Assembly: GCA_951406725.2 (NCBI GenBank)
Contig: OX597819.1
Location: 64,232,001 to 64,296,000, forward strand
DNA length: 64,000 nucleotides
Direction: 5' to 3'
Source: Octopus vulgaris
Lineage: Eukaryota
Shown here: positions 1 through 64,000 of the stretch, in pieces
Position numbering within the stretch: the stretch's first letter is position 1
How the letters are laid out: the number at the start of each line of letters is the position of its first letter
Notes under the pieces: model-generated
Seen by the model: only the letters and a program-made list of their open reading frames with translations
The model's database searches: none
Told to the model about the DNA's origin: nothing
Position numbers and translations under genes: made by a program

Positions 1-34
1 TTCCTCTTTTAATAATGGTTGTTGTAGACTGCAA

Positions 35-345
35 GCTGGCAGAAACGTTAGCACGCCGGGCGAAATGCGTAGCGGTATTTTATCTGCTGTCGTTACGCTC
101 TGAGTTCAAATTCCGCCGAGAACGACTTTGCCTTTCATCCCTTCGGGGTCGATTAAATAAGTACCAGTTACACATTGGGGTCGATGTAATCAACTTAATC
201 AGTTTGTCTGTCCTTGTTTGTCCGCTCTGTGTTTAGCCACTTGTGGGTAGTAAAGAAATAGGTATTTCGTCTGTCTTTATGCTCTGAGTTCAAATTTTTC
301 AGAGGTCGACTTCGCCTTTCATCCTTTCGGGTCGATAAATTAAGA
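35..345 (+). mobile_element. tRNA-derived SINE family A, partial dimer
   Basis: ggcagaaacgttagcacgccgggcgaaatgc..gagttcaaattccgccga (B-box-like)..ctttgcctttcatcc..ggggtcgat; recurs throughout the window. Confidence 0.8.
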
Positions 346-407
346 GTAAAGATTGAGGAAAGAACCTCTCCCCAAAATATCTTAACTGTATCAAGGAATT
401 TCCAAAA

Positions 408-485
<78 letters not shown>

Positions 486-525
486 ATATATATATATTTA
501 TGTATAATATATATATATATGTATG

Positions 526-558
<33 letters not shown>

Positions 559-663
559 AATATATATGTATATATATATATATATATCATAATAATATAG
601 AAATATATGTGTGTATATATCATAAAAATAAAAATATAAACATATATATGTATATATGTATAT

Positions 664-724
<61 letters not shown>

Positions 725-789
725 AGTGTATATATGCATTCATGGGTACAGGATGTCACCAACTGTGTAAACAATATTTAGTATGAAAG

Positions 790-1110
790 CAAATGAGTTA
801 AATACGCAAACAACGAGAAGAAAAAATGGAAAGCATGAAAAGTAACACAAAGAACAACCCTTTATCAGTTGTCGGCTGCCTATTTACCCCTCGTTTCGAA
901 CATTCGGCAATAATATGAGAATTTGAGGACAGTTACTCCCATATATTCCAAAATGAAACTTTGTATTTATGGAGGATCAAAACAGGACAGTGATAACATA
1001 CAAGGAAAAACCAACGACAACAGACATGAATAGTCGTTAGACCAGACTAAGAGGAAAATACTGAACACCGGGAAGAATATTTTCTTTGAAACAAGAAAAG
1101 ATAGAAGGCA
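790..1110. repeat. Interspersed repeat of unknown class (related copies at ~2690-2950 and ~63600-63712)
   Basis: Shared blocks (t)cagttgt..ttcga(a/g)c(a/g)tt; the first two copies also share gacagtt..ccc(a)t..atttatggagg and cgttagacca..gaggaaaata. Confidence 0.5.
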
Positions 1111-1344
1111 GAAATAGAACGTTATGCAGGAAAAGAAAGATGCTCGCGTGAGGAAAAGAAAGATGGACAATGTTCACGTGTGAGCAACGAGAGAGAGAAG
1201 AAGAGAAAGAGGAGAGAGAGAAAGGGACAGATAGAAAACAATATAAATTAGAATTGCATCAAAAAGGTCAAGATAAACTTACTTGGGAATGGCTGCGTGG
1301 TGTTCAATTAAGTAATAATAATGATATAAAAATATATGTATATT

Positions 1345-1380
<36 letters not shown>

Positions 1381-1537
1381 TGTAAGTGTTTATATATGTA
1401 TTTATGTATGTAGGTTCCTATGTCTATGTATGTATGTATGTATGTATGTATATATACATACATATATATGTATATATCTATCTATCTCTTTATGTATATA
1501 TGGATGGATGTATCTATCAATATATATATATATATAT

Positions 1538-1581
<44 letters not shown>

Positions 1582-1921
1582 AAAAAAACAAAAGACGAAG
1601 ACAGGTGGTGTAGAAAACAAAGAGAAACACTCCCAGACCCTCGGGAATTGTTGTATATATATTTAGTCCCTCTCCTCTTCTCCTATCTCAATCTCTAGTT
1701 ATATGATTATATTTACAAATGTATATAATATAAGGTATTTTTCATATATCTCTTTACATGGTTTCAAAAATACGTACACATTGGTAGATTCATAAAAGCA
1801 TGCTAACGCACTCATTCACGCAAAAGTGTCGTATACTTATTTATATATATCACTCTGAATGTTTATATACATACATATATATATATATATATGTGTGTCT
1901 GTGTGTGTGTGTATGTGTATG

Positions 1922-1971
<50 letters not shown>

Positions 1972-2351
1972 TAGATACATATACAAAGGCACGCTTTTCT
2001 CTTCTGGAATATGCATTATGATTGATAAGTTGTCTGCAAAACATGACAGGAGAGTAAGACGCTTCGAGATATACACTTGAGCATTACATATGCTTATTAC
2101 GTAAGTAAGCAAAAAAAAAAAAATACATGTACAACATTGCCCCTCCCTCAATATGTTACAATTGCAGTTTATAACATTCTCTTTTTGTCTGTCTTCCTCA
2201 TATTTTCCCCACTTCTGTACTCCGCTTATCCAAAACCCAAAGTAGTAAAAGATACACACGTGGGCTCACATACTGACGTACGGAAACCAACTTATGATCG
2301 ATGATATTGAAATATTATATTGAATGCAAAGACATATACATACATATATAC

Positions 2352-2352
<1 letters not shown>

Positions 2353-2431
<79 letters not shown>

Positions 2432-2480
2432 CTATGTATCTATCTATATATTTATATATCTATCTATCTATATTTCTCTC

Positions 2481-2532
<52 letters not shown>
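2353..2532. repeat. (ATCT)n plus (TA)n; representative of the dozens of (TA)n, (TG)n and (TATG)n microsatellites across the window
   Basis: Directly visible. Confidence 0.95.
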
Positions 2533-2533
<1 letters not shown>

Positions 2534-3277
2534 TTCCTTGGAAATGGACGCGTCGCGTTCAGTTAAATATTGAATAATATATAATATATACTATGCATGT
2601 ATATAAACGGTGCAAATAAGTTGAAATACATATAACATGAAATATATATATATAAGCGGTGTGTAAATATCATGAATTTCGTAAAATAAACGGAAAACAG
2701 GACAAGTGGACATATAAAAATGACCCTTCACCTGTTTTCAGTTGTCTATCTACTCATTTCGAGCGTTGAATGACAACATGAGCCTTGAAAGACAGTTGTT
2801 CCCATTAGTTCTAAAATGATATTGAGGATTTATGGAGGGTCAAAGTTGGAAACAAAAACATGAGAGTGAATACATACAAAGAAATCCAACGAAAACAAAG
2901 ATGGAGATACGTTAGACCAAAACGAGAGGAAAATAGTGTACGCTCGGAGAAACATGTTAAAGATATACATATGTGCGTCAAACTAATACCCCTGCTTGTT
3001 GTTTATATACCTCTATACATATATTGTTCTGGAACAATCAGTTGTATATATTTAACGCGAACATCTTTCTTTTCCTCTATGACGTTCTAAGGAACGGACG
3101 TCTTCTATTTCTCTCTTCTATCTTTTCTCTTTTCAAAGAAATGTAAGCACCAGTATGATGGCATCATTCATAACTAATATAGGCAAAGCCCATTGTGATC
3201 AGTGATGTGTAACAGCACCCGATAGCTTATAAGTGAATGTACCTCCCGATAGCGTATAAGTGAATGTACCTCTCGAC

Positions 3278-3323
<46 letters not shown>

Positions 3324-3326
<3 letters not shown>

Positions 3327-3530
3327 TGTTGTTCTCTTACTTGTTTCAATCATTTGACTATGTCTCTGCTGGAGCACCCCCTTTATTCGAAAAAATCGAT
3401 TCCAGAGCTTATCTCTTGTAAGCCTACTACTTATTCTAACGGATCATTTTGCCAAACCACTAAGTTACCTGGACGGAAACGCACCAACAACGATTGTCAT
3501 GCGATTGTGGGTGAACAATCACAAACACAC
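3324..3530 (-). mobile_element. SINE family B, 3' half
   Basis: cttacttgtttcaatcatttgact..gctggagcacc..ttgccaaaccactaagttac. Confidence 0.7.
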
Positions 3531-3595
3531 AAATACATACACACAAATACATACACACACACAAATACATACACACACACACACACACACACTCA

Positions 3596-3749
<154 letters not shown>

Positions 3750-4012
3750 CATACATACACAACTGGCTTTATAACATGTATTATGTTGACAATGGAATTT
3801 AATTTTTGTAATTCTAGTCCAGAAACGCATCCATAATTAATCGAAGACTGTGTGATTTCATTATTTTTCTTCTTCTTGCTTATGTGAGTTACAACTATTG
3901 TTATCTCTGGAGTCATATTTTGTAGTGAAAAGAAATAACGGTCTTTTGGCTGCTATTTCTAAATTTCTGTATGTGGTGAAGCAACATGTTGCTAATCCAT
4001 TACTTATAATTA

Positions 4013-4086
<74 letters not shown>

Positions 4087-4639
4087 TGTATGTATGTATG
4101 TATGTATGTATGTATGTATGTATGTATATGGTGCATAGAATTTCATACACGGAGAGAAGTCAAGCATGTGGATTTCTTAAATGCCAAAAATGGCAGCCAA
4201 GCCCATACACAAAAATAAATGTTCTTTGAAGGCATGTTGCTTGTAGTCGACCAGAATATATAGATTTATAAAAATCTCAGTTAACCTTATATATAGGTGT
4301 TTCACTACTAGTGATCAATTAAATCTATTGATTAGTCAATCAGTTGATTAATTAGCCATCCGTGGATCCTCAGTAAGATTGCTGGAAAAAACATAATTAT
4401 GATAGTATAATACATACAAAGAAAAAAAAAAACGTGCGTATGTATTTCCAACTTTACACACGTTAAATTAGATATCCTTAAAACACCATGCCGAGCCAGA
4501 ATTGTCTACAGGTTGATCTCTCAGGGTATAAAATTATATGCACTGTTTTATAGAAATATCTGTCTTCTGACATTTAATTACGCATGCCGACCACTGGTAA
4601 AAGTTATTATTATTATTTTCAATAATTTTACAGGTGTAT

Positions 4640-4703
<64 letters not shown>

Positions 4704-5271
4704 TCTCATAAAGATATCGCAGTAATTTCTGTTCTATGACAACTGGTAGACTCTGTTTCCTTTAATCTATTCTCTCGCAAACATTAAATTTTTCTTTCTT
4801 CTAGGAGGAAATCTTTAAAATCCGACAAGGCATTTGTCATCCATTTTCGTATTATTACCAGACGATTTTCTTGCGTCTGACAAAATTGAACTTATATCAA
4901 GATATTTCTGTACAGAAAACAATGTATTAATACCAAATTACAAAATGAGAGTAATGTTTGCAATAAACTGCTTCATTGAGAGTTTGATTTAAATTTTATG
5001 AAAGAAAGAACGATATCCTTAAAAAGAAAAAAAAGAGATAAAAACTAATTCTAGAAACTTTCTCACATTATGCGGTCATGCATATTTCGAAAACTGAAAC
5101 CCCGTTCTACATGACAACTATGTGCGTATTAGATATTATCACGCGGAGCCATTATATATTATTATTAAGCATGAAAATATATGGAAGCGGGGCATTTCCA
5201 TCGCGAACTTTGATAGTATATTAATGATATTTGTGTTTTTCTTTCGTGAATTAATTAATATTAGGAAAGCG

Positions 5272-5885
5272 ATGGCGGCCTGCTTGCAGAAACCTTAGCA
5301 CGCCGGGCGAAATGCTTACCGTTATGTCGTCTGTCTTTACGTTCTGAGTTCATATTCCGCCGATGTCGACTTAGCCTTTCATCCCTTTCGGGGTCGATTA
5401 AATAAGTACCAGTTACGCACTGGGGTCGATATAATCGATTTAATCCCTTTGTCTGTTCTTGTTTGTACTCTCTGTGTTTAGCCCTTTCTGGGTGGTAAAG
5501 AAATAGGCATTTCGTCTGCCGTTTCGTTCTGAGTTCAAATTCCGCCGAGGTCGACTTTGCCTTTCATCGTTTCGGGGTCGATAAATTAAGTACCAGTTAC
5601 ACACTGGGGTAGATGTAATCGGCTTAATCCTATTTTCTGTTCTTGTTTGTCCCCTTTATGTTTAGCCTCTTGTGAGCAATAAAGAAATAAGAAACGTTAG
5701 CACGCTAGGCGAAATGCTTAGCGGCATTTCGTCTGTCTTTACTTTCTATGTTTAAATTCCACCGAGGTCGACTTTGCTTTTCATCCTTTCAGGGTCAATA
5801 AATTACGAACCTGTTGCGTATTGATCTCGATGTAATCAACTGGGCTCCCCCACCACAAAATTCCTGGCCTTGTTCCTAGAAAAGA
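5272..5885 (+). mobile_element. SINE family A, head-to-tail multimer (~3 units)
   Basis: The core gttctgagttcaaattccgccgaggtcgactttgcctttcatcc recurs at ~5340, ~5527 and ~5745. Confidence 0.8.
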
Positions 5886-6207
5886 ATATTGGGAAAGCAT
5901 ATTTCAACATCTTGAAAGTTTACTTAACACATTTTACATTCTGCAGGCAATAAAGAGAAATGTAACAAATTCAAGACTAGAATCTTCTTATTTTAGTGTT
6001 TCAAGGTGTAACTTTATGCCTAAACATGAACATTTTTCTTATCGCTTGGTTCTGAGTTAATTGGTTTGTGTGTCCGAGGGCTCAGATCATAGTTGAATAC
6101 ATTTCCCAATGATTTTCATTACTGCTTGGTTTTCACCAAAATAGCCGTTTAAATTTAACACAACGAAACAATCTTCATGAAAGTTCTCCTTGAAGAGCAA
6201 GCTCACA

Positions 6208-6238
<31 letters not shown>

Positions 6239-6272
6239 TGTATGTATGTATGTATGTATGTATGTATGTATG

Positions 6273-6313
<41 letters not shown>

Positions 6314-6521
6314 TATGGAGATGTACTCGCATAGCAAGTGATTTGATCTGAGAACGTGTGCTGGAACGAAAACAATTGCAGCGTGGAAGGTATTTGTAAG
6401 CTATTTAAGAAACACACAAATGCCGTTCAATTTACTTCAACATTTAAGTTTAATTTGTCAAAATATTTTCGTCGCTAAAATCCGCGACCTGTTCACTGCC
6501 AAAAATCCGTGCTGCATCTCA

Positions 6522-6558
<37 letters not shown>

Positions 6559-6580
6559 TATATATATATAATATAATATG

Positions 6581-6646
<66 letters not shown>

Positions 6647-6732
6647 TGTATAAGTATGTATATATATATATATGTATGTAAATGTATGTATATATATGCA
6701 TACATATGTATATATATATATGTATATTCATG

Positions 6733-6802
<70 letters not shown>

Positions 6803-8682
6803 TGTATGTATGTATGTATGTATGTATGTGTATATGTATGTGTGTATGTGTGTCCGGGTACGCATATATGTACACACAGATACATATTCTCTACTTGTGT
6901 TGCTGAATTTTAATTCTATCTTCTTTGTATATACTTTTCTTAATCGTGGATTTTCAGCTTTTTTTTTCGTTCGCCTATCAAATTATTAGCTATAAAATAA
7001 GATTCAACCAATTATCCAGAAATGATGTGGCGTGACATTTCCAAAGTTGATCCTTTCATATGTCATAACGTAAGGTTCAACTTGCCACAGAAGCTCATTT
7101 AATATATTTTGTGACAAGATTAGCAGCGTCTATAGAGATGTTCTCAAATTATTATCCGAAAGTAACTATCATGAAAAATTTTTTATATTTGTTGAATAAA
7201 AAATTATGTGCAAGCAGCTTTCGACTTTTACGCAAATTTGGAATAAATAAGTGAGTATTTATTAGCAAATTTAACAATAAGTGAGTATTTATTAGCAAAT
7301 TTAACAATGCTTAGTATAGTAATAAAATCAGCATGAATAATAGTCGATAGAGCAAGTTATATTCACTAAAGCACTCCGAATTCTGTCATAGTTACAGTAC
7401 ATATATTGCTGGAGTCGGCCTGAAAATATATTCAGTGTTACTGCATTATTTAAGCGATGGTTCTTTTCTCCATCTTCCCCGCGAAAACAATAATGTTTTT
7501 ACCCCTAATTTCGGCCGCCACTGGTCAGGCTATCCAGCCACACTCGATTCCTCTGATTTGATCAAACCTGTTTTCCCCTGAGATAACTACTACAAGTCCC
7601 TTCTGCCAAGAACGTCCTTCCTTAGGAATTCCCTTTATGTGGTAGGTACAGCAGTAATATTAACGGAACCAGCTAGCCGAAACTCAAGAAACCTCCGAAG
7701 GCAATGGCTTTTCTACCTTTCAGCAGATACAGCAAGTAAAATTAAATGAAATGCAGTAGTATATTTTTCTGCTACTTAACGAACGCGATAACCATCAAAA
7801 AACTACATTTACCATTGGGTGAAGGCAGCTGTAGCCAACAGAAACAAATATTACAAATGTGATTCGCATTTTGTAACAATAGAGGAGAAATATATCCCGA
7901 GTTATAAAAAAATTTCTTTCATTTTAACCAACCAGCATTCGAAAGAAATTCGTGCTTTGCTTAACTTAATACACGGCTGATAGAAAAACACAAAAGAACC
8001 AAATGCACATACACAAAAATGAAATAAGCTGGAATGATATAAATTTGGAAAGAAATAGGATCTTAGTTCTAAAATCGTAAAGTAACAAGAAAAATGTATT
8101 GGTAAGCAGCGAATGCCATAGAAACAGATTGAAGGATTTAGTATCAAATCACCAATTTATTATTTCTAAATTCCAAGTGGAGATGGATGTCGTCAACAAT
8201 ATGGTGTTGCTGAAAAGTTGACTTTAACGGAGAACGAAATAAAAACGAAATAATATATTAACAATACACATACACACACACACACGCACATAAGAATGCA
8301 TATATGAAGATTCTTACAGAGCTCAACACACACAGACACACACATACACATATATATATTTTCATGTATTTTCTTTCCTAATTTCATTGTTGTATGCATA
8401 TATGTATGCACATCTAAATATATACAAATCTATAAGTTTATATCTTCATTTTTTTTTTCTGTAGCTCTTAGTATTGCTCAAAGTTATGATCCTTTTAACG
8501 TGACAGCCATTATATATCACATATATCTTCATATCGGAAGTGCTTCTTGTGTTATGACATATTTTATTATTGATTGCTTGGGTTTTGTAAGTGTACGGAT
8601 GATATTTTTTTTCTTTCTATATTTTTCGCCATATACAAAATATGTATTGTTCTCTTCCTGTTTCTGTGTTCTCTGTCCTATG

Positions 8683-8714
<32 letters not shown>

Positions 8715-8716
8715 TG

Positions 8717-8768
<52 letters not shown>

Positions 8769-10502
8769 TATATATATATACATGTATATATATATATAAA
8801 TATATGTACATATATACATACAAATAAATTTATATATATGTATGTATTTACGTGTGTTCTATATATATTTTCACTCTATATGTGTGTCTCTCTCTCCCAA
8901 TATATATCTATATATATATTTAAATACACACACATGCAAACACACACATATATATATATATACATAGCTACATACATATATGTGCGTCTGAGTTTGTGTA
9001 TATGTATATTATTCAATTTTGTATGTGTGCGTACGTGTGCGTACGTGGATAGGTATAAGTGTAGATGTACATATGTGTACATACACATATGTTTATAACC
9101 GTGTGTGTGTATGTTGTAAATACCTCCATTCCTAATATCTTTCCTTGCCGGTCCCATAGTATACAGGAATCTGTGCCTATGTGAATGCACATAGACACAG
9201 GTAACTACACACACACACAAATACACATAAACATACCCATACACACACACACACATACACATAAAGGCACATTACGTTTTATTATTTTCTTTCATCACTT
9301 CAATTCATCTTACTTATATATCGCTATGATATGTCAAGTAAGAAGTGCTTCCATTGTGTTACGTCGTATTTTTTTACTATGGCTTCAGACACCATAACTT
9401 TCGACTGAAAGAATATTTTGTTTGTAGTTGACAAGCTTCTATTGATATCATATGTGATATCGGAAATTATCACAATAGTCTAATGTGTAAAACCTATACC
9501 AAATATATTCAAATGCATGTGTGTAAAACATTCAGAATCTGCATCAGTTTTCTTCACTATGCTCCGTATCCCTTCCGCTCTCAAAACAACTACATCTTCA
9601 CAAGCGTACGACAGACACACATATACAACTATATAATCACACACACGCTCGCATGCACACAGACGTAGGTATTGTTGAGATCTAGGATTTTAAGTTTCAG
9701 CTTCGAGTTCTTTGGTATCTTGGATAATTTCATTAGTTATATCTTTGGATATTCAATTCTAGCCTCATTGAGAAAATAGCACAATGAAATGCTTCACTAC
9801 AGATTCTTACTCTATCATTGATCGACAGGGTGGGATTTGAGCCGATTCTTTTGCAGTTACCGTATTTCTTTTTCTATGAGATAAATATAACTGACACTGT
9901 TTTATGTAAACTGAAGGGCAAGTTTAGCGCTTTCTCAATATCTTTGATATTCTGTAGGCTCTTTTTAGAATGTCTTATAGAACGAGAAATCATGACAACA
10001 CTAAGATCGCTTCGAATTTGTACACAGGAAGTTTATCAATTTTCAGAGGAGATCTAATACTAAGTCAATTCACAGAATGACACAGATATGAAGATGATGA
10101 TGATGCAAATGAACAAATAAAACTGTTTGGGTTTGATATATTAAATACACATACACGCATACATATAAATAGAAAGAGAGCAAAGACTGACATTTAAAAA
10201 AAAAAATCAAATCAAGTTATTTATCTATTCACCCTGAAGACGGATGTCGGACCATCCGAATGTTTATATTCTTCTACTACAGGCTGAATATTCTTGTGAA
10301 ATACATCTGCCAATATTTATGACGTAATTCGGAGTCCCCAGATACAGCTCTCGAACCTGTAACACCATATCGTCTCTCCTTCATTTTTTTTGTACCATTG
10401 TACTCTTTGTAATTTTGCACAGTTAATATATACGTATCTCAATCTTTATCCATGAATATTCATCATCTGAAACGTTACAATCTTTGCCTTCTCTCTAACC
10501 TC

Positions 10503-10568
<66 letters not shown>

Positions 10569-10617
10569 GTATATTTTATATATCAAACCCAATCAGTTTT
10601 ATTTGTTTCTTTGCATA

Positions 10618-10900
10618 TCTCTTATATAAAATCCGTTCTGTCTGTGTGTGCCTTCTCGGATCTCAGGTATCCTCCATCCGATTGCGCTGAAATTTCATAT
10701 GTAGATACCTGCGGTATCAGGGCGTGTATAAGTCTTGCAAAAATTACAAAAGTCGACTCCAGGTCAGAATGCGATCGATAAAGCCGTTTTTGTCCTGCTT
10801 TTCTTCCGTCAACCTGTACATAACTGTACCTTCCATTTTTTGTCGTTTTTGTATTGCTTAAAGGCACGTTCCTTTCCTACTTAGATTACTGTTTCTATTT
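10618..10900 (+). mobile_element. Non-autonomous Helitron/Helentron-like repeat fragment
   Basis: TC start followed by TTATATAAAA..TGTCTGTGTG and the ccgattgcgctgaaatttca motif typical of such elements. The 3' end is not identified. Confidence 0.4.
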
Positions 10901-12394
10901 AGATTACTCTTTCTATTTATAACATGTTTGCGTTCTCCCAGTCAACAGCCTTGTCATTACTGGTACTTTAAACTCTTCGGTTGCATATTCGTGTGAATAA
11001 AATCGTTTTTCTTTGGAATAGAAAAAAGTCTATCTTTATTTCTTCTTTTGCTGGTGTCTCAAATTTAGGTTAAATCAGTGTGTCTCAATGGGGAGGCCTA
11101 TGGGACGTTAAGACAAGTTGTTTTGAGAAAATTTGGTTTAAATGTTTGACAACTCAGCACCATCCAGTGGACAGGAGCGTTTTGCTCGTCTCTTTATATT
11201 TATAACGATGACAGAAGAAATTATATTGTGTAGCAGACAACCCCCTTCTTCTATTTCTTTGTCCTCTAATACTATATAGTAGGACTGATCTTATGTCTAC
11301 TCACTATATTCCCAGCTAAAACAGTCACATATTTTAATTTCGAATCTTCCGGACCTTTCCCAAATATGTATAAATCCCAGGCATCCAGATGTTTATTAGA
11401 GTGAAAGTGACTAAATTGCAGGTACTGATAATATATTTTGAATGTTTCACTTCGATCTACGAGTCCCTCCAGACAGGCTTCTTTATCTCTGATAATTTGT
11501 ACCGAGTTTGGTATGCCGTTATTTAACATAAACGGTTTTGCGTTGAAGTGTCAGCATATTGCTTGTAGATAGAGCTCCCAGTTCAAGAGAGTCTGTGAGT
11601 ATAAAGAGACCGGTGAGAACTAGACAGCTCTAAACACTAGTCAGGTTTATCTGTCCATTTTATGTTTGAATTGATCTCTTACACCTTAGATTTTCAAACA
11701 TTATATGTTGCTAGTCATTGATCATTTAAGCGCATACTATTTGCAGGCGTTAGAGTCGACAGCTATTTCCACTCAGTAATATGCGTAAGCTTCCACCTGC
11801 AAGCACATACATGTTGTAAACGAATAAGCGTTATGCATCAGGGCTTCCATTATTTCGATTATTAAAACATAATTTAGCCATTGTTGCGGTTAGATTAGCT
11901 TGTCTGCTTTTGCGGATCATCGGGAAATTTTATTCTCTAATTTATTTATTAAGATGTTTTTTCATTTCGTATATTTCAGAAAAAAAAAAAAAACTGGTAT
12001 ATAATTTGATTTTTGAGATATTTGACTATTATTTTGTTACTACTTAAATAAAACTAATATTTCATGTATAATTAGTTATTAGTGTGCGCTAAATTCTTCT
12101 TTTGTAAATACAAGTTAGGTTTCATTTTATTTCTTCGTGTGTTCTTAATCCACTAACAAAATCTTTTCTTCTTATATCTCAGCAGCCATATTTTGTTCCC
12201 TGTGTTGTTTCTTCATTGTAGATTTCTATTAGCATCACATTCCATCCTATTAGCGAACAGAATAGATATATTCTCTTTTGATGAATTAGTAGTTGATTTC
12301 CTACTTTCAAAATATATCCAATTCATTTCATGTTGAAGACTTATATTTTTGTAGCTCATATCGTTGGGATATTTGTATACTTTGAGTTATAGAA

Positions 12395-13005
12395 TTGATT
12401 TCTGTTTTTTTCAATATTAGTCTCGCCAGACTGCAGCGTGCGGACAGAATCGTTACAGCACCGGTTAGCACGCAGTATTTCGTCAGTCTTTACGTTCTAA
12501 GTTCAAATTCCGCCGAGGTCGACTTTGCCTTTCATTCTTTCGGGGTGGATAAATTAAGTACCATGTGCCTAGAGTAGAAAAGAGTAGACAAGGCGATGAG
12601 CTGGTAGAAAAGTTAGCAAGCCAGGCGAAATACTTAGTAGTATTTCGTCTGTCTTTACGTTGTGAATTCAAATTACTCTGAGGTCGACGCTGCATTTCAT
12701 TCTTTCGGAGTCGATAAATTAAATACCAGTTGCGTACTGGAGTCGATCTAATCGACTGGCCCGTTCCCCCAAATTTTGGACTTTGTGCCTAGAGTAGAAA
12801 CAAACGGATATATGTCAGAAAAAAAGGCGGCGAGATGCTTAGAGGTATTTCGACTGTCTGTACGTTCTGAGTTCAAATTCCGCAGGGTTAGACTTAGGCC
12901 TTCATGTTTTCAAGGAATGATAAATTAAGTACCACTTGCGTAGAGGGGTCGATCTAATCGACCTGCTCCTCCCCAAAAGTTCAGGTTTGTGCCTAGAGTA
13001 CAAAA
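12395..13005 (+). mobile_element. SINE family A, head-to-tail multimer (~3 units)
   Basis: The same core recurs at ~12495, ~12660 and ~12865, with tail gtgcctagagtagaaa. Confidence 0.8.
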
Positions 13006-14004
13006 AAATTTATGTCAGAGAACTTATCTATATATGCTATTTCCTTCTTTCGTTTGCTTTAAAAATAGTCTTTGTATTTTTACTAATGAGAAATATACAC
13101 TGTTTCTCAGCATACGTTTTAACAACCATTTGAATATATTGAGTGATGTAACAGATGCATCAGTTACATTTGCATACTCCAAATAAGATCACATTTGACA
13201 TTCTTGTGTATTTCGTTTCATCTATTTAATAATAATATAAAGTTATATAGTAAGAAAACGCACTCCAGTTTTTATCTAACCCCATCATACCATAGCCAAG
13301 TAGTCTACCTTAGAAATTTGATTTATTATTTAACTCGAGACTTTATTATTACTATTGGCGTCACGCATGGGTTCCACGCTCAAATCATCGCTGGTGAGAT
13401 TTCTCTATTTTTGATTGTTTTTTTACATTTTCCAGCTGTTGAAATTGTAATTATTGTTTGGTGAATGAATCCAAGAGCTCTCTAAAAGTGTGTTCACCCC
13501 GATCCAATCATAGAACGGGTTTTCCGCCCGTTCCGAAAACCTATCGGATAGATTTTTCAATCTAACCATTTTCACATCATGGCCAGCACTTGTCTAAACA
13601 GAGAAGCAGGTGTAGGAGAGAATGTATCTGCTTCGTCGACCCGAGGCATAGTAGTCACCCAATCGTATCGGACGCCACTCCCTTTGACTTATGTAAAGAA
13701 TCAACGGACACTAGCACCGTCACCAACACCAACACTACCGCTACCATCACCACTAACATCAACAACATTACCAACAGCCAAAACAAGACCACTAACACCA
13801 GCATGACCCGTGACAAATCCAACAACAACAGTAACGACATCAGCAAGTAACAAAACCGGCAGCAGCAACAACAATGTTTATATTATTACTATCAGCAGCA
13901 GTATCGACATCAACAAAAGCGCTGACGTCAACAACATATCAACAACCTTACTCATTTTGTATATATTTCGTAAAGATCTTATAAATATATCAAGCTTTGA
14001 TTAC

Positions 14005-14348
14005 TCACTTTTCTCGTTTACTCTCTTTTACTTGTGTCAGTAATTTGATTGTGGCCATGCTGGAGCACCGCTTTTAGTCGAGAAAATCGACCCCATGACT
14101 TATTCTTTGTAAGCCTAGTACATATGCTGTCAGTCTCTTTTGCCGAAACGCTAAGTTACGGGGACGTAAACACACAAGCAACGGTTGTCAAGCGATGTTG
14201 GGGTAGGGGACAAACACAGATACACAAACATATATACACACATACACACATATATATATATATATATACATATATACGACAGGCTTCCTTCAGTTTCCGT
14301 CTATAAATCCACTCACAAGGCTTTGGTCTGCCCGAGGCTATAGTAGAA
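14005..14348 (-). mobile_element. SINE family B, 5'-truncated
   Basis: Reverse complement of the family B body and tail. Confidence 0.8.
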
Positions 14349-14865
14349 ATCTTATATATAATAAATGTATAATCAGATATTGAGCTATTTAGTATGTAAG
14401 ACAAGTTTTTGTTGATGTATATGGAAAATAATTGTTTTTATTACTATAGCTGTTGATATTTTCATAGAGGAAGCCAAAAGAAAATATAGCGTGAACTTTT
14501 CAGTAAGGTAGGGGAGACAGCAACTAATATACCTGGATATTCTCAAATAATATTATTATTTTACAGAGATGTACATAGATTTACACCTATATACGTAAAT
14601 AGACGTACACACTGATATAGAAATAAATACACATATACTGATTTTTATATATACTCATACACATATACTTATGCGTATATATATAGCCATACACCATAAA
14701 TATTTATACATACACGCATACACATGCTCAAACATTCTTACATAACATTCTTACACAAACACACACACATACGCACTCGTTCAACACTTATACATACCTA
14801 CATGTATAATTTTTCTTTAAAAATTATATGGTTTCTAACCTGTATAACTGGACATTCAGATATAA

Positions 14866-14939
<74 letters not shown>

Positions 14940-14986
14940 AATTAAGGACTGCACACGAAAAGTGGACATCAATGTTTACCCTAAAT

Positions 14987-15055
<69 letters not shown>

Positions 15056-15829
15056 TGTATGAGTGTGTGATGAGCAGAAATTTGATTTTTTGACCGTTGG
15101 ATTTCCTTAATGGATTGTACATTAACTATGTGAAGCAGCATCCTTTGAAATGATCGTAGAGTTGGGCTTGAATGCACTCTATTCTGGTTTCCTTATACAT
15201 TATTTTTTTTAATATTTATACTCTTCTATTTCTATATGTTTATATTTATATTATTTTAGCTCGATTGACTTAAATTTTTAGTCGCCTTTATTATGCATGA
15301 ATTTATTCCATATAGTTCTCTTCATTCGACTTAACTCGTATAACCTTTTTAGGTCTTATCACCTTTTTTTCGTGTATATATGTATATTTTATACTATTGG
15401 GTTTATATATTTACTACCTGAAGTACCCCGTTGTTCCAAGTAAAACGGGGCTTATCTCCTGGTTCCGTTCTCATAATTTTTTCGCTAATCCAATAACAAT
15501 ACAAATTATGTAGCCCTTCATTTGTGCATTAACGGAGAATACATAACTGTCTCACAAAATATCTCGTTTCCCAATAAGTTGCGAATATCCCAATTGTGAT
15601 GTCAGTTATGTAATAACATGAAATTAGTTATCGGATAGTAAGACAAACGAAGTAGCTTCAAATAAAGGGCTTTAATGCGTTCCCAGAGTATATATAACAT
15701 AGGAGGAAATACTAATAAGGTATGTATACTAAAATCGGATAGCATGTTACGTAATAATAAGCTTATTAGATATGAGAAAATAACAATTCAAAGTACATAA
15801 ATCTGAAGAGGGCCTGTGTGCGTTCCCAG

Positions 15830-16045
15830 ATCTAGCGATCTGTTGTTTATGCAAATACTATTTACGTGTTTAAGGGTTGTATATATAAGGATCCCTTCCA
15901 GGGGTCCGGTTATCGATTTATTTCAGTAATCTGAGTATGCCATGATGTTTCCAGACATGAATCGTTCTCACGTGTCAAATTTCATCAAAATCGATACAAC
16001 ACCACAAACACACCCACAACCAGAATTTCCTACATACGTAGTAGA
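15830..16045 (-). mobile_element. Non-autonomous Helitron-like repeat fragment
   Basis: Minus strand starts A|TCTACTAC.., contains atcgattttgatgaaatttg and ends near CTAG. Confidence 0.35.
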
Positions 16046-17199
16046 TATTCGATTTTTGATAATTTGAGAAAGATACAAAGTTATTTCGAACGATTGGAAT
16101 GTTTAGCCATTATACTTTTCATTTTAATTCTCCTTTAACTTCGGTGCCACCTGAGCACTTCCAGCTCCAGTCCTATTTTAATTTTTGCTCTTCAGTTTAG
16201 CGAAATTGCCTTTCGGTTTAAGGAAGTTGTAAGATTATCCTCTTATATTATATATGTATAGGGATTATTTACAAGAAAAAGAAAACCCCAAAAAGTAAAA
16301 GACGATTCTCAGCTTTGACTCCAGTACTAGCCAGTCTCCAGCGTGTGTTTTTATAGATTATTTCAGTATTGTTATAAGCTATTCGATCAGTAGGAAGGTT
16401 GTTTCACTCACTATTGTAAAACTGTGATTTTCATTTCCGGGGTGACTGGGGTCCAGTGTACACGAGCAAAACATTTCTTTTCCCATTGCTCCAGTTCACT
16501 CAAATGTAAATAAATTCCAGAAATAACTCAGAATTAGTCCATGGTACAGACCGACGATCCGTTCATGAAATATTATTGTCATCTCAGTCCCATATACAAC
16601 TTAGAACACGGATTAATCACTAGCCTTATAAGCTCCAGGGCTCATGACAATTTAAAAGTCTATCAAACATATAACCACATTATTTGCTAGAGTTTGAGAA
16701 TGCATTCTACATCCCCAAACTTCAGGTAGTCTTCTTTCGGTTTTCTCCTAATATTTGCCCTTTATCTTTTCAGCTCACAACTCCTTGCCGTTTCAAGATG
16801 CCCTCTAAAGTTAGCCCTTTGCCCAACGTTAGAGAAAAAATTGTCTTTATTTAATCGTTGTTTTGTTCATATTCAATTAGTTTTTCATTTTTACTCTAAT
16901 GCATATTTTTGTATTCCTATTGTAGTTATATAATAATATCTACTCGTTTTTTCTCGTTGTATAAGGGCGCTATTATCCATGATAAATATAATCCCACTAT
17001 GTGGTATTTTCTCTGTTGTATTGTAAATGCTGTTGTTACGTGACTTATTTATCTATTTGTTCTTGCTAATTCATGACATATTATTGGACGAGGTCGAGTA
17101 ATGATACTTAATAGCTTTACTTTATGTGTTTAGTTCGAGTATTAATATACTGCGTCCCTATCATCTTTTTCTTTATGATCTCTTTCATGTGCATGAAAT

Positions 17200-17420
17200 G
17201 CAGAATTGTTAACCTTCCTGCATTATATACAGGAATGCGCACATTTCCCCGAAAATTCTAGCATTTATTATATCTACAGAGATTTGCTCTTCCCTTTGAG
17301 AAGTGCCTCCAATGGCTTTCTACAACGGTTTGGTTTAACAAACGGCCTTCTATTTAATCTATAAACAATTCTATTGTAATCTCCTCTAATGCATAACGTT
17401 GCTTGCTTTCAGCTACGTTT
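17200..17420 (-). pseudogene. Possible Merlin/IS1595-type transposase scrap
   Basis: LFID*IEGRLLNQTVVESHWRHFSK resembles FVDPxTGxHTQxIESxWxxxK. The match is short and single. Confidence 0.25.
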
Positions 17421-19000
17421 TGGATGTCAACAGTTTTGTTTTGGAATGACATATACATTCACATGTAAATTTTTGATAGAAATACAAAACAACAGAAACA
17501 CAAATATCAAAATCCTGTCAATAATATCAGAAATATAATTAATCTGAGAGGATCCAGTTAATAAGATATTACACTTTGAAGCAAAGCAGAATTACTTCGT
17601 AGCGTGTTTCAACGAAATTTATGTGAAAGTAACCCCGTCAAATCCCATGAAGAGAGAAATACTTGTACTTCTGAAATACTTGTACTTTAATTTATTTTTG
17701 CTTTGTTTCAGTAAACAGAAGTTAATTCACCTGTTAGATCGTGGATAAGTTCTCTCTTAAAGAAACTTTGAGCAAATTTAGGAAATTTTAAAGACAGAGG
17801 ATCCATTTTAAAGACATTGTCTTGTTTGAAATAAGGTGCAAAAAAAAAAAAAATTCACCTCCTTTGACTGGATATCGCTAAATAGAGGATTATATCTAAA
17901 TACACGACGAAGAGATAATTCTATAAAATCACATTTAAATTGTATTATATGCAACTTTTATAGCTGTTTAATTTTTAAGCATAAATGTTGTTATATACCT
18001 CTTAAAACTCTCCCTTAGTGTGAATACTTTACAAATATATAATTTAGTAACTATCTTCAGAAAGCGCGATAGCTCGGTTTACTGAGAACGTTTTCTTTTT
18101 TAAATATATGGAGTTTCTTTTGTTTTCTTTTTATATATTTTAATGTAGCAATTGAAATTCAATAGCGTCAAGAGGAGTCGTTTTGATTATTACATGTTAC
18201 GAGATAGCTTAACACCTTGCAAGTTAGGAAATTAAGGTTTTTTCTCAAAAAGTAAGGTTTTTTTCTTGCAAGTTTCGAAATTAAGGTTTTTCCCCAAATG
18301 TGTTGATGATTTTGATGTGCCATCGAGTATGAATTTTTGTTATACACGTTATGAGAGAATTCAAGTTTTATTAAGTTGTTTTCAACACTACGTTTTTTTT
18401 AAAATGATAGAAAATGTTTTCATTATATAATTAGTGATATAGAGTTTTACGCGCGCGCTGCGTCGACATAATCCTTCTGAAGAAAGATTATTTAATTTTA
18501 TTATGCATAACAAAGCATCAAGTAGGTCTTTGTTTACGATAAAGAACATATTGTTTTCACATATAATAGTAAACGTAGAAGATATTGAGCCATATTATAT
18601 GTAGAAGCCGAGCAGTAACATGCATTTATGTGCAAAGAAAACCACGGGCAGCATATATTCGAATATTTAATTAGTATTTTATAATCTGGGATTTTAGACA
18701 TTAAAGGTAATGATGTATTGTCGGTATATGAATAAAATTATTATGCTGTAGGTCTATGTGTGTGTGTTCTGGAACGTCAGTATGTCTAGCTATGGCAGCC
18801 ATTAATGCAAACAAGATTGTACACTTGCTATTATATAGGGCAGCCAAGAAATATTAGGAAATTAATTTCGGAAAATATCTCTTATAATTAAGACACACCC
18901 TTGATAGCGTTTCAAACGTAACCAGTTATTGTGTTCTCTATATATTGCAGAATATCTTTTGCAGTAAGAACTATTTGTTGCGCGTAATGAGCAAACGTAA

Positions 19001-19162
19001 GCTCTAAGATATAGCTGAAATAAATAATTTCGATTGCAGATTTTATATTACAGATAGATCTTTCTTGGACTGATTTGAATACCTGGCCCTTTCCATGCTT
19101 CGACAAGACCATATTTTCAATATGTTTCTATTTTATTTCATTGTCTATACCAAATCAAAAAT
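19001..19162 (+). repeat. 162-bp direct duplication, copy 1
   Basis: Apparently identical to 20158-20319. Confidence 0.9.
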
Positions 19163-19739
19163 CTAGAAAAATATGTTTTACATATAAATACACTATCAAA
19201 CAATTTTGCAAAAGAGGATAAAAACTATGAGACACGTAATTTGTATTGGTATTTAAGTTAATTTCCAGAGACCATTATCTTTCCAGAATTTGCATGCATT
19301 CTCTCGGCATTTCTTCAAGGGCTTTCAACTATTACCCTTCAAGCTGTGAATACTGCTGTCGCATTCTTCCTAGATATATAACTCCTAATTATCTGGAAGT
19401 CTGTTATGTATAATCTCGAAATCAAAGCAATTTAACCAATAAGCTAGTGTTGTTCTGTATATAATATTTTGGCTTTCAGCTTGATTCTATGATGGAATAT
19501 AGATTTCAGATGGTTTAATTTATGAAATCCACGTTCTGACAATCGCACCCTTTCATACTGTATATCAACTCGAACGTACCACATGAAATTGACCACATAC
19601 TAAACATAACTGAGTGTTTTATCATATTACTTGTTCTTGAATCTAATATGTTTTATATATATATATAATCCGTTGAATATACAGCATAACTTCAAATTTG
19701 AATATCTAGCAGAATTATTAGAGCATGGGACAAAATTAT

Positions 19740-19900
19740 TAGCAGCATTACTTCTGGTCTTTCGTATCTGAGTTCAAATACCAGTAATATCAACTTTGCC
19801 TTTCATCCTTTCGCGTCCGAGAAATGTCGCTTGCAAATAATCAATGCAACTGATGTCGACAAAAAATTCCTCCTATTAAAATTTCTGGCTTTTTACCAAC
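19740..19900 (+). mobile_element. Degenerate SINE family A
   Basis: tctgagttcaaatacc..caactttgcctttcatcctttcg. Confidence 0.55.
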
Positions 19901-20157
19901 GCTTGAAACAAATATTATCGTTTTGTTTTTTTATGAATATATATTTTTTCTTGGTATGAATATTTTAGAATGACAGTTAAACTTTTCCCTGCTTCACAAT
20001 CACATATTCACAATATGCCAGAGTAAAAGCCGTTTCAACGAGGAAAGATTTTTCAGGTGTTCACATCTCTATACTTATGTTCGGTTGTGCTGATATTCTT
20101 TCAAGCGCGGGGCTTGATTTGAACGAATTTCCATGATATGTGACAGTTCTGACATTT

Positions 20158-20319
20158 GCTCTAAGATATAGCTGAAATAAATAATTTCGATTGCAGATTT
20201 TATATTACAGATAGATCTTTCTTGGACTGATTTGAATACCTGGCCCTTTCCATGCTTCGACAAGACCATATTTTCAATATGTTTCTATTTTATTTCATTG
20301 TCTATACCAAATCAAAAAT
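20158..20319 (+). repeat. 162-bp direct duplication, copy 2
   Basis: Apparently identical to 19001-19162. Confidence 0.9.
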
Positions 20320-22199
20320 TGCAACTGGCTATCCGATATGGTTTTTCAGAGAGATATATATTTATCAAGGCAAAAAAAAACTAAAATATAAAAATATAAA
20401 TAAACTGATATCAATGAGCGCAAAGACAATGGGCAGAAAAGACAGAATATATTCTACAAAACAAAGTAAAATTCTCAGCTTGATAGATAACGCCTTTGAC
20501 AACAGCTATAACGTATTCGGTCATATTACGTCACACATACAAAGAAATATTGAAAAAACACTAACGTTGGCAAACTTTCTTAAAAACAAAATAAATATCA
20601 GAAATGTAAAACATTAGGCTGAAAGTATTAATGCATGGGACATTTCTTCGAAGTAGGCGTCGACTTAAATCAATCCATCATACCTGAAGTAGACTATCAT
20701 TTACCTTAAACACACTATTGCTATAATAAAATCGGCCTTTCAAACAACTCTGACAACCTTTCTGGATTCTTATAGCTTATGACTTCATGTTGAAGGTAAT
20801 TTCCTTGTCATGCACAAGGAAAGAATAATATATATGCTTTCGTTGAAAATACTGGATTACTTCATACATATATATATTTTTACATACAGAATTCTCTTTC
20901 ATTTGACAGTCACGATGAGGATTCGCTTGTTCGATTAACTAAATTTCTTGCTCTTAAACTTACGTGCAAATATACTTAAGCATTACACAAAAACTTATAC
21001 CTTGCATATTTTGCAATATTTCTGAATTGCAGGTGAGATCCATCTAAGTATTTTCTTTACAGTTTTCATGAATTCAAATTCTCTTACACTGTAATAATTT
21101 AACTAGGGGATGTACAAAAATTATTTTGGCCCCAAATACTATGCATCGGATTCCACATATGGTCCTGATTTCTTAAAAACTCGGTAATTTTGCTCGTATT
21201 AATTATCATACTCAGTATGATAGGTTTTACATCATATTCATTAAAAGCAAAGAAATTGTGCTTACATTTCTACGCTAGGTGTTAATTTATCTGGTAATAT
21301 ATCCATAGGCGTTATATTAACCTAACAACTTCACATTAATTGCCTATAGCTTACAGCTTTTATTAATACTTCGAGATTTTGAACGATTTCATTGCCTGTT
21401 ATTTCTCCTATTCTACTCTCTACGTCTATCTATCTTATACCGTTGACATGTAATCTTTCACAATAATTGATTACATTTTACTTCATTTCATATGTTTTGA
21501 CAGATTGCCAAAAGTGTTTCTTCCGTGTGTATGTCTGCCGGGTTGGTATTCCTTTGACATGAAATAAATATTTCATTAAAATAATATATAGAGACTTCCA
21601 CCTACTTTATAAAATGTCATATTTTCTGTTAACTGTTTGATCTTATAAAATGTCTCAATGGAGTGGAAATTATCCTTGTCGATCTCTATATTTTATATGA
21701 CACTATTATCATTAAAAAAAATATTTATAGTGATTTTCAAAACAGTGGTTTGTAGATCAAAGAAAATACCTTACATTTTCTATAAGTCCTGAGTTCAAAT
21801 CCTCCCAATTTTGTGGTTATTTTTTTGAATGGTCGATGAAGTAAGTACTAATCAATTATTAAATTACATATAATCCATAATTTACTCCCCTCAAATTTCT
21901 GCCTTAATATCAATAAAAAATTACCATCAGATTACGCTTGGGCTGGAAATTACTTTCGCCTGGTCTTTGCTTTTTGTACTGATCCTTTTGCTATTGTAGT
22001 ATATCTCCATACTAATCTGAATACCCTGGATATATTGTTGCATTGTAAGAACGTAAGGTAGATCGTTTGACATATATTCATGCAGAAATAAATAAAATCG
22101 ACTGATAAGTTAAAATGCATGCGTTAAATTGACATACTGTAGACCTATATGATAGATCTGCTATCTCCCTTGGTATTTTTCGGAATAACTTATCATCTA

Positions 22200-22785
22200 A
22201 CTATTTTCTCTTCTCTAAAAAGTTATAGATAGCTATGATCCCAATTAGCCATTTCTAAAACCAGTACTGCGATGCAACTGGTTTTATAATTAATTCCCAC
22301 TTCTTTCTTTATTCCATCTTTCTTCTGCAATGTTGCTGTTTAATATTCTACACAATCAAAACATCTCTATAATATATTTGTGTATACTAGTGACATTGAT
22401 TTTTAAGCCAGAAGATTAAATACCATTGCATTACTGCTTTAGAACTTTCAGAATTTGGTATCGTTTTAAAGCTCATTGTAAAATTTTCTGTTTCCTAAAG
22501 TTTGTATTCTATTTTATTGCAATATTTTCCATTTGACTTCTAGATTTACGTCATTAATTCTGCATCATTGCACTGTTCAACGTTCTTAACCCAAAATTCT
22601 TATTGCACGTTTATCGTTGTCCCAAAATTTGGTATATTATCTTCTATATGTTCAACCTCAATCGGTAAACATTTTTGGCATTGTTTCCTGTCGAATCTGT
22701 TCTGTTGATATTGATTTCTTCCATGTTGAAATACCGTAATTTTTGGCATTGTTTCTCTTGTTTTTTTAGTTACCAATAAGTTTCG
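22200..22785 (-). pseudogene. Decayed R4/Dong-like pre-RT region
   Basis: Remnants EFWVKN and FKTIPNSESSKAVMQWYLIFWLK, resembling LxKxPNWKAPGxDxIxxFWLK. Confidence 0.4.
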
Positions 22786-22822
22786 ATGTCGGAGATTAAC
22801 TTATCCCTCAGCCGTTATTAAT

Positions 22823-22825
<3 letters not shown>

Positions 22826-22877
<52 letters not shown>

Positions 22878-22898
22878 AACTACTATTACTACTACTAA

Positions 22899-22949
<51 letters not shown>

Positions 22950-23250
22950 CACAGCTGCTACTGCTGCTACTGCTATTACTACTACTACTACCACAGCTGC
23001 TACTGCTGCTACTGCTATTACTACTACTACTACTACTACTACTACTAATACTAATACTACCACTACTGCTGCTGCTACTGTTGCTGCTACTGCTGCTGCA
23101 ACTACTGCTACTGCTGCTGCAACTACTGCTACTGCTGCTGCTACTACTACTACTACTATTGCTACTGCAGCAACTACTACTACTACTACTACTACTGCTG
23201 CTATACTACTACTATTACTACTACTACAACCACTACTACTACCACAGCTG

Positions 23251-23289
<39 letters not shown>

Positions 23290-23408
23290 ATACAACCAAT
23301 ACTGCTGATGCTGCAACTACTGCTACTGCTGCTACTACTACTATTGCTACTGCTGCTGCAACTTCTACTACTACTACTACTACGACGACAACTACTACTA
23401 CTACTTTT
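22826..23408. repeat. Compound (ACT)n/(GCT)n trinucleotide array
   Basis: Directly visible; it produces the poly-V/S/A pseudo-ORFs. Confidence 0.95.
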
Positions 23409-23716
23409 ATTAGTATGATTAATATTAGCACGCGACGACATCGTTACGCAATTAATGCTCAGACCTAGGGATTTCTATTGTTGTATTTCGCCATTTATCG
23501 TATTTCAGAGTAATATTACGCAAGGAGTTGATAGTTTTCCTTATTCTTATGTTTCCTGAGAAGAAATCATCTCAAAATTACTGTATTTGCTAGACGATAT
23601 TCAGCATGATATGTCGATCCGAAATCACCCTTGAAAAAGGAAAATAAATAAAACAAAAATAAAATAAATCGTTTGCGCACAAATTATAAATAAGAAATAT
23701 ACAATGTCAACTCATA

Positions 23717-24268
23717 GGCGCAGGAGTGGCTGTATGGTAAGTAGCTTGCTTACGAACCACATGTTCCGGGTTCCGTCCCACTGTGTGACACTTTGAGCAA
23801 GTGTCTTCTACTATAGCCTCGGGCCGACCAAAGCCTTGTGAGTGGATTTGGTAGACGGAAACTGAAAGAAGCCCATCGTATATATGTATATATATATATG
23901 TTGGCCTGCTCGCTTAGCCAGCGGGGTGGCGTCATTCGAAGGCTAAAAGAATGCGAACGCATTGTGACCAGCGATATGTAACAACATCTGATGGTCTGGT
24001 CGGTCACGTGATCACGTGAGATATATATATATATGTGTGTGTGTGTGGCGTGTTTGTTTCTGTGTATGTCTCCCCAGTATCGCCTGACAACCGACGCTGG
24101 TGTGTTTAGGTCCCTGTAACTTAGCGTTTCGGCAAAAGTAACCAATAGAGTAAGTACTTGGGTTACAAAGAAAAAGTCCTGGCGTCGATTTGCTCGACTA
24201 AAGGCGGTGCTCTAGCATGGCCGGAGTCCAATGACTGAAATAAGTAAAAGGATAAAAGAATAAAAGAG
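23717..24268 (+). mobile_element. Full-length SINE family B with an extra ~120-bp internal module
   Basis: Same head, core and tail as 34501-34996; 23900-24022 is additional sequence inside the central microsatellite. Confidence 0.85.
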
Positions 24269-24339
24269 TCATACACGTTATTCCTGAAACATTTCATATC
24301 TTTATTTCTCTACGAATATCAATAAAACTCCTCAATCAC

Positions 24340-25550
24340 ATTTGCAAATGCCGAGTTTGACATTAGAATACTTTACAAAGCATGTTTCTGATGGAGACGA
24401 ATATTTGGATGCAGATTATAAAGGAAACTTCTGCTTCGTTGCTCAAATATTCGCTCCAAAACCTGTGAACCTATCAACTTGTATATATACCGCACAATAG
24501 CTGGAGGAAACGGCTTGTATACCATCTACGAAGGAACCGTGCTAGAGTGTTTTTTAGTGTATGGGACTGTTTTCTCTATTCAATTATTCAAAATGAATCA
24601 CTGTATGCTTCCTATTTGGAAATAATATCAATGCCATATTCATGGCAACATGAACATGGGCGTTGACATTGATATTAACCCATGGCACATTGTTGGCTAG
24701 CAATGAGATCCGATTTGAGGAGAGACAAGCAACCAGTAAGGTTAACTGTAGAATATAAACTTTATGGAAACGCTCTCATTTCACAAAACTCGAAGAACGT
24801 CTGAAATTTGTTGCCAGTTATAGTGGAATATAATCAGTCAAATTTTGCATGTCAGGCAGGAAACTTAATTTTAATATTGTGACAGAAAGGGGTACTTCGG
24901 TGCTTTCTGTTCTGAAACGCGAACGAAAGACAACAACAGTACGATATATGTTCTAAACGCACCATCCACCTGTCCCACTGATTATGGAGGAAATTGAATA
25001 GGACTTGGTCTTAGAAACTGTCCAGGGATACGACTTACCATTTCAACAAGCCATTAGTCGCGCTGATAGTGAAAAAATATGATCAACCATATGCATCCAC
25101 ATATCAGTAAGAGTAAAAATTCACAATTAAGACTAGAGCGTATTTGTGAGAAAAGGATGATGACTGCGGCAGAATGCTTCTCCAACCGTAGAGGCAACGC
25201 AAAGGGCAAAAGGAAAAGGTCAATGAATGGTTAATTCCAAGAGTAAATAACAATGAATGGATAATAAGAAGTGCACTTTCCAGAACAAACAAGGATAGAC
25301 CTCCTCAGTTAGAAATTATGAATATGTCGAACAAATATCTGCAATATAGCGACGATGAGGTTAACACCTAAAGGCATATCGTCCGTTGCGCCTACGAAAA
25401 ATAAAAACGGAAAAGAAAAATTATATTTAACTAAAGTTTCTCCTGATCGATGTATCATAAACAACTGACACGGAAATAGATATAAGCGAAAAGGAAGCAA
25501 AGTATCTAAATATAAAGATCTAGAAATAGCTAACCGGTTGGAACGAAGAA
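24340..25550 (+). pseudogene. Old, highly decayed R4/Dong-like element (RT thumb to RLE)
   Basis: Remnants NLYIYRTIAGGNGL (~RLYxxRxxGGRGL), KAYRP (~ANRPD), FLLIDVS and SKYKDLEI, with many stops and frameshifts. Confidence 0.55.
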
Positions 25551-25736
25551 AACAGTCCGTATAATAAACATCTCAATGAAAAATCTGATCCTGTTTAAAT
25601 AATTATATATATATCAGACTTCCATTCTATTATTCAGGAAAAAAATATTTGTCATTGCCGTGACCTCAACGTCGAAATAAAAACAAAAACGTGTAGGTTT
25701 ATAACGGTATCAAATGTTGACACTGAACCAGCAATT

Positions 25737-25940
25737 TCTGGACACGGAGTAAGTCAATTAAATCGACCCCAGTTGAACGCTTATTTTACTTACTTATTAA
25801 TGAACTTGCTTATCTTATCGATCCCAAAGCATTAAAGGCAAAAAGAACCTTGGCAGAATTTGAAACCTGGACGTAAATACGGTCGGAATACAGCTAAGCA
25901 TTTTGCCCGGCGTGCTAACAATTCTACCGATCCACCGCGT
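25737..25940 (-). mobile_element. Degenerate SINE family A
   Basis: Reverse complement of the family A head and core (gctaagcattttgcccggcgtgctaac). Confidence 0.65.
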
Positions 25941-26086
25941 TAGAGTAGGTATATATTGGAGCACATACAAAGAGGGCTGAATTTTAATAATAGGTTATGA
26001 CATTTAGACGGTTAATGACAAAGTTAAAAGTACACATGACTTCTGAATACAAAACCCTTACAGATATATTCTAAATTAGAATGCAG

Positions 26087-26472
<386 letters not shown>

Positions 26473-26539
26473 TGCACTATTCTTTTTTTGATTTTTATTG
26501 GTGCAATCGATTTTGTTGCTTGTGAAATTATTATTACTA

Positions 26540-26910
26540 ATATTGAGTGAGATAGCAGCGCGTGCCATCACAGTGACGCTGGAGTACAAAAGCATAAAAC
26601 CCATTATACCCATGATGATTACTCATCTGTTAAGAATACACAGGGTACATGTATCATAATTATGTGCCCGTAATTTGTTGATCTCATTTCGGAGCACGAA
26701 GTTGCATAAGGTTCTCAGTCACGATTTTCTTCACGTCGAGTAACCTATCCAGCTCAAAATATCCATGAATAAAGCTTGTTTAAGGGTAGTGAGCGAAAAA
26801 CTCATGTTTCCAGAGGTGAATTATTAAAACTCCAAAGAATTCCTGTCAAGGCATGGCTATGATATTCTTCCACAACTCTTACTCTTCATCAGAGACGCAC
26901 TTATCGTCAG
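26540..26910. repeat. Interspersed repeat of unknown class (related fragment at ~32430-32545)
   Basis: Shared gattactc(a/g)tct(g/a)ttaag..tgatctcatttc block. Confidence 0.45.
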
Positions 26911-26930
26911 CCACTAAGGACTTGTTGTTG

Positions 26931-27010
<80 letters not shown>

Positions 27011-27049
27011 GTTGTTGTTGTTGTCGTTGTTGTTGTTGTTATTGTTGTT

Positions 27050-27466
27050 GTTTATGCACAGCTTCTAACGCTGGAGATGTACTACAGTGTCAGCTGTTCA
27101 CTACCAGTGAACTAAGGTAACAACTCTTATTTTTCGAGCATCTTCCCGTATAGCAGCCCCTATTTGTTCCACGTACTTCTCGAGACGAGATTTTTGTTCA
27201 TTGTGCCCAGGGTTTCGACAATTATTGGTACTACTACTACTACCTTTTTCAGCGAACACAACTGCTTAACTTCCCAAGCTAACCTCTCATATCTCTCGAG
27301 TTTTTTTCTTCCTTATTGCATAACTTGCTGTCAGCTGGGCATGCTATATCTATGATACAACATAGTTTGTTTTCTTTCTTAGTTAAGCATCTGTCTGGCT
27401 TCCTATTCCCTATCTCATAGTTGCACTGAATCATAAAATCCCATATTATTATCATCATTATCATTA
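27050..27466 (-). mobile_element. 5'-truncated R4/Dong 3' fragment, second subfamily
   Basis: Degenerate translation IWDFMIQCNYEIGNRKPD..CIIDIACPADS..KLERYERLAWEVKQL..VVVVPII matches the RLE domain. It is followed by a (TAA/CAA)n tail at ~26932-27050. Confidence 0.75.
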
Positions 27467-27477
27467 TTAATATTATT

Positions 27478-27568
27478 ATTATATGTTTGACTTTTGCTTT
27501 ATATTTGTACAAGTTGGCTCCAAGTCTCACACAGAGACTTCAAGAGACAATAGGCTGTAAGTTCACTT
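27478..27568 (-). mobile_element. Probable R4/Dong 3'-UTR stub of another subfamily
   Basis: A ~90-bp unique segment between two (TAA)n tracts, in the same orientation as the neighbouring elements and ending directly in TAA repeats. Confidence 0.45.
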
Positions 27569-27588
27569 TTATTATTATTATTATTATT

Positions 27589-31806
<4,218 letters not shown>

Positions 31807-32412
31807 GAAGACGTCGCACAGTATCCACTATCGTAATACTGTCACTTGAAGATATTGTGTCTACCGGGATATTTTTACTGTTTGCCAAGTGACAACAAAG
31901 ACCTCAGACAGACAGTACTTTACGCCATATGCCTGCAGATTCAAGTACAGTCGATTTTTGCCATACATCTAGATTGTAGGGTATTTCTAAAGTTTCCGTA
32001 TGTTTCTTCAGGTTGGGTGATATTGAACTCAATGTTCTAATGAGAAGTGGGACATAAGATCTCTTTGATTATCGTAGCTGCCACCTTCTCAATTTATCTT
32101 TATCTCTCACGAGAACATGTTGATCTCCTGGACCTACGGCGTCGATTATTATGCTCTAAAGGTTACTATATCCGTCTTTCATAGCTTTAACAGCATGTCT
32201 GTCCGGAAGTCAAAGTCACAGAAGGTCTTTGTCTTCTCCTTTTCGTCCATTACATTTTCCGGTGTATGTTAGTGCCAAGCACCCGCTACCTTGCATCCAT
32301 ACTTCCGGCATAGTAACCAGTGAGGTTTTGGGGCTAACTTGTCGTTTCTGCGTTTGTACTCTTTCTGCGCAAGATTTTCGCAAGTACTAGCAATGTTAGC
32401 CACACTTTTTCA
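31807..32412 (-). mobile_element. 5'-truncated R4/Dong 3' fragment, older subfamily
   Basis: Degenerate translation LAQKEYKRRNDK..HWLLCRKYG..HTPENVM..DFDFRTD..IDAVGPGD..SISPNLKKH..LEIPYNL. The 3' end runs into the long (TAA)n at 31578-31806. Confidence 0.75.
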
Positions 32413-32601
32413 AAACTCCTTATGCCCATAATGATTACTCGTCTATTAAGGGTGCACGAAGAATCTGCATCATATATATGTGTGCATGACATGCTGATCT
32501 CATTTCAAAATAAACAGATCAATGTCTTGCCAGTAGGTCTCAGGATGTTTGTTGTTGTTGTCATTATCATTATTATTATTAGTAGTAATAGTACGATGGT
32601 A

Positions 32602-32686
<85 letters not shown>

Positions 32687-32769
32687 ACGTTACGACGCAG
32701 TTATTAGTAATGGTGTGCTTACAAAACTGAAATTACAATTGTTGTTAACCAAAATTTGCAAATAAGTAT

Positions 32770-34100
32770 TTAATTATTCAAGATCAATTCTGGGGTATTC
32801 TGGCTCCAGCTGTTGCAGACGCTGAAGAACCAAATAATTATGTCAAGCTGTTGTGATTCAAAGCTGGCTGACTTTCGTTTTTGTGGCACACTATGGAGAG
32901 GTTGTGCTTGTTGAGGGCACAAAAAATGATATTTGATGGTTAGAAATTCTAAAAATCTGTTAAAGACAAAGGAGGCACAATGACCAATTAGGTGAAATGA
33001 AATTCGGATGCGTTATTATAGCAAAGAATATGAGAATTTTTCTAACCCGTAGTTACACAGACATATATTAACAATATCCTATGATTACCTGAACTAAAAT
33101 TTTCTTCAAGAAATGCTAAGTTTTGTGCATATCCACACCAGATTCACAGTTTTGTTTTTGGTTATCCGTGATGAAATCTGAGATATTCTAAGAGAATTGT
33201 CTTTTACAAACAAGGAATCGGTTCCCCACTTTTTATGGGATGGTTACGTAATTCTCATGTAGGCATTAACTGAGAAATTCACACCAAGCGTTGAATGACA
33301 TCAAACATCTGTTGAGGTTTCTAACTGTTTGGTAAGGAACAAGTAGATATCAGAAGCAATCCAGCAGGGAATGAATATCATCCTAGCTTACAATCTACGA
33401 CGTAGTTATTATCTAAGTAGTGGAAAGTGATACCATAGTTTGAACAGAAATCCAGCCACGGGGTTTCACAGATCACAAATGGGTAATCCTTATAGTCAAC
33501 TAAAACTTGATATATCACTCCTGAACAGAACGTCAGAATTAATCTAATTAGTAATAAATTTAAGCAAGATTCCATCCACTGTTGCTATTACATTTATCAA
33601 ATAATCTATGGAATTTACAATAACATAACTAATTCCATTAATCTATATTTACGAAAACATCATCATAATTTCTCGCTTAGCGGCATTACTAAATAATATG
33701 GTTGAGTCCTGCAGAAAGACTGAATCGGCAATAGTAGTAATTAGGTGCTTACTGGCACATACATTTTGACAGCGTCACCGTGTGGGGTAAGATATGCTAT
33801 AGTTTTGTTTCTGTTATACTGGAAATATTTCTACCCACATTCAGTTGCAGTGTGCAAAATTACTTAATAGAGAGGCTAAACTAATGGCTGAATCCTCTCC
33901 TGCCTATGTAACTTGTTTGTCGCAATTCTACGTCAAGTGATTGGCTATCCGTTATACAGCTGATAAAATGCGTTGCGTTACTAAGGGCAAATTTCAGATT
34001 TACTCTATTGATTGAAAGTAACAGCTGTGGCTGTGGATTCAATGTGTTACAGACTGACCTCTTGTCTCATACGCTTAGTCACTCACATATTACATGAACT
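32770..34100 (-). pseudogene. Ancient L2/CR1-type LINE relic
   Basis: Remnants NYGITFHYLD (~HGxxFHxYADD), WIASDIYLFLTKQLE (~WMxxNxLKLNxxKTE), TLGVNF (~NLGVxFD) and FFSV..W..P near the C-terminus. Confidence 0.45.
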
Positions 34101-34500
34101 TAAATAATCTCCAACCATATGTGTCCTTTAATCTTGGGAGATAATTTAATGTACAACAAATTATGTCAACCAGCAATCATTTGAATGGATCTCTATTTTA
34201 TGACCCACAAAATTATGAAAGTCAAAGTCAATCATAGGCTGTGTAAATCATTACAGATTATATTTCAGCGATAAAACGACATGAAATCATGCAGTTTGTC
34301 ATTCTAGAGAATTACTCAATATATACATTTTACATAACAGAAAAACGCAGTGGTGTGCTATGAATGGGGCTGAACACACACCTTCACTTTTAAACAGTTT
34401 GCTGCATAGATTACCTATCACTGGTTGTCATCGTTTTACACCGAGAGAATAACTAAAAATGTTACAGCAGACTAACAAATTTTGAAAGCTTTAGTATATA

Positions 34501-34687
34501 GGCGCAGGAGTGGCTGTGTGGTAAGTAGCTTGTCTACCAACCACATGGTTCCGGGTTGAGTCCCACTGCGTGGCACCTTGGGCAAGTGTCTTCTACTATA
34601 GCCTCGGGCCGAGCAAAGCCTTGTGAGTGGATTTGGTAGACGGAAACTGAAAGAAGCTCGTCGTATATATGTATATAAATATATATA

Positions 34688-34779
<92 letters not shown>

Positions 34780-34996
34780 TGTGTGTGTTTGCGTGTCTGT
34801 GTTTGTCCTCTAGCATTGCTTGACAACCGATGCTGGTGTGTTTATGTCTCCGTTACTTAGCGGTTCGGCAAAAGAGACCGATAGAATAAGTACTGGGCTT
34901 ACAAAAGAATAAGTCCCGGGGTCGAGTTGCTCGATTAAAGGTGGTGCTCCAGCATGGCCGCAGTCAAATGACTGAAACAAGTAAAAGAGTAAGAGT
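34501..34996 (+). mobile_element. Full-length tRNA-derived CORE-type SINE family B (octopus OR-like) with internal (TA)n
   Basis: A box gtggctgtgtggtaag, B box ggttccgggttgagtccc, CORE-like gcaccttgggcaagtgtctt, central microsatellite and A-rich tail gtaaaagagtaagag. The family name is inferred. Confidence 0.85.
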
Positions 34997-35649
34997 ATAT
35001 GATGATCGAATATTATATTGAATTAAAAGTAAGATATCAATGCACATTGGACCCCACTGCAAATAAATACGTGTTACACACAATGTGGTGCTCTGAAACG
35101 CATGATGTTATCTAAATACTTTTACACTTTTTGAACTCCCTGGTCAAAATGATTGAAACCATCAGCTGTAGTAAAGAATGAAAAAAAATTCCAGAGGAGT
35201 AGCGTTTCAGTTCAAAACACAGAGTAGCATAGAATACGCACAAAGATTTTCTCATAACGTGCTTATATCCTTGTGTCTTCAAACGTTGTACGTAATTCTA
35301 TCGGACGCAGAAATTACTTACAGAAAAGATTCAGTTAAAAATGTTACCTGATTTCGATATATTACGTCGAACACAACGAATCGAATCGTTGGGAAATTAA
35401 AAATCACTCATATAAAAGGGAAAAAGATAAACATGTGAAACTATTTTTTACCAAAGACTTGTTATATAATGCTTTATTTGTTTAGTCTCTCAAACTCCAG
35501 AGAAACTTGGATAAATACCGGCCTAATTTACCTTCTTGGTTCGAGAAGTAAACTTACAACAAATCACATCAGCAAAAACAATGGAATGGTTCACGCTCTC
35601 ACGCTACTTTCTTTTTCCGAAACACTCTTTGGCATTAAATCAATTAACA

Positions 35650-35681
35650 ATAGTAGTAGTAGTAGTATTAGTATCAGTATT

Positions 35682-35718
<37 letters not shown>

Positions 35719-35723
35719 GTAGT

Positions 35724-35820
<97 letters not shown>
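35650..35820. repeat. (TAG)n/(TAT)n compound array
   Basis: Directly visible. Confidence 0.9.
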
Positions 35821-36205
35821 AAAATATGAATGTTGAAGGATAAAATTAATGAGGACGATAATGATAATGAGAAGCTTGACTGCTGTCCATTTGAGGATCT
35901 TGATGATGAAGATGATGATGATGATGGTTGTGGTGGTGGTGGTGATAAGGAGGAGGAGGAAAAGAGCGATAAGAATAAATATGACGGCAAGATTGCTGAT
36001 GGAAATGCGAGTAAGCAACAAATTCAACTTGTAAACAATATTCATCAGTAAAAAAAAATATGAAAACTACTAAACAGTACAGATAATAGCATAAAACATA
36101 GAAGAAAAAAAAAAGATAAAGGGTCAGACATCAAACGGGGGAACAAAGACGTGCACACATACTCACACATATATACTGGCATAAACACGCGCACACAGAC
36201 ACGTA

Positions 36206-36245
<40 letters not shown>

Positions 36246-36682
36246 CATAATGATAGAGATAGAGAGAGAGGGAACCATAGAGAGAGAGCGAGTTAGAGAG
36301 TGAGAAAGAAATACTGTTAGACAGACGGAATGAGAGAAATAAAGAGACAAGGTGAGAGAGTGAGATGGAGAGAGGAAGGCCATATTACATTATTAATAAT
36401 GAGTTGATCTGACCATCAAAATGTCATTTAGTCGAAAGCTTGTTATCTCACAAAGATGAAACGTCACTTGAGATGCTCAAAAAATAAAAATGGTATTTTA
36501 TTATTAGTATCTTCATTTTTTTTTTTTTTTGCATTTCTGTATTTAGTTTTCGGAGTTCATTTTTTCCTTCCGTATATCAAACAGAATAGCTAATGAGTTT
36601 TGAAGTTGACGCTATGATGACTAGAAATGACGAAGCCTCGAACAACATTCACGTGTACCTACAAGCTTACGTATGTCCTTTG

Positions 36683-36724
<42 letters not shown>

Positions 36725-36732
36725 CAAAGGAC

Positions 36733-36825
<93 letters not shown>

Positions 36826-36921
36826 CGTGTGTGTATGTATACATACATATATGCATATATATATTTCTGCTTTCTGAATATATACATACACACTAAGTAC
36901 ACGCACACACATACACACACG

Positions 36922-36990
<69 letters not shown>

Positions 36991-38511
36991 ATATATATAT
37001 ATATATGAAATAGTGTACTTTAAACACAAGAGAAACTACCTTTAACAGGTAATCTTACACGCAAGAAGAAGCAGTCAAAACGACCAAAACCACATTTGAG
37101 GGCAATTTCGAAGGGAGTGCGCGTGTGTGTGACATGTGTTTCTCAATTGGTTTATATTTGAGTGTGTGCAGATACCGAGATAGATCAAGAGTGTTCTGTA
37201 CTTTGTTTGATGTTAATATTCTTTCAGTTTATTCTCTTCTGCTCGTGGCATACGGCTCTTTGTTTTGTCATGTATTTGATTATATTGGGTTTACATAAGT
37301 AGAACGTATACGTACACATAACAGAGCATTCACGCACCCATACATTCTTCTGTGCATGCATACATAGAAACATAGACACATCGACAACGAGATAGACAAA
37401 TAGATATGTAGGTAGCTAGATAGATAGATAAAGGCAGAGAGCGAGGGAGAAAAAGAAACAGAGCGAGAGAGAGAGAGAGAAACAGAAAGACGAAGCATGT
37501 TTATGTGTACATACACACACATATTAAAGTGTATGTACTTGCGTGTGTTTGTGTGTGTGTGTGTGTATGTGTATGTGCCTGTGTGTGTATCTGTGTTTAA
37601 CTCTGTGTGTGTACATACTTTAAGAAGCTGGAGAATTGAATTTCAATTTTGATGAGAATACAAAATCAGAATTAGAAAATAAAAATAAATATATAAATAA
37701 GTTTTAAAATCAAATTTTCTGTTTCTAATATAGATGCAACATTTGCACATGTCTATGTACAAATACATATGTAAGCATATCCATATTGATATGCACAGCC
37801 TTCTATGTGTATGTTTGTGTGTATATGTGTTTGCCTATGTGTGTGTGTGTGTGTACGTCTTCGTATGTGTCAGTGTTTGTGCCTCTGTCTTTCTGCGCCT
37901 GTATATGTGTGTATATATCAGCATGTGTGTCTCTCGGTTGGCGCGTGTGCGCGTGCATGTGTTTTTATGTATGTGTACGTGAGTATGTGTGTGTGTATGC
38001 CTGTGTATGTGCGTATGTATGTGTGAGAATATGTGGCTGTGCGTGTGTTTTTGCGTCTATGTGTGAGTGTGTGCGCACGTGAGAGTGTGTGTGTAAGTGT
38101 GAATATATGGTCTCAATTGGTATATGTTTTTTTAATTCTTTGGGTTACTTTCACACAAATTACACAGCAACAAATGACCAAATACAAGAACTATTAAACT
38201 AAATGATGTAGAATACACAAAAATTCAATTGTATTTCCTCACTACATTTTAAGCAAACGAATCAGTAGACCCGCCGAGCAAAACTCATAGAAACAATTTT
38301 ATTAAAATTGTGTCAGTAGTTCATTGCTTTTATTCAACAGCAAATTGAACAAAATATATTTACCTAATTTTTTTTGTTATTTCAGTTTTCACATACATAG
38401 AGCAAATTTATCACGCACATGTTCTCATTGATGTATGGATATATGCATGTATGCATGCATGTTTGTATGTACATATGTCCGTACGTACGTATGTACCTAT
38501 GTACGTACGTA

Positions 38512-38547
<36 letters not shown>

Positions 38548-38610
38548 CCTATGCAGGTTTATACAAACACTGATAGATACGTATATATTGTATGTGAATA
38601 TATGATTATG

Positions 38611-38654
<44 letters not shown>

Positions 38655-38681
38655 ACACACACTCATATATATATATTTATA

Positions 38682-38727
<46 letters not shown>

Positions 38728-39798
38728 GCAGATACATAGATACCTATGAAATTTGCAATAAAATGATTGTGCAATAAAACAGTTCGTGCCATACATTAGA
38801 AAAAAGACATTAATTTAAGCATAATGTTCAAAGATAAAACATAATTAAGTGGAGCTCAACGTGCAGAGATAAAACAATTATAGCTTAAAGGTTATACAAT
38901 CATAGACATATAACAATAATTATCTCCACAAAAAATGCAGGAACAAAGAAGCGGAGTTAAATTCTATGATAAGCTGAATAAGTCAACAGATGCAACTTTT
39001 TATGATTTGTAGAAAGTTAATGACATTGAAATAATGACTGCACAACGTATTCTAAACACAAGAAAAGCTATACTTTAGGTTATGACTTTAGGTTACGACT
39101 CACGTAGTATGATGCAGATGGTAGTAGAGATGTATTATATGCATTACCGAACAATGAAACCACGCTACACTCCGTTGAGAAGTAAGGGTTCGGTAGACCA
39201 CTTAAGGAAATATAGAAAAAACGTTCAATTCACACTAGAGTCTATGATATTTCAGCGGTCTTCAGCACCCATGTTGAGTACCTCAATAATTAGAATCATA
39301 AGGTAGTGAACACAAAGTGCATCAAGTTAGAAATGAAATGTGCAACGTTGGAAAGAATCAGAGAGATTTAGGTGTATATTTTCACAGCACAAACTATCGC
39401 ACAACTATATAGATTTTTCATCTAGTCCCCATACAAGGTTGCCGCAACACAATAAAATATTGTCTTGCTTCCTCAGCTTAAAAGAAAGGTAAATGAAAAA
39501 CATTTTGTAAAAGCTTGGTGAATATACAGAACTGAAGGGTTTTAACCGAGAAAAAGACAGATAATTACTAATCAGCATCTTGTACCTGCAGTTAACTGCC
39601 ATATAAATGAATACTTCACAACGCAGCTGTGTTCAAATCCATTACATATAGACTACTCAGACACTCAGACACACACACAAACACACACACACACAAACGA
39701 ATGTATATATAAGTACATATATATATATAATATATATTATACGCATATATAAATATATACATACATAAACACACACACACATATATATACATATATGC

Positions 39799-39846
<48 letters not shown>

Positions 39847-40671
39847 AGAATTTACAAAAAACAAAAGACGAAGATAGGTGATGTAGACAACAAACATATG
39901 TATTAGTATAACGCTCGGGAATTGAAAAAAGTCATTAACGCCTCCAGCCTACGCTCATCAACAGAAAGGAACACAGAAAGAAAGAAGGAGAGAAAATAGA
40001 GAATGTGTAGTGGGTAGCGATCCATCATGGCGACTGATATATATATATATATAGTGATTACCGTCTCGTTTTGCATCCTCATTCTCAATAACATTTCTGA
40101 CTTTCTGCCCATGACCTCTCAGGTGGCTTTTCGGTTCTTCTGCAGATGTGTATGGTTTGAAGTATAGGTGAAAGACAAATTTGTAACTTAGTGTGTCTTC
40201 CAAACTGCTTAGGTCCACATACGTTGGAAGACTTTTGTCGCCATAGGACTTTCAATGGATTCGATTAAAATGGGTAACCACGAAGATATATCTCTGATGA
40301 TTTGTCAATATTACCTGGTTACATGCCGGAGCGAACTGGCCATTAATCCCATGAAAGCACAAGTTATCTATATTAGTCTTCTTCTTCGTTTTGGTAACAT
40401 GTTTCTAGGGTCCTTCACTCCTGGTAGTTTTATTGCGCGCTCACATGTATTGTCACCATATATGCTAGTTAAGCCATAGCTTCTACCACTAGCGTTGCAA
40501 TTATCCTGCATTCTATTAGACCTGGTTCTGTACGCCTCAACACCCTAGAACTCGTGAATCAGAGGACCAATACAGGATATATATATCATCAAGATTCAGT
40601 TGAATTGACACTAGCACAACTTTCTTACTTAATTATCTTCTCTCTGTCTGACTGTTTGCTTCTCTCTCTGT

Positions 40672-40759
<88 letters not shown>

Positions 40760-40762
<3 letters not shown>

Positions 40763-41251
40763 AAAGTTGTTTGATTTCTTGGTTGAATGTCTCATTTTGT
40801 GATGCGAACGCTTTAAGTGGCGGTAGATGTGGTAGGATTGGCGCAGAAATTTACAGGGACATGTAATAAGTGGCGAGGAAGCGACTAGACTGGGTGAGAA
40901 ACCCTCAAAGCTGTGGTTACTAAGGCAACAAAACCCAGACATTGACAAGTGTTTGTCGTTTCTTCCTTTCAGATATCACCCTGTCTTCCTCGATCTCTCT
41001 CTTTCCATCCTTCCCTTCACGTTCACTCTATAACGAAGTTTGACACCCTCCACTTTCATTCCCACTCCGCCTTCGCCTTGTCTCTGTCACTATCTCTCCC
41101 ACCACCTCTCTCACTGTACATCTGACTGCATCTATAGAGAGAAAGCTTTGACAGCCGCAAAAGTTTAAATATTCCCGCCACAGGTCTTTTAGAACGGTGA
41201 AATATTATCGCACAATCATAACAGATATTATTAATCAGATATATTGTGTAA

Positions 41252-41327
<76 letters not shown>

Positions 41328-41860
41328 ACATAAATATATATACATATATATAATATGTATACATATATATATATGTGTGTGTGTATATATATAATCATCA
41401 ATATCTATAAAGCTGAAATGCGAAAAGTTGTTTGATTTCTTGGTTATTTGTCTCATCTGGGGATGGGAACTCTTTAAGGGACGGTAGATGGGTTTGGATT
41501 GGCGTCAAAATTTACACTGGGTGGTAAAATGGGGTTGATAATGGTGTGAGGAGGGTTGCAAGTGGCTCGAGGCTACCGTTTGGTTGCCGTGATGAGCAAT
41601 ATGGGAAAATTTGTGTTTTATGGGATAGACAGGTTGCGCAGTTTGAATAATGGTGGCTTTTCATGTTGCTGCAGGGGCTAGAGGCGGTTATCTTAAATCT
41701 CTTCTATAAAATGAAGAAGGCGAACGTTGATACAACTTGGATTTTTATGTAAAAAGATGCCTAAATGGGGTTGGAAGGGGATTAAAATTTACAGGATAGG
41801 GTAACTTGAAGTGACAAATTGATTGGGAGACATTTTGGGGCGCTACAGTGGTTGCTTTGC
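40760..41860 (-). mobile_element. Two related decayed fragments, possibly Penelope-like ORF N-termini
   Basis: 40762-40860 and 41425-41520 are mutually similar (aagttgtttgatttcttggtt..). GFCCLSNHSFEGF weakly resembles PLE N-terminal FLxxCxxxxLIPKGF. Confidence 0.3.
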
Positions 41861-42560
41861 TGTGAAAACGGGGATTTTATTGATCTTTGGGAACACTTGT
41901 GGGGGGGGGCGTCCAGATTGGACGCGTTTTGCTCGATTTCAATAGAATTTTCAACAAGTGGAAGCGGATTTGTAATATAAGCACGGAAAATGGATTCGAA
42001 ATTTTGAAAATTGAGGCAAGATTTTTGAAGTTGCAAAACATTTCTCATTTTTACGTATTTTTGCCTTTACTTTTTTTATTGTTTACAGTTTTCATATTTT
42101 CTGAAAGAAATTTCCAACTGCATGTAACCTGTGTTTAGAGCTTATATTTGCATGGTCAATCGCCGAAAAATTCCCAAACTAAGTACTAAATTTACCAAAG
42201 AAATCCCTTTTTCCTTATTCTTAAATGCGCGAAGAGTGGCACGTACAAAAAGCAAGTGTGCTTTGCGTTGTCACTACCTAATATTTATGATTGATCTTTC
42301 AAAATATTTCTTTGTCAACTTACTCAAGATCTTTTATTTTTATAAATGGGAGAGAGAAAGAGAGAGAGAGATAGAGAAAGATAGAGAATAAGAGAAAGCG
42401 AGGGAGAGTCCGAAAGAAAGGAGGAGTAAGAGAGTGGGAAAGTGACAGAGAAAGGAGACAGAAACAAAGAGGGAGAATGTGGCGATAAGAAACAGAATAG
42501 AAGCAACAGAAAGTAACAACCACACCCTCACCCACGCGTAGAACAGGTCACCTTAAGCTA

Positions 42561-42600
<40 letters not shown>

Positions 42601-42929
42601 AACGAAAGACAGAAGATGGAATATACAAGAAGAATTTATTATTACTTACAATTGTTTCGACACATCTTGCACATCCATTGACCACAACCATATATATACA
42701 TGTATGTAAGTACAGATATATGTATACATGTATATATATTTATACGTATATATATATTCGTCCATAAGTATTTATATTCAAAGGAAATAAGTTTAATAAA
42801 CCGAAGAGGGAGATGTAAATATATATGATAATGAGGAAAGACTGGAATGATGAAAATTTAAACATTTACAGCATCACCATCATGTAAATACACGCACGCA
42901 AGCATATAGAGAAAGTACACACACACACA

Positions 42930-42980
<51 letters not shown>

Positions 42981-43026
42981 GACTATTTGTGCTGAGTGCA
43001 TATATTTATATATTTACATAAATATA

Positions 43027-43083
<57 letters not shown>

Positions 43084-43305
43084 TCAATATAGGGTGGCAA
43101 AAAATTTCGTAGAATTTTTTTGCCACCAGCGGCCTAGTGGGAAAAAATTAAATAGTCATAGACCATTTATAAGTTCAACATCACAATAAAGGAACGGCCA
43201 TAATAGGCCATTCACCCACTAGAAATAACAGCCAAATCTTCAACCGCAAAATAACATTAATTCCGCAAACCAGGAGAAAATTAAAAAAAACATTTACCCT
43301 GTAAT

Positions 43306-43408
43306 TTCTTATACGATGCACCGTTTCATCTATTGTTTAATGGTAAACTAACCTGATTAAATTAAATCAAGCCAATCTTCCATAGGCCGATAGATTCGTC
43401 AGTAAGAA
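43306..43408 (-). ncRNA. Type I hammerhead ribozyme, inverted copy
   Basis: Exact reverse complement of copies 1-3 (TCGTCAG at 43396-43402 is CTGACGA on the minus strand). Confidence 0.9.
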
Positions 43409-43843
43409 CAGCCAGATCGGAACAGATATTTTCACGAGGCACTTCCATCCCTGCCTCGGCAATATCTGACCTAAAATTTTCAAATCATCGCACTCGCGCC
43501 AAATTTATCGGCAGCAAATATAAGCCGCCGATTCCATTACGGAATTAACCAGAAAATTCATAATCTTCAACCGCAAAATAACATTAATTCCGCAAACCAG
43601 GAGAAAATTAAAAGATCATTTACCCTGTAATTTCTTATACGATGCACCGTTTCATCTACGAACTTTTTTGCCACCCTATATTGATTAATTATGAATTTTC
43701 TGGTTAATTCCGTAATGGAATCGGCGGCTTATATTTGCTGCCGATAAATTTGGCGCGAGTGCGATGATTTGAAAATTTTAGGTCAGATATTGCCGAGGCA
43801 GGGATGGAAGTGCCTCGTGAAAATATCTGTTCCGATCTGGCTG

Positions 43844-43946
43844 TTCTTACTGACGAATCTATCGGCCTATGGAAGATTGGCTTGATTTAATTTAATCAGG
43901 TTAGTTTACCATTAAACAATAGATGAAACGGTGCATCGTATAAGAA
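43844..43946 (+). ncRNA. Type I hammerhead ribozyme, copy 1
   Basis: TTCTTA(43844-49)-CTGACGA(43850-56)-ATCTAT..56 nt..ATAGAT(43919-24)-GAAA-CGGTGCATC-GTA(43938-40)-TAAGAA(43941-46). Stems I, II and III all pair and the catalytic core is intact. Predicted cleavage is after 43940. Confidence 0.9.
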
Positions 43947-44325
43947 ATTACAGGGTAAATGTTTTTTCAATTTTCTCCTGGTTTGCGGAATTAATGTTAT
44001 TTTGCGGTTGAAGCTTTGGCTGTTATTTCTAGTGGGTGAATGGCCTATTATGGCCGTTCCTTGATTGTGATGTTGAACTTATAAATGGCTATGACTATTT
44101 AATTTTTTCCCACTAGGCCGCTGGTGGCAAAAAAATTCTACGAAATTTTTTGCTACCCTATATTGATTAATTATGAATTTTCTGGTTAATTCCGTAATGG
44201 AATCGGCGGCTTATATTTGCTGCCGATAAATTTGGCGCGAGTGCGATGATTTGAAAATTTTAGGTCAGATATTGCCGAGGCAGGGATGGAAGTGCCTCGT
44301 GAAAATATCTGTTCCGATCTGGCTG

Positions 44326-44428
44326 TTCTTACTGACGAATCTATCGGCCTATGGAAGATTGGCTTGATTTAATTTAATCAGGTTAGTTTACCATTAAACA
44401 ATAGATGAAACGGTGCATCGTATAAGAA
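44326..44428 (+). ncRNA. Type I hammerhead ribozyme, copy 2
   Basis: Identical 103-nt sequence to copy 1; CTGACGA at 44332-38; predicted cleavage after 44422. Confidence 0.9.
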
Positions 44429-44808
44429 ATTACAGGGTAGATATTTTTTTAATTTTCTCCTGGTTTGCGGAATTAATGTTATTTTGCGGTTGAAGCTTTG
44501 GCTGTTATTTCTAGTGGGTCAATGGCCTATTATGGCCGTTCCTTGATTGTGATGTTGAACTTATAAATGGTCTATGACTATTTAATTTTTTCCCACTAGG
44601 CCGCTGGTGGCAAAAAAATTCTACGAAATTTTTTGCCACCCTATATTGATTAATTATGAATTTTCTGGTTAATTCCGTAATGGAATCGGCGGCTTATATT
44701 TGCTGCCGATAAATTTGGCGCGAGTGCGATGATTTGAAAATTTTAGGTCAGATATTGCCGAGGCAGGGATGGAAGTGCCTCGTGAAAATATCTGTTCCGA
44801 TCTGGCTG

Positions 44809-44911
44809 TTCTTACTGACGAATCTATCGGCCTATGGAAGATTGGCTTGATTTAATTTAATCAGGTTAGTTTACCATTAAACAATAGATGAAACGGTGCA
44901 TCGTATAAGAA
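44809..44911 (+). ncRNA. Type I hammerhead ribozyme, copy 3
   Basis: Identical 103-nt sequence; CTGACGA at 44815-21; predicted cleavage after 44905. Confidence 0.9.
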
Positions 44912-45032
44912 ATTACAGGGTAAATGTTTTTTTTTAATTTTCTCCTGGTTTGCGGAATTAATGTTATTTTGCGGTTGAAGCTTTGGCTGTTATTTCTAGT
45001 GGGTGAATGGCCTATTATGGCCGTTCCTTGAT

Positions 45033-45080
<48 letters not shown>

Positions 45081-45097
45081 TGTGTATATATATGCAC

Positions 45098-45158
<61 letters not shown>

Positions 45159-45171
45159 TGTATATATATAT

Positions 45172-45244
<73 letters not shown>

Positions 45245-47667
45245 TATGTATGTATATATAAATATATATATCATACATACGTATATATATATGTATTAGT
45301 TAAAATACATATATACGAACATATATGCATACCTACATACATAAACATCCACACGCACATATACATATGTGTATACATTCACATACAAACACACGTACGT
45401 ACTTCCATGAATATTTTACCCACAAAATACATAAAACTAAATATATTCTCTTTAAAACGAAATTGTCAGAATTTCCACCAACTTTATTTTCCTTCTAATT
45501 TGACTTGAGACATATCCCTTGACTTCATCACTCAGAAATTCGATTGACCTTCCTTCGGTTACGACCCTGCCAAGTCACCGTAGTTCATCGATGGCAGACA
45601 TGACGTCAGCACACTTGATGATAACATCGTTAGACAGAAAGAGATGAGGTGTACTCTATTATATTCTATGTGCTGTTTGCTGTAGTGACCGCTGGTAAAG
45701 TGTTTGTTGAGTGACGCTGTATTACCTTTCGTTGAATTTGTTGAGTTGCGTTGCATTGTTCTCTTTTATCGTTTTACTTTTATCTTTTACTTGCTTCAGT
45801 CAATATATTGCGCAATACTGGGACACCTCCCTTGAAAGGCTTCGTCAAAGAAATCGACCTGAGTTCTTAGTTTCAAGTCCGGCGCGTATTTTATCGGTCC
45901 GCTCCTCCGAATTAATTTACGCTTATATAAACATACCAATCTAGTTTTCCAAGTGGTGGTGCGGAAAACACGCCACTGACACAAACGCACACAATCAGGC
46001 GCATACACACACATTCATTCACACTCAGGCACATATACACAGTTGCTTATCCATTTTCCGCCTAGTAAATCTACTCACATGGTTTTAGTCAGTTCATGTC
46101 TACAGCAGTAAACATTCGTTGAATTTGCTGCGTGATGGAATGGATCCTAGAGTCGCATATATATAATATAAGCTTCTTAATCACACAGGCACACAGACGT
46201 CTGTGTGTGATATCCTCCTCTGAAGTGTTACTCTTTTGTTATGAATTTCACAGAAACATTGCTATCTTTGTCTCATGTTTTCATTTTATATTCCTTTTGT
46301 CGTGATCTGATGAGAATTATTGTGTTGCGTCAGCTGCATGTACGTTGTTGTGGTTTTCAGTTATCTTATATCACATATAAGTCAATAGCAATTACTACAA
46401 TATGATGTGCATTTTTCAGAGCGAATTTATTAAGAGATAACGTAATCTACGGGAAAATTCCAAAACTAATTCGACGACACGCTGTCATCAATATTGGCGG
46501 ACATTCATGAATATCTGAAAATACAGAGCACTTATTATTCCCGTCATTTCTTAGGGAATGATATCTTTGTGTCTCTTATAACAGAAAATATTACATTCGC
46601 TCTCTTGGTGTCGTTACAGTAGCCAAGAAACTTAACCTACACCCAAAATTGCATTTCACAGAGTGACTCCGTTGTTGTAAACTACGGCAAATTCTAACAT
46701 TTCAAAAAAGAGGCTGATGGTCTTCATTATATAATTAGCGTTTAGATTGCTCGTTTCAAATCAGCGTTCTTTATTTCCAGCATTCGTGCTTTATTGCATA
46801 AAAGTTCATAGAATTCCATTTCTTTCTATCCGTTTGCCCTCTTGTTCTTCCGTACATTCATGAATTCTACCGTTTCAGTAATTTTTGGAGCAGTTCTAGC
46901 TGCCAGTATAGTTCTTTCTTCACTCTACACATACAATTATACATTTGCATTTTCTATGAAGCCACCTCATTCCCCAGGGTTACGTTAAGTATGTAATAGA
47001 TCTATGATTGCTGACTTCATTTCTCATTTCTTTGACCTTGTGTATCAGCACTGCTCTTCATTTTGTCGTTTATATTGGTGTTACATTTTCTAGTATAAAA
47101 CGGCCGTATATAACTCTTACTATTAAACTGGACCTCGATATGATTCTATAAGTTTCACATGTTAAGCGGTATATGACATGTTTATCGTCGATTGCCGCAT
47201 TTGTAGATTGCTGAGCAAGAATTGGGGTTTGTGCATTACTGCATAGTAATATACGCTCACTGTGTCGAGTTGTTTGTGGATTACAGTTTGATGTGTATGA
47301 TGGGATGAGATTTAGTGTTGTTTATATACTTCTAGAAAGATCATGAAAATCTTTTAACGATGAGAGTCTTTGAAGGAGTGAGGTGTTCGTTCTATATAAC
47401 CGAGTTTGTAATTTATTGCTTTTATTCCTTTCAAAGTTTTCTTCATTATTGATCAGGAGGGAACATGCATACAGGTTGATGGTGCTTTGGATAGGATGTG
47501 CAATTTTGATACAGCGCTCACAAATTTCTAAGTTTAGTAAAATAAAAATGCTTTTAAACATTTTAAACTTCACCAAATTCATTTGGAAGAGAAAAATAAG
47601 AAACCAATTATACGTAGGCGGGCGCAGACTGTTTTCTATTCTCAATTACAATGACAGGAGAAGGTTT

Positions 47668-47739
<72 letters not shown>

Positions 47740-48614
47740 TCGTTTAAAATTTCTCTATTTATCTATCTTGTAGCGGTTATTTGTCTGTTTAAGAACAATA
47801 TTGATTTAGCAGATAACATTGAGGTTTACGTTGACTGTGTTTCGATGCCGGTATTCTAGAGATATATATTAATGATCATTTAACGTGTGAATGTGAAGAT
47901 GGGAAAAGAAAAAGAGAAATAACACGTCTATTTCTTTTAACTACTGCAGATGTTAAGGTATTTCAGATACAGCGAATGTGCGAAGATATCAAACGGAGTT
48001 AAGATAAAGTGATAAATCGATGGCTCTATCTTTCTATCGTATGACTTTTCTTTAGATGCCTCTCTATAAGTGTATGTGTCAGTCGTTATGTGCGCACATA
48101 TGTATGTGTTTGCGTATGCCTGTGTGTGTGAGAATGTGCGTGCGTGTGTATTATGTGTATTATGTGTTTGTGTGTGCTTGTGCGTAGTACATTGCAAGTG
48201 AAACTACAGGGGAGTGCAACACTGGTGCGGCTCTCTCATGAGAGAGATAGAAGGTTAATAGTTGCAGCGGGATTAAATACTTAGTGTACTTAAAGTGAAA
48301 CCAAATTACTGTGATGCTATATTTGCTGGGTTGAGGACTTCAGTTTGCCAAATGAAATTTTCTTTAATGACCTTAGGGGTTCTATATTTGCATCTATTTC
48401 AAGGCTTGTAGGCCAGAGGAGTGCTATCACGAATTCTTGATATATGGTGTTTCATGCATCGCATTTGGTAGCTTGCATTGGAGAAAGCATTTGCGGTTAA
48501 TTGTCTTGTATAATTTTCTGCCTATTAAAACATTTTAATACGTAACGTTACGCGTGTACTGTGTGTTCTGAGATTCTCCTGCGTTTTACACACATAGACT
48601 ACATGCATATACAC

Positions 48615-51154
48615 CACAGTGGCCCTTAGCAATAAGTAATTTTCGAAAGTTACAATTTTGCTGCTACCAGCCACTAATCCTATTGCAACAAACAAAACAA
48701 TGGGGTGTGCAAAATTTCGGCGTAATCAGACAACTGCTAGGCGACCCTCAAACGCTTTGAATTTGGAACATAGAACGCGCAACGATTAATTTTGTTCAAA
48801 TGCAGTATAATTTTCCATTCCCCGACCACTTTCTTTTTTCTTCTTAGAGAAATTTATGTTGACACATACAGGCAACACCAACAGATGTTTAAAAACGTTG
48901 TGAATCAAATTTGCCATTAGCTAATTTGGAAAGTCCCTGAAAGGAGATGAAAAACTTAAGAAATATCAGGTTTTCTTAATAAAGCACGAAACGTCTAAAG
49001 AGAAACGTATATTTATTTACAACAAAGTTTTCTACAGAACCAAAAACATAATGTGAACACTGAAGATTGACATTATTTTTGCATAACAAAGGATTTAGTG
49101 GCAATTGGGTATGTTTTGCAGTTTTCGGTAAAGGTCTGTAAAACAAATTGTTTCTCAGTCTCATCTTTTGTGAGAATGTTATTGCAATCTTGAAGGAATT
49201 TGACATCCAGCTCTTTCTGCAACATCATTCACACCAACTGTCTTCTGCAGTTTTTCAAGTGCACTTTTGTAACTAGGATTATCGTTCTACGTAGAAGGAT
49301 TGTTGTCAAGGAAGTCGGTGTTGACAGAAAATCTTGTGAACAAAGTTTTGTACCGGGAGTTACAAAACACGGAAACTCGATGTTTGTAGAGGAAGAAAAA
49401 TCATTTTGGTGCAGAATGTATCTCTTCAGGTGATTTTTCTTCTTCCTCTTCTTCACATTTGTTTCCTTCCAGCATAACTCGAGCAATATTTGCCTTCACC
49501 TCTGTTGGAACATTGTCATCAAATACGGATAGAGCCACCGATTTGGGAACTAAGTACCAGAGATGGATAGTTTTTTCGCAGCAGCCTTACTGATTTCTGA
49601 ATCAAAATCCTTATAATTTATCACATGACGTCTGATAAGATTCTTTAATTACTTCTGATGACAGAAACCAGGCTTGAACATAGGCCTGAGCAAAAAATAA
49701 AAATAAATAAATAAATAAATAAAATGCACATTTTTTTTAAAGAGTTCTCTCCCCAGGAGATTACTGAAATTGATCTTAAAACAGGTATATCTTGAATGTG
49801 TAAATTCCTGCTGATACCCACCTGGCATGACTTGCAGCTGCTGGTGTACGAAACGATATTCCTTTCTTTGGAATGCAGCCAAGAAAGATTATCGTTAACT
49901 CGAACATTTCTCGGTAATCATTTCGCTATTGTTTCTGTGTAGATAGGTGGTATTCAAGAAATCCAAGAATGCTACAGCCGGCATCATCAGGCTCTTCATT
50001 GCTACTGGTCATGTAAACACTCTAGTTGATTTTTGTCCAGGTTTCTCTAAATCTTTCGAAAACGCCATGTCTGGACCAGAATTTGTACCCATCAGTGAAT
50101 CAAAACGGCTCCTAGAAACTAAAAAATGTGATGACGGTAAGGGAACTACATCAGGTCACGATTGAACAACTTTTCTATATTTGTAATGGTACCATTCGGC
50201 CTGTATTATCACAGCAAAGCGCTTGAATTTTGTCGGTTATACTCCCACTTCTCCACTGCTTGTTAAACAGCCGTGGCTTGCTCTTCTACTGAAGATGTTG
50301 GCTTTTCAGGGACTCCCAACAATTGCCCCGTGCTTTGAAACGTTATTATTATTGCCACTCTATCAAACTTTCCATGCCTGTGGATGTTGGGAGCAGCTTT
50401 TCATCCCAGTGCAACACTGATTCTTGACAGTCGTTTTGGTTAAATTTGTGCTGTATTTCCGTGTCTCAGTTCTCTAAATTTTGTTCTAAGGCATTGATAA
50501 TAAGTATACAAAGCACGTAACATTATAAAAACGGAGAGGTTATAAACATGGCATTACATCTTTGTTAGGGCTACCAACGCAACAGGGGAAAAATCTATAT
50601 CATAATGCGCCATAATAAAATGAATGAGTGCTTAAATGTTATTTGAAATGAATTAACTTATATTTACAATCGCGGATAAGTCATATCAGTTCACTGTTTA
50701 TCACTGACGTATATTTCTTAATATTTTATTTCTCAACACTACCATTAAATGCGGTACAATTCTTTCAACGAACGAACGCAACTCACAGCATCACTTGCTC
50801 ACGGCTGGCCACCGGCTGGATGACGGCGAAAAATAGGTGTTTGCCCTATACCTGCGCTCTGTCCACTATTTTGCAAGTTGCTTTCCCCATTATGTTTATT
50901 GTCACTTATCCTTCTGTTACCAAGAATAAATCTGAACAAGATTTTAATTTATGAGAAAATTATATAAGGGATAAAATAATTTTATTTCAGAAAAATTATT
51001 TTAGGGTGAAAACTTAAACGTTTTATGTCCGATGAGGGTCGTCTTGCAGTTGTTCGATTGAGCTAAAATTTTACATAGATTGTTTTTCTGTTAATTGGAA
51101 CAAGATAGGGAGGAGGCAAAACTGTTAGAAAGCTGAAAAATAAAGGCCACTCTA
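48615..51154 (-). mobile_element. Defective hAT-superfamily DNA transposon (probably hATm-like group) with 8-bp TSD ATATACAC
   Basis: ATATACAC occurs at 48607-14 and 51155-62, directly flanking imperfect TIRs CACAGTGGCC (48615-24) and GGCCACTCTA (51145-54). A transposase relic lies inside. The subgroup name is from memory of the motif family. Confidence 0.85.
49073..50520 (-). pseudogene. DDE transposase pseudogene
   Basis: LHWDEKLL (first D, 50400-11), QLLGVP, KIQALCCDNT (second D), YRHH (CxxH site mutated), NDYREMFELTIIFLG, SHARW, HLWYL and VNDVAER (E, 49212-29), with many stops and frameshifts. Confidence 0.85.
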
Positions 51155-52013
51155 ATATACACATAATTATAATTATAAGTATGTAGATAGCACAGTTCAT
51201 CGCTCGGCTCATGACACCGGTAAGAAAGATAGCTACTACACCAAATTCTTGGAAGTTATGTTTATGTATTGTACAAATATATTACCTTTATATAAAGTGC
51301 TTAGTTTTCCCGAATTCTACATTGCCTTCTATTATTCTCGCAATAATGATAGATGTAACTAATGAAGAATGTTGTTCTTGCCACTGTCGCTAGCGCTGCA
51401 TATTTTGCTTTGTATCTCTTATAGCTTACGTTATTTTTGATCTTGATGACATAGCGTCGTTGCTCAGATGCAACAAAAGATCGAGAACAAATTACTTAAA
51501 TTTATCAAAGCTGGGAACAACCATTCTCTGGCAGCAATATATAGAGTAACAAACATATGCTTATTTTTTTATAAAAGCTATTGTCTGATTTTTAAGAGCA
51601 TTTTGTTGTTATTTGTAGCCTGTCGAATGTCAGTGCAGATATTTCTACGCCCTCGTATTTCGAGACTTTCAAACGATCACTGCAATAGTGGTGGTAATTG
51701 GGTTTCTGAAGATAAGCACGTTTGATGTTTCTTATTGTCTTTTACGGTTATAGTACTTACACATAGTGCAGGACCTAGGTTTTGTTTTCATAACATTTAC
51801 TCACCTTCTTTAAACCAGCGCTTTTTACCAAAAAGACATTTAGTCTACTCAGTCGCAGCATTTGATATTGGTGTTCTGAAGCTGGTGCTCTTCTTTTAGT
51901 TGGATTATACATATATACAGACAAACACACAGACACAGACAGACAAACAAATATATGTACGCAGTAATGTCAGTATCAATATCCATGTACATATACAAAA
52001 AGGTATGAGTATG

Positions 52014-52055
<42 letters not shown>

Positions 52056-52774
52056 TATATATACAGACACATAGCTGCACACATGAATATACGGGAATAT
52101 ATATATATATATATATATACATAGCACACGCACGCACACATACACATATGTATATATATATATATATCTACATATATACATCCATGTATACATACACAAA
52201 CGCAGACACGTACATATAAGTATACATATGTACATATATACAGATAGATTTACAAGAATATATAGGCGTGTGTATGCATATCAATGTGCTAGTGTGTGTA
52301 TGTACTCGTAAGTATATCATCATTTTCACTGCTTCCATTTGACTAGTCGCAGACAATTCGCACGTGTTTTCAAACTTGAGAAATTGTTGCGCCTGTACAG
52401 CTGCTTTTAAAATGTGGTTTTTACAACGTCTAGTCTTGAAGGAAATACTCACAAATACACATATGTTCTCATACCTGTATATACACATATAAATTTTCTG
52501 TTATATGTCTGGCGCTCTTGTTTATGTTATTACGAGTCAAAATGGCAAACTAGAAAAGCTAGGATTTACAGGCTATGATAGCAACAGCCTAATATGAAAT
52601 TTATCATTACTCTCAGTAAAGAGAATAGTAAAAATACGCAGAGTATTTCTAATGGTCGATCTCTGACAAATCCAGGTATTATGGTCCATTGTCTACTGAT
52701 GGAGACTTTGTAATTAGAAACACTTCCCTCGTGCTAGTGAAAATTCTGATACATAGAACAGTGGACAAAATACA

Positions 52775-52822
<48 letters not shown>

Positions 52823-52990
52823 GGCGTAGGAGTGGCTGTGGGTAGGTAGCTTGCTTACCAACCACATGCTTCCAGGTTCAGTCCCACTGCCTGGCACCTT
52901 GGGCAAGTGTCTTCTACTATAGCCTCGGGCCGACCACAGCATTCTGAGTAGATTTGGTAGACAGGAACTGAAAGAAGCCCGTCATATATA
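52823..52990 (+). mobile_element. SINE family B, 5' half
   Basis: ggcgtaggagtggctgtgggtagg..ccttgggcaagtgtcttctactatagcctcggg. Confidence 0.8.
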
Positions 52991-52998
52991 TGTGTGTG

Positions 52999-53049
<51 letters not shown>

Positions 53050-53169
53050 AAAAAAGGAGATGTCGAACACGAGTGGTGATATATAAAAAAGGAAATGAAG
53101 AAAATGCTGACAAATAATTGAAGTAATTTAAGTAATTTAATTAGGTGAAAGTTCTTTTTACCGGTTGCG

Positions 53170-53250
<81 letters not shown>

Positions 53251-53274
53251 TATATATATATGTGTGTGCGTGTG

Positions 53275-53343
<69 letters not shown>

Positions 53344-53345
<2 letters not shown>

Positions 53346-53825
53346 TTAGACAGATATGCACAAGTTAAAATCATAGAAATTTTATACTTACAGGTGTTGA
53401 TTATTTTGATACGTTGGATTAAAGGAGAAATTATAAATCTAATATTTATTCATTTTGGAGAAAAATCTATCATTTATAATGAGTAGGTATAATACTTAAT
53501 AAACTGAGGACAAAAGTCTTATTAATAAAGTGAATATATTAGGGGTGGTCAAATATATATATTGGAAGAATAGTAACCATCTTGGTTACTATTCTTCCAA
53601 TATATATATTTGACCACCCCTAATATATTCACTTTATTAATAAGACTTTTGTCCTCAGTTTATTAAGTATTATACCTACTCATTATAAATGATAGATTTT
53701 TCTCCAAAATGAATAAATATTAGATTTATAATTTCTCCTTTAATCCAACGTATCAAAATAATCAACACCTACCAGCTAAGTATAAAAATTTCCTATGATT
53801 TTAACTTGTGCATATCTGTCTAAGC
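53344..53825. repeat. Long palindrome (fold-back) with a 3-nt spacer
   Basis: 53392-53579 is the exact reverse complement of 53583-53770 (188 bp). The arms extend with small indels to 53344 and 53825. Confidence 0.95.
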
Positions 53826-53949
53826 GAGCATGTAGTTAAAATCATAGGAAATTTCACGCATATCGTTATTCATTAAATGTGTAGAACATATTGCCGTCGC
53901 AGCAGCAATGAAAATTATTGTGACTGTATCGGAGTTGGATAAAATTTCT

Positions 53950-54308
53950 GTGTGGTTGTGAGGTAAAGACTTTCTTTCCTCAAGAACAGGGTTATGAGTT
54001 CAGTCCCACTGCATGGTACCTTGGATAAGTTTCTAATATAGCTTTGGGCCGGCTCAATCTTTGCAAGTCGATTTGGTACACGGAAACTGAAAGGAGCTTG
54101 TGTGCGCATGCGTGTGTCTGTGAGTGTCACTTTTCCTTTCTTTTGTTTACGCCCCTGTGACTTAGCGGCTCGGTAAAACAGTACTGTACAATAAGTATCA
54201 TGCTTGAAAGAGAAAAAGTACTGGTTTCGATCTGTTCGAAGAAAAGTCCCTCAAATCGGTGCACCAGTATGGCCGCGGTTTAATAACAGGAACAAGTAAA
54301 AGATAAAC
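53950..54308 (+). mobile_element. Degenerate SINE family B
   Basis: gagttcagtcccactgcatggtaccttgg..ggaaactgaaagg..ggtgcaccagtatggccgcgg. Confidence 0.7.
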
Positions 54309-54710
54309 GATTACTAAAGATGGTTGAAAATTAAGCCATTGCCTGCCATGAGCCCCATTTGGGGATCTGCGAAAAAAAGTCTCGCTGCCGGTTGTTCCTT
54401 ATATTTGAAGTGAATTGCATTTGTACATTGTATTTTCAGAGGTGTGTTTAACAATATTTAGTAGTTAAAGTTTGTCATTGTTAGCTCTGGCTAATTCTAG
54501 AACACATTTTATGTCATAAATCGCAATATTTCGAACTACAAAAATATTGACTTTTTTTTGTTGTTTTTGCATTTCGCATCTATATCATTCATTGATATTT
54601 CATATACATCCGCATTTGATACTATAGTTTCAAATAAGCTAAAATGTTTATTATTGAAATTAAATAGAAAGGATGAATATGCTTTTTTTAGAATTTTTTT
54701 TTGAATTACG

Positions 54711-54797
54711 TACATTATTTACAATTGACGATATTTGTCCTCATTTGTTTGTTGTTAACACAACGATTCGGCTCAAATACCTTCCAACCTTCATGAA
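54711..54797 (-). repeat. Penelope pLTR-like repeat with a degenerate hammerhead motif
   Basis: Minus strand catga-aggttg..gagcc-gaatcgttgtgttaacaacaaac is homologous to 55577-55675 on the plus strand. Confidence 0.55.
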
Positions 54798-55018
54798 GAA
54801 GAAGAAGAAGAAGAAGAAGAAGAAGAAGAAGAAGAAGAAGAAGAAGAAGAAGAAGAGGAGGAGAAGAAGAAGAAGAAGAAGAAGAAGAAGAAGAAGAAGA
54901 AGAAGAAGAAGAAGAAGAAGAGAAGAAGAAGAAGAAGAAGAAGGAGGAGAAGAAGAAGAAGAAGAAGAAGAAGAAGAAGAAGAAGAAGAAGAAGAAAAGA
55001 GGAAGAAGAAAAAGAAGG
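54795..55018. repeat. (GAA)n/(GAG)n polypurine tract
   Basis: Directly visible. Confidence 0.95.
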
Positions 55019-55025
55019 ATTTTTC

Positions 55026-55398
55026 TTTCTAATTGATGTATGAATATCAGCTGATGACAACGTTTCTCTAAAAGAAATGGAGAAACTTTCAAAATACAAG
55101 GAGATGGAAATAGAGGTAACTGAAATGTGGAATCTAAAAAGAGAAACGATTCTTATCATAGTAGGCGCATGAGGTATGATAAAAAAATATTCAGACAAAA
55201 ACATAACTAAAACACCAGGACTTACAAATAAATATAACATACAGAAAATTGCACTACTGAGCACTGCACACATCCTATGCAGAACACTATCAATACAGTA
55301 ACCATAAGAGCATCAAAACAAATCACCGCACATACCCAAGGCACACAGAGTTGTGCTTGGTAGTGAAGTGAAAGCACGCTATAAAAATAAAAATACTG
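55026..55398 (+). mobile_element. 5'-truncated copy of the same R4/Dong family as 27589-31579
   Basis: Closely matches the reverse complement of ~27589-27965 (FLIDV..DDNVSLKEMEKLSKYKEMEIEV, 3' UTR ggcacacagag..gaaagcacgctataaaaataaaa). (TAA)n tail runs to ~55518. Confidence 0.85.
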
Positions 55399-55417
55399 AA
55401 TAATAATAATAATAATG

Positions 55418-55497
<80 letters not shown>

Positions 55498-55519
55498 CAT
55501 AATAATAATAATAATAATA

Positions 55520-55675
55520 GTAAAAATGATAACAACAGCAATATCGAAAAATACCTTAGAAATGAGAACCCAACACCTGATGAAGGCTGGTCGGTATATC
55601 GGCCCAAACATTGAGTTAACAACAAACAAGATGAACACAAATATCCGTCAAATGTGAATAATGTAAATAATGTGC
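55520..55675 (+). repeat. Penelope pLTR-like repeat with a degenerate hammerhead motif
   Basis: CTGATGA(55577-83)-a-GGCTG-gtcggtatat-CGGCC-caaac; the GAAA is mutated to CAAA. Confidence 0.6.
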
Positions 55676-55696
55676 AAAGTGCTTTGTTTATTTCAA

Positions 55697-55905
55697 CTCT
55701 AGGCACAATGCCTTGAAAATTTTGGCAGGAAGGGGGTCAGCCGATTACATCGATACCAGTACGTAAATGTTACTTATAATCATCGACCCCGAAAGATGAA
55801 AGGCAAAGTCGATCGCGGTGGATTTTGAACTCAGAACATAGCGGCTTAGGAAAAAGTGCTAAGCATTTCGTCCGGTGTGCTAGCGATTCTGCCAGCTCGC
55901 CGCCT
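55697..55905 (-). mobile_element. SINE family A
   Basis: Reverse complement: atcgaccccgaaagatgaaaggcaaagtcgatcgcggtggattttgaactcagaac..gctaagcatttcgtccggtgtgctagc. Confidence 0.75.
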
Positions 55906-56089
55906 TCACAAAAACTATTGGTGCAGCTATTTATTGCTAAATGCATATGTAGATAACTATATCCATAGTGTTCTCTTATGATATATTTGTACACACACGT
56001 ACATACATATACACATTTATGCATATTGCCAATAAATACCGATATTGCTTGCGGAATTTCACTGGTGAAATCTGTGTTTTGAAGTATTG

Positions 56090-56420
56090 AAATGATTTAT
56101 AGCCTTCGGAGATAATGTGCAAATCATATCTTGATGTTTGTCAAGATATTAAGAATAGGTTAAGATTTAATGATATCTAATACTGTAGAACAGTGAAAAG
56201 CTTATGTTAACTAAAGCCCTTTTTCGAGAAGGAAAGTGTATTCCACACTATGTTGTAGATGGTTTCATTTTCTTTTGGTGACCAGATGTGTTGTGAGAAG
56301 GTGGTATCATTTCTCTTTTTCGAATTACAGATTGTCTATATATAATACCTAGTTTCCATGTGTTGGGAGTGAGATTAAATTATGTTATATTTGAATAGTC
56401 AGTGAGAGTAGTGGTGGAGT
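56090..56420 (-). pseudogene. Penelope-like element GIY-YIG C-terminal relic
   Basis: NDTTFSQHIWSPKENETIYNIVWNTL resembles the PLE motif TxLSKHIWxLKDxxxxYxIxWxIL. Confidence 0.5.
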
Positions 56421-57571
56421 AAAATATTTGTTTGCGTTAGAAATGTTTTCGATCTAGCCGGGTTTGTACATACGAATATTTCCCCCCTGTTTGGAATGTA
56501 GTGAATTCTTTCTACTATTATAATGTCTGTTGTGTGTGTATGAGTGCCACTAATCCTAAAAACTAAAACGTACAGTTTTTAAAGCCTTATCACGGTATGA
56601 TATAGTGCGAACATTTGTCAGCAATTGATGTTTAAATGGTAACTAGATTCAGCTGTCTTTTAAAATGTACAGATATACCAAATTATAGTGTAGCTATGAC
56701 TATGTATAATTTGGGTAGATTTATTCTGTTATGGTAAATAAAAAGAGCTTCATAATTCCAGTCCTTCAATTCGTTATGGGGCTCAAATTATCCAATGTTG
56801 CTATTAATGATTAGTAACTGGCATCGATTGATTATATCATACTAATGCACACACACGGGTTCACACACACAACCACATATACACATGTATATAAATCATA
56901 TATCTGTGCATTTTAGTATGAGTTTATGCCTTGTCATCACACACACTATTTACCTAAATGTCCGTAATGAGAGATATTCTAAGACTCTTTACTGATTCAT
57001 CTACGTCATCAAATTAAAGACTATAAAGTGCGGTACCTTTAGCTTAAGCCTTATCACGTAAATAATTACAATATTAGAGAATTAATGTAATTTGAAAACT
57101 TGATTATTTAACAATTACAACTAGAGAAAATATGACTATACACTCTCTTATAATTACACAAACAACGTTAAGAAAGATGAATATATATTTGATGTATGTA
57201 TATATACATACATATTTTGGGAAAGTATATGTATTATTGAAAATGTACGTATCTTCCATGTATGAACACACATGTAAAGAGATACCATCATAGTGAAAGA
57301 TATATTTCTCCTCTTTTTTTCTGTGGATACATGCTAATCACGTTGAAGGCTTTAATTCTCGACAGTACTCCCACTCATGTGGATGTTCCCTCCAACCACT
57401 ACTTTTGCAAATGTATTAAAGGCTTTAAGAGTTTTCTTTACATATCTTATAAACTTGACTTCCTTTCATGTTCTCTCGTTATCATGGGAGTGTTTGATTT
57501 CACTTTCAATCTCAAGCATGGTTTGTTTAAGATAGGATTCTTCGATATAACTTATTGGACGACTTGGACGG

Positions 57572-57605
<34 letters not shown>

Positions 57606-58024
57606 TCAGGGTGAATACTTGATAAGTGTAAGCACCTGTATATGCCAGCTAGTAGCAGAGGTGAGAGGATATATGCATCAAATGAAATAAAACAGAACAC
57701 AAAGGATGTCGCGGTACACGTGTTTCAAGCTTTATAAAACAATCTATTTTTACATCAATGTGTAATCGACATAACAGATGGTTTAAAGCTCTCTTCAGCC
57801 GCATGCAATTGCTATACCAAAGAATTACATCACATTATGAACTTATGAAAATTCCGAAAAAGTACATTTGGTATTATCTATAATGATGGGTATATTAAGT
57901 TTCACTGAGAAAGTATGTTTGTAAATCCTCATAATCAAATATTTGTGTAGGGTACCATTGGACTTCAAAATTCCGTCCATACTTTATCATCAGTCAACAT
58001 ATATAGGTGACAGAGTTGGTATCT

Positions 58025-58235
58025 CTACTTGTTTCAGTCCTTTGACTGCGGCCATGTTGAATCACTGCCCTAAAGAATTTTAATCGGAGAAATCGACCCC
58101 AAGTGTTATATTCCTTGTAAAACAAGTATTTATTCCATCTGCCTCTCCTGCTGAAGTTACAGGGACATATACGCACAGCATCGGTTGGCAAGTGACAGCG
58201 GTAGGAGGAGGGGGCAAACACAGACAGATACACAC
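58025..58235 (-). mobile_element. SINE family B, 3' half
   Basis: ctacttgtttcagtcctttgactgcggccatg..atcgaccccaag..ggggcaaacacagac. Confidence 0.7.
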
Positions 58236-58249
58236 TTAAGCATATACAA

Positions 58250-58449
<200 letters not shown>

Positions 58450-58658
58450 CGCCATGATAGATCGTTAGCTCCTACACGACTTCTTTTTCTCTCCTTGTTT
58501 CTCTCCCTGTTTTTTCTGTGTATCTTTTTGTCGAAGAGCGTAGGCTCGAAACGTAAAAGACTTATTTCTATTTTTGTTTCTGAGCGCTATACTAATACAT
58601 TTGTTTGTTTGTACTCATCCTGCCTTCGTCTTCTGTTTATCTTCGTAAAACTTCCCGT

Positions 58659-58660
<2 letters not shown>
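58450..58660 (+). repeat. Penelope pLTR-like repeat with a degenerate minimal hammerhead motif (also at 39843-40030 and, partially, 1570-1655 on the minus strand)
   Basis: tcgaaga-gcgtaggctc-gaaacgt at 58531-54. The reverse complement of 39843-40030 matches along its length (ttgatga-gcgtaggctg-gaggcgt). Confidence 0.55.
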
Positions 58661-58739
<79 letters not shown>

Positions 58740-58755
58740 GTGTGTGTTTGTGAAT

Positions 58756-58815
<60 letters not shown>

Positions 58816-60506
58816 GTATATAAGTATGTATGTATACCCTGAAATATATTTACAACTTAAATGTGTCTAACCCTTAAGTATTGATGTTGCTGTAGCTTGT
58901 AGACCCAAGAAGACATCTCCTCCAGATGGCCATTGTCACACTTTCAGTGCCCTAACAGTGTTTGCAGAGGGAAGTCATCCCTCCCATCTCCAGCCTGACG
59001 TGATACACACGGACCCGGGTTTCTGGGCACACGTGTATCTTATTCGTTAAATGCAGTTTATAAAACAGCCATATATCTGCATTGAAAATTATTCAGCTCT
59101 TATTTTTGTTTCTGCTACTGCTACATTTTCCAGTTTGTTTAATTTAATCACAAACACAGCTAAAAAAAAATAATAAATAGCTGTTAAATGTTCCGCACAC
59201 AACATTATGTAAAGACATTAATGTATTAAAATTCCAGTTGTGTTACTCCTGTAAGATTGACGACCTATGGCCAAAATCTGGTTGCCCAATGAATGCTTTT
59301 GACGACTCAGCACAATTGAAAACAGCATGAAACCGTCAGAAAATATGAAATGCTTTAGGATTAACTCCTCTTAATGATTATCATCTGTGTGATTTATGTT
59401 CACTAGTCACAAACAGAAAATCAGTAGCATGGAATCAAAAAGAATGGACCATTTCATTTCGGAAGATGCTCCCACCAAAAATACTCTCGGATATCATAAC
59501 ACAAGCTTATGTCTTTACGTTACTTCTCTGTCATCGATTACATTTCTACTGCATAGGCTGTTTTTTATTCAAAGAAATCCGATATTTGCTAATCCTGAAA
59601 ACTGGAACATACACTAGCAAACAAATACAAACACATGCATACATAAATATGCACACATACACACATAGAGAGAGAATACATTTACGCACCCACACGTATA
59701 CGGATGCACACACACATGCACACACATTAACACACACATACACGAACAGACACGAATATGTATACAGGCATATATTTAAATGTTCGGATGCTATTTCATC
59801 ACCTTGATGTATTATAAAAATAATCGATTTCTCATGTAAGAGACGTTAAAAAGTTTCAAAGTTTACAGATATATGTAAATATAAACATATTCATGTATGC
59901 ATACATAAATAAATATGTGTGTGTGTGTGCGTCCGTGTGTGTGTGTGTGTGTGTGTGTGCGTCCGTGTGTGCGTGTGTGTGTGTGTGTGTGCAAGAACTC
60001 CTATATTGCGTTCAAGACATGACTGTGTTAAATATTTATTGATTACTTCGAACAAATAAATGTTTTTTTGTTCTTGCTATGGATTTTTCCCACATTTACT
60101 TTACACGTTTGCGCATAGTTTCAATTGTTGGCCATGTACAATACCAAGTTTGGTAAAATTCAGGATATTCTGTGGTACATTAATTATCCATTCTGATTAT
60201 CCTTTGAGATCTACTACAACTCTCAGGGAGTATGCCAATAACTACAAGTATTTGAGCCGGTAAGATAGAGTCTGTTTTGGAAGATTAATGGATTTCAACT
60301 GAGATATTTATTTGATAAACTCGCATTATATTTGCCGGTAATGTTACATACAACTTCTCAATTTGGAGAAACAAGCATTTTAATTCTGGAAAGAATGAAA
60401 CAGTTAACGATCTGTTGTCTTACCAATGAGTTATTTAAACTAATCCTCAATTGCTAAACAATTCCTAAAGCGGGTCCGTTTCAAGAAATTTCCTCTGAGA
60501 AATGAA

Positions 60507-60926
60507 AAGTGGAACGGCTATTGGAAGGTAACTGCAGATTTTCCTGGGTGCCAGGTTTTCTTTCCCATCCCAATTACGAAAAAACCAGATATTTTGATGT
60601 GGTGTGAAAGAAGGAAAGTTGTAAATATAGTTAAGCTAACGGTTCCTCGTGAAGATAATATGGACACCGCTCGGGCTCGAAAATTTAACCGTTATGTAAG
60701 CCTCGTCGAGGAATGTGAAGACGCAGGCTAGAAAGCGGAACATTTTCCAATCGAAGTCGGATGTAGAGAGTTCGTTGGACTCAGTGTGAGACGACTGTTG
60801 TTATCGCGAGGCCTAACTCATCGTAAAGTGAATACCACCAAGACCGATATCCAATCTACAGTGGAGAAGGCTAGCCACTGGATTTGGTTAAAAAGAGACG
60901 ATGAGCGATGGCTAGACGGGTATTGA
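60507..60926 (+). pseudogene. 3' RLE fragment of a HERO-like non-LTR retrotransposon
   Basis: In-frame KKPDILMW..VKLTVPREDN..RKFNRYVSLVEECEDAG*KAEHFPIEVGCREFVG..EKASHWIWLKRDD with one premature TAG at 60729-31. A GC-richer 3' UTR follows to ~61060. Confidence 0.75.
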
Positions 60927-61962
60927 GCTTCATTTGATAACCAGCTAATCTAGCAAGCGGGGCCTCATATCAGTGAGGGGAGTCGGTGCGCATTGATGCC
61001 GTCGAGAGGTAGGCTCCAAAACGGCGAGCATTCTCTCCTGATGACCCCATACATTTGCTGGCTTTCGGTATACGTAGTTATTGACTGGTAGCACTTGCAC
61101 GTGCAAGTTGTTTGCAAGACATCTTATAGCTTCTTAGCTTGATAATTTTGTCCTATCTCTGCATTTTAGCTTGTTTATGTTCACGCAAATTGTTATCACG
61201 TAACCATTACTATTTCATGTTGGTCATGATATTTTTTTTCCTCCTATTTCTTTGCAATAATACATCTGTATTTGTTCCTATACTCATAGGTATTTCAGGA
61301 ATATGACGAGGTGAAACAATAAGGACATATATTCAGAGATAACTCCTTTCCGAGACGAAATGAATATTAGAATGGCAGATAACATATTTCATTTCACATA
61401 CCATAAATTTTCACGATGTTGCTCATTCCAGTAGCTATACTTAAAGTAACACGATTATTGTACAAAATAAAGTTAATATCCCTGAGAGATACATATATTT
61501 TGTCTACGTATAATACCAAACTTCAACGTAAATACTTTTCAATATTTCGATAGATGTGACATGCTGGCATGATCAAACATCAATAAACCTAATGAGAAAG
61601 AATAAGCGAAAGACAGCCGTACGCTGTATGGAAGCATGTTTCACATACCTTAAAAGCAGAAAAATATATTTTAGCATATCATATGGCCTTTTAAAATTCA
61701 AGACTGCCAATATTAAGGGGAAAATATATCTGACATTGTACGTTCTAAGTCACATATATATTATTGGTAGCTTGTGATCTTTACTATCTCGATACTGCAA
61801 AAATAAATACATCAATAACAGGTAACTGCGTTTAAAACGCGGGGTGTCGCAGATTGAAAGCAGTGAAGTATGATGTTTGGAAATTATGTTTGTTTATATC
61901 TGTCTTTCTGTCTGTCTCTCACCTCTCACTCTCTCTCTTTCCCTCTCTCAATATATATATGC

Positions 61963-62000
<38 letters not shown>

Positions 62001-62141
62001 GAAGACATAAAGACATTGTTTATACATACATACATAAATATATATGTATGTATATACATATATATATATATATCTATATATAAACATACACATACATAGA
62101 TATATATATATAGGTATATATATGTATACATATACATAATA

Positions 62142-62172
<31 letters not shown>

Positions 62173-62217
62173 CATACATATATATATGTATATATATGTG
62201 TATATATATATATGTAA

Positions 62218-62262
<45 letters not shown>

Positions 62263-62421
62263 GGGATACATTATATTTCATTCACAGATATCTACCCACA
62301 TACGCTCATGTGCACGCACATTCATTCACACACAAAATCGCTCGCAAATATGCATATATATGTTTCTATATATATATATATATATACATGCATATATATA
62401 TATATATACATTCATACATAC

Positions 62422-62455
<34 letters not shown>

Positions 62456-62867
62456 ATCGTGATGCGTTGTTTATTTTTTTAGGAACAGCGATGACAGGAG
62501 CGTAAAGAAAACACCTTCCACATTGTAAAATACACCACTTCAAACGTTGTTTATATGAGCGTCAACTCATATACTCTAAATAACCCCTTGGGGCATAGGA
62601 CAGGTAAATGCTTATAAACAACGCCATTTTATTCTTATTCTTGCATATACTTGGAGGAATTGTTCATTAGCAGCTGCGCTTTATATTATATTGTTTGATG
62701 TCAATCTTCTCTCAAAGCCTGATGGAGTATGGGAATAGATTTTCGGCACCTGTATTTGCTTTGATAAATGAATTATGTATTGTCCTAAAATAAAACCTTT
62801 TTCGGTTCAGACGGATTTCTTTTTGACCTGGTAAGAGAGAGAGGTAATATGTACCTGAATATATATA

Positions 62868-63011
62868 GGTGCAGGTGTGGCTGTGTGGTAAGAAGCTTTT
62901 TACCCAAGCACATGCATGGCTCTGGGTTTACTCCCACTTCGTGGCATCTAGGGTGAGTGTAATCTATTCTAGCCTCGGGAGTGGATGTGGGAGACGGAAG
63001 CTGAAAGAAGC

Positions 63012-63096
<85 letters not shown>

Positions 63097-63338
63097 TGTG
63101 TACATGTGTGTGCGTATGTCTGTGTGTCTGTGTGTGCATATTTGTGTGTCTGTGTTTGTCACCCGAACATCGCTTGACAACCGATGCTCATGTGTATCTT
63201 AGCAGTTCGGTAAAGGAGACCGATAGAATAAGTAGAGGGCTTAGGAAATAAGTCCTGGGTCAATGTGCTCGCTCGACTAAAGACGGTGCTCCAGCATGGC
63301 CACATTTCAATGACTGAAGCAAATAAGACAATAAATGA
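62868..63338 (+). mobile_element. Full-length SINE family B
   Basis: ggtgcaggtgtggctgtgtggtaag..gacggaagctgaaagaagc (TA/TG)n ..ggtgctccagcatggcc..gactgaagcaaataag. Confidence 0.8.
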
Positions 63339-63365
63339 ATATCTTTCTACCTATCTATATACATA

Positions 63366-63413
<48 letters not shown>

Positions 63414-63750
63414 CATATATATATACATATATATATGTATATATATATATTTATATACAATATAGAAATAATATAGAAATATATATTCATGCATACACAT
63501 ATGTGTACCTACATATGTTTCTATATACATGCATATATGGGCCCAGGAGACACCACGGAACGTAAACAGCATGAAATAAACATAAAATACGAAAACAACA
63601 TGAAATACAACATGAAACGGAAGAAGCAAACGGAAAAGAAGACAAACAACACGAAAATATGACCATTCATCAGTTGTTGGCTGTTTTCTACTTCGTATTT
63701 CGAGCATTTTCATTGGCTGAGAAGCAAGCTCCTTACACATAACCACTCTT

Positions 63751-63796
<46 letters not shown>

Positions 63797-64000
63797 GTGT
63801 ATGTGTGTGTGTGTGTGTGTGTGTGTATACAGAGAGAGTGAGGGAGAGATACTGGGGTTGGAGAAAGTAATGGAAACAGTTAATATCATAGCACCATAAT
63901 TTTGAAATACCGTCAAAAGCTTTTTTATTTTTATGCTTTTTGTGTTATTATTAGCATTACTTAATGTGTTTTATTAAACTTGCCGTTTCTTTTCAGATAT

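What the first reader, a model, noticed from the sequence alone, without database searches (positions are those of the whole stretch)
43655..45036. Tandem ~482-nt repeat in which every unit carries an intact type I hammerhead ribozyme: candidate cephalopod retrozyme / circRNA source
Seen: three identical 103-nt motifs at a 482-483 period, each with stem I UUCUUA/UAAGAA (extendable CUG/CAG across an AUUA bulge), core CUGACGA, stem II AUCUAU/AUAGAU, GAAA, stem III and a GUA cleavage triplet. The copies differ by scattered substitutions and indels elsewhere but not within the ribozyme. Established: metazoan non-LTR retrozymes are non-coding tandem monomers with one type I hammerhead each; multimeric transcripts self-cleave to monomers that circularise (described in newt/axolotl, schistosomes, cnidarians and mussels). 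Inference: this is such an element, predicted to release 482-nt (43941-44422) and 483-nt (44423-44905) monomers, longer than the ~150-400 nt usually reported. I know of no described octopus example but cannot search.
Basis: partly seen in the sequence, partly recalled or inferred. Interest (0 to 1): 0.95.

Follow-up and report, generated by a model that had tools for sequence, protein, structure and literature searches.

The report
Hammerhead-ribozyme tandem repeat (retrozyme-like insertion)
A non-coding 482-base repeat in which every copy carries a complete self-cleaving hammerhead ribozyme motif sits inside a (TA)n microsatellite; it looks like a new example of the known "retrozyme" mobile elements, which are thought to spread through small circular RNAs.

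Summary
A 482/483-nt tandem array lies at 43655-45036, and three identical 103-nt type I hammerhead (HHR) motifs sit at the stated spacing. All core nucleotides and all three helices are present. A descriptor scan finds this motif nowhere else in 64 kb except a fourth copy, and in none of 400 shuffled windows.

- An inverted, 5'-truncated ~1.2-unit copy lies directly upstream (43076-43658) and carries the fourth full HHR on the minus strand.
- The whole 1.96-kb block is abutted on both sides by (TA)n.
- A second, unrelated HHR-like motif lies at 57710-57803(-).

Partial tandem, inverted truncated copy and (TA)n target together match the published insertion signature of Penelope-like elements. 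The unit is non-coding, 37.6% GC and strongly self-paired (circular MFE z = -5.5).

Against: Rfam's hammerhead models do not score it. Helix II carries a 56-nt extension and an A10.1-U11.1 pair. No relatives were retrievable, so there is no covariation evidence. Cleavage, circles and the cephalopod origin are untested.

Verdict: very probably a non-LTR retrozyme, a new member of a known kind. The 482-nt size is not unusual (published range 51-972 bp). Interest is moderate.

The parts
42933..43078 (.). Left (TA)n/(AT)n microsatellite directly abutting the insertion
   Evidence: TRF period 2, 70.5 copies. Junction ...ATATATAATTAATCAATATAGGGTGG read.
43076..43311 (-). Inverted copy, unit positions 1-234. 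Its sense-strand 3' end (unit T234, in AUUAU) meets the left (TA)n.
   Evidence: blastn of the unit against the window, 97.5% over 236 nt. Inverted repeat I4, 99%.
43312..43564 (-). Inverted copy, unit positions 230-482. With the previous part it forms one unit length plus 5 nt (489 nt), starting and ending in the same AUUAU.
   Evidence: blastn 100% over 253 nt. Junction read.
43306..43408 (-). Fourth complete hammerhead motif, identical to the three on the + strand. Predicted cut between 43312 and 43311.
   Evidence: Descriptor hit. Identity of all four 103-mers.
43562..43658 (-). Innermost inverted fragment (unit 462-482 + 1-76) with a 5'-truncated hammerhead. It is joined to the next inverted segment with a 153-nt skip (unit 77-229).
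   Evidence: blastn. Direct repeats D5/D6 at 326-327 nt spacing. Junction GTTGAAG|ATTATGAA.
43655..43940 (+). Forward partial unit (unit 197-482). Its 5' end lies in the loop of the unit's 35-nt palindrome and joins the inverted copy head-to-head through TCTA microhomology.
   Evidence: blastn 99.3% over 286 nt. Sequence.
43844..43946 (+). Hammerhead copy 1. Stem I 5' strand 43844-43849; core CUGACGA 43850-43856; helix II 43857-43924 (6 bp, internal loop, long imperfect hairpin); GAAA 43925-43928; helix III 43928-43939; A17 at 43940; stem I 3' strand 43941-43946. Optional outer stem UCUG 43836-43839 / CAGG 43951-43954.
43941..44422 (+). Full monomer 1 (482 nt), from predicted cut site to predicted cut site
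   Evidence: Circular fold -142.1 kcal/mol, z = -5.5.
44326..44428 (+). Hammerhead copy 2, predicted cut after 44422
44423..44905 (+). Full monomer 2 (483 nt), 98.8% identical to monomer 1
44809..44911 (+). Hammerhead copy 3, predicted cut after 44905
44906..45036 (+). Forward 3' partial unit (unit 1-129). Its 3' end meets the right (TA)n.
   Evidence: blastn 97.7% over 131 nt. Junction CCTTGATTGTG|TATATA.
45037..45296 (.). Right (TA)n microsatellite directly abutting the insertion
   Evidence: TRF period 2, 129.5 copies.

Best explanation
The block 43076-45036 is one retrotransposed insertion of a non-autonomous, non-coding 482-nt element of the animal non-LTR retrozyme kind.

**Proposed cycle.** All steps are inferred from the published retrozyme model; none was shown here.
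1. Read-through transcription of the + strand gives multimeric RNA.
2. Each unit folds a type I hammerhead and cuts after the GUA (after 43940, 44422 and 44905). Because helix III is weak and self-complementary, two neighbouring motifs probably pair through an extended helix III. [quoted passage not shown]
3. A host RtcB-type tRNA ligase closes them into stable, highly base-paired circles.
4. A reverse transcriptase/endonuclease supplied in trans by a Penelope-like element (PLE) nicks a (TA)n microsatellite and copies the circular or multimeric RNA for more than one turn.
5. Priming from both nicked strands, followed by joining of the two cDNAs at their truncated 5' ends, gives the structure seen here: 2.9 forward units plus an inverted, 5'-truncated twin, with both 3' ends facing outward into (TA)n.

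**Shown here.** The repeat, the complete HHR motif in every unit, its improbability by chance, the lack of coding capacity, the strong predicted structure, the inverted twin, and the (TA)n flanks.
For: **Motif**
- All conserved HHR positions are present in type I topology (C3-A9 as CUGACGA, G12-A14, A15.1-U16.1, H17 = A), with helices of 6, 6+ and 4 bp.
- There were 0 hits in 400 shuffled windows. Even a much looser descriptor expects only 0.011 sites per 64 kb.
- The catalytic fold costs only 2.1 kcal/mol more than the MFE (-30.9 against -33.0).
- Helix III is marginal as a hairpin (-0.2 kcal/mol) but forms a 12-bp duplex with a second copy (-17.5 kcal/mol). It is capped by the palindromic tetraloop UGCA. 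A short helix III with a palindromic loop, working as a dimer, is the described hallmark of metazoan type I HHRs (PMC4209133; PMC7229834).

**Element**
- 482/483-nt tandem units.
- Longest stop-free frame 60 aa.
- GC 37.6%.
- Circular monomer MFE -142.1 kcal/mol against -111.5 +/- 5.6 for shuffles, z = -5.5, 59% paired.
- It meets the operational definition [quoted passage not shown].

**Insertion signature**
- An inverted 5'-truncated copy sits immediately upstream of the partial tandem.
- (TA)n lies flush at both ends.
- This is the arrangement described for PLE insertions, with (TA)n as the preferred target of Naiad PLEs, which are abundant in cephalopods (PMC8557442).
- The two outward 3' ends lie at different unit positions (129 and 234), and one segment is one unit length plus 5 nt. 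Both fit a template without a fixed 3' end, meaning a circle or a multimer.

**Variation and context**
- There were 0 changes in 1012 compared nt of the HHR-bearing half against 13 in 927 nt of the other half (p = 6.5e-5).
- A second HHR-like motif with a palindromic helix III lies elsewhere in the window. This suggests the genome hosts HHR-bearing retroelements.
Against: - Rfam 15 gives no hammerhead match, neither at gathering score over the whole window nor at E<=10 on 2.1 kb or on 136 nt.
- The G10.1-C11.1 pair, called highly conserved in canonical and PLE HHRs, is A-U here.
- Helix II is 6 bp followed by an internal loop and a 56-nt hairpin, not the canonical 4 bp plus loop. The known loop 1-loop 2 contacts therefore cannot be assumed.
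- The MFE pairs part of the core (ACGA with UCGU).
- All copies belong to one insertion and are 98-100% identical. There is no independent conservation or covariation.
- No other copy exists in the window, and none was found in any searchable collection.
- No PLE ORF was recognised in the window. The only RT is LINE-type.
- (TA)n tracts make up 4% of this window, so a flanking (TA)n is less special than it would be elsewhere.
- There are no expression data, and the organism is unknown.
Confidence: 0.75

Rival explanations
1. An ordinary minisatellite or satellite that descends from an HHR-bearing element (for example a PLE pseudo-LTR) but is no longer a working retrozyme. The hammerhead would be a relic that does not cleave usefully. 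The array would have grown and been partly inverted by DNA-level processes such as unequal exchange, replication slippage or fold-back repair.
For: - No Rfam hit.
- Non-canonical A10.1-U11.1 pair and a very long helix II.
- Only one locus is visible and no relatives were found.
- The invariant block is much larger than the HHR, so the invariance is not evidence about the ribozyme as such.
Against: - The motif is complete in all four full copies and nearly iso-energetic with the MFE.
- Copies differ by 1.2% or less, so the insertion is young.
- Flush (TA)n on both sides, a head-to-head truncated twin and different outward 3' ends look like a retrotransposition product rather than in-situ satellite growth (PMC8557442).
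Confidence: 0.15
2. Part of an autonomous Penelope-like element. The repeats would be its pseudo-LTRs, and the ORF would have been lost by deletion or mis-assembly.
For: - PLE pLTRs carry type I HHRs and occur as partial tandems with inverted truncated copies.
- Such structures are said to be prone to assembly problems.
- Retrozymes are reported to be related to pLTRs.
Against: - No ORF longer than 60 aa lies in or between the units.
- Three consecutive units follow each other with nothing in between.
- No RT or GIY-YIG domain is adjacent. The nearest RT is LINE-type and 13 kb away.
- PLE HHRs are typically minimal, with helix I of 4-5 bp, whereas this one has a 6-bp helix I and a real helix III.
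Confidence: 0.06
3. An endogenised copy of a viroid-like or deltavirus-like circular RNA replicon rather than a retrotransposon.
For: - Size, non-coding nature, strong self-pairing and a hammerhead.
Against: - A ribozyme is found in one polarity only. The complement of the forward units contains no HHR and no Rfam ribozyme on either strand.
- The insertion architecture is that of a PLE-type retroelement.
Confidence: 0.02
4. A chance hammerhead look-alike in an unrelated tandem repeat.
For: - The motif is short and the helix II span was left free up to about 110 nt in my descriptor.
- There is no independent conservation.
Against: - 0 hits in 400 shuffles at loose thresholds.
- 0.011 sites per 64 kb at very loose thresholds, and none as good, in 1500 shuffles.
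- The motif also shows features that were not in the descriptor: a palindromic loop 3, an extendable helix I with an internal loop, and a helix II hairpin with 5 G.U pairs and no A.C mismatch.
Confidence: 0.01

Closest known systems
Metazoan non-LTR retrozymes (Acropora millepora about 225-245 nt, Mytilus galloprovincialis about 350-390 nt, Ambystoma mexicanum 330/350 nt; Cervera & de la Pena 2020, PMC7229834)
   Same: - Non-coding tandem units of a few hundred bp.
- One type I hammerhead per unit.
- GC below 50%.
- No LTRs.
- Monomer predicted to be highly self-paired.
- Short helix III, as in invertebrate and Amex2-type motifs.
- The mussel motifs also lack the archetypal loop 1-loop 2 nucleotides.
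   Different: - The unit is unrelated in sequence.
- Helix II is extended by a 56-nt hairpin.
- The pair is A10.1-U11.1.
- Rfam does not detect it.
- Expression as circles is not shown here.
- The inverted twin and (TA)n target are not described for retrozymes in those papers.
Classical HHR satellites: newt satellite 2, Schistosoma Sm-alpha, Dolichopoda pDo500 (my own knowledge, plus the reference list of PMC6155905)
   Same: - Tandem genomic repeats of about 330-500 bp.
- Transcripts are processed to monomers by a type I hammerhead, which often acts as a dimer.
   Different: - Those were shown to cleave experimentally. This one is only predicted.
Minimal hammerheads in pseudo-LTRs of Penelope-like elements (Cervera & de la Pena 2014, PMC4209133)
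   Same: - Type I topology.
- Helix II longer than the canonical 4 bp.
- Palindromic 15.2-16.2 and loop 3, implying action as a dimer.
- Association with partial tandem and inverted arrangements.
   Different: - PLE min-HHRs have helix I of 4-5 bp, usually no real helix III, an unpaired nucleotide after A9, and a conserved G10.1-C11.1.
- The 482-nt-unit motif has a 6-bp helix I, a 3-4 bp helix III, no extra nucleotide and an A-U pair.
- The second motif, at 57710-57803(-), fits this class better.
Insertion architecture of Naiad and other EN+ PLEs (Craig et al. 2021, PMC8557442)
   Same: - Partial tandem.
[quoted passage not shown]
- Insertion into (TA)n, so that target-site duplications cannot be seen.
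   Different: - Naiads encode RT and GIY-YIG EN and lack canonical HHRs.
- This element has an HHR and no ORF.
- It could at most be a passenger of such machinery.
Plant LTR retrozymes (PMC4918200)
   Same: - Non-autonomous.
- HHR-processed.
- Circular RNA intermediates.
   Different: - Plant elements have type III HHRs in two LTRs, a PBS and PPT, 4-bp TSDs, and 600-1000-nt circles.
- None of that architecture is present here.

Membership tests
Hammerhead ribozyme, type I | Conserved core: C3 U4 G5 A6 N7 G8 A9, G12 A13 A14, the A15.1-U16.1 pair, and H17 (not G) before the cut | tested here: met
   CUGACGA at 43850-43856, GAAA at 43925-43928, U at 43939, A at 43940. Identical in 4 copies.
Hammerhead ribozyme, type I | Three helices around the core, with helix I open and helices II and III closed | tested here: met
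   Helix I 6 bp, helix II 6 bp plus extension, helix III 4 bp including A15.1-U16.1 and one G.U. The constrained fold is -30.9 kcal/mol against an MFE of -33.0.
Hammerhead ribozyme, type I | Score at or above the gathering threshold of an Rfam hammerhead covariance model | tested here: not met
   No hammerhead family was reported at gathering score or at E<=10 on 2.1 kb and on 136 nt. The likely cause is the 56-nt extension of helix II plus the A-U pair at 10.1-11.1.
Hammerhead ribozyme, type I | G10.1-C11.1 pair at the base of helix II (highly conserved, PMC4209133) | tested here: not met
   A at 43857 pairs with U at 43924. Variation at this position exists in active retrozyme motifs: the axolotl Amex2 motif has a U.U at the base of helix II and cleaves, mostly as a dimer.
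Hammerhead ribozyme, type I | Canonical metazoan architecture: helix I 6 bp and helix II 4 bp, with interacting loops 1 and 2 | tested here: inconclusive
   Helix I is 6 bp followed by an internal loop or AUUA bulge. Helix II is 6 bp followed by an internal loop, not a capping loop. Tertiary contacts cannot be judged from sequence alone.
Hammerhead ribozyme, type I | Short helix III capped by a small palindromic loop, allowing a dimeric active form | tested here: met
   ACGGUGCAUCGU folds as a hairpin at -0.2 kcal/mol and as a self-duplex at -17.5 kcal/mol. The loop UGCA is palindromic (criterion).
Hammerhead ribozyme, type I | Covariation in helices I-III across homologues | not testable with these tools
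   No related sequence could be retrieved. Exact-ORF look-ups were empty, protein-word searches were empty, the profile search gave only spurious hits, and the pattern scans of metagenome and viral contigs gave only chance hits in coding DNA.
Hammerhead ribozyme, type I | Site-specific Mg2+-dependent self-cleavage | not testable with these tools
   This needs an experiment.
Animal non-LTR retrozyme | Tandem repeat in which at least two consecutive units each hold a complete type I HHR (operational definition, bioRxiv 10.64898/2026.07.22.740005) | tested here: met
   Three consecutive + strand motifs at 482/483-nt spacing. Definition.
Animal non-LTR retrozyme | No protein-coding capacity | tested here: met
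   The longest stop-free frame in any of six frames is 60 aa. The longest ORFs with a start codon are 38-46 aa.
Animal non-LTR retrozyme | Unit size within the described range, and GC below 50% | tested here: met
   482/483 nt and GC 37.6%. Published ranges are 150-450 bp and 51-972 bp.
Animal non-LTR retrozyme | Monomer RNA predicted to be stable and highly self-paired | tested here: met
   Circular + strand MFE -142.1 kcal/mol, z = -5.5 against 200 dinucleotide shuffles, 59% of bases paired. The minus strand also has z = -5.2, so this is not strand-specific evidence.
Animal non-LTR retrozyme | Many dispersed genomic copies, and co-occurrence with PLEs in the genome | not testable with these tools
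   There is only this locus in the 64-kb window and the source genome is not searchable. A PLE-like minimal HHR motif at 57710-57803(-) is a hint only.
Animal non-LTR retrozyme | Expression as linear and circular RNAs of unit length | not testable with these tools
   No transcriptome is available.
PLE-type insertion (architecture only) | Partial tandem, plus an inverted 5'-truncated copy adjacent at the 5' end | tested here: met
   Forward array 43655-45036 and inverted copy 43076-43658, joined head-to-head. Criterion.
PLE-type insertion (architecture only) | Insertion into a microsatellite ((TA)n for Naiads) | tested here: met
   (TA)n is flush at both ends. Caveat: the window has 66 perfect (TA)>=8 tracts, 4% of its bases.
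Penelope-like element (autonomous) | ORF with PLE reverse transcriptase and GIY-YIG endonuclease | tested here: not met
   There is no ORF in the block. The only RT ORF in the window (27955-30276, minus strand) matches RVT_1 and zf-RVT and has LINE-like relatives.
Viroid-like / deltavirus-like RNA replicon | Self-cleaving ribozymes in both polarities | tested here: not met
   There is no HHR descriptor hit on the complement of the forward units and no ribozyme family in Rfam on either strand.

The most novel reading that the evidence does not exclude
The locus may be a fossil of one retrotransposition event in which a (TA)n-targeting Penelope-like machinery (Naiad- or Neptune-like) copied a circular retrozyme RNA by rolling-circle reverse transcription, primed from both nicked strands.

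The traces that fit this reading are:
- The two outward 3' ends lie at different unit positions (129 and 234), and neither is at the ribozyme cut site.
- Copies are longer than one unit.
- One inverted segment is exactly one unit length plus 5 nt and starts and stops in the same AUUAU.
- The two truncated 5' ends are joined head-to-head by TCTA microhomology.

If this pattern recurs at other insertions of the family, it would be insertion-site evidence for which autonomous element mobilises animal retrozymes and for a circular template. The 2020 review says no retrozyme sequence motif reveals the mobilising element.

A further possibility is that this genome carries a lineage-specific hammerhead variant, with a long helix II and no G10.1-C11.1 pair, that current covariance models miss.
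Probability: 0.3. Interest if true: 0.6.

Novelty: new member of a known kind. Interest (0 to 1): 0.38.

Why it matters
Retrozymes are a recently recognised and still poorly understood class of mobile elements that produce abundant small circular RNAs. If the window is from a cephalopod, this would add that group to the list, with a hammerhead variant that standard Rfam annotation misses. That implies current counts, such as the 235 hammerhead-1 hits in the giant squid genome, may be underestimates.

The more useful point is the insertion anatomy: a head-to-head truncated twin, more than one unit length, variable 3' ends, and a (TA)n target. This is the signature described for Penelope-like elements. 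It gives a concrete, genome-wide testable prediction about who mobilises animal retrozymes and from what template.

None of this changes the known picture. It extends it.

Tried and rejected
- **Rfam.** cmscan found no hammerhead at gathering score over the whole window or at E<=10 on 43000-45100, 43830-43965 and 57690-57820. The low-score hits (mir-297, RUF21 and others) are (TA)n artefacts.
- **Relatives by exact ORF look-up.** The 38-aa and 46-aa ORFs of the unit are not on record.
- **Relatives by protein-word search.** Two 60-aa stop-free frames of the unit gave no candidates.
- **Relatives by exhaustive phmmer.** A 45-aa frame against 1.84 billion representatives gave five weak multi-stretch hits in long proteins, which I judge spurious.
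- **Pattern scans.** ATAGATGAAAC-N9-GTATAAGAA gave 7 loci in metagenome contigs and 1 in viral contigs. All lack an upstream CUGANGA, all lie in coding-looking DNA, and none resembles the unit.
- **Organism identification.** The LINE-type RT ORF has best hits of only about 52% identity, and the few named hits are arthropod proteins. An ENA contig carrying one hit has no organism label, and the exact RT is not on record. No tRNAs were found, and Pfam gave nothing on 18 ORFs apart from the RT. Sequence strings from the unit and from a neighbouring repeat are absent from the paper library. The cephalopod origin therefore stays unverified.
- **Strand asymmetry of folding.** This was rejected as evidence because both strands have z of about -5.
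- **Invariance of the ribozyme as evidence of selection on it.** This was weakened because the invariant block is 2.5 times larger than the motif.
Full report
**1. What is there**

Tandem Repeats Finder reports one long-period array in the region: 43655-45036, period 482, 2.9 copies, 98% matches. The gap-free repeat finder puts the copies in register at 482 and 483 nt. A blastn of one unit (43941-44422) against the window shows that the repeat block is larger than the finding says.
- 43564-43312 matches unit positions 230-482 (100%) in reverse orientation.
- 43311-43076 matches unit positions 1-234 (97.5%) in reverse orientation.
- 43658-43562 matches unit 462-482 followed by 1-76, also in reverse orientation.

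The whole block is therefore 43076-45036 (1.96 kb). It consists of an inverted copy of about 1.2 units with a 153-nt skip, joined head-to-head at 43655-43658 to 2.9 forward units. No other copy, even a diverged one, exists elsewhere in the 64 kb.

The block is abutted without spacer by (TA)n on both sides: 42933-43078 and 45037-45296.

**2. The hammerhead motif**

Each forward unit contains the same 103 nt (43844-43946, 44326-44428, 44809-44911). The inverted copy holds a fourth copy at 43306-43408(-). All four are identical. Read in standard hammerhead numbering:
- Helix I is UUCUUA/UAAGAA (6 bp). It can be extended across an internal loop by UCUG/CAGG or CUG/CAG.
- The core C3-A9 is CUGACGA.
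- Helix II starts AUCUAU/AUAGAU.
- G12-A14 and A15.1 are GAAA.
- Helix III is A-U, C-G, G-C, G.U, capped by UGCA.
- U16.1 and A17 follow, with the cut after GUA.

The ends lie in helix I, so the motif is type I.

My own descriptor required helix I of at least 5 bp, CUGANGA, helix II of at least 4 bp, GAAA, helix III of at least 3 bp, and UH.
- It finds exactly these four sites in both strands of the window.
- It finds none in 400 dinucleotide-preserving shuffles.
- A much looser version expects 0.011 sites per window.
- The four sites are copies of one sequence, so this is one independent occurrence. One occurrence inside a 482-nt tandem unit is still far beyond chance.

The catalytic fold is energetically accessible: -30.9 kcal/mol against an MFE of -33.0 for a 125-nt context (MFE z = -3.4).

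Helix III alone is marginal (-0.2 kcal/mol). Its 12 nt are self-complementary and form a -17.5 kcal/mol duplex with a second copy. A short helix III with a palindromic loop, working through a dimer of neighbouring motifs, is exactly what is described for metazoan type I hammerheads (PMC4209133; PMC7229834).

**3. What does not fit the canonical motif**

- Rfam 15 reports no hammerhead. This holds at gathering score on the whole window and at E<=10 with lax filters on 2.1 kb or on 136 nt around the motif.
- Two features probably explain it. There are 68 nt between the core and GAAA, because helix II continues after an internal loop into a 14-bp hairpin (5 G.U pairs, no A.C mismatch). The 10.1-11.1 pair is A-U rather than the "highly conserved" G-C.
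- Variation at the base of helix II is tolerated in at least one active retrozyme motif (axolotl Amex2, a U.U). The mussel motifs also lack the archetypal loop-loop nucleotides.
- I therefore regard the motif as plausibly active, more so as a dimer. I put the probability that it cleaves in vitro at about 0.6-0.7, not higher.

**4. The unit as an RNA**

- It has no coding capacity. The longest stop-free frame is 60 aa, and the ORFs with start codons are 38-46 aa.
- GC is 37.6% against 33.6% for the window.
- As a circle, the + strand monomer folds to -142.1 kcal/mol against -111.5 +/- 5.6 for shuffles (z = -5.5), with 59% of bases paired. In that fold the ribozyme core is partly sequestered. 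This matches the "stable, highly self-paired" circles described for retrozymes.
- The minus strand has a similar z (-5.2). The fold statistics therefore do not by themselves identify the functional strand.

**5. Variation among copies**

Full units differ by 1.2%. All 13 variable columns lie at unit positions 18-214. Positions 230-482 and 1-17 are invariant in every copy.
- Counting compared nucleotides gives 0/1012 against 13/927, p = 6.5e-5.
- If the T-run cluster is collapsed, p = 0.0013.
- For the hammerhead alone, p = 0.048.

Copies born identical and then mutating neutrally should not show this pattern. I infer that the differences pre-date insertion, coming from a heterogeneous template population under RNA-level constraint. 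This inference rests on few events.

**6. The insertion anatomy**

Craig et al. (PMC8557442) describe Penelope-like element (PLE) insertions as follows.
- They are highly 5'-truncated.
- They are organised as partial tandems.
- They show strong insertion bias for microsatellites, (TA)n in Naiads, so that target-site duplications cannot be discerned.
- Naiads of several lineages are present in cephalopods.

The block here has all of these features. In sense orientation, both 3' ends face outward into (TA)n: the forward end at unit 129 and the inverted end at unit 234. The two truncated 5' ends meet in the middle (forward at unit 197, inverted at unit 462) through TCTA microhomology.

Neither 3' end is at the ribozyme cut site and the two differ. 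This fits a template without a fixed 3' end. The inverted segment 43564-43076 is one unit length plus 5 nt and starts and ends in the same AUUAU. This is what one turn round a circle would give, followed by a template switch to the 97-nt inner piece.

[quoted passage not shown] It also states that no sequence motif reveals which autonomous element does the copying (PMC7761336). A 2026 preprint argues for PLEs from co-occurrence and pLTR similarity but says nothing of insertion architecture.

Caveat: (TA)n is very common here, with 66 perfect tracts covering 4% of bases. One flank by chance would not be remarkable. Two flush flanks are less likely, by my rough estimate about 4e-5 if the two ends are independent.

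**7. Surroundings**

- The window is AT-rich, microsatellite-rich, and without recognisable host genes or tRNAs.
- Its one clear protein-coding relic is a LINE-type RT (27955-30276, minus strand; RVT_1 at 1.8e-32 and zf-RVT). The closest database relatives are about 52% identical, and the few named hits are arthropod proteins.
- No PLE ORF was recognised.
- The claim that this is cephalopod DNA could not be checked by any route I tried.

**8. Comparison with what is known**

The locus works like, and by every testable sequence criterion is, an animal non-LTR retrozyme (see the membership table).
- Such elements are described in cnidarians, mussels, rotifers, flatworms, annelids, crustaceans, insects, amphibians, fish and reptiles.
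- Their sequences are species-specific, so each new species gives a new family.
- The size of 482 nt is inside the published 51-972 bp range.
- In the held literature I found no description of a cephalopod retrozyme. Rfam hammerhead-1 hits in the giant squid genome are on record.

The classification is therefore a new member of a known kind, with a somewhat unusual hammerhead. The failed tests (Rfam score, G10.1-C11.1) lower confidence that the ribozyme is efficient. They do not alter the overall reading of the locus.

**9. Verdict**

The retrozyme reading is the best explanation (confidence about 0.75), but activity, circles, copy number and host are untested.
- The claims of unusual size and high novelty do not hold.
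- Interest is moderate (0.38). Its main value is the insertion anatomy, which points to (TA)n-targeting PLE machinery and a circular template and can be tested genome-wide.

Noticed in passing
window 57710-57803 (minus strand): A second hammerhead-like motif, unrelated in sequence to the 482-nt unit.
- Elements: stem I UGCGG/CCGCG, core CUGAAGA, helix II GAGCUUUA/UAAAGCUU, GAAA, helix III ACACGUGU, GUA, with the cut predicted between 57715 and 57714.
- Helix II is 8 bp with G.U at 10.1-11.1. Alternatively it is 7 bp with an unpaired G after A9, as in PLE minimal hammerheads. It carries a hairpin extension of about 49 nt.
- Helix III is a perfect 8-nt palindrome.
- A very loose descriptor expects 0.011 sites per 64 kb, and none as good appeared in 1500 shuffles.
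- It is not seen by Rfam.
- It lies 107 nt upstream of (TA)15 at 57573-57602.
- It shares two oddities with the main motif: a long helix II and no G10.1-C11.1 pair.
   Followed up: partly
window 57980-58250 (minus strand) and 34750-35030 (plus strand); short matches at 24085-24125 and 14150-14192: A dispersed repeat, about 75% identical between the two longer copies, containing ...CATGGCCGCAGTCAAA(G/T)GACTGAAACAAGT... Both copies begin right next to a (TA)n/(TG)n tract. It may be a SINE-like family that also lands in microsatellites.
   Followed up: partly
window 27955-30276 and 30330-31331 (minus strand): A 773-aa ORF with RVT_1 (E = 1.8e-32) and a weak zf-RVT match is preceded by a 333-aa ORF with no Pfam hit. 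This is a LINE-type retrotransposon. Its nearest database relatives are only about 52% identical, and the few named hits are arthropod proteins.
   Followed up: partly
whole window: The density of (TA)n is very high, with 66 perfect (TA)>=8 tracts covering 4% of bases. There are also (AC)n and (GA)n tracts, and overall GC is 33.6%. No tRNA genes and no Rfam family at gathering score were found anywhere in the window.
   Followed up: yes
window 44123-44157, 44606-44640, 43093-43127 (unit positions 183-217): A 35-nt near-perfect palindrome occurs in every unit: GGTGGCAAAAAAATTCTACGAAATTTTTTGCCACC, with a 12-13-bp stem. The 5' truncation point of the forward array (43655) lies in its loop, which might mark a reverse-transcriptase stall or switch site.
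   Followed up: partly
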